A DNA stretch of 64,000 bases, taken from the NCBI GenBank assembly GCA_964016885.1, contig OZ024744.1, positions 62,496,001 to 62,560,000 of the forward strand. Direction: 5' to 3'. This document shows, piece by piece, positions 1 through 64,000 of this stretch. Below the pieces are notes generated by a model. That model saw only the letters and a program-made list of their open reading frames with translations. It did not search any database and was not told the origin of the DNA. Both the position numbers and the translations under genes were made by a program. Origin of the DNA: Eledone cirrhosa. Taxonomy: Eukaryota. Every line of letters starts with the position of its first letter. Position 1 is the stretch's first letter.

Positions 1-244
1 TTGTTTTTCACTCTAACCAGTTGCTGCTTTGACATCAAAAGGTAAACATCCATTTTTCATTGCCGTGTCCACACCAAGCACTATGCAACGGTAAAAAAAC
101 AACTTCGGCCTGGTCAGCCACCTGGTCAACTGTACTTTATTAACATATAACATTTAATTTGTTTGATCTTTTTATTTGGCATACCAACACAACTTTTGTA
201 ACTATATTTCGGTTTGTAAATAAATTATGTAAAATATTATAAGG

Positions 245-673
245 TGTTATAATACTTTTTACCACTGCTGTTACCTTGGACGTGATATGGGGAAAATCCT
301 TTTCAAAAGGTTCTTATCACGACAACAGTGTAGCAGGAGTTGCCTCCCTTGTTGTGACACTCACAACCCCAATAGATTAACGCTCTCTAGACAGGAAGTA
401 GAACCCTTTCTGTAACTTCCGGTCAGAACCCTATAAAACTAACAACTTTAAGTTCTCTATCTCTCATTTTGCCTTTCCGGCCCCTGGCCTTCGCCAGGCG
501 TCTTCTGCCAGGCAACCAAAACGGTAACTAATAACTTTGCTTCATTGTTTCATCTATTCATTGACATGTTAACTATACTGTTCTATATATATCCACAAAA
601 TGTTAATTAAATATTATACACACAAACCAATCGTCTTTGTTATACTCATACACACTAGTATTTTGCTATAACA
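245..673 (+). mobile_element. Possible solo LTR
   Basis: Begins TGTTATA and ends TATAACA (7-bp inverted termini, TG...CA); TATAAAA near 431 and ATTAAA near 605. No TSD seen. Confidence 0.3.
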
Positions 674-856
674 GCAAAGTCTCTTTTTCGTGGCGATAAT
701 CTCACGACCGAATAACAACTAATTTCAACATCTACGTTAGATAGACGAGTCTTTGAATGCAGAGAATTTGTGACAGTTACAAAGAAATAAAGTATTCTCA
801 TTCTGCTATGTATCGGGTCTAGAATTGGAATTGATGAGTTAATATCTGTAACCAAC

Positions 857-3122
857 AGCTACAACGGTACGCGATGGGGCCCACCCACAGCCCCGGTGGA
901 CAGAATGGAGAAGACGTTTTCCCAGAAAACAGCAAGGGAGACGCGCTGGAAAAGCCACTCCAACTCGCGGGGCTCACACCTGCAGCTAGTGAGTAAGGAG
1001 GTAGCCCTGGGGCCGAGGACACCAGAAGTCTCCACTGCCAGGGGTACGACCGCAAACCTGTCGGAGAGCGACCGGTATTTGAGGAGTTTGGCCACCTCAG
1101 CCCGATGCGCAGCAGAACCTGGGTCAGTCACAGACTGCACCAGTTTGCGGCTGCAGAAAGTGTTGATGCATCCCAGACGAGGGGTTTGCCACCGCGGAAC
1201 GGGAAGATGGTCATGCCATCTGGCCTTTTGCCGTCCCCTCGATCCAGCCCCACCGGCTCGAGCTGGGAAGGGAAGCCTGCAGCATCCAAGCCATGCTTAA
1301 TGAACTCGTTGAGGACAGCATGGAATGCGACCGGCACTATGGCGACAGGAAAGCAGGTGGAGGTCGAAAGAGTCCACGGTGGAACCGCAGCGACATTGGT
1401 GTGGCTGGCAGATCCAGAGGCCGAGCCTCAGGGAAATGCCGATTCGCAGGCTATGGTTGTCTAGCTGCGTGCCAGTGGAGAAGGAGGGCAGGGCAGGGCA
1501 TGGAGCCAGGCACCTCTGTGGGGTTGGAGGCCGCACGAAAACAAGCAAGGCGGTGCTGGTCGGGCTTGCGCGTAAGACTGTCTGAGACCAGGCTGCACTG
1601 GATGGCAACAGGGGGAGAAGAAGGAGGGACATCTACTGGGCTAAGTCCCAGCCGGTCCCACGTCTCACAAGCGGCCTCACATTCTCTGAACACAGAGGGT
1701 TCTGTGGTGTTTTGAAGAACCCTGCTGATGTGTTCGCAGCACGAGGTTACCGGCGAAAGATACGTCGGCAAAGCTAGTGAGATCGGGAACCGGAGACCAA
1801 GGCCGCCATACCTGACAGGTAAAGTGGCCTGTTGCCACCCTATGTCGTCAAACTTGACGTTGCATATCCCCTCGGCTGTTGCTTGGATACAAGTATCAAG
1901 GTCAGCGAGGAGAGATGTCCGGGTGCAGCATGGAGCGCTGCGGAGTGTATAGAGGAGCTTCGGCATGGCGAAGCAGTTCCTCAGCAGAAAGAGAGCTGGG
2001 TGGCCGTCAATCAAACCCAGTCGGCTCGTGCGAGTCTGGAGCTGTTGAAGCCTGGACCTGATGGTGGAACAGATGGCCAGCGGGTGGATCGGTGACCCGA
2101 GGATGAGGACATCCTCTTTGGGGTCACCTGAACCTGGCGGAGAATGGACCGCACGTCCAAGACGGAGGCTGCAAAGCTCGCAGCATCGAGGCTGACGTTC
2201 ACCACCTCCGACTTGGCCGAGTTGACCTGGAGGCTGATTCCTACCAGGGCAGGAATCACCGATTGAAGGTCATGGCAGACCGTCCGTACGGACCCGCCCA
2301 ACGTAGCATCATCCAGATACCAAACATTGAGAGGGGCCGTGATACTCCGGGTAATGTGGTCAATACCAAGGGCGAACAGGAGGGGTCCCAAAGGGTCACC
2401 CTGTTGGACCCCAGTAGCCGAGGGCATGACCGTATCAGCAGCAAGGAGCATGCTTGGGGCTCCATATGACAGGTAGGCAGAGGGGGCTCGGCTGAGGCAG
2501 GCATCGAGCAGATGATCCCGGCGTAAAGAGTTGAAGGCTTTCCTCATGTCAAGCTTGACAATGAGGTTCCTGGAGTCCCTGGATGTCGGTGCCGATGGGC
2601 AGCTGCTGAAGAAGTGCCTGGTTGCATGAGCGGCCCCCTCACAGCCACCGGACACGCTGACACCCAGTTGTACTGGACTAAACTCCTCACCCAGTTCGTG
2701 TGTTACAGACTTGCAGATCACCTTAGAAGCCAGCCTCTGGAAGACATTGCCCACAGCAATGGGGCGTATGCCACCCTCTTTCTTCCTGAGAGTGCTGAGG
2801 CTGGCCAAAAAAAAGAGGCCTCGGGCATAAGGGTCGAGGGCACCATGGATGAGCCTATTGGTGAGTGCCACAATTGCACTCAGAAGGCGGCGCCCAGCCT
2901 CAGCGGAGAGGAGGGATGTCAACTCCTTGAGGTGGCCTGGCCGGAGACCATCAACACTTCCACAGCTGCTAGCTGGGAAGGACCTGATGGTGGACATGAT
3001 GTCTGCATCAGTAGCCACAAGGAGCAAGTGGGGGGTATGGGTCTGAGATCAGTAGGTGGCTCAGGGTGTTTGAGTCGCAGAGCAGCCAGGACCTCCTCGG
3101 TGGGTTGGAGGACAGTGTCCAC
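857..3122 (-). mobile_element. CRE-like non-LTR retrotransposon (RT + CCHC knuckle + restriction-like endonuclease), 5'-truncated and frameshifted
   Basis: RT motifs RPIAVG, KLDMRKAFN, GVQQGDPLGPLLF, WYLDD (ORF 2011-3027); CRCG..HLLSC knuckle (1297-1632); DGKRPDG...WD and PLAVETSG RLE motifs (1128-1337, 859-1140). Visibly GC-rich relative to flanks. Confidence 0.88.
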
Positions 3123-3284
3123 CCATGATTATGTTCACATGTAAAACAAACATTCTTCACTTAACAGCAAATATTTTACTGTTACAAAACAAACATCATT
3201 TCTCGCTATAACAATTAGCTAAACATTGTTTTCGTCTATCACCATAAAATATTTCTTTTATGCTAACACAGCATAAGTATTATT

Positions 3285-5730
3285 ATCATCATCATCATCA
3301 CCGTTTTACGTCCGTTCTTCCACGCTAGCATGGGTTAGACGGGTTATCCTGTTGTGGGCAGTGTCCGGTCGGCTGACCTTGTCTTGCTCATACGGGAACT
3401 GATTCTGGCTTGATTTCTACAGCTGGATGCCCTTCCTAACACCAACCTCATTTACAGTGAGTGCTGGGTGCTTTTTTTCCGTGGTGCCTACACATCCACT
3501 TTACAGTGTGGGCTGGGTGCTTTTTTGCCGTGGCACCTCCACAACCACTTTGCAGTGGGAGGGTATGGGGGCATATTGTCTATATGCTTCAGCTTCAGCT
3601 TATACTCGTGGGAAGTCGGGTCTTCTGTATTACTGCGTGACGCCAGAGGTCACAGTCGTGTGTCATTGCCTTTGAGAGGTGTAATTGGGTATGGTCGGCT
3701 TTTATCACCTCATCCCAGGTCTTCTTGGGTCTCCCCACTCCGCGGTTTCCATTGACTTCTAGTGCTCTGCACCTTTTTATGCAGCTGTCATCCTTCATAC
3801 GCATCACGTGTCCATACCAACGCAACCTCCTCTCCTGCACACAGCATTTGATTCCTCCCATGCTCTGTCTCTCTCTCCCAATTCGTTTATGCTTTGCCGT
3901 TCGCGTTTGCTATTACACATCCATCGAAGCATACAAGATTCATTTCTTTCTAATCTATGCAAGTCTTCTACAGACAGCGCCCAAGTTTCACTACCATGTA
4001 ACATTTCTGTTTGTATGCACGCATCATATAGTCTAGTGGAGACCGACCTGTATGCTAAATTCCTTGCTATAGTCATTGCTAACCCTAACTTTGCTGACTG
4101 CTCCCCTATACATGGCTTGCACAGCTTTCACAAGTCATTCATCTACTCCTAGTTTTCTAAGAACCCACCAGATTATAGCACAGGGGCTATGTTGAAGGCT
4201 TTTTCCAGATCGACGAGTGCCTGGTAGAGCAGCTTACTTTTAGCTAGGTACTTTTCCTGTAACTGCCTCACAAGGAAAAGGGCATCAGTGGTGCCTTTTC
4301 CTGGCACAAACCCAAATTGCATCTCATCTATTTACCCGGTCCCTAATCAACTGTGCTTTAACTCTTTCCGTTACTTTCATGACCTGGTCCATCAGTTTTA
4401 TACCTCTATAGTTTCCTCTATCTTGTAGCAGTTGACAATGATGCTATTGCATCAATCCTTTGGTATGACACTCTCTAGTATTACCTGGTTAACAATATGT
4501 GTGGTTATGGTGTGACCTACTGACCCAGATGCCTTCATCATCTCGGCAGCTATACCCGATGGACCGGTTGCCTTCCTCATCTTCATATCTTGATTGCCTT
4601 ACTTACTACGCTGCTGCTGACTTGTATTGCTGGCCCCTCTATAGGGTCCACTTGGGGTAGGGTCTCTTTTTCTCATGCATTCTCCTCATTTAGTAATCTT
4701 TCATAATGGCTCTTCCACGCATCTTTCTTCTCAGCACTTGTGAGGGCAAGCTCACCTTTATCATTCCGGATCCACTTCTGTCCAATGACATCACAATTCT
4801 CTCTGACACACTGCCTCGCAATCTTGAATACCTCCTATTTCTGGTCTTCACGTTGCAAAACATGCTTGAATTTTCTATCCCCCGCTTCCCTTCTAGCTAA
4901 GTATACTTGTTGCTTAGATTCCCTCCTGGTCTTTATGTAACGTACCCTGCTTCCCCCGTTCTTCCATTCTTTCCATGCCTGTCTCTTGGCCTTAACTGCC
5001 TCATCTACCTTATTGTTCCACCACCAAGTCACTCTCCTCCTGCTTGTAGTCTTACTCCAGCCACAGATCTCATCCGTCGCTTTTAGTAAGTTATTTTTTA
5101 GGAACTCCCAGTGCTCTTCTACATTAAATATCTCTATCTGTTCTTTTTTACTGCCATAGGCGTTGGGTAAAATATCTTTAAATCTGTTACTGGCTGAGGG
5201 GTCTTTCAGCTTCCAGATCTCTCTTCTCCAGGTTGGCCTCTGTTTCCAAGTTCATCTAGTTCTGACAGTGAGGTTGCTGACAACTAAGCTATGTTGGGAA
5301 GTACATTCCTCACCAGGGAAAGCTTTTGTGTTTACAACTGTCCATCTATCCTGTCCTCGGATGAGGATAAAATCTATCTGACTAGAATGCTCCCCTGATC
5401 TATAGGTGATCGGATAGTTGTTGGGTTTTTTGAAGTTTGTGTTACATATCGACATGTCATTGGCATCGCAGAATTCTTGAAGCCTGAAGCCTTCTTCATT
5501 TCTTGTGCCAAACCCGTGGCCTCCATGGACTCTATAGAAGCCGTCACAGTGTTTACCAACGTGTCTGTTAAAATCTTCTGCAATGATTAGGAAGTCATTG
5601 TCGTTTGTTAGGGCAGTAGTGTGCATTAGGGACTCATAAAACCTATCCTTAAGATTGGGGTGCTTAAGCTGATATTATTGTGGCAATTGTTTTATTCAGA
5701 ACTAGTCTGAGTTTAATGATTCTTGCGTTC
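3285..5730 (-). mobile_element. Degenerate RTE-clade LINE (family A), APE to 3' tail, with an internal deletion near 4035-4050
   Basis: APE fragments (DFN.HVG, SQIDFIL, SQH), RT start (EMQFGFVPG), C-terminal RLRWYGHV; 3'UTR shared with the 19207-21023 copy; (GAT)n tail at 3285. Confidence 0.9.
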
Positions 5731-6539
5731 ACCCTGTTCACTGAGATTATCTTATCTACCCATTTGTCAGCTTATAGCATACCTTTTTCTGTTAAAAAGG
5801 AAAGTAGGTGACAGTTTTTGGTCTGAGGTCACTGGTTTTCTATTTTGCTACCGTTTCGATTATCGATTGCTACTCCCGTTTAGATCTGGGCGGGCAACTA
5901 ATGTAGCGAAAGAAATGTTCTAGCGTTTCCTCTCATTGACATGGCCATTCCTATGAAAAAGAACACAGCGGGAGGTTATCGACCTTTGATAAAAAAAATA
6001 ACTAGCATTCGATAAATAGGCTGTCATGGAACGAGGACAGGAAGAGAATCTTCTGTTACAAAAGAGACGACTCCCTGGTCACTTTTAACTTCTATGGTAA
6101 TACTAATGACAGACGATAGCCTGGCACTTTCTATTTCAGCATAACACATAAAACAAAACATCTTCTAGAAAACTTCAAAAACACGGTATTCATTTACAAA
6201 TGTTTACATACAACTTTTATGATTAGCAGTTATCATATTCCTTTTTCCCTTTCTAACTGAAGTGAAGTAAATTTTATATCTTACTGAAACTCTTATTCTG
6301 TCGTGTTTATTCACTTTCAACAACTACTAACTTCACTTCACTTGTACTGGTGGATGTATCTGCCTTCTTTGGTCTTCTTCTTCCACAGGTTCAATCAATC
6401 TCAAGTGCTCAGCTCCTTTTTATATAACTCTTTCTCCCCTTACACATCACATACACAATCCAGTGCAATTGTTCCCATACATGCTACATTCAATTTCTCT
6501 TATGCTCAGCTTTTCTCTCAGTTTACTTGTGTTCAGTCA

Positions 6540-7450
6540 CTCATGTTCACTAACCTCAGACATTCAGTAAAGCTACAAATCTTCTACATTGAAAGCCCAT
6601 GGCTCAACTTGCAGTTTGAACACATGTATCATACAATCTGCCCTTCACTCTGAGGAAGAAGCCTTTTGATGCCAGCAGAAGTAATAGTTCAATGAATTTC
6701 TTCCAGCCTGTTCTCACCCTGACTATAATACTTTTGGTGTAGCAGATACTGTAGCTGTTGTTGTTGTTGGTTTGATGGGTGATTATGTATAAGGTAGGTT
6801 GTCCCATATAAAGTGCTGTGTGAAATGCTGATAAATGAACAAATAAAATATGATCACTATTTAAATATATTTATTAATTTAATGACCAGCTATGAGGCTA
6901 TTGTTGACAATGTAAGGAAACAAGGCTTAAGTTGTTGTGGTGTATGTGTGTGTGCAATGATTCAAAAGATGTTATTTACCGTACTTCTGTAATTCAATGA
7001 ATTTTGTTTGCCTTGCAGCAAGAGAGAGAGAGAGGTGTAGTAAGTGACCCAAAAGGGGTCTCTGTGAGACAGTGGACTACATCTTAACTGCTCAGAATCA
7101 ACTCTGCAAGTGTCTGTCTTTGACTCTGGGACAAGGTCTATCTTCCTTGTGAGCCTACCTCTGATATCTCTACAATCTACACTGGGGGGATCTTAAGGAA
7201 TACTTACTCCTTTTCTACACATTGAGCATAGTTATTTCCCTGATTGTAGCAAGATCGTATCCTTTTCCTTTCTGAAACTTTAGTCTTTGCTAGGTTTACT
7301 TTGAGGCCTTTTGATTCAAAATTTTACTCCCATATCTGAAACTTCTAGTTCTTCAATAGTTTCTGCTGTGAGGGCTAGATCACCAACATACAAGAGTTAC
7401 CTTTGACATCCAGTCATGAATTCCTCTGTTACAGTCTGATCTTTGGTGGG
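6540..7450 (-). mobile_element. Old RTE fragments (6540-6740 and ~7040-7450)
   Basis: RVRTGWKKFIELLLLLASKGFFLRVKGRLYDTCV in ORF 6604-6807; decayed match to the ELEKKFQ...GLKVNLAKT region at ~7250-7420. Confidence 0.7.
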
Positions 7451-7612
7451 CTCCTTTCAGCACATTAAACTTATTTGTATGTGTGTGTGTGTCCATGTTT
7501 ATGCCCTGTACCCTAGAAGTTTGACAGCAGATAGAAATTGATAATGGAAGTGCTGGAGTCAATACAGTCACTAATGTTGAAATTAAAGAGCAGACAATGT
7601 TAATTAATTGTT

Positions 7613-7618
7613 TTTATT
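7613..7618 (-). promoter_or_regulatory. Candidate distal poly(A) signal AATAAA for BCKDK (a proximal candidate lies at 16476-16481)
   Basis: Minus-strand AATAAA at the end of a U-rich, 3'UTR-like stretch (7600-8600). Compositional inference only. Confidence 0.25.
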
Positions 7619-8600
7619 CGATAATACAAATATGTCACACATATTATTATCAAGGCTTCAATAAATTTAATACAGTCTTATTAACTAGCACAGTACAAAG
7701 TATACATTATCAAAGTTAAGACACACATATGTTTAACTGTACAGATATACAGAGATCTGTTAAGATTGTTTTAGGATAGCCAGCACAATGTAAGATAAAT
7801 CAACAATTTACTCTTTTACCTTATATCTCATTAGGACCACTTTTTTTTTTACAAGAAAAAGAAAATGAGGTGTGATGGTGGTGGCGAGCTGGATAAATGG
7901 CTAAACTGTTTTCTTTTGTCTTGTGTCACTCCTGTTTTGACTTCTTTATTTCTAATTTTTCGTTGCATTGGCTCTCCTAAAACAATTTAAACTATAGATC
8001 TCATAATGCTTTATTTAAACTATACTACTTTGTTATGGAGATCATTTTTTCATTTATGATCAAAAGGTGAACAGACTTTAAGATAATATTTCTTAATATG
8101 TCTAAATATTTAGCATCCAGGAGTCTAGTGTTAAAAAAAAATATATGTACAATTTTTTTTTCACAGCACTCATTTAAAATTCTTATATTTTTTGAAAAAA
8201 AAAAAAAAAAAAAAAATGAAACAATCCTCAGAAACAAGAAAAAATATACATTTTTTTTTTTTGTTCAAAACTTCAACTGCTATTTTCAAAACACACTGTA
8301 CACAAATTATATATTTCCCAATACCACACATAAAAACTATATGTATACAAATGTGTGTGTAATATGGTTTATATTTGAAAAAGTTTTTCTATTAAAAAAA
8401 TATTCATATTTCAAATAAATAATTTGATTTGTTTACTAAATTCTGCAAAGAACAAAATATTTGTTAACTGTACATGAAGAAATCCAGGAAAAAAATCATA
8501 TTTTATTTAAATGCCATTAAACAATGTAATTATTTAAAACAGTAGAAACATATCTATAAAGGTATAAGAAAAAAATCCACTGAAAATAGCTAAATTTAGG

Positions 8601-8808
8601 TTAAACTCTTTTGATGACAACCTACCTAAAATCACCTCTGGTTGTATGAAGCAAAACCATTTATTTTCGTGGTTTTCAATTTAAATTAAAACCTTCCAAT
8701 ATAGTTTTATACAAGAATGATATTAAGATATCTTAATGAAATAATCAATAATTTCAGTAAATTCTTCATCAATTATTTTCATTAAAAATATGACAATGAA
8801 AGGGTTAA
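8601..8808. mobile_element. piggyBac-type MITE, family 2 (related copies ~58848-59172, ~59812-60040, ~62880-63120)
   Basis: TTAA-bounded, with degenerate CCCTTTTGATACC-like termini ending AAAGGGTTAA; shared internal sequence between copies. Confidence 0.55.
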
Positions 8809-9232
8809 ACTTGGGATTATATTTCCCATCACCATTTGATGTAGCCATTTTTATTTAGGGTGACATTTATATTATGTTATATTATATTGTTATATATATA
8901 CATATTTGTATGATGTAGAAAATATTCTATGAATATTGCCTAAAAGATGCTGGCATCAACTTCATAGGCTTGGTTCCTGTACCATCCATCACCTAAATCA
9001 AGCTCGCATCACATAACATTACAAGAGGACTCTTTCACCTTAAATAGCTGCACTCTCTTTAATACCATATCAAAGGAAGGAAAAGATCCCACAACATTCA
9101 AATGGTTCCTGGACAAATTCAATGTAAACCACTGGATATGTTTCAGCTAACTCCTGACTTGAGTGGGCTCTAGTGTCTAAAATATGACATTGCTATGAAG
9201 TATGATTTAAAAACTATCAAAGTTCATTACAT

Positions 9233-9640
9233 ATTGATGAGTTGTTATACACCTGAGCACTGCACACAATAATTTCACTACATTTATATATCATCATCAT
9301 CGTTTAACGTCCATGTTCCACGCTTGCATGGGTATATATATAATAATAATGAAATTATTGTGTGCAGTGCTCAGGTGCACAACAACTCATCAATATATAT
9401 ATATAAATGTAATTTGAGTTTTTCGAATATTAATAATAACATTCGATTCATTTGCAATTTTGCAAACAAGCCTCAATTTTATAGCCATGTCAGGAGAATG
9501 AACACTTCATTCTTTCTCTTATGTTGGCTATAAAATTGAGGCTTGTTTGCAAAATTGCAAACGAATCGAATGTTATTAATATTCGATAAACTCAGATTAC
9601 ATTTATTGTATTCAGCCATGTAGAGCAAAATTTTCTTTTT

Positions 9641-9676
<36 letters not shown>

Positions 9677-9892
9677 ATAAACAGTTGGGACCCGATGGCT
9701 AAGCTATTGCCGTTTCAACAGCAATAAAAGTATATATAAACCAGTAGAGCAAATATTTATTATAGTGCAGATTAAAGTTTAAGCAAAGAATCATTGCTTT
9801 CACCCAATTATGGGATCTGAGTTTCTGAAGTTCCCGTAATATGGTGAAAGCAGCAATTCTTTGCTTAAACTTTAATCTGTACTAATAATATA
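9233..9892. repeat. Cluster of three long imperfect inverted repeats (about 9233-9394, 9403-9606, 9754-9892), Penelope-type foldback remnants
   Basis: Arms read as direct reverse complements, e.g. gcaaacaagcctcaattttatagcc / ggctataaaattgaggcttgtttgc and cagattaaagtttaagcaaagaat / attctttgcttaaactttaatctg; bounded by (TA)n. Confidence 0.85.
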
Positions 9893-11551
9893 TATATTTA
9901 TATATATTACTATTAATTCCATCACCTGAGGTAGGTGCATACTTAGGCTAAAATGGACTTAACCCATGTAAGCTGACGTAAAAATAATACTGATGATGAT
10001 AGATAGAGTAGTTGACTGATGAGAAGTGATGTATCTTCCTTGTGCACCTCTATTTTGATTGATATTAGATATGGTCTTAGCCACACAGCCCTTTGACTTC
10101 TAGCTAAAATTAGATTTTATGCCACATACGACCTCCCCTTTCCTTTCCTCATCTTTCTCTACCTCTTTCTATCTATTCATCCACCGACTTCCTTAACATT
10201 ACACTACCTACACGTTGCCCCAGCTCATTCTGCTGCTGGAGTTTCTGGTTTAACATCTGAACTATTTTTTTTTTGTCTTCTTGGTTAAGTTAATTGGCAC
10301 CTTGTATTTTTATCACTTTTTGTTTTTAGTAGGACACTAGTTTGTAGAGGCTTTTCACTTTTATTTGTGTAATCTGTCCTATGTTACTGTATTTTGTCCT
10401 GTTACAATCCCATGAAAACCACAAGAATCTCCAATAGTTGACTAACCAGAAGGTTTATGTCAATGCAGCCCTATTTTGATTGAAATATATATATATATAT
10501 ATGCTGTTAGCATGGGTTGTCCCTTTGTGAAAGATCAGGTTGGAGGGCCGTGTTTCGCTCATACAGAACTGATTTTGGCTTGGTTTCTACAGCTTGGTGC
10601 CCTTCATAATGTCAACCACATTTACAATACAATGTATGCTGGGTACTTTTTGTCATGACATAATGATGAGTGACAATGTCCTCAAGAAAACCAAGACCAT
10701 CAAAGCTCATACTCTACAAAGAAATGTCTTCTGGCTGTCGAAACAGTGGTGTTCCAAAGAAGCGGTAGAAAGACATGCTAAAAAAAGACCCTTAAAGTAT
10801 GTAACATCAATCCCCACTAGTTGAATACCTAGTCTGCTGACTTCAATGCTTAGCACCACATAATCCAGCTGGCTGCCAGAACATTCAAGGCAAATGTTGT
10901 ATCAGCCTGGATGAGAGGAGAGCCCAGCAGAAGGGCTGTATTAGTGAGGAACCAAGCATAACACAGTCATTCTCCTGTAGCTGCTGTGTACAGATCTACT
11001 GACCCGACCTGAAGACATCCTTGTATCAAAGTCACACACTTATATATAAATATATACATATATACACACATTTGTATATATCTATACATACATACATATA
11101 TACACATACACACACATATACGAATGTCTAACTTAACACTTGTGCTTTCTCTCCTCTCTTTTATTTCTCATTATATATTCTAATAAAGGAGTAATGTCCA
11201 AAACGTTGAGACTTTCCCTACTATATCAAATGTTAAGCTAATATATACCTTTCTTGTATCTTGTATTGCACTGTTCCAATATTTACTGTTCATATATATG
11301 TGTGTGTGTGTGTGTGTATATATGAATGTATGTATATTTATAGATACCATTTATGTGTTTATATATCATGTGTACATTTATTAATAAATCTTTAAACATA
11401 AGGTTGTCCAATGTCAGCAGTTGTAAAAAGAAAAAAAGTCAGTTGTTTTCAGAGCAGATAGCTTTGATTTCAAATACCTGTACACACACATATACACAAT
11501 TTAAAATTCAATGAAGTATTTTTTATTGATAAAAAAACTGATTTTTACTTT

Positions 11552-11757
11552 TTAACCCTTTAGCATTTACATTACTCTATATATACTATTGTATTTTTGT
11601 GGTAAAGGCTGTAACCTAAATAATTATCTCACATAATATTGAATCTATGAGATTTTTATGTTATTTATTTTAAGAACAATACCTTAATGCCAGTATGAAC
11701 AGAAACAGGTGAGGGAATTCTGGCCAGATACAGCCAATTTAAATGCTAAAGGGTTAA
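11552..11757. mobile_element. piggyBac-type MITE, family 1
   Basis: TTAA-CCCTTTAGCATTTA ... TAAATGCTAAAGGG-TTAA: 14-bp TIR starting CCC with TTAA TSD. Confidence 0.85.
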
Positions 11758-12608
11758 ACTTATAATAAAGTTAGTATAAGTTTGGCATAGCCATTTAGTT
11801 GTCTACCCATTACTCCAATATATATGTATGTATGCATGTAATATATAGTTGGAATGCATCAAAAGTGCCCTTCCGACTGCTGCGAAAAAAACAGAAAATA
11901 CAAATCATCTAGGGTTTATTTTTTTATCATTTTCATAAAAATCTAATGAAGTATTATTGTATTTCTAGTAATGATGAAGAATTATGATTATATTAAATTT
12001 CAGTGAACACAGAGTTGGTGTTGGGCAGGTTGGTATCAAAAGAATTAAGAAAACAACAAACATTTTACCAATAATATATTTTCATGATTGTTTTCTATTT
12101 TGTTAATACAGTAACAACATATACATCATGATAATAATAATGGCAGCCATAGAACTGTCCCTTTTACCAATCTTTTTATGAAGACACAGTGGCAATTTTG
12201 TAAGAGGAAAAGAGTACAGTTGACTGAATTATTCTTTACTTATTACTTGTGTCTTATTTCATTAATGTACAAGAAATGGAAAAAAAAAATCTTTCTGCTG
12301 GAATTTGATCTCAGAACAGGAAACCATGAAATAATCTATACTTCACTCTCTGGCATCTGAATCAAATCTCTCTCCCTCACACTCATGCACACCTAAGAAT
12401 TTATAATAGAATGTTCTATTCCTGATGAGAAGGCATGAAAACATTTTGAGGTAGGGGGATTGAGATAAACATTTCTGTTTTAATAGAAAATTGAACTTTG
12501 CTGAAATTTTATGAATTGAGCAGGAAAATGAGACAGAGAATTTGAACTCTGATATAAGGTTTGATTTGCAAAAAATCAGTAATTAAATATGAAAATGAAA
12601 ATATTATA

Positions 12609-13133
12609 TGATGGGGCTTCAAAAAGTTTCTGGAAAAAGTACATAGCTAAAAATGATATGCAGGGATTTTGATCTCAATGCACCTGTACATTCTCATACG
12701 AACGTGTCATAACATGAACCCTTAAATGCATGTTGCAACGCAGCACCACCCGTCGGAAGTCAGCACCCACTCTAGCAATATGGCTTCCATCAAAACATCA
12801 AATTCATAGTAAAAGCTAGAGTGGAAGAACAGCCAAATCATTGATGTCTGGAGCAAGTTTATGAGGACAATGCCCCAAAGAAATCAACAACCTACAAATG
12901 GATAAGTCGTCTTAGAAGTGAAAAAAATGAGGTTAAAGATGATCCCTAGTTGAATATGTAAAAAAGCTGCTTTGACATGGCCCTCAGTTTTACACAGATT
13001 GACTTAAAGGCTAGTATCAACTCTTGCAGAAGTGTATTGACCTAGATGAAGCATATGTTGAAAAATAAACATCATAATTTAAGCTGTTTTCCAACTGTCC
13101 TTTTTTTTCCATGAACATTTTGAAGCACCCCCA
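12609..13133 (+). mobile_element. Internally deleted mariner (Hsmar2/irritans-like)
   Basis: TA-flanked TIRs gatggggcttcaaaaagtttctggaaaa / ttttccatgaacattttgaagcaccccca. Decayed transposase ends ...EQVYEDNAPKKSTTYKWISRLRSEKNEVKDDP and ...LQKCIDLDEAYVEK*. Confidence 0.85.
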
Positions 13134-13149
13134 TAGTTCACACCTATGT

Positions 13150-13318
13150 ATGTTTAGCTGGCCTCCTATGAGGTTTCTCAGATGTTTTAACAAGAGAGGT
13201 TCCAGTCTTATTGATAAAGCGTCTTGCTCAAGAAGACAATACACCATTTGGTTCAGGATTTGAACCCACAGCCCTTATGATCATCAGTCCAGCATTGTAA
13301 CCACTGGGCTATGCACCG
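13150..13318 (-). mobile_element. Old tRNA-derived SINE (related copies ~53300-53480, ~51190-51240)
   Basis: Minus strand gcatagcccagtggtt (A box) and ggttcaaatcc (B box), followed by cttgagcaagacgcttt body. Confidence 0.6.
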
Positions 13319-15290
13319 TTATTAAATATACAAATATTAGAAAAATGGAGGAAGTTGTATATGGAGATATTATATAATGAGAAATGTTAATATTAGACTA
13401 TTTGTGAAGCAGTAAAAATATCTAATCCACTGGCTTTTCAAACATTTTCACTATTTCAAAAGACATCAAACACTAGGTTACAATTCTCTAAACTGAGATG
13501 TTTAGACTCTTAACATCCTGTACCACATGAAACTACATTAACAAGACATTTTTTTTAGTACAAAGCAGCACTATGACTGCATCACATTAAAAGTTTTTAT
13601 TCTAATACTGCAAATTTTTACAAATATCTGTACACCAGTAAAGATACTTTAAACATTTGAATTAACAAACACATTTTAAAATATTTTCTGCTGAATTATT
13701 ACAGGATTTTATGAGTTAAATTAACAAGATGAATTTCAGTATAATAGTTTCTACTAGGATAATTATTCAATTTTAAACATTTTCAATGAGATTTTGAAAT
13801 ATTTTCTACAATTGCAAAACTAATTTCCACAATTCATAATTTAAAAAAATTTTGAAGTGGATAAAAACAAAATCAGTTATTTAACATTGGTTCACTTACA
13901 AAGCATTGAGGAAATTTAAAAATATGTTTGCTTTTTGAAAAGCCACCACAATGATGCAGATGAACAGTAAATAACTTAAGTAAAATATTCCTGGAGTTGG
14001 AAAAAGTGGACATAAATGCCTGTGAGAATCAAACCATGCACTTGTCGTATATTGGATGAGTGCATTTAACCAGTTGCATGGTTCAAATCCCACAGGCAAC
14101 TCTGGCCCCTGATTTTTTGGGATTTTTTTTATTTTTACCAAGTGTATTTATTATTTATAAATTTCTGTTATTAATTGTTATTTGAAGGACTAAAAAGAAA
14201 AACTATTTTAAATAAAGATTTTATAGACCATATATTCTGGCATTAGGAAGGGCATCCAGCCATAAGAAATCTAGCCAGAAACAGTCCTATATGAGCAAGA
14301 CATGGTCACCTGACACAATTTGACCCATGCTAGCGTGGAAAATAGATATTTGATGATGATGATGTTAACAAGTTCAAATGAACTTACCACACACATCTTC
14401 CTGTGGTATACTTAATCCATTGCCTGGTTTAATATCACCACATGACCCATCCATACCCACTTTTTGTAAAGAGACTCCACTGTTGCAAGCATTTAAGCAG
14501 AGGACTCTAGCCTCAGAGGTGCCATGCCATGTGAAGGAGAAGCACCTCCTCATACACACACACACATGACTTTTACAAGTTTTTCTATCACTGAATATTC
14601 AACCTTTCAGATTAAGAGAAATCTTCAGCTGTATCAAAGACATGACAATATCCCCAGTGCTGGTGCCATGATAAAATGCACTTGATAGAGTGTGAGAGCA
14701 TCATTCAAGGAACAAACAGGCCCTAAGTCCATGTATGCACCCAGTAGAGTATGGGAACATAGGCAAGATGGAAACCTCTGGCCCATCTTAGAGGCTGACT
14801 GTCTGTGACGACCTATCCAACCCTTGCTAGTAGGGAAAATGAGCATTAAATAATTGTTTCTACTTTTGGCACAAGGCCACAATTACCCAGTGCATTACTG
14901 GTACTTTATTAATGAGCATTAAATAATGATGACAATATATACACACACACAGTCTTGCAGTCAGAATATAAGTGGGGAAAAGAACTTCAACCAACTGAAA
15001 CTACCCTCACAATTTAGGGCCCAAACTCCCTTTAGCTGATCCAAGTCTTTTAAAACAATTAAAAACAATGCAATAGGAGTGAACCTTTACTATAAGCCAA
15101 CTTGGTAAAAGCAATGAACATGTTATTAGATTTCTTCATATTCACTCAGCTTGTTGGTTTGATTTGAATTGTCATATATAGATATAGATAAGAAAAGGAT
15201 GCACATATTTGCAACATCAGAAATACATTAAAAAACAAGTTTGTTGAAACTGTACATACATAATAAAATGTTGTAATTTGCTTGAAGCAT

Positions 15291-15650
15291 TATATATGAT
15301 ATATAATGTGGAAAGAAATAGAAAGCTAAACAATGCAAAATGGACTAAGGTAACGAAAAAGTAAGTTACCTGGTTATCTTTGTTTGTTTGTTTATTGTTG
15401 TTGTTCTTTCTTCTGTCCTAATATTTCGGGACTTAAAAGCCCCTTCTTCAGCGAATAATGTTCTGAAGAAAAGTTAGTTATACTCTGAGGAAGGGACCTT
15501 TAAGTCACAAAATATTAGGACAGATGAACAACAACAACAAAAAACAAAAACAAAGATTACCAGGTAACTTACTATTTCATTACCTTCATCTTACAGTCCA
15601 TTCTGCCTTGTTTAGCTTAATATCTCTTTCCACACTACATATCATATATA
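15291..15650. repeat. ~360-bp foldback (Penelope-type inverted terminal repeat) with a hammerhead-like core in each arm
   Basis: Arms such as agtaagttacctgg / ccaggtaacttact and ctgtcctaatattt / aaatattaggacag; TA-rich ends. Confidence 0.85.
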
Positions 15651-16925
15651 AACAAGTGGTGATATGACATCATTTAAATTCTATTTGTTTTAGTATATTT
15701 CATTATTAAAAGCAGAGAATTGAAATATCTTTTTTTATATTAAACTTATTAAAGGTCATTTGGTGTTTGTCAGAATATGTTTCAAGGTTTTTTTATTTAC
15801 CCAAGTTTACCATTTACTATTTTTTTTACTGTTTTTCATTTCTGAGGTTTGGTTATTTTTGTACCTCTTTAATGTTTCTCTTTTGTGGTAACTTTTCTTT
15901 CTTTTCTTTTTTTTTAAGATGCTATTTTTATAAGAAATTATTATTATGGTTTGCACTTGCACAGTAAATATAAAGATTACTGGATCTACTGCCTGTCGGT
16001 TTAACAAAGACCTTAGACAGACAATACTTTTCTGAGTTTATGTGCAGTGCCCAATAGGGCAGTCTTTTGAGGTCATTTACTTAAGAAAGATACCTTTTTC
16101 GTTTTAGTGGTATCGAACCCACAGTTCCGATGACAACTTGAATAATAATTTTGTTAAGTGGTATTTGACCACTTTTGTGGAATTTTGTTCTTCATGGCCA
16201 ATAAAAGAAATCATTATTATTAATAAAGGAATCACTATTGATTAAAAAGAAGGCTGTACCAGTCAACCCTGATACATATAACATGTAAATATATTCTTCA
16301 GAAAATAAATCTTACACTCTGCTCACATGTATTGAGTACTCATTCAGTCAATATATTTAAAATACCCATGTGTATATCTCTATATATACATATACATACA
16401 TACACAAACACACACACATTATTAATTACCTTGCATAAAAAAAATAATACAATTCGGGATAATAAAATGAGTATTTTTATTCAAATTAATTGGCAAAAAA
16501 AAAAAAAAAAATACATTTTGCCAGTTTAGTTTTTGCTCTTTGTTTTTTTTTTTTTGTTCTTTTAAAATTCAAGAGATGCAATTTCAAGTTTAGACACTTC
16601 CTAATTTACAAAAAATCATTTTCTCTTTGATTTAAAAGCATTTATATTTTATTTTATGTATATTTTTTATAATTTCATAATTGTATCACGCAATATCTTT
16701 CTCTGCTATTCTCCACTGATCAACACCATAAAACTGGCCCATCTCACACACACATATTTTTTTTTAATTATAATAGTTGACCGACTTCTTTCTAATGAAT
16801 GAAAAAAAAAAAGATAATAAAAATAAAAATAACAAGTCAGCCACGAATTCAATAAAGAAACGAGACAAAACAAAACAGAAAAAAAATAAGATTTTTTTTT
16901 TGTAAAAATAAAAAAATTAAATTTC

Positions 16926-17070
16926 CTAGATTCGGAAACTCTCCCGTTTTCCATCTACATGTCTCAATCGAAGATAAACATCAGTACCAATTCCTTGTAA
17001 TGTTTCCAGTGTCAGTTGTCCACCGAGATATTCTGAGTATGCTTTTGAGCAGGGCAATCCAAATCCATAT
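16926..17070 (-). CDS. BCKDK: BCKDK terminal coding exon ((G)[47 protein letters not shown])
   Basis: Acceptor tttacAG at 17071-17073, phase 2, stop TAG at 16926. Translation matches the BCKDK C-terminus as I recall it (GFGFGLPTSRAYAEYLGG...[23 protein letters not shown]), including the G2 box. Confidence 0.96.
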
Positions 17071-17108
17071 CTGTAAAAGAATATAGAAAAGTTATATATC
17101 ACCATCAT

Positions 17109-17281
17109 TTAACCCTTTAACACTTTACATTACTCTATAGTTTTTATTGTATTTTCATGGTAAATGCATTACCTCACATAATATTGAATCTATAAGATTT
17201 TGTTATTATTTATTTTGTGAACAATACCTTAACATCAATATGAGTAGCCAGATATGGCTGGTTTAAAGGCTAAAGGGCTAA
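17109..17281. mobile_element. piggyBac-type MITE, family 1 (in the last BCKDK intron)
   Basis: TTAACCCTTTAACACTTTA ... GCTAAAGGGCTAA; internal sequence similar to 11552-11757. Confidence 0.75.
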
Positions 17282-17841
17282 TGCCTATTTTCCCTGCTAA
17301 CATCAACAGACAAAAATCAATATTCAAATGTAGTTACGGACCTCTCAGATGGGCTGGGAGCCCAGCATCTTGCTTAAATATGTTCCTGCACTTTTGTTAG
17401 ACAAATTTTCTATAGTTGGGTGCCCTTATCACCAACCACTTCTATAGTGTTGATGCTACAATACCCTCTGTAAAGTGATTGGTGTTGGGAAGGGCATCCA
17501 GCTGTAGAAATCATGCTGAAACCAGAACGTGTGTAAGCAAGATACCTCCCCCACCTAGCCTGCCTGGGAAGATAGTAGCTCATACAAAGTACCAACTTGG
17601 TATGTGACAACCTGTCCAACCCAGGCCAGCATGGAAAAGCAGATGGTAAATATTTTTTGGTTTTTTAAAAGTAAGTTGGGAAATTAATCTAAATATTGAA
17701 GATGTTTGAGTAACCATACTGATCATGGGGTCTATCCCAAAGCAGGAACGACGTGATTTCAAAGTGAACTCCTTAACCACACAGGCATGCCTACAATTAC
17801 ACAATCATGCCTGTGGTAACTAAATAAAATATTGAACTTAC

Positions 17842-18006
17842 CCATGCATGGAACCAGGAGCAGGACCGGTATAATCTGACTGAGTTATAGTACCAAATAA
17901 GCCACCATCTACTCGGTCATCTGTTACGCTGCCGCTGGTTGTAAAACTGTATTCAAATACTTTCTTGACAATGGAATGAAGGATGCCACCTCCCCTATCA
18001 GACACT
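17842..18006 (-). CDS. BCKDK: BCKDK penultimate coding exon ((R)VSDRGGGILHSIVKKVFEYSFTTSGSVTDDRVDGGLFGTITQSDYTGPAPGSMH(G))
   Basis: 165 nt; ttttcAG acceptor and GTAAGT donor; phase 2/2; contains the GHKL G1 box DRGGG and joins in frame to both neighbouring exons. Confidence 0.95.
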
Positions 18007-18744
18007 CTGAAAATTGAATGGCAACAATTAGAAATAGAATTTTTTAAAAATCAATATAGTATTACATACTTTAATTCCTTTATCTCTATAGCCATTTTTG
18101 TCTATACAGCAAAAAATGCTACACTAAAATTATGTTGGTATCAAAAAAACATCCAGCCCACACTGTAAAGTGTCACGACTAAAGCACCCAGCAAACACTG
18201 TAAATTTGGTTGGCATTAGGAAGGTCATCTAGCCATAGAAATCTAGCCAGAATCAGTCCTATATGAACAAGACACGGTCAACTGACCAAAATTGCTTCTA
18301 ATAGGACAACCGATCTAACCTATGCTAGCATAAAAAATGGACGTTAAAAGATGATGATGGTGGTGATAATGGTAAAAAATAACAGAAAAACAGTATGACC
18401 CAAATAACCTTAAGTCAGGTGTTGTTTATAAATCATAAACATTTGTAAAACTTGCAAATAGAACAACACATTACAATCAGTTAAAATCTAACTAACTATA
18501 CTAATTAGTTCATTTACAGACTAATGAACATCATGGATGAACAATAAAGTTGTCACTTCTCGCTAGAGTAACCATCCACCAAAATCACACAAACTAATAA
18601 ACCTGTTTAAATTTTTGGCAGAATAAGCAATATCATGATGACTATTACTGTTATTATTCATGCCACCCATCCTTTCATAAAACAGGTAGAAATGAAAAAA
18701 AAGTTTTTTTAATTGTGAAATAAACTAAAAACCTAGCAGTAAAT

Positions 18745-18960
18745 ATGACCATGGAATAACTGCAATTGAATATTGGCTAGACACACACACACCAATGCAA
18801 ATTACTAACATACATAAGAAAAAAAAAGATTTCAACATTGATGGACTCAAATTCGTATTGCAAAACGATTACGTTTCATTCAATGAATCTGTGTACCAAA
18901 TATCAGGAACTGCAGCAAGAATGAAAGTAGCTCCCACATACATCAATTTAGTCATAATAG
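18745..18960 (+). mobile_element. Penelope-like element RT relic
   Basis: HGITAIEYWLDTH...DGLKFVLQNDYVSFNESVYQISGTAARMKVAPTYINLV resembles the PLE RT region (NxFxFN..Y.Q..GTAMGTK.AP.YANL). Confidence 0.65.
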
Positions 18961-19206
18961 AACAACAAAATGCTATCTGAGCCTTCTATTCAAATCTAGA
19001 AAATCTTCTACAGAATCAACTGAATCCTGACCTGTTGAACCCCCACTTCCACCATCATCATTACACCTTCATACCTACTGAAACTGGCAATATTTAACAA
19101 AACTTAAATCCATTTCATGTAACAATTATAAAAATATTTATCTCGTCAGATTAAAGAAAAGTAATCTGTAAATAGACCCCTGTGCTTTCCTATATATATA
19201 TATATA

Positions 19207-21023
19207 GGAAATACTAGGTATCATACCAAAAGATTGGTGCAGTAGCATCATTGTCAACTGTTACAAAGGTAAAGGTGATGCACTCGATAGAGGAAACTAT
19301 AGAGGTATAAAGCTGATGGACCAGGTCATAAAAGAAACAGAAAGGGTTATAGCACAGTTGATTAGGGACCGGGTGAAACTAGATGAGATGCAATTTGGGT
19401 TTGTACCAGGAAGAGGCACCACTGATGCCCTCTTCCTTGTGAGGCAGTTACAGGAAAAGTACCAAGTTAAAAGTAAGCCACTCTACCTGGCATTTGTCGA
19501 TCTCGAGAAAGCCTTTGACAGAGTTCCACGTGCTGTAATCTGGTGGGCTCTTAGAAAACTAGGAGTAGATGAAATGCTTGTGAAAGCGGTACAAGCCATG
19601 TATAGGGGAGCAGTCAGCAAAGTTAGGATTAGCAATGAGTATAGCGAGGAATTTAGCGTACAGGTTGGGGTCCACCAGGGCTCTGTTCTTAGCCCTCTCC
19701 TGTTCATCATAGTCCTGCAGGCAACAACGGAGGAGTTTAAGACCGGATGGGAACCCTGTATGCTCATGACCTCGCACTTATAGCTGAATCTATGGTAGAA
19801 CTAGAGAAGAAATTCCAAACTTGGAAGCAGGGACTAGAAAGAAAGGGTCTCAAAGTCAACATGACAAAGACTAAGGTCCTTGTAAGTAGACGAGAAAACA
19901 GAACCCAGATCCCCTCAGGGAAATGGCCTTGCTCAGTATGTAGGAAAAGTGTAGGTAGGAACTCCATTCTCTGCCCCAAATGCAAACAATGGGTACACAA
20001 GAGATGTAGCGGGATCTCAGGAAGCTTATTTAAGAATGTAGGCTTCACATGCAGCAGCTGTACTGGGACAGCAAGCAGCAAACAGCCACAGGAAACAAGT
20101 ACCACCAATCTCTGGGAGGGCTCTGTAGAAACAGTAGACAGCTTCTGCTACCTAGGTGACCGAATTAGCAGCGGAGGTGGGTGTTCAGAAAGTACAATAA
20201 CTAGGGCAAGAACGGGATGGAAGAAGTTCAGAGAACTACTACCACTGCTAGCTGCAAAAGGCTTCTCCCTCAAAATGAAAGGCAGACTGTATGATGCGTG
20301 TATTCGAACGGCATTGTTACATGGTAGTGAGACCTGGGCGCTGAAGGTGGAAGACTTACGTAGATTAGAGAGAAACGAAGCCTGCATGCTCCGATGGATG
20401 TGTAATAGTAATATACGCGAACGACAAAGCATAAATGAATTGAGAGAGAGACTGAGCATAAGAGGAATCAAATGCTGTGTGCAGGAAAGGCGGATGCGTT
20501 GGTATGGACATGTGATGCGTATGAAGGATGACAGCTGCATAAAAAGGTGCAGAGCACTAGAAGTCGATGGAAACCGCGGAGTGGGGAGACACAAGATGAC
20601 CTGGGATGAGGTGATAAAAGCCGACCTTACCCAATTACACCTCTCAAAGGCGAAGACAAACGACCGTGACCTCTGGCGTCATGCAGTAATACAGAGTACC
20701 CGACCTCCCATGGGTACAAGCTGAAGCATATAGACAATATGCCCTCACAGCCTCCCACTGCAAGGTGGTCGTGGAGGTGCCACGGCAAAAAGCACCCAGC
20801 CCACACTGTAAACTGGACGTGTAGGCGCCACGAAAATGCACCCAGCACTCACTGTAAATGAGGTTGGTGTTACGAAAGGCATCCAGCTGTAGAAATCAAG
20901 CCAAATCAGTTCCTGTATAAGCAAGATAAGGTCAGCCGACCAGACTCTGCCCACAACAGGACAACTCGTCTAACCCATGCTAGCGTGGAAGAACGGACGT
21001 ATAACGGTGATGATGATGATGAT
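19207..21023 (+). mobile_element. 5'-truncated RTE LINE (family A) with RT, PHD insert, 3'UTR and (GAT)n tail
   Basis: ORFs 19316-19783 ([21 protein letters not shown]) and 19747-20724 (YAHD, PHD, RMRWYGHV) linked by one frameshift. Confidence 0.95.
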
Positions 21024-21054
21024 ATATATATACATATATACACATACATATAGA

Positions 21055-22337
21055 CATCATCATCATCATCATCATCATTTTACGTCCGCTTTTCCCTGCT
21101 TGCAAGGGTGGGACGGGTCTTATTCAGCACAGCATCTCTCCACTCGTCACGGTCCCTCGTCATCTCCACCGTGAGCTTCAATGATCTGAGGTCTGTTCTC
21201 ACCACCTCCGCCCATGTTTTTCGTGGTCTACCTCTACCACGTCTTCCTTCAACTGGCAATTCCTGGCACTTCTTCACCCATCGGTCATCCTCCATGCGCA
21301 TCACATGTCCATACCACCTCAGTCTCCTCTCTCGCACACTACATTCTATCCCTCTCAGACACAGTTTCTCTCTCAACACATTTATGCTGGGTCGTTCACG
21401 CACATTTACACTGCACATCCAACGGAGCATGCTTGCTTCATATCTCTCCAGCCGTCGCATATCCTCTGCGGTTGCTGCCCATGTCTCACTACCATGCAGC
21501 ATCACGCTCCTCACACAGCATCATACAACCGTCCTTTCGTACGCAGGGAGAAACCCTTCTTCGTCAACAGAGGAAGCAGCTCCCTAAACTTCTTCCAACC
21601 CGTCCTTATTCTAGATACTATGGCCTCAGAACACCCTCCTCCCATGCTAATCTGATCTCCTAGGTACCGGAAGCTATCCACCACTTCTATAGCGCCCTCC
21701 TGCATTTGAAAAATGTGTCTATCAATGCGACTTCTACTGTCTAATTTCCCTGTACATCTACTGCATATATATTTCTCCCTACCTGTTAGTTTGCCTGCTA
21801 TCCCGCTACATCTCTTGTGTACCCAGGATCTGCATTGTGTGCATTTTATAGAATTTATGCCAGTTCCTTTTCTGCATATCGAACATGGCCATTTCCCTGA
21901 CGGAATCAGGGTTTTGTCCTCTTTTCTACTCATCAACACTTTTGTCTTAGCTAGATTCACTCTCAGTCCTCTTGCTTCCAACTGCTGTTCCCATAGCCAG
22001 AATTTATTCTCTAGCTCCTCTACTGATTCTGCCATAAGAGCCAGATCGTCAGCATAGAGAAGTTCCCATGGACAGCCAGTCTTAATCTCCTCTGTTATGG
22101 CTTGGAGGACTATAATGAACAAGAGCGGGCTGAGGACCGAATCCTGATGTACTCCTACTTGTATCTGGAATTCCTCACTAAACTCCATTCCTACCCTGAC
22201 GTTACTGAGAGTACCTCTGTACAAAGTTTGCACTGTCCTCAACACCTAGCTTCCTTAGGGCCCACCAGATGACAGATCAGGGTACCCTATCAAAGGCCTT
22301 CTCTAGGTCAACAAAGGCTAAGTATAGTGGCTTATTC

Positions 22338-22341
<4 letters not shown>
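21055..22341 (-). mobile_element. 5'-truncated RTE LINE (family B)
   Basis: ORFs 21511-22245 (WELLYADDL, PHD) and 21080-21514; the (GAT)n tail follows the stop directly; the 5' end abuts (TA)n. Confidence 0.95.
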
Positions 22342-22391
<50 letters not shown>

Positions 22392-22514
22392 CATATATAC
22401 ATATATATAAATATATATATACATACATATATACATATATATATATACATACATATATACATATATATATATACATACATATATACATATATACATACAC
22501 ATATATATATATAT

Positions 22515-22561
<47 letters not shown>

Positions 22562-22572
22562 TATATATATAT

Positions 22573-22613
<41 letters not shown>

Positions 22614-22632
22614 TATATATATATACACACAC

Positions 22633-22669
<37 letters not shown>

Positions 22670-22734
22670 TATATATATACACACACACACACACATATAT
22701 ATATATACACACACACACACATATATATATATAT

Positions 22735-22801
<67 letters not shown>

Positions 22802-22924
22802 CACACACACATATATATATATATATATACACACACATATATATATATATATATATACACATATATATATATGTATATATATATATATACACATGTATAT
22901 ATATACACATATACACATATATAC

Positions 22925-22986
<62 letters not shown>

Positions 22987-22995
22987 ATGTGTGAA
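22342..22995. repeat. (AT)n/(AC)n compound microsatellite
   Basis: Direct inspection. Confidence 0.97.
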
Positions 22996-23119
22996 TGAAG
23001 TAATTCCATCGGAAAAGTCCAGGAAAAAAGAGTGCTCTATGTAGGTAACAGAGCTTAATAGTTATGTAATAATAATTTTTTATAAAAATCCAAATTCAAT
23101 AGACAGACCAACAGGATTT

Positions 23120-23179
23120 TTTCATTCTGAGGATTGAAAGCAAAATCTTTTGCTTTTAAGAAACCACTGGTAAATGGAA
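23120..23179 (+). ncRNA. Type I hammerhead ribozyme (Penelope-type remnant)
   Basis: Stem I TTTCATT/AATGGAA; core CTGAGGA (23127-33); 11-bp stem II TTGAAAGCAAA/TTTGCTTTTAA; GAAA (23160-63); stem III ACC/GGT; GUA cleavage triplet ending at 23172. Confidence 0.8.
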
Positions 23180-23256
23180 TAATTGCCTTATGTTGTTTAT
23201 TACATAACTATATATATATATATATATAAATGAAAGGTATAGAAAACACGCTATAT

Positions 23257-23597
23257 CATCATCATCATTTCATTTTACGTCCGCTTTTTCCCTGCTTGCA
23301 AGGGTGGGACGGGAACTGATTCTGGCTTGATTTCTACAGCTGGATGCCCTTCCTAACACCAACCTCATTTACAGTGAGTGCTGGGTGCTTTTTTGCCGTG
23401 GCACCTCCACGACCACTTTGCAGTGGAATGATAGGGACGTAAGTCCCTATCACCTCATTTCTACAGCTGAGTAAACTGGAGCAATGTGAAATAAAGTGTC
23501 TTGCTCAAGGAAACAACACATAACCCGGTCTGAGATTTGAACTCACAACCTTTCGATTGCAAGGCCATGCTCTAACCACTAAGCCATGTGCCTCCAT
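23257..23597 (-). mobile_element. Full-length tRNA-CORE SINE with RTE-derived tail and 10-bp TSD
   Basis: GGAGGCACATGGCTTAGTGG A box, GTTCAAATC B box, CORE-like ccttgagcaagacacttt...cagtttactcagctgtagaaatgag, (GAT)n tail. TSD CACGCTATAT at 23247-56 and 23598-607. Confidence 0.93.
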
Positions 23598-23601
23598 CAC
23601 G

Positions 23602-25421
<1,820 letters not shown>

Positions 25422-25608
25422 ACATGGTAAAAACGTCCCAGTCCCACACTGTAAATGTGGTTGGTGTTAGGAAGGGCATCCAACTGTAGAAAACCCGCCA
25501 GACAGTCCTATGCGAGCAAGACAACCACTCTTGCCTCAAGTGGGAAAACTCCCGTCCAAACCCATGCAAGCATGGAACACGGACGTTAAACGATGATGAT
25601 GATGATGA

Positions 25609-25612
<4 letters not shown>
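25422..25612 (+). mobile_element. RTE family C 3'UTR fragment
   Basis: ggtgttaggaagggcatcc...ccaaacccatgcaagcatggaacacggacgttaaacgatgatg. Confidence 0.88.
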
Positions 25613-25661
<49 letters not shown>

Positions 25662-25679
25662 TATACATATATATATATA

Positions 25680-26002
25680 CATCATCATTTCATTTTACGT
25701 CCGCTTTTCCCTGCTTGCAAGGATGGGACAGGAACTGATTGTGGCTTGATTTCTACAGCTGGATGGCCTTTCTAACACCAACCTCATTTACAGTGAGTGC
25801 TGGGTGCTTTTTTGCTGTGGCGCCTACACGGCCACTCTACAATGGAATGATAGGGACCCCAGTCCCTATCATCTCATTTCTACAGCTGAGTAAACTGGAG
25901 CAATGTGAAATTAAGTCTCTTTCTCAAGGAAACAACACATCGCCCGGTCTGAGAATTGAACTCACAACCTTTCGATTGCAAGGCCATGCTCTAACCACTA
26001 AG

Positions 26003-26005
<3 letters not shown>
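25680..26005 (-). mobile_element. tRNA-CORE SINE copy
   Basis: Closely similar to 23257-23597; a few 5' bases missing; flanked by (TA)n. Confidence 0.92.
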
Positions 26006-26045
<40 letters not shown>

Positions 26046-26162
26046 TACACATATATATATATATATATATACATATATACACATATATATACATATATAC
26101 ATATATACACATATATATATATATATACATATATACACATATATATATATATATACATATAT

Positions 26163-26233
<71 letters not shown>

Positions 26234-26234
26234 T

Positions 26235-26265
<31 letters not shown>

Positions 26266-26266
<1 letters not shown>

Positions 26267-26592
26267 GCTGGCTGCCAATTCGTTTTCGAGTACGGTCACT
26301 ACTTTATATCCATGTAGGAGAACTCCTACCGATGCGCGGATCGAGTGTGACTTTTTAGTCCAGCCAGCGACTTGAAAACTCTCGTACAAACACAACACTT
26401 GTGACAATTATTGACACATAGTGCTAGGCCCATGGTACCATGTGACGACAAGTGCACAGAGATCTCCAGATATAAAGCAATGCCTGTGCCGTGAAGCTTT
26501 TATAGTGAACAAAGGCACTGCACAAAGCCTGTGCCACTCTCTTAACCAAGATGATATTTACCAAAAAGAAGAACATGGTGCTACTGGTAACA
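26266..26592 (-). mobile_element. 3' fragment of a BovB-like RTE ending in a C2H2 finger
   Basis: Minus strand translates ...[26 protein letters not shown]. Terminus ccgtactcgaaaacgaattggcagcc resembles the end of the 27192-29185 element (ccatactcgataacgagggggcagcc). Confidence 0.75.
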
Positions 26593-26654
26593 TGTATATA
26601 TATACATATATACATATACATATATATATACATACATATATATATACATATATA

Positions 26655-27172
26655 AGACCTGCCTTACCTGAATACAAAGTAAAACCTACTACAGTCAGTA
26701 GGCATCTCTAACAAAACACACCCCCGTCCCACCACCCCCACCTCATCCACACTGCCCCTTTCAATGTAAAGTTATGTTGGTGCCACAACATCCAGGCCGA
26801 AACAAATGAGATCGTGTAGGTGTCACGAGAAAAAAACACACAGTCCACGCTCTAATGTGGCCGTGTAGGCAACACTGTAAAAACCTCCCAGTCCCACACT
26901 GTAAATGTGGTTGGTGTTAGGAAGGGCATCCATCTGTAGAAAACACGCCAGACAGTCCACGCTGTAATGTGGCCGTGTAGGCAACACGCTAAAAACCTCC
27001 CAGCCCCACACTGTAAATGTGGTTGGTGTTAGGAAGGGCATCCAGCTGTAGAAAACCCGCCAGACAGTCCTATGCGAGCAAGACAACCACTCTTGCCTTA
27101 AGTGGGAAAACTCCCGTCCAAACCCATGCAAGCGTGGAACATGGACGTTAAACGATGATGATGATGATGATA
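26655..27172 (+). mobile_element. RTE family C 3'UTR (with internal ~120-bp duplication)
   Basis: Matches the reverse complement of 42211-42730. Confidence 0.88.
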
Positions 27173-27191
27173 TACATACATACATATATAT

Positions 27192-27279
27192 ATGATGATG
27201 GCTGCCCCCTCGTTATCGAGTATGGCCATTACACGAGAAGAAAAAAAAAATAATAATAACAATAATAATAAATAAATAA

Positions 27280-27325
<46 letters not shown>

Positions 27326-29185
27326 AAAAAATATATATATATATATATATATACATATACATACACACACACACACACACACATACATTAATAACAATAA
27401 TAATAATAACAATAATATGTATACACACGCACACGCATAAGCATATCTACACACACACGATAGCAACTAACAGCGCTGCCATCGAATGTGGCTTTTCAGC
27501 CCAGCCAATGATCTAAAATGTCTTGCACAGAGTCGGCAACCAAAACATTCACTGGGAATAGTCGGCTGTGGTTGGAGTTGGTGTACTTTTGCATGTCGCT
27601 TGAGTCCTCCTGCTGATTTACATTCTCTACCACATGTTTGGCAAGCATGATGAGTAGCATCTCCAACAGCAGCCTGGTAGTCAACCACTGGTCTTACTTT
27701 ATGACTGCGAAGATGACTTTCGAGTCCAGCTTTGCTTAGGCAGAGTCTCGCACAGACGCTGCATGTCAGCACCATAGGAGGACCCTCGCCGTCTGGAAGT
27801 GCAACAGCAATGCCCTTCCTCACATCCCGCTTTACTTTCTCGTATGCGATTCGAGATGCCTCAAAGGCAACTTTTCCCTCATATACAGTCTTTCTCCATT
27901 TATTACGATCAGCAGCAATATTCTCCCATGTATCAGCAGAGATGTTAGCGTCTTTCAGAGAGGCTTTCAAGGAATCCTTATACTTCTTTTTTGGTTTATG
28001 TGGTGGTCGTTTTCCTTTAACTAACTCTCCATAAAAGAGTTGTTTTGGTATTCTAGAATCCTTCATCCTGGCAAGGAGACCACTCCAACGGAGTCGTTGC
28101 TTAAGCACAAGAGCTTCTATACTGTCACACATAGAGCTTTCCAAAATCCGACATCACTGATGTGGTCCCTCCAGTGAACGCCATGGATCCGTCTGAGACA
28201 CATCTGATGGAATGCTCCAATTGCTTAAGGTGGTGTTGATATGTGACCCAGGTCTCGCAGGCATAAAGAAGACAAGAGAGAACACATGCCCTGTACACCT
28301 TTACCTTTGTCCTCCTGCATGATTCGCCGACCCCAGAGTCGCCTTTCTAGCTTTCCGAAAGCATCACTTGCTTTCCTAATCCTAAGTGAGATTTCACTGT
28401 CAAGGTTGCCGTATAGATTGACAGTGCTTCCCAGGTAGACAAACTGATCAACCACTCCAAGTCGTTTACCATACATATAGTTATTTGGTTCAGTGTACTG
28501 CTTACCAGGGGCAGGTTGGTACATGACGACGGTTTTCTTGAGACTGAGTCAATCCTAGGGCAGTGCAAGCGTCAGAAAATGCATTCCAAATGTGCTGCAT
28601 ATCACTCTCTGTGTGCGCTACAAGATCGCAATCATCTGCATACAAGAGGTCTCTTATGATTGATGTAAATACTTTTGTCTTCGCAGCAAAGCGCCTGATG
28701 TTAAATATGCTGCCTGAGGTTCGATATCGGATGTAAACACCATGCTCGCAATTCCTGATTGCAATACAGAAAACCATTGCAAAGTATATGGCAAACAGGG
28801 TCGGTGCTGGAATATCCCCCTGTTTCACTCCATTTTTTACTGAGATAGGCCCCGACATGTTACTCCCGACATTAACCCAAACCTTCATGTTGTCATGGAA
28901 AGACCTAACTAAAGCAAGGAACTTATCAGGGCAACCAAGTTTCTGGAGAACCTTCCATAATGCATCTCTGTTATCAGTATCGAAAGCTTTTGTCAGATCG
29001 ACAAAAACCTGATACAGATCCAAGCCTTGTTCCATGCACTTCTCCTGGAGCTGTCTAGCTGAGAAGATCATATCAGTAGTGCCGCGTCCAGCACGAAAAG
29101 CAGATTGACTTTCAGGAAGGACACAATCTGCAATGTGTGTCAGCAGACGGTCCAGAAGCACCCTACATAAAACTTTCCCTACGAC
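27192..29185 (-). mobile_element. 5'-truncated BovB-like RTE LINE with three C-terminal C2H2 zinc fingers
   Basis: RT motifs [46 protein letters not shown]; RLRWSG; fingers CSVC..HLRSH, CQTC..HAKVH, CRLC..SHIRWQ; several frameshifts. Confidence 0.92.
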
Positions 29186-29281
29186 ATATATATATACATA
29201 CATATATATATATACACACATATATATATATATATATACATATATATACACACATATATATATATATATATACATATATAT

Positions 29282-29372
<91 letters not shown>

Positions 29373-29413
29373 TATATATATATATATACATATATATATA
29401 CATATATATATAC

Positions 29414-29444
<31 letters not shown>

Positions 29445-29487
29445 CATATATATATACATATATATATATATATACATATATATATAC

Positions 29488-29518
<31 letters not shown>

Positions 29519-29562
29519 CATATATATATACATATATATATATATATACATATATATATACA

Positions 29563-32058
29563 TAACTTTGAATAACTTTGAAATGTTTTGGCCAGTATTG
29601 GCCCAGGCCATGTCTAACTTAATAGCACCACCTGGCGAAGTCTTTCAATTCAGGATTTGGGCACCATGGCCCATTCGAGAAGAGAATTACTGTTTGCGGA
29701 GACATATCCGGGTGTGGGTGGTTTGTCCGGGATTACTTGGAGGAATTTGTCCAAAGACTTCTTGAATTTTGTGTGGTCAGTTTCTGTTTTGACGTGTCCT
29801 GGTGTGATGTTGAAGAGAGCAGGGCCGATTGAGGTGAAATAATTGTGCCGTATTGTTGTTATGAGTTGCGATTTAGATTTTTGAATGGGACGGATAGCAC
29901 GGGGCCCAAGCCTTGGGTGTATCTTGAAGGCGATGCCAACATCATTTGGGCAGTGATGATGGAACATTTTCCACATCATGCAGATAATATAACGCTCACG
30001 GCGACGTTGGAGTGAGTAAAGTTTCAGGTTTTCCAATCGACCCCAGTAGTCAAGGTCTGACATGCCATCTATCTTTTTCGTGATTGCCCTTTGAGGAGCT
30101 TCAAGTTTCATGATACTTTGTTTCGTGTGGGGAGACCACAGTGGACAACAGTATTCAAGGTGTGGTCGGGCGAAAGTAGAGAAGAGAAGGATAATGGTGC
30201 GGGAATCTCTCGACTGGAAGGTTCTGAGGATCCAGGAACACATTCTGCGGGCCATGTCAACTTTGCTGCTTATATGCGTGGTCCAGCTTATGTTGCTGTC
30301 CACGGTTACTCCCAAGTCTCTGATGTTGTTAGATGCCACGAGAGTTTCCCCGGAGGGAAGGGAGTACGGGAGTTTCAGAGCATCCTCTTTTCCAAAGTGG
30401 ATCAGTTCGAATTTGTCTTCGTTCAGTAACATGTTGTTCTTTTCTGCCCATTGGGTAACAGCCAGTAGGTCTGACTGAAGGCTTATCCGGTCATCCACGC
30501 CATTGATGACCTTTTGGAGCTTGGAATCATCAGCGAAAATTTTAATGTTGCTGTGTTTGATGATGTCAGTGATGTCATTAATATAGATGATGAAGAGAAG
30601 TGGGCCCAACACAGTGCCTTGTGGGACTCCACTACTGACTTTGGCTGGGCTTGATTTGACTCCCTCAACTACAACATGTTGGGTTCTGTTTGACAGGAAG
30701 CTCTTGATCCACTGCAGCAGCTTTCCAGTGACACCAATATTGGACAGCTTTCTCAGTAGAATGTTATGATCAACCCTGTCAAAGGCCTTGCTGAAATCAA
30801 GGTAGATAACATCAGTGTTGGAACCCTCTCCCAAGGCTCTCAAAATGTCATCAAAGTGATGCAGTAGTTGCGTCAGGCAATCCCTTCCATTACGGAATCC
30901 ATGCTGGTTGGAGTTCAGCATATTGTTACTCTCAAGGAAGTGGGTCATTCGCGATCTCACCACTCGCTCAAATACCTTAATGATATGAGAGGTGAGTGAG
31001 ATTGGACGGTAATTCACGGCAAGGGATTTGTTTCCCTTTTTGAAAACTGGGACAACAGACTGGGATAGAAGGTTTTCTGGCACATATCCAGCATCCAGTG
31101 AGTTCCGCCACAGATTGGCAAGAGGAGAAGCAAGTTGGTGTTGACACGCCTTCAAGACACAAGCAGGGAACCTATCGGGACCTACTGCTGAATTATGCTT
31201 GATTTCCTTTATTGCCGCCAAGACATCAGGGGCGCCAAACGTTATGTCCGATAAGGTGTAATGGGGAGTAACATCGCCGATACAGCCCAGATCGGCCATA
31301 TCAGGATTGCTGAAAACAGAGCAGTATTGTTTCTGCAGTATCTCACCCATGGTTTTAGCATTGTCTTGAAGAGTGCCATTTTCATCAATTAGAGGGCCAA
31401 CAGTAGAGCCAGTGATTTTGTGTTTTTTTGCAAATGAAAAGAACACTTTGGGATTGAGTTTGATCTTCTCAATGGCCCAGGCCTCTTCAGCTCTTCTCTG
31501 ATTGTTGATGAGGGACATTATGTTGTTTTGGAGGTTATGTTTTTTAATCTCTAGTGATGAAATGGCAGTCAAGTTGATGTGTTGCTGCTGACAGTATTTC
31601 AGATTGTTGATTTTTTTGTTCGTTCTCTTAATTTTTCTGATGAGCGTTTTTCTATTTCTAGGGATTCTGCTCTTAGATTTGTTTATAGTTCTTAATGGGG
31701 TGTGTTTAGCACATATGTTTGTAACAGTGTCCACAAATGTCTGCCAGGACTTTTTGATGTTAGTGGGTGTATGAGTGTGCGTGAAGGACCAGTCGACATG
31801 TGCAAGATCATGACTGATCGCGTCCCAGTTTGCATTGTGGAAATCCATAGCGTCAAACGGATGGACAGGAGAAATGACATTGGGTTTGTATATTGGACGG
31901 TGGAATCTCAGATCACAGAGAACCATGTCATGATCAGAGAGTAGAGTTTTCTCCACTGCAATATTGTGGATATTGTCAGTGTGATTGCTGAAAATTAAGT
32001 CTAGGACGTTTTTGTGGCACCTCGTTGGTTCGAGCACTAGTTGGGATAGGAAGAAATC
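29563..32058 (-). mobile_element. 5'-truncated CR1-group LINE with an uninterrupted ~800-aa ORF2 remnant (end of APE + RT)
   Basis: LDLIFSN and LSDH (APE); [53 protein letters not shown]; stop at 29650; (TTCAAAGTTA)2 tail; (TA)n on both sides. Confidence 0.93.
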
Positions 32059-33588
<1,530 letters not shown>

Positions 33589-33924
33589 CATGGCTTAGTA
33601 GTTAGAGCATTGGCCTTGCAATCGAAAGGTTGTGAGTTCAATTCTCAGACCGGGTGATGTGTTGTTTCCTTGAGCAAGAGACTTTATTTCACATTGCTCC
33701 AGTTTACTCAGCTGTAGAAATGAGATGATAGGGACTGGGGTCCCTATCATTCCACTGCAAAGTGGTCGTGGAGGTGCCACGGCAAAAAGCACCCAGCACT
33801 CACTGTAAATGAGGTTGGTGTTAGGAAGGGCATCCAGCTGTAGAAATCATGCCAGAATCAGTTCCCGTCCCACCCTTGCAAGCAGGGAAAAGCGGACGTA
33901 AAATGAAATGATGATGATGATGAT
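33589..33924 (+). mobile_element. tRNA-CORE SINE copy
   Basis: Same family as 23257-23597, in the opposite orientation. Confidence 0.92.
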
Positions 33925-33926
33925 AC

Positions 33927-33977
<51 letters not shown>

Positions 33978-34518
33978 CATATATACATATACATATATAT
34001 ACATATATATATATATACATATATATATATACATATATACATATACATATATATACATATACATATATATACATATACATACATATACATATATATATAT
34101 ACATATACATATATATATATACATATACATATATATACATATATACATATATATACATATATACATATACATATACATACATATACATATATATACATAT
34201 ATATATATACATATACATATATATATATACATATACATATATATATACATATATATACATATACATATACATATATATACATATACATATATATACATAT
34301 ACATACATATATACATATACATATATATACATATACATATACATACATATATATATACATATATATATACATATATATATACATATACATATATATATAC
34401 ATATACATATATATATACATATATATATACATATACATATATATATACATATACATATATATATACATATACATATATATATACATATACATATATATAT
34501 ACATATACATATATATAC

Positions 34519-34552
<34 letters not shown>

Positions 34553-34566
34553 ATACATATACATAT

Positions 34567-34600
<34 letters not shown>

Positions 34601-34610
34601 ATACATATAC

Positions 34611-34665
<55 letters not shown>

Positions 34666-34736
34666 TATACATATATATACATATACATATATATATATAT
34701 ATATATACATATATATACATATATATATACATATAC

Positions 34737-34791
<55 letters not shown>

Positions 34792-34805
34792 TATACATAT
34801 ACATA

Positions 34806-34839
<34 letters not shown>

Positions 34840-34878
34840 CATATATATACATATACATATATATACATATATATATAC
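33925..34878. repeat. (AT)n/(ATAC)n microsatellite array
   Basis: Direct inspection. Confidence 0.97.
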
Positions 34879-37800
34879 ATCATCATCATCATCATCATTT
34901 TACGTCCGCTTTTCCCTGCTTGCAAGGGTGGGACAGGTCCTATTCAGCACAGCATCTCTCCACTCGTCACGGTCCCTCGTCATCTCCACCGTGAGCTTCA
35001 ATGATCTGAGGTCTGTTCTCACCACCTCCGCCCATGTTTTTCGTGGTCTACCTCTATCACGTCTTCCTTCAACTGGCATTTCCTGGCACTTCTTCACCCA
35101 TCGGTCATCCTCCATGCGCATCACATGTCCATACCACCTCAGTCTCCTCTCCCGTACACTACATTCTATCCCTCTCAGACACAGTTTCTCTCTCAACACA
35201 TTTATGCTGGGTCGTTCACGCACATTTACACTGCACATCCAACGGAGCATGCTTGCCTCATTTCTCTCCAGCCGTCGCATATCTTCTGCGGTTGCTGCCC
35301 ATGTCTCACTACCATGCAGCATCGCGCTCCTCACACAGGCATCATACAACCGGCCTTTCGTACGCAGGGAGAAACCCTTCTTCGTCAACAGAGGAAGCAG
35401 CTCCCTAAACTTCTTCCAACCCGTCCTTATTCTAGATACTATGGCCTCGGAACACCCTCCTCCCATGCTAATCTGATCTCCTAGGTACCGGAAGCTATCC
35501 ACCACTTCTATAGCGCCCTCTCGCATTTGAAAAATGTGTCTATCAGTGCGACTTCTACTGTCTAATTTCCCTGGAATTTATTCTCTAGCTCCTCTACTGA
35601 TTCTGCCATAAGAGCCAGATCGTCAGCATAGAGAAGTTCCCATGGACAGCCAGTCTTAAACTCCTCTGTTATGGCTTGGAGGACTATAATGAACAAAAGC
35701 GGGCTGAGGACCGAACCCTGATGTACTCTTACTTGTATCTGGAATTCCTCACTAAACTCCATTCCTACCCTGACTTTACTGAGAGTACCTCTGTACAAAG
35801 TTTGCACTGTCCTTACAAGCCATTCCTCAACACCCAGCTTCCTTAGGGACCACCAGAAGACAGACCGGGGTACCCTATCAAAGGCCTTCTCTAGGTCAAC
35901 AAAGGCTAAGTATAGTGGCTTATTCTTCTCTAAGAACCTCTCTTGCATTTGTCTCACCAAGAAGAGGGCATCTGTTATACTCTTCCCAGGCACAAAACCA
36001 AACTGCATCTCATCTAGTTTGATCCTTTCTCTAATTAGTTGTGCTAAAATCCTTTCTGCCACTTTCATAACCTGATCTATCAGTTTTATACCCCTATAAT
36101 TGCTCCTCTCCAAAGCATCCCCTTTACCTTTGTAGCAATTTATGAGAATACTGCTGCACCAGTCTTTGGGTATGACACCACCATATATAGCCTGATTGAT
36201 TATGCGTGCAACCAGTTTAGTGCCTACGTCCCCTGATGCCTTCAGCATCTCAGCAACTATTCCCGATGGTCCGGCCGCCTTACCATTTTTCATTTCCCTA
36301 ATCGCCTCTTGGACCCTATATTCGTCAATCTCAATAGCTGGTCCCTCTGTCGGATCTACCAAGGGTAATTTCTCTCTCTCCCATTCGTTCTCCACATTCA
36401 TCAGTCTCTCATAATGACATTTCCAGGCCTCCTTTTTCTGGTCATTCGTGACACTAAGTACACCGGCATCATCCCGGACACATTTATCACCAACAACATC
36501 CTGATTTGCATTGACACACTGCCTTGCAATGTGGAACACCGCACGCCTCTGATCTTCCCGTCGCAGAACATTGGCAAACCTCCTACTCTCTGCCTCCCTG
36601 CGTGCTAAGTACACCTGACGTCTAGCTTCTCTCTTAGTGGCTGTATATTCTTCCCTACTCCCACCCTTTTTCCAAGCCTTCCATGCTCGTCTTTTGTCTC
36701 TAATAGCCTTATCTACACTGCTGTTCCACCACCAGGTCACTCTCTGTCTGGTTGGAGCTCTGCTCCAGCCACAGGTTTCATCAGTAGCCTTCAGCAAGTT
36801 GTCACGTAAGAACTTCCAGTTATTATCTATGTCATACGTCTCTAAATCGTCTTCTTTTTCGTCATATACATCTTGAAGGGCTTTCCTAAATTTGAATTTT
36901 AGTGAAAGGTCTTTTAGCTTCCAGACCTTTCTTCTCCACACCTTCCTATATGCCTCATTCCATCTCTTGCTTACTGATATATCACTAACAACTAACCTAT
37001 GCTGTGGGGTACATTCTTCCCCAGGGTATGCCTTGGTATTAGACACTATCTGCCTGTCCCGCTGCCTAACTAGCAGGAAGTCAATCTGGCTTATGTGCTC
37101 ACCAGATTTGTAGGTTATTAGGTGATTGGCAGGTTTCTGGAAGTTTGTGTTGCAAATAGTCAATGTACTTGCATCACAAAATTCAAGAAGTCTCACTCCT
37201 TCTTCATTTCTTGAACCGTAACCGTGCCCACCATGTACCCCAGTGTAACCATCCTGGAGCTGTCCAACATGACCATTGAAGTCTCCTGCTAGCATAACGA
37301 TGTCTCCGTCCTCTGTCATTGTGGTTGTTTGCAAAAGTTGCTCATAAAAGCAGTCTTTCTCATCTTTGCCTAGGCCTGCTTGGGGAGCATAGACCGAGAT
37401 GATTGTCAGTAGTCTCCTACCTACAACTAATCTAAGCTTAATTATTCGATTACTAACTCGAACTACCTCTATTGTCTTATTGATCCATTTCTCAGCCAGG
37501 AAAATGCCTACTCCCCCTAACCCATCATCCTTACCTACCCAGAATAGCTTATAGCTAAGACGCTTGCCTACGACTAGTCTCGCAGAGGCACCTCTCCATC
37601 TCACCTCTTGCACGCAACACACATCCACCTGCCTTCTCTCCAGCATCTCCGCTATTTCAGCAGATCTACCTCTGAGAGTGCCAACATTAAGTGTTGCAAC
37701 TCTGAGATGCGACGTCTTCATATTTTTCTATGCTGTTTTGTTGCTGTGCTGATAAGCTTTTTGGCATTGATACACTGGTTGGATGCCCTTCCTAACACCA

Positions 37801-37915
37801 GCGCCACTTTACAGCATGGACTGGGTGCTTTTATTTGTGCCACCAGCACTAGAGAGGATGTCTTACTAGACTCAAGGGCCCTCTCTACTCCTCCATTTTA
37901 CAGCATGGTCATTAA
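34879..37915 (-). mobile_element. Near full-length RTE LINE (family B): 5'UTR, APE-RT ORF, ~250-bp deletion at ~35572, 3' tail
   Basis: ORF 35562-37721 (TLNVGTL, VQEVRW, YAPQ, GDFN, QIDF, YADD) plus ORF 34900-35526. Comparison with the 21055-22341 copy shows loss of RT motif 6 and the PHD. Confidence 0.95.
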
Positions 37916-38159
37916 AAAAAAAAAAAAAAAAAAAAAAACTTATTGACACGACTCACACACTAATACTCATGCATACAAACCACAACCACACATACCAACA
38001 CTCATTCATGCATACAATCACACACACCACTCACAAACATATATATATATACATATATTACCGACAGTACTGATACAAAATCAAAATCAAAGTCAAAATC
38101 GTCAAAATCACTATCATGTCAACTGTTGACCTTTCCCAGTCCAGTTCGGCTTGTATATA

Positions 38160-38500
38160 ATAACAATAACAATAATAATTGTTTGTTTACGCTGGTAATG
38201 GCGGTGGTGGATGGTATCAGCGAGGTGGTGGTGGATGGTATCAGCGTGGTGGTGGTGGATGGTCAGTGATGGTGGTGGCAGTTGTTGGTGCTGTAGTTGT
38301 TATTGTAGTTGTTACTGTTGTTGTTGTCCTTCATTTCACTGCTGCTGTTGCTGCAGACAATGGTGTTGATGCTGTTATTGCTGTCGCATATATACAAATA
38401 CATACACACACATTCAACACAGACGATGGTGTTGTTGCTGTTGTTGTTGTTGTTGTTGGTGGTGTTGCTGCTGTTGTTGTTGTAGTTGTTGCTGTGTTGA
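38160..38500. repeat. (GGT)n/(GTT)n/(GCT)n low-complexity tract
   Basis: Direct inspection; includes a ggtggtggatggtatcagcg unit repeated 2-3 times. Confidence 0.85.
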
Positions 38501-38586
38501 AATCTGGTCGCATCCACTGAGATATACATATACACACACATACACATATGTATATACACATACATACATCAAAAGAGAGTCAGCAG

Positions 38587-40435
<1,849 letters not shown>

Positions 40436-40438
<3 letters not shown>

Positions 40439-41197
40439 GAGAAATTTGGCGCAACACATAGCTAGCCACAGAAGGATATACGCAGACTAGAGAGGAACGA
40501 AGCTTGCATGCTCCGCTGGATGTGTAACAGTAATATACGTGAACAGCAAAGCATAAACGAACTAAGGAAAAAATTAGAGATAAGAGGGATCAGACGTTGT
40601 TTACTCGAGAGAAGGCTACGTTGGTATGGACACGTAATGCGCATGAAAGTCGATAGCTGTATAACAAAGTGCAGGGCAATAAAGATAGACGGTAGTCACG
40701 GCATAGGCAGACCTAGAAAAACCTGGGACGAGCTGATAAACTCCGATATCACACACTTACACCTCTCCAAGACAATGTCACTGGACCGAGACCTTTGGCG
40801 GTACTCAGTAACAGAGAAGACCCGCCTTGCCAGTAGGCATCTCTAACAAAATACACCCCGTCCCGCCACCACCCCCACCCCATCCACACCACCCCGTTCT
40901 ATGTAAAGTTATGTTGGTGCCGCGCCATCCAGGCCGAAACAAATGAGATCGTGTAGGTGTCACGACAAAAAAACACACAGTCCACGCTGTAATGTGGCCG
41001 TGTAGGCAACACGGTAAAAACCTCCCAGACCCACACTGTAAATGTGGTTGGTGTTAGGAAGGGCATCCAACTGTAGAAAACCTGCCAGACAGTCCTATGC
41101 GAGCAAGACAATCACTCTTGCCTCAAGTGGGACTACCCCCGTCCAAACCCATGCAAGCGTGGAACACGGACGTTAAACGTTGATGATGATGATGATG
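40436..41197 (+). mobile_element. RTE family C 3' fragment (ORF end + 3'UTR); its last ~75 bp recur at 41374-41446
   Basis: ORF 40508-40846 ([16 protein letters not shown]); (GAT)n tail. Confidence 0.92.
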
Positions 41198-41209
41198 ACA
41201 TATATATAC

Positions 41210-41255
<46 letters not shown>

Positions 41256-41485
41256 CCAAATTTATTTCCTTCATTTTTTTTTTATTCATTTGTTTGTTAA
41301 ATTTAATTAATCAAATGTTTTATTTTCTTTCCATGTATGTTGGATGAATAGACCTTTTTTTTAAAAATATTTTGCCTCAAGTGGGACTACCCCCGTCCAA
41401 ACCCATGCAAGCGTGGAACACGGACGTTAAACGTTGATGATGATGATATATATATACACATATATATATATACATATATACATAT

Positions 41486-41650
<165 letters not shown>

Positions 41651-41657
41651 TATATAC

Positions 41658-41764
<107 letters not shown>

Positions 41765-41821
41765 CATATATACATATATATATATATATACATATATACA
41801 TATATATATATATACATATAC

Positions 41822-42047
<226 letters not shown>

Positions 42048-42059
42048 ATATACATATAC

Positions 42060-42156
<97 letters not shown>

Positions 42157-42173
42157 CATATATATATCTATAC

Positions 42174-42209
<36 letters not shown>

Positions 42210-42211
<2 letters not shown>

Positions 42212-44767
42212 CATCATCATCATCATCATCATCAGGTTTAGCGTCCGTGTTCCACGCTTGCATGGGTTTGGACGGGGGTTTTCCCACTTGAGGCAAGAGT
42301 GGTTGTCTTGCTCGCATAGGACTGTCTGGCGGGTTTTCTACAGTTGGATGCCCTTCCTAACACCAACCACATTTACAGTGTGGGGCTGGGAGGTTTTTAC
42401 CGTGTTGCCTACACGGCCACATTACAGCGTGGACTGTCTGGCTGGTTTTCTACAGCTGGATGCCCTTCCTAACACCAACCACATTTACAGTGTGGGGCTG
42501 GGAGGTTTTTACCGTGTTGCCTACACGGCCACATTTACAGCGTGGACTGTGTGTTTTTTGTCGTGACACCTACACGATCTCATTTGTTTCGGCCTGGATG
42601 TTGTGGGACCAACATAACTTTACATTGAAAGGGGCGGTGTGGGTGGGGTGGAGGTGGTGGGACGGGGGTGTGTTTTGATAGAGGTGCCTACTGACTGTAG
42701 TAGGTTTTTACTTTGTATTTAGGTAAGGCGGGTCTTCTCTATTACTGAGTACCGCCAAAGGTCTCGGTCCAGTGACATTGTCTTGGAGAGGTGTAAGCGT
42801 GTGAGGTCGGAATTTATCAGCTCGTCCCATGTTTTTCTGGGTCTGCCTACTCCGTGGCTACCGTCTATCTTTATTGCCCTGCACTTTGTTATACAGCTGT
42901 CGTCTTTCATGCGCATCACGTGACCGTACCAACGTAGCCTTCTCTCGAGTAAACAACATCTGATCCCTCTTATTTCTAATTTTTTCCTTAGTTCGTTTAT
43001 GCTTTGCCGTTCACGTATATTACTATTGCACATCCAGCGGAGCATGCAAGCTTCGTTCCTCTCTAGTCTGCGTATATCCTCTGCACACAATGCCCAGGTC
43101 TCACTGCCATGCAGCATTGCTGTTCGTATGCAGGCATTGTATAACCTGCCTTTCATTTTTAGGGAGAACCCTCTAGCGGCTAATAGTGGTATAAGCTCTC
43201 TGAACTTTTTCCATCCAGTTCTGACTCTAGCTACTGTACTTTCAGAGCACCCTCCCCCACTGCTGATTTTGTCACCCAGATAACGGAAGCTGTCCACTAT
43301 TTCTATAGAACCCTCTGCGCAGTTGAAGGAGCTAGTATTTGTGGGCACTTGCTGCTACTTATTGCACCAGAGCACCGGCCACATGTAAAATCTATGTTCT
43401 TAGTTAGCTTACCTGTGATCCCACTACATCTTTTATGCACCCATACTTTGCATTTGGGACATAAAATGGAGTTTCTACCTACGCCTTTCCTACACACTGA
43501 GCATGGCCATTTCCCCGATGGGACCGCCGCCTTATTTTCTTTCCTACAAACTAGAACTTTAGTCTTAGCCAGGTTAATTTTAAGGCCTTTTGATTCTAGG
43601 CCGTGCTTCCACGTTTGGAATTTCTTCTCTAGCTCGGCCATTGATTCAGCTATGAGCGTTAGATCATCTGCGAATAGGAGTTCCCAGTTCGGAACAACCC
43701 CATTCTGTACGACTTGGTTAACTATCCGGGTGACCATGGTGTGTCCCACCGAACCAGATGCCTTCAGCATCTCAGCAACTATTTCCGAAGGCCCAGCCGC
43801 CTTACCCGTCTTCATATCTTTGATTGCCTTACTTATTATACTACCTTCAACTAACACTGCTGGTCCCTCTATTGGATCGATCTGGGGGAGACTGTCTTTC
43901 TCCCATTTGTTCTCCTCATTTAGAAGCCTTTCGTAGTGACACTTCCAAGCTACCTTCTTATCAGCGTCGGTGATGGCAAGTATGCCATCATCGTTAAGTA
44001 CACACTTCTCCCCGACAATATCACGGTTTTCCTTGACACATTGCCTGGCAATCCTGAACACCTCACGTTTTTGGTCCTCACGTTGTAGAACATGCTTGAA
44101 CTTTCTTTCCTCTGCTTCCCTTCTTGCGAAGTACACTTGTCTCCTAACTTCCCTCCTGGCCACTTGATAGTCTTCTCTACTTCCCCCATCCCGCCATACT
44201 TTCCAAGCCTGCTTTTTGGCCTTAATTGACTCCTCCACCTTACTGTTCCACCACCATGTTACTCTCCTCCTACCTACAGGCCTGCTCCAGCCACAGACTT
44301 CGTCTGCCGCCGTCGGCAGGTTTGCTCTCAGGAATTCCCACTGTTCCTCTATATTATACGACTCTAATTGCTCTTCCTTACTGTCGAAAGCGTCAAGTAA
44401 TCTGCTTTGAAATTTATTTCTGGCTATGGGGTCCTTTAGCTTCCATATTTTTCTCCTGAGGATAGTCCTCTTTCGCTGTCTAGTACGTCTCGTCCTGACT
44501 ATGAGGTCGCTAATTATCAGTCTATGTTGGAAGGTGAATTCTTCATGGGGGTGGGATTTAGTGTTAACAACAGACACTCTGTCACGTCTTCTGGTAAGGA
44601 TATAATCTACCTGGCTTGTGTGTTCCCCCGATCTATAGGTGATCAAGTGATTGTCTCGTTTTTTGAAGTTAGTGTTACAGATAGTTAAGTTATTTGCGTC
44701 GCAGAATTCCAGGATTCTGGAGCCTTCCTCATTTCTAGTACCGAACCCATAGCCTCCATGGATTCCG

Positions 44768-44768
<1 letters not shown>
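42210..44768 (-). mobile_element. 5'-truncated RTE LINE (family C) with RT core deleted at ~43687
   Basis: APE end (SQVDYIL), linker, then GVVPN joined directly to WELLFADD; PHD; RLRWYGHV; 3'UTR and tail. Confidence 0.93.
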
Positions 44769-44823
<55 letters not shown>

Positions 44824-44864
44824 CATATATATATACATATATATATATATACATATATATATAC

Positions 44865-44895
<31 letters not shown>

Positions 44896-44914
44896 CATAT
44901 ATATATACATATAC

Positions 44915-44989
<75 letters not shown>

Positions 44990-45090
44990 CATATATATAT
45001 GTATATATACATATATATATGTATATATACATATATATATGTATATATACATATATATACATATATATACATATATATACATATATATAC

Positions 45091-45189
<99 letters not shown>

Positions 45190-45210
45190 CATATATATAT
45201 GTATATATAC

Positions 45211-45274
<64 letters not shown>

Positions 45275-45291
45275 ATATACATATATATACA

Positions 45292-45331
<40 letters not shown>

Positions 45332-45350
45332 CATATATATACATATATAC

Positions 45351-45405
<55 letters not shown>

Positions 45406-45428
45406 CATATATATACATATATATATAC

Positions 45429-45515
<87 letters not shown>

Positions 45516-45522
45516 CATATAA

Positions 45523-45571
<49 letters not shown>

Positions 45572-45578
45572 CATATAA

Positions 45579-45609
<31 letters not shown>

Positions 45610-45688
45610 CATATACATACATATATATATATACATATACATATATATATATATACATACATATATATATATATATACATATATATAC

Positions 45689-45723
<35 letters not shown>

Positions 45724-45734
45724 CATATATATAC

Positions 45735-45769
<35 letters not shown>

Positions 45770-45854
45770 CATATATATACATATACATATACATATACAT
45801 ATATATATACATACATATATATATATATATACATATATATACATATACATATAC

Positions 45855-45913
<59 letters not shown>

Positions 45914-45970
45914 CATATATATATACATATATATATACATATATATATATATACATATACATATATATAT
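44769..45970. repeat. (AT)n/(ATAC)n microsatellite array
   Basis: Direct inspection. Confidence 0.97.
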
Positions 45971-46314
45971 CATCATCAATTCATCAATTCATTTTACGTC
46001 CTCTTTTCCCTGCTTGCAAGGGTGGGACGGGAACTGATTCTGGCTTGATTTCTACAGCTGGATGCCCTTCCTAACACCAACCTCATTTACAGTGAGTGCT
46101 GGGTGCTTTTTTGCCGTGGCACCTCCACGACCACTTTGCAGTGGAATGATAGGGACCCCAGTCCCTATCATCTCATTTCTAAAGCTGAGTAAACTGGAGC
46201 AATGTGAAATTAAGTCTCTTTCTCAAGGAAACAACACATCACCCGGTCTGAGAATTGAACTCACAACCTTTCGATTGCAAGGCCAATGCTCTAACCACTA
46301 AGCCATGTGCCTCC
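45971..46314 (-). mobile_element. Full-length tRNA-CORE SINE copy
   Basis: Same family; starts GGAGGCACATGG and has a (GAT)n-like tail. Confidence 0.92.
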
Positions 46315-46347
<33 letters not shown>

Positions 46348-46354
46348 CATATAC

Positions 46355-46405
<51 letters not shown>

Positions 46406-46424
46406 CATATACATATATATATAC

Positions 46425-46477
<53 letters not shown>

Positions 46478-46707
46478 CATATATATACATATATATACAT
46501 ATATACATATACATATATATACATATATATATATATATACATATACATACATATATATATAAACATATACATACATATATATATATATATACATATACAT
46601 ACATATATATATATATATACATATACATACATATATATATATATATACATATACATACATATATATATATATATACATATACATACATATATATACATAT
46701 ATATATA

Positions 46708-46763
46708 TGTTAATTCACTGGGGAACTGGAGTCATATGACTCCAGTTCCCCAGTGAATTAACA
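46708..46763. repeat. Perfect 56-bp palindrome at the 5' edge of a Penelope-type remnant (46708-46955)
   Basis: tgttaattcactggggaactggagtcat|atgactccagttccccagtgaattaaca. Confidence 0.95.
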
Positions 46764-46850
46764 ACCCAACAAGGAACTGGGCATATCAGAGTATTGACAA
46801 TATCATACACCTAAACAACATATGTACTTGTCTATACCATACTAATTCAA

Positions 46851-46905
46851 ACTGCCTGAAGAGGTCACAGCCAAAGATGGCTGTCACTGAAATATATATA
46901 GCAGT
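46851..46905 (+). ncRNA. Minimal type I hammerhead ribozyme (Penelope-type)
   Basis: Stem I ACTGC/GCAGT; core CTGAAGA (46856-62); stem II GGT(C)ACAGCCA/TGGCTGT(C)ACT; GAAA (46889-92); self-complementary TATATA stem III; AUA triplet ending at 46900; AATAAA at 46906-11. Confidence 0.82.
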
Positions 46906-46987
46906 AATAAACGAAGCTAAATTTTAATCATTTGACTTTTATTTAACTTTATTTTATATATACACATATATATATATATATATATAC

Positions 46988-47074
<87 letters not shown>

Positions 47075-47145
47075 CATACGTTATTCCGGGTTGAATCGGA
47101 GGTAACCACAGTAAGTAAGGTACTCAATACATTGCAGAGTATAAA

Positions 47146-47265
47146 AGTTTTAATAAAGATGAGATTCTACAGGACTAGAACTGTTTCATTCTTTAGAAAT
47201 CATCATGATGATTTCTAAAGAATGAAACAGTTCTAGTCCTGTAGAATCTCATCTATATTAAAACT
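47146..47265. repeat. 120-bp near-perfect palindrome containing a 5'-truncated hammerhead core in each arm
   Basis: Centre catca|tgatg (47205/6) with one mismatch; arm reads TGATGA-TTTCTAAAGAAT-GAAA-CAGTTCTA-GTC. Confidence 0.9.
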
Positions 47266-47310
47266 ATATATATACATATATATATAAATATACATCCATA
47301 TATATATATA

Positions 47311-48608
47311 CATCATCACCATCATCATCGTTTAACGTCCGTGTTCCACGCTTGCATGGGTTTGGACGGGAGTTTTCCCACTTGAGGCAAGAGTGATTGT
47401 CTTGCTCACATAGGACTGTATAGCTCTCACAAGCCATTCATCAACCCTTTGTTTTCTAAGGGCCCACCAGATAATGGCGCAGGAGACTTTGTCAAATACT
47501 TTCTCCAAGTCAACAAAAGCTAAGTATAGGGGTTTACTTTTAGCTAGGTACGCCTTTCCTACACACTAAGCATGGCCATTTCCCGGAAGGGACCGGCACC
47601 TTATTTTCTTTCCTACAAACTAGAACTTTAGTCTTAGCCAGGTTAATTTTAAGGCCTTTTGATTCTCGGCCGTGCTTCCATGTTTGGAATTTCTTCTCTA
47701 GCTCGGCCATTGATTCAGCTATGAGCGTTAGATCATCTGCGAATAGGAGTTCCCATGGGCAGTCGGTCTTGAACTCCACTGTTATGGCCTGAAGGGCAAT
47801 ATTAAATAGTAGGGGGCTAAGAACAGAGCCCTGATGAACACCAACTTTTACACTAAACTCTTCACAATATTCGTTGTTAATTCTAACCTTGCTGACTGTT
47901 TCTTTATACATGGCTTGTATAGCTCTCACAAGCCATTCGTCAACACCTAGTTTTCTAAGAGCCCACCAAATAATGGAACGGGGGACTCTGTCGAAGGCTT
48001 TCTCCAAGTCGACAAAAGCTAAGTATAGGGGTTTACTTTTAGCTAGGTACTTCTCCTGTAGTTGTCGTACAATGAAAAGAGCGTCTGTGGTACTTTTGCC
48101 TGATACAAAACCGAACTGCATTTCATCTAGATCAATTCTCTCTCTGATTAGTTGCGCTATTACTTTTTCCGTGACCTTCATGACCTGGTCGATTAATTTA
48201 ATGCCTCTATAGTTACTCCTATCTAGGGCATCTCCTTTACCCTTGTAACAGTTAATGATGATGCTGCTGCTACGCCAGTCCTTCGGAACAACCCCATTCT
48301 GTATGACTTGGTTTACTATCCGGGTGACCATGGTGTGTCCCACCATTCCAGAGGTTTTCAGCATCTCAGCAACTATTTCCGAAGGTCCAGCCGCCTTACC
48401 CATCTTCATATCTTTGATTGCCTTACTTATTATACTACCTTCGACTAACACTGCCGGTCCCTCTATTGGGTCGATGTGGGGGAGACTGTCTTTCTCCCAT
48501 TTATTCTCCTCATTTAGTAGCCTTTCGTAATGACACTTCCAAGCTACCTTCTTATCAGCGTCAGTGATGGCAAGTACGCCATCATCATTAAGTACACACT
48601 TCTCCCTG

Positions 48609-48611
<3 letters not shown>
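47311..48611 (-). mobile_element. Composite RTE family C piece: RT (47540-48611), a diverged duplicate RT segment (~47418-47545) and a 3' end (47311-47418)
   Basis: ORF with [27 protein letters not shown], ending in the first half of the PHD. Confidence 0.9.
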
Positions 48612-48664
<53 letters not shown>

Positions 48665-49133
48665 CATACATATATATATATATACATACATATATATATA
48701 AATATACATACATATATATATAAATATACATACATATATATATATAAATATACATACATATATATAAATATACATACATATATATATATAAATATACATA
48801 CATATATATATATAAATATACATACATATATATAAATATACATACATATATATATAAATATACATACATATATATAAATATACATACATATATATATAAA
48901 TATACATACATATATATATAAATATACATACATATATAAATATACATACATATATATATAAATATACATACATATATATATAAATATACATACATATATA
49001 AATATACATACATATATACATACATACATATATATATATATAAATATACATACATATATACATACATAAATATACATACATATATACATACATAAATATA
49101 CATACATATATACATACATATATATATATATAT

Positions 49134-49164
<31 letters not shown>

Positions 49165-49848
49165 AATACATACATATATATATATACATACATACATACA
49201 TATAAATATACATACATATATATAAATATACATACATATATATAAATATACATACATATATATAAATATACATACATATATACATACATATATATATATA
49301 TACATACATATATACATACATATATATATATATACATACATATATATATATATATATATACATATAAATACATATATACATATAAATATACATACATATA
49401 TATATATATAAATATACATACATATATATATATAAAAATATACATACATATATATATATAAATATACATACATATATATATATAAATATACATACATATA
49501 TATATATAAATATACATACATATATATATATAAATATACATACATATATATATATAAATATACATACATATATATATATAAATATACATACATATATATA
49601 TATATATAAATATACATACATATATATATATATACACACATATATATATACATACATATATACATACATATATATACATACATACATATATACATACATA
49701 TATATATACACACACATATATATATATACATATATACATATATATACATACATATATATACACACACATACACATATATATACACACATACACATATATA
49801 TACACACATACACATATATATATATACACACACACACATATATATATA
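48612..49848. repeat. AT-rich microsatellite with a higher-order AAATATACATACAT(AT)n unit
   Basis: Direct inspection. Confidence 0.95.
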
Positions 49849-50237
49849 TCATCATCATCGTTTAACGTCCATGTTCCACGCTTGCATGGGTTTGGACGGG
49901 GGTTTTCCCACTTGAGGCAAGAGTGGTTGTCTTGCTCGCATAGGACTGTCTGTCAGGTTTTCTACAGCTGGATGCCCTTCCTAACACCAACCACATTTAC
50001 AGTGTGGGGCTGGGAGGTTTTTACCGTGTTGCTTACACGGCCACATTACAGCGTGGACTGTCTGGCGTGTTTTCTACAGATGGATGCCCTTCCTAACACC
50101 AACCACATTTACAGTGTGGGGCTGGGAGATTTTTACCGTGTTGCCTACACGGCCACATTACAGCGTGGACTGTGTGCTTTTTGTCGTGACACCTACACGA
50201 TCTCATTTGTTTCGGCCTGGATGTTGTGGCACCAACA
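49849..50237 (-). mobile_element. RTE family C 3'UTR fragment
   Basis: Matches 42211-42615. Confidence 0.9.
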
Positions 50238-50418
50238 TATATATAATATATATATATAATATATATATATATATAATATATATATATAATATATATATAT
50301 AATATATATATATATAATATATATATATAATATATATATATATATATTATATTATATATATATATTATATATATGTTGGTGCCACAACATCCAGGCCGAA
50401 ACAAATGAGATCGTGTAG

Positions 50419-50672
50419 GGAGGCACATGGCTTAGTGGTTAGAGCATTCTACAGCTGTAGAAATGAGATGATAGGGACTGGGGTCCCTGTAATTCCACTG
50501 CAAAGTGGTCGTGGAGGTGCCACGGCAAAAAAGCACCCAGCACTCACTGTAAATGAGGTTGGTGTAAGGAAGGGCATCCAGCTGTAGAAATCAAGCCAGA
50601 ATCAGTTCCCGTCCCACCCTTGCAAGCAGGGAAAAAGTGGACGTAAAATGAAATGATGATGATGATGATGAT
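50419..50672 (+). mobile_element. tRNA-CORE SINE with internal deletion (B box and most of CORE lost)
   Basis: GGAGGCACATGGCTTAGTGGTTAGAGCATT joined to CTACAGCTGTAGAAATGAG; normal tail. Confidence 0.88.
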
Positions 50673-50983
50673 ATATACACACACACATGGTGGTATGGTC
50701 CTGTAACTCCTGATAGAGTTGTAGGGTCACTGTATTGACATACAGTATTTCTAGGACATTTTAAGCCTGGCGGAACTCATCCCTCTCCAGGCCTGAGTAG
50801 AGCAGATCTCTTCCAGAGAAAGATAGAAAGTGAGAGAGAGGAAATGGGGAATAGATATAGAGGAAGAATCCACCCCAGTAGTAGACTGGTACTTAAGCAT
50901 ATAAATACATATATAAGTTCATATACATATATATATTTATACGTTCATATATATATATATACACACACAATGAAATCACTAAC

Positions 50984-51073
50984 CTGATAACAAAATCTAC
51001 GTCATTATTAGAAATGGTGACGACAATATCAGGGAGGTGGTTCAAATTATCCAAGTGACTTTCTACAGTTGCT
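50984..51073 (-). CDS. BCKDK: BCKDK coding exon ((R)ATVESHLDNLNHLPDIVVTISNNDVDFVI(R))
   Basis: 90 nt; ctttacAG acceptor and GTTAGT donor; phase 2/2; resembles BCKDK RATMESH...PDVVITIANNDVDLIIR. Confidence 0.94.
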
Positions 51074-51337
51074 CTGTAAAGACAAACAAGAAGTTTAGAC
51101 AGCAACAATGATAATACTTTTTTAAATTTAAATTGGCACAAGTCTGGTAAAAGAAGAAATGGGTATCTTATGCTTAATGAAGAAGGTCAGATATTTTCTC
51201 AGGTGTTTTAATAATAGGGGACTTGGTTCTATTATAAAGACCAGTACAAATAATTTCAGCCAACATATGTATATAAAACTAGAAACTGAATTTAGTTTTT
51301 TAGATCCTCTCAATCCTAATGACTATATATATATACA

Positions 51338-51418
51338 CAGGGTGTCCCCAAAAATGTATACACACTTTGATTACCTGTACAAAAAAAAAATGTGTATATA
51401 TTTTGGGGGGACACCCTG
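51338..51418. mobile_element. Tc1/mariner-type MITE
   Basis: TIR CAGGGTGTCCCC..AAAAT.TATACACA / TGTGTATA.ATTTT..GGGGACACCCTG followed by TA. Confidence 0.8.
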
Positions 51419-51554
51419 TACACGCACATATGAAATTTGCATGTCATAATGCAAAAATGTAAAACAGTAAAAAAAAAAAAAAAAAAAATTTATAAAATGG
51501 ATAAATAATTTTATTAGATAAAAATAAACAAAACAAAACCAAAAATATCCATAC

Positions 51555-51683
51555 CTCATGGAGTTCTTCAGGATTTCTCCTAAAATATAATCCAGTGGAG
51601 GTGCTATGTATGGAAACGTCACATTCAAATGGCCATTCAAACGGACATTGGGGGCTGCTCCATATTTAGCTTCACAAACACTC
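51555..51683 (-). CDS. BCKDK: BCKDK coding exon ([42 protein letters not shown](R))
   Basis: 129 nt; attttAG acceptor and GTATGG donor; contains the N-box ExLKNxxR; resembles BCKDK LCEHKYGNAPRVRINGH...PLDYILPELLKNAMR. Confidence 0.94.
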
Positions 51684-52329
51684 CTAAAATGTACAAAAAT
51701 ATAAAACTATTTTTTAAAGAAACTGAAAAAGAAATTACCTGCACAAAACAACAACAATAATATTAGAAACAATGATAATGATAATAATTAAAAGTAAAAA
51801 AAAAAAAATACTGACAGAAATCTATTAAAAAAAAACACCAAAAACTATGAAATAACAGAATACTTTCAAGGAAATAGATAAATATAAGCAAAACATTTGT
51901 TAGTAAACTAATAATTAATTGATTAATATAAAAACCAAGAAAACAAAAAATATGCAGAGAGGGAATTTATCCACACAACCCACAAGAGAGAAGAAATATT
52001 TTAAAAATATATAGAGAGAGAAGTAACAATATGACAAGACAGATGCAGAAAAGTAAAATCAGTTTTTCAATATAAGGGTTTAAAAAAAAAAAAAGATTTA
52101 AAAAAATGAGAGAAATGTCAAAGGTAAAACAAGAATCTACAGGAAATAACATACAATTAGGATTCTAGTAATAGATAAAGTTTGATAAGAGATATTAATA
52201 GATGAGGTTGATAAGAGATATAAGTCACAAGTATTGTAATAATACATGGGATTGACAAAAAATATAAGGGGTGAATATCACTTATGTTACAATAATAGAT
52301 GAGGTTGACAAAAGATATAGTTAAAGGCA

Positions 52330-52800
52330 GATGTTGTTAGGGTCTTTTAGGCCATGAATGACGATGGCTTTGTACCTAGAAAGTTCCTCTACAAGACACA
52401 AGCTGGAGCTCGATGTTTTTGTGGAAGACCAGCACTTGCTATGCACTATCAAACATTACTCGATAGTCTGCGTAGCTCAGAGATCAGAGAGTCACTCCAG
52501 GTAGAGCTGCTACTTCTCCAAATTGAGAGATCACAGCTCCGATACTTTGGGCATGTGGATTAGAATGTCTCAGGATAGAATTGCTGGACAGATTTTACAG
52601 GCAACACCAACTGGCAGGAGACCCAAGGGTAAACCCGAAGCAAGATGGTTAGATAACATCTATGAGCTTGGCTGGTCTCATTTGGGGATCCAGCTAGATC
52701 AGCTGGAGACAGTTGTTTCTGACAGTACCCACTGGAAGGAGTGTTTGAGGACTCTGCCCCCATGATCCTCTCAGGAATAAGTGGGCAAAGAAGAAGACCA
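52330..52800 (+). mobile_element. Old Expander/Rex3-like RTE 3' fragment
   Basis: LRSSEIRESLQVELLLLQIERSQLRYFGHV..., PTGRRPKGKP..RWLD. Confidence 0.8.
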
Positions 52801-54380
52801 GCAGTTGCCTGTGTATACCAGTCTCCCCTCTCCACGCCACAGATTTTGTCCAAGGGAAAGGTAATGATTAATACAGCTTGGCACCAGTGTCATTGCAATT
52901 AATATGTTCAGTATATATATACATATAACATATATAAACTATATGATGTTGTCCAAGGGAAAGACAAAAACTAATACAGCTTGGCACCTGCGTCGTTGCA
53001 ATTAACATTACACTATATATACACACACACATACACACTATATATATATGATGATGTCCAAGAGAAAGGCAAAATACAATACAGTTTGGCACCGTTGCCA
53101 TCACAACTAATTTTTTGCCAGCTGAGTAATCTGGAGCTATCTGGAATAAAGTATCTTGCTCAAAGACAACGTACTAGCCAAGTCAGGAATTGAATTCATG
53201 ACCATACAATTTGACTGGGGCAGGTGTAGGATTATAGTAATAGATGAGGTTGATAAGAGGAATAAGGGTAGATTTTTTACTAATGTTACAATTCACACCT
53301 ATGCTAATTTAGCTGACCTCTCAGGTGTTTTAAGGTGTTTTAATGATAGGAGCACTAATCTTATCTTGAAAAGCAATATGAAATAAAGCGTGCTGCTCAA
53401 GAACACATGTGGTCCAGTCCAAGAATTGAACACACAATATTACAATCATGAATTCAATATCCTAACCACTAAGCCATGCAACTCTACTATTGTTATAGTC
53501 ATTTAGCAAGGGATTTCATTAGAAATTTTGTGTTTATAACTGGAGCAATTTTAAATCATGGTGAGTAGAGTAATTTATGATTGAAAGTGTCTCAGTGATG
53601 TATATCTACAACCAGGTCTGGTCATTTATACTGAGGAAGGGGGTGGTAATAAACTATAGAAAACAGCAACCAGCATTCTAAGATTTACTACACTTGTATG
53701 AGTATATGTGAAGTGAATTGGTTACACATATTAACTATCATTATTGTGTGAGTATATGTGTGTTTGTGTGAATATATCTATACTTGTGTGAGTGAATGTG
53801 TGTTTATAATTATATACTCGTACGTATAAATGTATACATAAGCACACCCAGATATTATCTTGGTTATCTATGTTATTTGTAGATAGTCTTTTCACAAAAC
53901 AATTAAACTAAAACATTTGGTTTTGTACCCTTTTTATATCTAAAATACTACAATTAGCTACCATTTTTGGTGGCACGAGGCCATCTAGTAATAATAATAA
54001 ATAAATAAAACTGTTACGAAATAAAATATAAGTGTATATTATACAGTCTGTGTGTATGATGAATTTTTTTAAATGGCAGCTATCACTTTCATAATATAAT
54101 TCTTTCACTAATGTAAGCAAAAAAAAAAAAAAAAAAGTCTCAGCCAATCATATATATAATACAGTATCTAATGTGTTGGTTAGTCCAATGTCACACTTGA
54201 CAAAACAGAGAGGATTAACATATGGATTGAAGAAGGAATATATATATACTGAACAGAATGGTTGGTAAATAGTAATGGAGAGGCAGGAGCAAAGATCACT
54301 AAACTGGAGTGTGTGCATATACACACACCCGCAAGTAATTGTCGACTGCTGAGTATGAAGATATGCTTTTTTCCCCACCT

Positions 54381-54815
54381 TTAATCCTTTTGTATTTAAA
54401 CTGGCCGTCTCTGGCCAGAATTCCCTCACCTCTCTCTGTTCAAACTGGTTGTAACTGGCCACTTATACTGATGTTAAGGTATTGTTCTCAAAATCTCAGA
54501 TTTGATATTATGTAGGATAATTATGTGAGATAAAGTGTTTATCATGAAAATACAATAATAAATACAGAGTAATCATCATCATCATCCTTTAACGTCTATC
54601 TTCCACGCTAGCATGGGTTTAGATGGGAATTGTCCTACTTGAGGCAAGATTGGTCGGGTGACCATGTCTCGCTTGTATAGGACTGTCTGGCAGGTTTTCC
54701 ACGGCTGGATGTCCTTCCTAACACCAACCACGTTTACAGTATGGACTGGGAGGTTTTTACCGTGTTACCTACACGGCCACATTACAGCGTGGAAATGTAA
54801 ATGCTAAAGGGATAA
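54381..54815. mobile_element. piggyBac-type MITE (family 1) interrupted by an RTE 3' fragment (54574-54793, minus strand)
   Basis: MITE sequence ...cagagtAAT resumes as AATgtaaatgctaaaggg after the insert, which begins with a (CAT)n tail. Confidence 0.8.
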
Positions 54816-55894
54816 GTCATTTTTCCTGATGAATGGAATCTACATTTTTGAAAATATATATTCCTTTTCTTTCCCTAGTCGCTGCTTTCTTTAACCCTTT
54901 TGATACAAAGCGACTTGAAAAGAGGACTTAGTATTCACATTCAGTAGTCTATTCTATTTCTTGGTGACTGTCAAGTCCTAACTAGCACATAATTGTCTAA
55001 GTGATAGATAATCAGGTGATAGGCTTGTTTCCTGAAGTTAGTGTTACACATGGTTAAGCTATCACACAACTCCAAGAGCCAGTCCAGGAATTAAATAATG
55101 TCCGTATGATTGTGAGCCCAACCACGTTCATATAGACTTGATCCCTCTTCATTCCATGTAACATATTCATAACCTCCATGTACACAGGAATAGCTAGCAG
55201 GGTGTTATTCAACATATCTAGAAAAGATATTTACGAATTATGACTGGAAGACAATTGATTATGATCTATTGAGTATTTAATGTGAATCTGAACAAACAGG
55301 CTGATGTAATAGTTCAAGGGTGATTCAATGTTTTGATCTAAGGTTACTAAATACTTGAAACAGTATTGGGACAGTTGATAAGAAGAAAATATTCTCTAAT
55401 GAAATTCAATCCATGAAACCGAGAAAAGAAAAACAACAAAATTGCTGATAAGAGATAAAATAAATTGATGTAACATTGTAAAATGTTTTTGTCCTGGATT
55501 ACTTCATCTTGCATTTCAAAAACCTTTTTGCTACTTCTTTCAAAAACAAATCTTTAATGAAGTTAGTACAAAAAAAGATTATTTTTCATAAGTCATCATA
55601 ATTCTAGATGTTTATGTTTCCATAAATAGCAATTAGAAACTTTTCTTCTCATGTTCGGCATCAAAATGGTTTCTTTGAACCCGTTTATAGTAAATCATTT
55701 CAAAATCTTAAAGATTGCACTGTTAGAAGGCTGATATTTTATTATTAGACAAAGAATGGAATTTGAAGAAATGAAATGTGGTACTTTCTGAATTAGGTTC
55801 AAGCAACAAAAAATTAAAGAAAATTTGAAATTGATGAAGCTTAAGTTGCTATGCAGGGAGAATTAATCAGTAATTTAAAGAAATATAATTGTTT

Positions 55895-56000
55895 CTACTT
55901 TTGGCACAAGGCCAGCAATTATCTCAGTGTATTACTGGTACTTTAATTTATCGACTCTGTAAGGATGAAAGGCAAAGTTAACCTCGACGGGATTTAATTT
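55895..56000 (-). mobile_element. Fragment of an abundant SINE (related pieces ~56650-56730, ~61135-61210, ~63350-63430, ~14860-14910)
   Basis: Shared tactggtacttt..ttatcgac....aaggatgaaaggcaaagttgacct motif. Confidence 0.65.
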
Positions 56001-56934
56001 AAAGAAATATAATGATTTCTTATATTTGCCACAGGGACATCAGATGAAGAGAACATTACAGAGCCATGTTACGTAAAGTGTGGGGGTTTACATAGTATAC
56101 TAATAACGTATTCAATGTTCCCGATACAACGGGACCTCAAACAAGGAACCCCACAGATCCACAACCACCTTGGTAGTTGTTTGTTTAATATAGTAGTAAT
56201 ATTGGGATACTTTAGTTTTAAGTGTTTATCATCATTTCATTTTATGTCCGCTTTTTCCCTGCTTGCAAGGGTGGGACGTTTATATTTATATTTATCTAAA
56301 AGCATTCCATCATAATTTTATGAAAGAGCCTTTATGATCCAAACACAAGTTTGACAAGAGACTGATAAAATAAGTATTTGGGTTGATATGTTCACAGTCC
56401 TTCCAGCATGAAGGCCAACTGAAGATACGTCTAATAGACTCAAACTACTAGAAATCATGATATAATACAAAAAAAATAATAATAAATAAAATAAAAAAAG
56501 GAAAGGAGCTAATTATCTGAGCAAACAAAGGAAACTGTTTCTCTCGGTCTTCTATAGTTGATACTATTAGCTGGTTACAATTCCTGGCTGAAGGAGACAG
56601 GATTTGAACTCAGAATGGACAGAGCAAGATCACATACTTCAAAGCATCCCCAGGACTGATACTTTATTTACTGACCTCTCTGAAAAGTTGAAAGGCAAAA
56701 GTTGACTTCAGCAGGATTTCAACACAGAGCCAGAACAAATACCAAAGCATTTAATCTGCCAATTCGCAGTATGACATAACACTTTACTAGTCCTTTAGTT
56801 GTTGGACAACAAATTCTTACCTCTGTGCTAAATCCTCTATCCAACACCCAATAGAGCCATAATATAACAGTTCTTGTTACAGCTCATAACTATGTAGGTT
56901 TAGCTGGCTTCCTATGAGATTATATCACACAGGA

Positions 56935-57975
56935 GGTTTGGGGGCATTTTAAAGATAGCAGCTCTAGTTCTCTGGCTGACTCATCTGTGTTGGGTGGCCT
57001 GTTTCTCTGGAAAGACTCCTAAACAATGACAATCGGGAATGATAATCCCAATTATCAAAAAGGGAGGCAAGAGAGTTTGTTCCCATTACAGAGGGATTCC
57101 TTTTTAAGCCTCCCCAGTAAAGTCTAAGCTAAGTGTCTGGCAAAGAGATGCGGGGAGATTGTTGAGCCCAAGTTAGCTGATGAACAGTGTGGTTTTTGCA
57201 CTAGACACAGCACAGATGACCAAATATTCACACTGCAGCAGGTCTTTGAGAATCCCTGAGAGTATTGCCAAGAGGTGTATTCCTGTTTTGTCAATCTTGA
57301 GAAGGCATATGACCATATTCCTCGGGGCCTGCTGTGGAAGGTTGTGCAGGAGTATGTGATCAATGGTCAACTCCTTGCTGCCCTGATGTCTCTATACAAA
57401 TGTCCAAGCATTTGTGTTCAGATAAAGGGTGCGTTTTGCCACCTCTTCTGTTCATTATTTGCATGATCAGGATTGACATGCGCATCCAGGTTGGAAGTGG
57501 TACCATGACTGGCAAGTGGAAAATCAGTTGGCTGGAATTGATCTCCGACATGCACATGATAGGTTTGATGCAGAGTACCAAATTCAACATTCAGTAATCA
57601 GAAGGAAGATAGGTGTAAAAGTCAAACTCGCTATCTTGGATTTGAATCTTGAGTAATGACTGGAAGAATACAATTGCAAATACAAGTAGCCATAATGGGG
57701 TCCTTCTGAAGGGTCTTTGGAGTACCATTACTCCATGTAGAGCTGTTACTTTTCCAAATTGAGAGATCACAGCTCCGATACTATGGGCATGTGGTTAGAA
57801 TGTCTCATGAAAGAATCGTTGGACAGATTTTACAGGCAAAACCTACAGGTAGACCCCGAGCAAGATAGTTGGATAACATCCATGAGCTTTGCTGATCTCG
57901 CTTGGGGATCAGCTAGATCAGTTGGAGACGCTGGCTTCTGACAGGACCCACTCAAGAATAAGTGGGTGAAAAAGA
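56935..57975 (+). mobile_element. Degenerate Expander/Rex3-like RTE
   Basis: IIPIIKKGGKRVCSHYRGI, EQCGF, CFVNLEKAYDHIPR, GCVLPPLLF; 3' part similar to 52490-52800. Confidence 0.8.
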
Positions 57976-58069
57976 AGCTCCAGTTCTATCATGAGATAAA
58001 CCCTATATTTTTCTATCAAATTTCATTCGTCACATAATAAAAATAAAATTAAAAATTGCTATCTGTTTG

Positions 58070-58102
<33 letters not shown>

Positions 58103-58394
58103 TCAAAAAAAAAATCTAAGAATATTTTTTTTAATTTGTGTGAAAACAAGTCAATAAAAACAATTAAATTGCCAATATGTTAATTGCTATTACAAACATA
58201 CTCCCAAAGCCTCATAAAAATGTTAAAAATGGATTTTCAATGTTCCACCACCATATGCCTAAATTTCTCAATTTATCTATGTACACACACAAATATACAC
58301 AAGTAAAAGAGAATTAGAAATACATGCACATGCAAGAATTATTACTCTTGATTTCTGAAACATGAACATTAAAATAAAAATACAACATAATCCA

Positions 58395-58725
58395 CAACAC
58401 ATCATATATGTGTGTTACTAACACATATATGATTACTGACACATACAAAGTGTTGTTGACACATATGATGTGTTGTTGACACATGTGATGCTAATACACT
58501 ATATATGTGCTACTAACACATATAAGATGTTGTTGACAAATCATATGTCAGCAACATATCATGTGTTACAAACAGATATATGATGTATTTCAGACACATG
58601 ATGTGTTGTTGATACATATGTGGTGCTAACACACCATGTGTGTGTTGAAAACACATCTAAGGTCTGTTGCTAACACATGTAAGGTGAGTTGCTAACACAT
58701 CTAGGGTGTGTTGCTAACCCATAAT
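58395..58725. repeat. Degenerate ~20-bp minisatellite (tgtgttgttgacacatatga)
   Basis: Roughly 15 imperfect tandem units visible. Confidence 0.8.
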
Positions 58726-59410
58726 CTGTTACCAATTGTAGTTATTTTGTATCTTCCTTTCTCTCTCTCTCTCTCTCTCTTTTTTTTTGTTTACAAAACT
58801 CGTTTATTCAAGCCAGTAATTATATTAATTCTTAAGTAAATTTTCACTTAATCCTTTTAATACCAACCACCTGAAACTGCCTCTTGTTCTATGAAACAAA
58901 AATCATCCTATTTTAAAGGGTTCATACTTAAATGAAAATCTTCCAACATAATTTTATATAGAAACTATATATTAAGTTAATATCTTAGTCATCAAATAAT
59001 CAATTTTAGTAAATCCCTCAATATGTTTTCATTAATTAATTGAAATAGAGTGTATTTCATTAGAAAAAAACTCCCAACATGATTTTTTTGTAAGAATTCT
59101 TTTTATCAAATTAGATTAATTAGAATTTAGAAACATGTATTTCTTTTAAAATATTGTTATGAAAAAGGTTAAACATCGGTTAACTGAAATATCATGATTA
59201 ATTAAAACATGTTTAATGATTAATACCTTTAAGATGATAAATTTGCATTCAATCAAGAAGATACTAAACATTTTTTAAATATAAAAGAAAGAATAGAAAT
59301 TTTACCACTCATTTTAAAAATTTAGTAAGGATAAACTGTTGACTGTTCTAACATGGCCACTACCAACTGCCTAAAACCAGTAAACAAATGGTTTTGCAAA
59401 TTGAGACATT

Positions 59411-59639
59411 TTAACCTTTTAGCATTTAAACCAGCTATATCTTGCTAGAATCCTCTCACTTCTTTCTATTCAAACCAGCCGTAACCAGCAACTCATACTG
59501 ATATTAAGGTACTGTTCTCAAAATAAATAATATCAAAATCTCATAGATTCAATATCATGTGAGATGATTATGTGGGGTAAATCCTTTACCATTAAAATAC
59601 AACAGTATATAGAGAGTAATGTGAATGCTAAAGGGTTAA
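59411..59639. mobile_element. piggyBac-type MITE, family 1
   Basis: TTAACCTTTTAGCATTTA ... AATGCTAAAGGGTTAA. Confidence 0.82.
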
Positions 59640-60081
59640 TCAGTAAAATGAAATTTACTGAAATAATCACACCAAATATTTTTGTAGCTACACATTTCAG
59701 TTTCTCATGTATGAATTTCAGAGTGGTGCTTATTTCCAAACATGAATTAATAACTAATCAATTATTAGTAGTTTGTGAATTTGCAAATTGAATTAAATTA
59801 TAAAAAGAATTTTAACACTTTGATACTAAACTGCCTGTGGTTCTATGATTTAAAATTTTCTTTAAAAGTGTTTATATTTTATCTAAAAACCTTTCATCGT
59901 AATTTTATCTAAAAAAAACTCTTTCTTCCATTATGTTCCAAACACCAACTAAATAAGAAAATTGTTTATATTACTGATTACTTCCAAAATCTTGATTATT
60001 TTCATACTGATTAGAAATATCATAAAGAAGGGATTAAAGTGAATATTTTTATCTAAACATATTTTAAAGTAAGAATATGCT

Positions 60082-60301
60082 TTAACCCTTTAGCATTTAA
60101 ACTGACTGTATCTGGCCAGAATTCTCTCACCTCTTTCTGTTCAAATTGGCCATAACCAGCCACTGTTAAGGTATTGTTCTCAAAATAAATAATATCAAAA
60201 TCTCATATATTCAATATTATGTGAGATAATTATGAGAGGTAAATCCTTTACCGTGAAAATATAGTAGTATATATAGAGAAATGTAAATGATAAAGAGTTA
60301 A
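60082..60301. mobile_element. piggyBac-type MITE, family 1
   Basis: TTAACCCTTTAGCATTTA ... TAAATGATAAAGAGTTAA. Confidence 0.82.
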
Positions 60302-60761
60302 ATTATGTTCCAAATGCCTACTGAACTCTTTCATAACCATATTTCTAATGAAATATACTATTTCAATTAATTATTTTATAGTAACTTAACATATGGTTCT
60401 TATATAAAATTATGCTGGAAGGTTTTAATTCAAATAGCCAGTTTTGGCTGAGTTGGTAATGAAAGAATTAATGATGAGTTACTAAATCTCTCCAAATATT
60501 TAAATATCGTAGGTAGTGTCCTTCATTAAAAATCAGGTAATGAAGTTCACATTTATTAGCAATGTTGATGAAAGTGAAAACAACTAAAGTCATTCAGATA
60601 TTTTCCATGTTTATCTTTTGATGTAGCTTTCAATTTTCTGGAGGTTATACTGGAGGGTTTTTACCAACCATCCCCCCAAAAGAGTACAGATAAAAAAGCA
60701 ATCATCAGATCAGCCCAAGGAAACCGTTTCTACTAGTTTTTCTATAGCTAACATTGTCTTG

Positions 60762-61005
60762 TGGAGGCACATGGCCTAGTGGTAAAGGTGTTGAACTTAT
60801 GGTCATAATGTTGTGGGTTTGATTCCTGGGCTGGGTTGCATGTTGTGTTCTTGAGCAAAACACTTCATTTCATGCTTCTCCAGTATACTTAGCTGAAAAT
60901 GAGTGCCAGCAATGGACCGGCGTCCTGTCCAGGGCAGAATCTTGTACTCTCAGTCGCTTCACACCATGAAACAGGAATAAGCACTGGCCTAACGAGCCTT
61001 AAATG
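60762..61005 (+). mobile_element. Older tRNA-CORE SINE with a different tail (related copy ~62470-62725, minus strand)
   Basis: GGAGGCACATGGCCTAGTGG head, GGTTTGATTCC B box, ttcttgagcaaaacactt...ctgaaaatgag CORE-like segment. Confidence 0.75.
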
Positions 61006-62020
61006 GCTTAATATTGTCTGCTGTTTGTTACTTCTGACAGGAGGACGAAGTATTTGAATTCAGAATACACTGAACTGAATAGGATACTGAAATAAACCCC
61101 TCCTGTCCTTTTAATAATTCTACTAATCCACTGCCCCTGGACTGGCATTTTACTTTATCAACTCAGAAAGGATGAAAAATAAAGCTGACCACAACAAGAT
61201 TTTAACTCTCATTGCTTGGTTTTAGCAGACAGTTTAATATACAAGCTGCTCAGTGGAGAAGCACAACTAAATGCTAATAACTTTTGAACCTTAATGACAC
61301 AAGGATAAGGAAATAACAGAACTGAAGAAGGAGGAGGTTCTATATAAAGTTCATTGACCTGCTAGAAATAACTGCTAAATCTGTCTCTACTTCCTACTTT
61401 TGTCTTTTTAAAAAGGAGATGTACGCACCCAGAATAATGTAATCCTGAATACATTTTAGCCGAACCAAAGATGGTAATATCTTTCACTAAAGACAGCTCA
61501 ATCTATGGATGTAAAATAATGATGATATATGTGTGCATGTGTTTGAGTGTTAACCAATAGGTTCCAGGTCTGATCACACTACATGGCATCTAGACAAATG
61601 TCATTTACCAGTCTCAGATCGACCTATACCTTGTGAGTGACACCAGGTAGACGGAAACTGTTTGGAAGCCTGTAGGATGGACTACTGTGCCTGTTATCCA
61701 AAAGAGCAGTCTTGTCAGACACCGTGTCATGCTGCATCTCCCTGAGAATTATGTTAAGGGTAATTATGTAAGAGAATTCGTCATCATCACCGTTTTACGT
61801 CCGTTCTTCCACGCTAGCATGGGTTAATGTCTGTGAAATGCTCAGTTACATGTTAATTTCATGAGCAGGCTGTTCCGTTGAATGAACAACTGGAACACAC
61901 ATTGACGAAACTGATGGAGATACACAATGCATTCTATTTCATGTTATATTGACTCTGCCAAGTTGCCACCTAATCAGCAAGAATGGATGTCACTAATTAC
62001 TGAAAACTGGTGGGAGGGCT

Positions 62021-62236
62021 TTAACCCTTTAGCATTTAAACTGGCCATATCCGGCCAGAATTCTCTCACCTCGTTCTGTTCAAACTGCCAATAACTGGCT
62101 GCTTATACAAACGTTAAGGTATTATTTTTAAAATAAATAATATCATCATCAAAATCTGATAGATTTGATATTATGTGAGGTAAAGCCTTTACCACGAAAA
62201 TACAATAGTAGAGTAATGTAAATGCTAAAGGGTTAA
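62021..62236. mobile_element. piggyBac-type MITE, family 1
   Basis: TTAACCCTTTAGCATTTA ... TAAATGCTAAAGGGTTAA. Confidence 0.87.
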
Positions 62237-64000
62237 AATAGCTTTCATTCTCATTCTAACAATAAAATCGTGTTTAGGGAAAACAAAAAAATATAAACAA
62301 AACAAATTTTTTCTATTGAACCACAACATATATGATATGAGACTAAAATATAGAGAACTTCAGTACAAGAGAAAGTGAATAACAGTGCTGAGTGTGCAAG
62401 AGCAAGTTAAAATAAAAAAAAGAAAAGGTGTAAAAGAGAAAATAGTTTTAATATATGTTAAAAAAGGTCAAAGTCTGCACCAAGACTGGAGGCTCATCAG
62501 GCCAAAGCTTATCCTAGTTTCAGAGGTGTTAAGTAACTAAGAACACAAGACTCCCTCTGGACAAGATGATAGCCCACTGCAGAGTTAAATCCAAGCTGTA
62601 GCTGGTACTCATTTTCAGTTGAGTAGACTGGAGTAATGCGAAGGGAAGTATCTTGTTTAAGAACACGATATACTGCTCTAACCAAGAATCAAACAACCTA
62701 ATCTCTAGGCCATACATCTTCACATGAAATTATTAATATTATATATATATAAAGAATTTTCTTAATGATTATTTCAAAAATAAGACAGTTCCAGCTCTTT
62801 TTGACACTAACCATTTTAGTTGCCTCTCACAGCACACAAGGAAACAGTGTAACTATTCTGTGTGTGTGTGTATATATATATAAATCATTATGATATTTCT
62901 AATGAAATACAATCTATTTCAATGAATTCATGAAGAATGAAGAATTTTGGGCAATTTACTAAAATTATTCATTATTTCATTATTAAGTTAGTAACTTAAC
63001 ATATAATTACTTATATAAATTGTCAGAAGATTTTTAATTTACAGGAATCCTTTAAAGTGGGTGGGTTTGTTTCATAGAACCAGAATTTGTTTTGGCCAGG
63101 GTGGTATCAAAACGGTTAATAATGTTGCCTCTGATATTACTAACTCTTTACCACATCAGTTAAACTTTTAGGGGTACAAATCCTCTCTTTTCTTTGTCAC
63201 TCTTAATATCCATTTATCGATGGGTCTGCAACTCCTGGAGTTGTAGGGGTACTGTCATGGCATATGGCATGACTTAGATATTTAAACTGGGAGGAATTCA
63301 TTAATTTCTCCAAGAGAAAGAAAAGAGAAGAAGAATCAACCCCATTACTTGACTGGTAATTTATTTTATCAACCTCAAAAGGATGAATGGCAAAGTTGAC
63401 CTTGGTGAGATTTGAACTTGGAGCACAGAGAGTGGGAAGAAACACTGTAAAGTAAATTAAGCCATATTATGCTCTCAACCACTCATTGGACCTATGTCAG
63501 CTCAAACAACTTTGTTAATAATGCAATGATATAAACAAGCATTGAACACTATTTCCAATAGTAAAGGTAATGTTAATGAGATTTCTTACTTTCAAAAGAA
63601 AGATAATAGTTTATCTTGAGAGAGAGAAAGAGAGAGAGAGAGAGATAGGGAGAGAGCGAGGGGGGGGGGGGGCATTATTGCATTAAATGTAACTGAAAGA
63701 AAGAAAATCTTTTTTAATTAAGGATCGTAAAACAAGGAATACTACTGTGGTTATATATGGTTTATACTATTTATATACATTGATGTCAGGTCAATGTTGA
63801 GTGCTACTGATAACATGTAATCACAAGGTTGGGTCATTGGTGACTAAACCAGCAATCCCACCAAACCCAGGAGATTCAATAGTGTGTAAAAAAAAAAACA
63901 GGTTGACAGATCTTGTTAGTTATGGTTGGCAGTCTGTCTAGGAGAAAGATCACTGATTTCATAACTAAGGTAGATATGAATCCTTAGTCACCTTAGTGAA

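What the first reader, a model, noticed from the sequence alone, without database searches (positions are those of the whole stretch)
46708..46955. 250-bp non-coding unit: perfect palindrome + intact minimal hammerhead ribozyme + AATAAA, embedded in (TA)n
Seen: a 56-bp perfect palindrome, then ACTGC-CTGAAGA-[10-bp stem II with one C.C mismatch]-GAAA-TATAT-AUA-GCAGT with all catalytic core bases and a perfect 5-bp stem I, then AATAAA, then (TA)n. Established: Penelope-like elements carry minimal type I hammerheads with a palindromic stem III in their terminal repeats, can cleave as dimers, and often have inverted 5' ends. Inference: this is a Penelope pLTR remnant or a non-autonomous retrozyme-like unit whose ribozyme may still work. 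It is antisense to BCKDK, so it would not cut the host pre-mRNA.
Basis: partly seen in the sequence, partly recalled or inferred. Interest (0 to 1): 0.72.

Follow-up and report, generated by a model that had tools for sequence, protein, structure and literature searches.

The report
Penelope stub marking its RNA start
This 248-base piece is a short, protein-less stump of an abundant young Penelope-like jumping gene, carrying its predicted self-cutting RNA motif; its palindrome sits at a spot where about half of the young copies stop, which likely marks where the element's RNA begins.

Summary
Observation confirmed. The unit is neither a retrozyme nor a lone remnant. It is the last 222 bp of the pseudo-LTR of a young Hydra-clade Penelope-like element (7,836 exact hammerhead hits genome-wide; about 4.15-kb unit; intact 891-892-aa RT/GIY-YIG frames), plus a 28-bp inverted stub, inserted in (TA)n in a BCKDK intron, antisense to the gene. 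The 56-bp length is unique to this locus, but the palindrome centre is not: 201 loci share it, and at least 996 of 1,833 counted young arms stop at this base. A sister family and a second family (the latter 31 nt below a TATA box) show the same pile-up. Best reading: reverse transcriptase starts at one of two fixed sites about 100 nt apart and runs off the RNA 5' end; two such copies join head to head. Junctions at the predicted ribozyme cut are rare, so the copied RNA was mostly uncut. The hammerhead is conserved (one compensatory pair) but probably inactive as a lone monomer; no RNA data were available. This scan reached the same start-site reading earlier on other DNA of this genome. Ordinary locus, useful family-level clue.

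The parts
46315..46707 (.). (TA)n-type microsatellite, left flank (target)
   Evidence: Tandem Repeats Finder
46708..46735 (-). 28-bp inverted stub: reverse complement of element positions 1-28; likely an aborted or later-deleted second arm
   Evidence: this exact left junction occurs once in the genome
46734..46737 (+). ATAT at the fold centre; A46734 is the 5'-end hotspot (position -1), the inferred transcription start (A of native TTC-A-TATG)
   Evidence: start site itself inferred, no RNA data
46734..46955 (+). Sense arm: pLTR from hotspot to first fixed 3' end (E1); in full-length copies this is both the start of the 5' UTR and the end of the element
   Evidence: 99% identical to pLTRs of full-length copy L033; 100% to many copies
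46851..46905 (+). Minimal type I hammerhead: 5-bp stem I, CUGAAGA, 10-position stem II with C.C mismatch and G-U first pair, GAAA, self-complementary AUAUAUAU stem III/loop; predicted cut after A46900
46906..46911 (+). AATAAA; kept one base further on in the sister family, absent at this place in several older subfamilies; role untested
46956..47078 (.). (TA)n right flank (target)
47079..47267 (.). Neighbouring independent insertion of a second PLE family: 98-bp palindrome (47157-47254) folded inside its hammerhead core, one arm with a tail of about 70 bp
51554..51685 (-). Host BCKDK exon (approximate); the gene runs on the minus strand to exons near 18.0 and 17.0 kb, so the unit is intronic and antisense

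Best explanation
The unit is a 5'-truncated copy of a young Hydra-clade Penelope-like retrotransposon inserted in (TA)n, likely made when the element's reverse transcriptase copied only the front end of its RNA and ran off the RNA's 5' end. Shown: identity with the pLTR of a 4.15-kb RT/GIY-YIG element; two fixed 3' ends, E1 (position about 220) and E2 (about 317-324), each followed by (TA)n; head-to-head pairs almost always join one E1 arm to one E2 arm; 5' ends pile up at position -1. Inferred: the endonuclease cuts (TA)n, each DNA end primes a cDNA at E1 or E2 (as in the two start sites of PAc), both cDNAs stop at the capped 5' end (position -1), their self-complementary ATAT 3' ends anneal, and fill-in gives a perfect palindrome. 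Here the second arm stopped or was lost after 28 bp. The hammerhead is read straight through; in the full element it would act as a dimer between the two pLTRs of one transcript, perhaps with protein help, while this lone antisense intronic copy is likely inert.
For: 7,836 exact hits of a 22-mer across stem I/core/stem II, control 0. Full-length L031, L033 with pLTR-tail-ORF-pLTR; intact 891- and 892-aa frames in L060, L061 with RWK, DKT, CxCX5C, CxxC/CxH (vs section 11 of PMC8557442). In 60 loci, 99 of 105 arms end beside (TA)n or (CT)n; 36 of 39 head-to-head pairs are E1+E2, two more (L031, L033) are E2 plus a full-length arm ending at E1, one is unclear. 29 of 105 arms start within -4..+4, against at most 4 per 10-nt bin from +10 on (18 starts in the -230 bin are the edge of the reference). 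Genome counts at -1: 837 read through, 594 with another base before the site (1 of 30 loci inspected was a point change), 201 perfect palindromes = 402 arms. Sister family (72% aa) keeps CCAAT about 50 nt above TCATATG and 12 of 30 loci start exactly there. Second family: truncations gather about 31 nt below a TATA box (16 loci read by eye). G exceeds A before the site, 31 vs 12 in the first 100 rows (p = 0.005 against 1:1), as a cap-copied C would give. Both arms of a locus share locus-specific variants in 9 of 11 loci that could be compared, of 21 tried, so the palindromes arose repeatedly, not from one master.
Against: No RNA evidence for the start site, a cap or cleavage. ATAT at the hotspot matches the (TA)n target and itself, so microhomology alone favours junctions there; 57 of the first 100 junctions have T before the site. 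In 3 of 7 G-junction loci the script found the G to be the partner arm's next base, and 2 more look so by eye, so the cap signal is ambiguous. Shared variants also fit one arm being copied from the other. 20 of the 60 loci were hand-picked for wide spacing, and all were selected by a motif upstream of the cut site. Solo copies starting at the ribozyme cut and joined to (TA)n would be invisible to and were not counted. Pfam gives no RT or GIY-YIG hit for L061; only a 34%-identical homologue hits RVT_1.
Confidence: 0.68

Rival explanations
1. Same element, but the hotspot is a microhomology or repair artefact: randomly truncated cDNAs join wherever ATAT/TCATATGA can pair with (TA)n or with itself, and no RNA end is involved.
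For: Native TCATATGA is an 8-bp palindrome; 57 of the first 100 junctions have T before the site; other inverted junctions show overlaps of a few bases.
Against: Junctions at -1 also occur after filler or non-TA partners; the longer TA run inside the hammerhead is not an inversion hotspot (16 loci within about 10 nt); the second family's hotspot has no ATAT and sits 31 nt below a TATA box.
Confidence: 0.12
2. Same element, but the second arm is made by self-priming (snap-back) of one strand, possibly on an antisense template, as proposed for rotifer PLEs (PMC3846280, passages read), rather than by two cDNAs.
For: Arms share private variants in 9 of 11 loci; short inverted stubs of 14-54 bp recur at this centre, and the window is one.
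Against: Solo E1 and solo E2 copies both exist (L066, L063), and paired arms end at different fixed sites, which simple snap-back does not explain; one locus (L120) has different subfamily variants in its two arms.
Confidence: 0.13
3. A self-propagating non-autonomous unit: a retrozyme or a 537-bp hairpin master element.
For: Many 537-bp copies are 100% identical, and PMC8557442 describes non-autonomous PLE derivatives.
Against: No tandem arrays of the unit; the sequence lies wholly in the autonomous pLTR; the palindrome recurs on different subfamily backgrounds with symmetric variants; short copies lack the upstream CCAAT region.
Confidence: 0.05
4. The copy has a host role in BCKDK regulation (hairpin in pre-mRNA or antisense ribozyme).
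For: It lies in a BCKDK intron, and the 28-bp hairpin forms on either strand.
Against: One of thousands of near-identical young copies; the intron is full of other mobile elements; the ribozyme is on the non-transcribed strand.
Confidence: 0.02

Closest known systems
Hydra clade of C-terminal EN+ Penelope-like elements (Craig et al. 2021, PMC8557442; passages, section 11 and supplementary metadata rows read; includes Hydra-1_Obim, 2,507 bp, (TA)n)
   Same: Single RT + C-terminal GIY-YIG frame with RWK, DKT, CxCX5C linker, CxxC and CxH; hammerhead in pLTR; (TA)n targets.
   Different: Unit about 4.15 kb and frame 891-892 aa with two long low-complexity inserts (clade described as generally under 3 kb); clear pLTRs. 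Not compared by sequence with Hydra-1_Obim.
PAc, Poseidon element of Anolis (Frangieh et al. 2024, PMC11167929; parts 1-2 of 4 read)
   Same: Two fixed 3' ends bounding a tail; AT-rich targets; hammerhead cleavage not needed for insertion, uncut RNA the main template.
   Different: Tail about 100 nt here against the usual 30-40; both sites and the hammerhead lie in a 5' UTR of about 370 nt, not in the ORF; a sharp 5'-end hotspot is not described in the parts read.
Minimal PLE hammerheads (Cervera and de la Pena 2014, PMC4209133; parts 1-2 of 4 read)
   Same: Type I, 5-bp helix I, long helix II, palindromic helix III/loop 3; mostly single copies from truncated PLEs, also pairs 100-700 bp apart on opposite strands.
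   Different: G10.1-U11.1 in the young subfamily; no extra base between 9 and 10.1; conserved C.C mismatch in helix II.
Drosophila virilis Penelope promoter (Schostak et al. 2008, PMC2377424; passages) and Adineta vaga Penelopes (Arkhipova et al. 2013, PMC3846280; passages)
   Same: Transcription starts inside the upstream pLTR; pLTRs with 18- and 38-bp palindromes at their 5' end and inverted junctions.
   Different: Those authors read the palindromes as self-priming on an antisense template; the counts here favour run-off from a sense RNA.
Metazoan non-LTR retrozymes (bioRxiv 10.64898/2026.07.22.740005, part 1 of 5 read; PMC7229834, search listing only)
   Same: Short non-coding unit with a type I hammerhead, related to PLE pLTRs.
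   Different: Not tandem; no sign of an independent replicon.

Membership tests
EN+ Penelope-like elements | Single ORF with RT and GIY-YIG endonuclease linked to this sequence | tested here: met
   Intact 891-892-aa frames; YRDD invariant and Y..YIG, R, E, N near-invariant among 18 aligned proteins. Pfam finds nothing in L061 itself, RVT_1 in homologue P0024; GIY-YIG recognised by motif only.
EN+ Penelope-like elements | Pseudo-LTRs from partial tandems | tested here: met
   L033: 449-bp direct repeat at both ends of the frame, period 4,152 bp.
EN+ Penelope-like elements | Inverted 5'-truncated copy and a tail at one end only | tested here: met
   36 of 39 pairs E1+E2, two more on inspection; tail about 100 bp rather than 30-40.
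Hydra clade | RWK and DKT motifs | tested here: met
   RRMRWKAF and HADKTNN in L060/L061.
Hydra clade | CxCX5C linker; CxxC and CxH around conserved E and N; no CCHH | tested here: met
   CNCRNPESC, CKLC..E..N..CRH; absence of CCHH judged by eye from the alignment.
Hydra clade | (TA)n targeting and hammerhead in pLTR | tested here: met
   99 of 105 arms.
Hydra clade | Placement in an RT tree with reference clades | not tested
   No named reference proteins were returned.
Minimal PLE hammerhead | Core, 4-5-bp helix I, long helix II, palindromic helix III/loop | tested here: met
   97.6% of 288 cells paired in 18 hand-picked variants; one pair changes on both sides (C-G to U-A, one event, sister family); stem I invariant, so no covariation there.
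Minimal PLE hammerhead | G10.1-C11.1 pair | tested here: inconclusive
   G-U in this copy and the young subfamily, G-C in 15 of 18 aligned variants.
Minimal PLE hammerhead | Self-cleavage (as dimer) | not testable with these tools
   No RNA run listed.
Non-LTR retrozyme | Tandem array of two or more ribozyme units | tested here: not met
   Single unit in the window; no head-to-tail array of the unit in 60 loci.
Non-LTR retrozyme | Expressed circular RNA | not testable with these tools
   No RNA run listed.

The most novel reading that the evidence does not exclude
The short copies are strong-stop products: PLE reverse transcriptase starts inside the 5' UTR of a capped sense RNA at two sites 100 nt apart, one per end of the DNA break, runs off the cap, and then either pairs with the other cDNA (palindrome), joins the target (solo copy) or jumps to the 3' pLTR and continues, a retrovirus-like strand transfer that would explain how PLEs rebuild tandem pLTRs and their promoter without ribozyme-made circles.
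Probability: 0.25. Interest if true: 0.7.

Novelty: new member of a known kind. Interest (0 to 1): 0.38.

Why it matters
The locus itself is an ordinary transposon stump. The family matters because how PLEs form head-to-head palindromes, which RNA strand they copy and what the hammerhead does are stated as open in PMC3846280, PMC8557442 and PMC11167929. Here thousands of young copies record fixed start sites and a single-base stop site, and intact frames exist, so the question can be tested directly. It also warns that palindrome-plus-hammerhead units in such genomes should not be annotated as retrozymes or hairpin RNAs by default.

Tried and rejected
Rfam: no hammerhead family matched; the miRNA hits are (TA)n and hairpin artefacts. 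Pfam on the element's frames: no real hit; PDB sequence search with the RT part: 0 hits. Sequencing runs: no RNA holder listed; laying contigs of three runs of one sample says nothing on ends or expression. Ribozyme cut as a source of 5' ends: 16 loci have an inverted junction within about 10 nt of the cut, 3 of them the exact ACTGCAGT join; 101 arms have a non-A base before the cut, and of the first 30 inspected 26 are point changes, 2 internal deletions and 2 rows one true junction locus. So rejected as a major route, not excluded as a minor one. A recurrent 56-bp palindrome: rejected, the left junction is unique. Neptune clade, my first guess from recalled motifs: dropped after reading the Hydra definition. 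Literature: five completed searches listed no paper describing a start-site pile-up of PLE 5' ends; the library lacks most subscription papers, I read only the parts named, and supplementary figures of PMC11167929, PMC4209133 and the 2026 preprint were not seen and may bear on this. A look-up of earlier notes by this sequence and near this place was empty.

Full report
1. Observation. The palindrome is perfect over 46708-46763, and 2,000 shuffles of the unit gave at most 18 bp. The hammerhead has a 5-bp stem I, CUGAAGA, a stem II of nine pairs and one C.C mismatch, GAAA, a self-complementary AUAUAUAU, and A46900 as the predicted cut site, followed by AATAAA; (TA)n flanks both sides. It folds better than 199 of 200 shuffles. 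Rfam does not recognise it. BCKDK exons lie on the minus strand on both sides, so the unit is intronic and antisense. The host is likely an octopod (inferred from named homologues).

2. What it is. A DNA search found many 100%-identical copies (40 of 333 candidates scored), and a 22-mer from the ribozyme occurs 7,836 times, control 0. Loci L031 and L033 show the parent: pLTR, tail, a frame from position 373, 3' UTR, pLTR, then (TA)n, with a period of 4,152 bp in L033 (position 1 = window 46736). L060 and L061 hold intact 891- and 892-aa frames. They carry RWK, DKT, YRDD, CxCX5C, a C-terminal GIY-YIG-type core and CxxC/CxH, the features that define the Hydra clade in section 11 of PMC8557442. 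Pfam does not score L061; a homologue scores RVT_1. No tree with reference clades was built. The window unit is positions -1 to 220 of this element plus an inverted copy of positions 1-28.

3. Anatomy of insertions. I mapped 60 loci from the first 100 hits on C1: 20 hand-picked, mostly for wide spacing, then 40 in order. Arms end at E1 (about 220) or E2 (about 317-324), and 99 of 105 lie beside (TA)n or (CT)n. Of 39 head-to-head pairs, 36 are E1+E2; two labelled E2+E2 are full-length arms whose far end is E1; one is unclear. This is the known one-ended tail, here about 100 nt instead of 30-40. PMC11167929 (parts 1-2 read) showed that a tail lies between two reverse transcription start sites.

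4. The palindrome centre. In full-length copies the centre reads TTGAATTCAT|ATGACTCC, so only 8 bp are natively palindromic. The perfect fold-back at this centre occurs at 201 loci; 594 further arms have a non-native base just before position -1, of which 1 of 30 inspected was a point change; 837 read through. At least 996 of 1,833 counted young arms (54%) therefore stop at one base. In the 60 loci, 29 of 105 arms start within -4..+4, including old copies only 75-89% identical. The 28-bp length of the window's stub is unique. In 9 of 11 comparable loci, of 21 tried, both arms share variants that differ between loci, which points to repeated origin from different source RNAs.

5. Why a transcription start. 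The site is the A of a TCA initiator-like word (recalled consensus), about 50 nt below a CCAAT box. A sister family with 72% protein identity and a pLTR that blastn barely aligns keeps both words at that spacing, and 12 of its first 30 loci start exactly there. A second family, whose palindrome lies 120 bp to the right in the window, has a TATA box, and its truncated copies gather about 31 nt below it (16 loci, by eye). D. virilis Penelope is known to start inside the upstream pLTR (PMC2377424, passages). G outnumbers A before the site, 31 to 12 in the first 100 rows (p = 0.005 against 1:1), as expected if a C is added opposite the cap; but in 3 to 5 of 7 such loci the G is also the partner arm's next base. 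Against this reading: ATAT pairs with the target and with itself, so microhomology contributes, and there is no RNA evidence.

6. The ribozyme. Among 18 hand-picked variants, 97.6% of cells pair; one stem II pair changes on both sides in the sister family (one event), the loop and flanks vary, and core and stem III are nearly invariant. Relatedness and my choice of rows inflate these numbers, but retention in a family whose surrounding pLTR has diverged suggests selection in active elements. The young subfamily has G10.1-U11.1 where older ones have G-C. Stem III is unfavourable in a monomer (-11.6 against -15.0 kcal/mol) and gains -3.2 as an 8-bp intermolecular duplex, in line with the dimer model of PMC4209133, where monomers were inactive and dimers weak. 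Junctions at the cut are rare: 16 inverted junctions within about 10 nt, and one true junction locus among the first 30 of 101 hits. Solo copies joined to (TA)n at the cut were not counted. The copied RNA was thus mostly uncut, as for PAc in vitro.

7. Mechanism. Shown: identity, ends, pairing rule, hotspot. Inferred: cleavage of (TA)n, priming at E1 and E2 by the two DNA ends, run-off at the capped 5' end, annealing through ATAT, fill-in. The window copy kept the E1 arm and 28 bp of the other. I put 0.95 on the family assignment and 0.68 on the mechanism. Rivals are microhomology alone (0.12), self-priming as proposed in PMC3846280 (0.13), an independent retrozyme or hairpin master (0.05) and a host role (0.02).

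8. Novelty. Inverted pLTRs, tails, 5' palindromes and minimal hammerheads are all described. Five searches listed no paper on a start-site pile-up. After I had formed this reading, earlier unchecked notes of this scan showed the same idea on other DNA of this genome; they are not independent support, and one of them led me to PMC2377424. Verdict: new member of a known kind, interest 0.38.

Noticed in passing
window 47079-47267: Second PLE family stump: 98-bp perfect palindrome folded inside its hammerhead core, so both arms lack the 5' strand of stem I; the family has 9,206 exact core hits, a TATA box and a hammerhead that begins at the inferred start site; L202 holds the start of its frame (RWR, DKT).
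   Followed up: partly
L182:4989-5958 (minus strand): Three hammerheads at a period of about 485 bp inserted in the sister family's copy: a retrozyme-like array.
   Followed up: no
L194:338 and 814: Two very small hammerheads 476 bp apart, 7-bp stem I and CTAG loop: another retrozyme-like repeat.
   Followed up: no
L061 frame, residues about 485-600 and 665-745: Two long low-complexity inserts absent from most homologues, kept in frame; similar to the asparagine-rich inserts described in Adineta Penelopes.
   Followed up: no
L013, L019, L107, L110, L116, L119: Complex junctions at the hotspot with short repeated fold-backs and template switches, as if the cDNA end re-primed more than once.
   Followed up: partly
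L033:4441-4641 and 5270-5515: A 100-bp tandem repeat just after the stop codon, and an old duplication of about 150 bp of the CCAAT region in the young subfamily; older subfamilies align only from position -81.
   Followed up: no
window 1451-3048, 19208-22245, 27467-31985, 34900-37727, 42719-44750, 47540-48600: Many broken LINE-type RT frames and a SINE-like repeat (112-bp period at 26840, 42319, 49943) fill the BCKDK intron between long (TA)n tracts.
   Followed up: no
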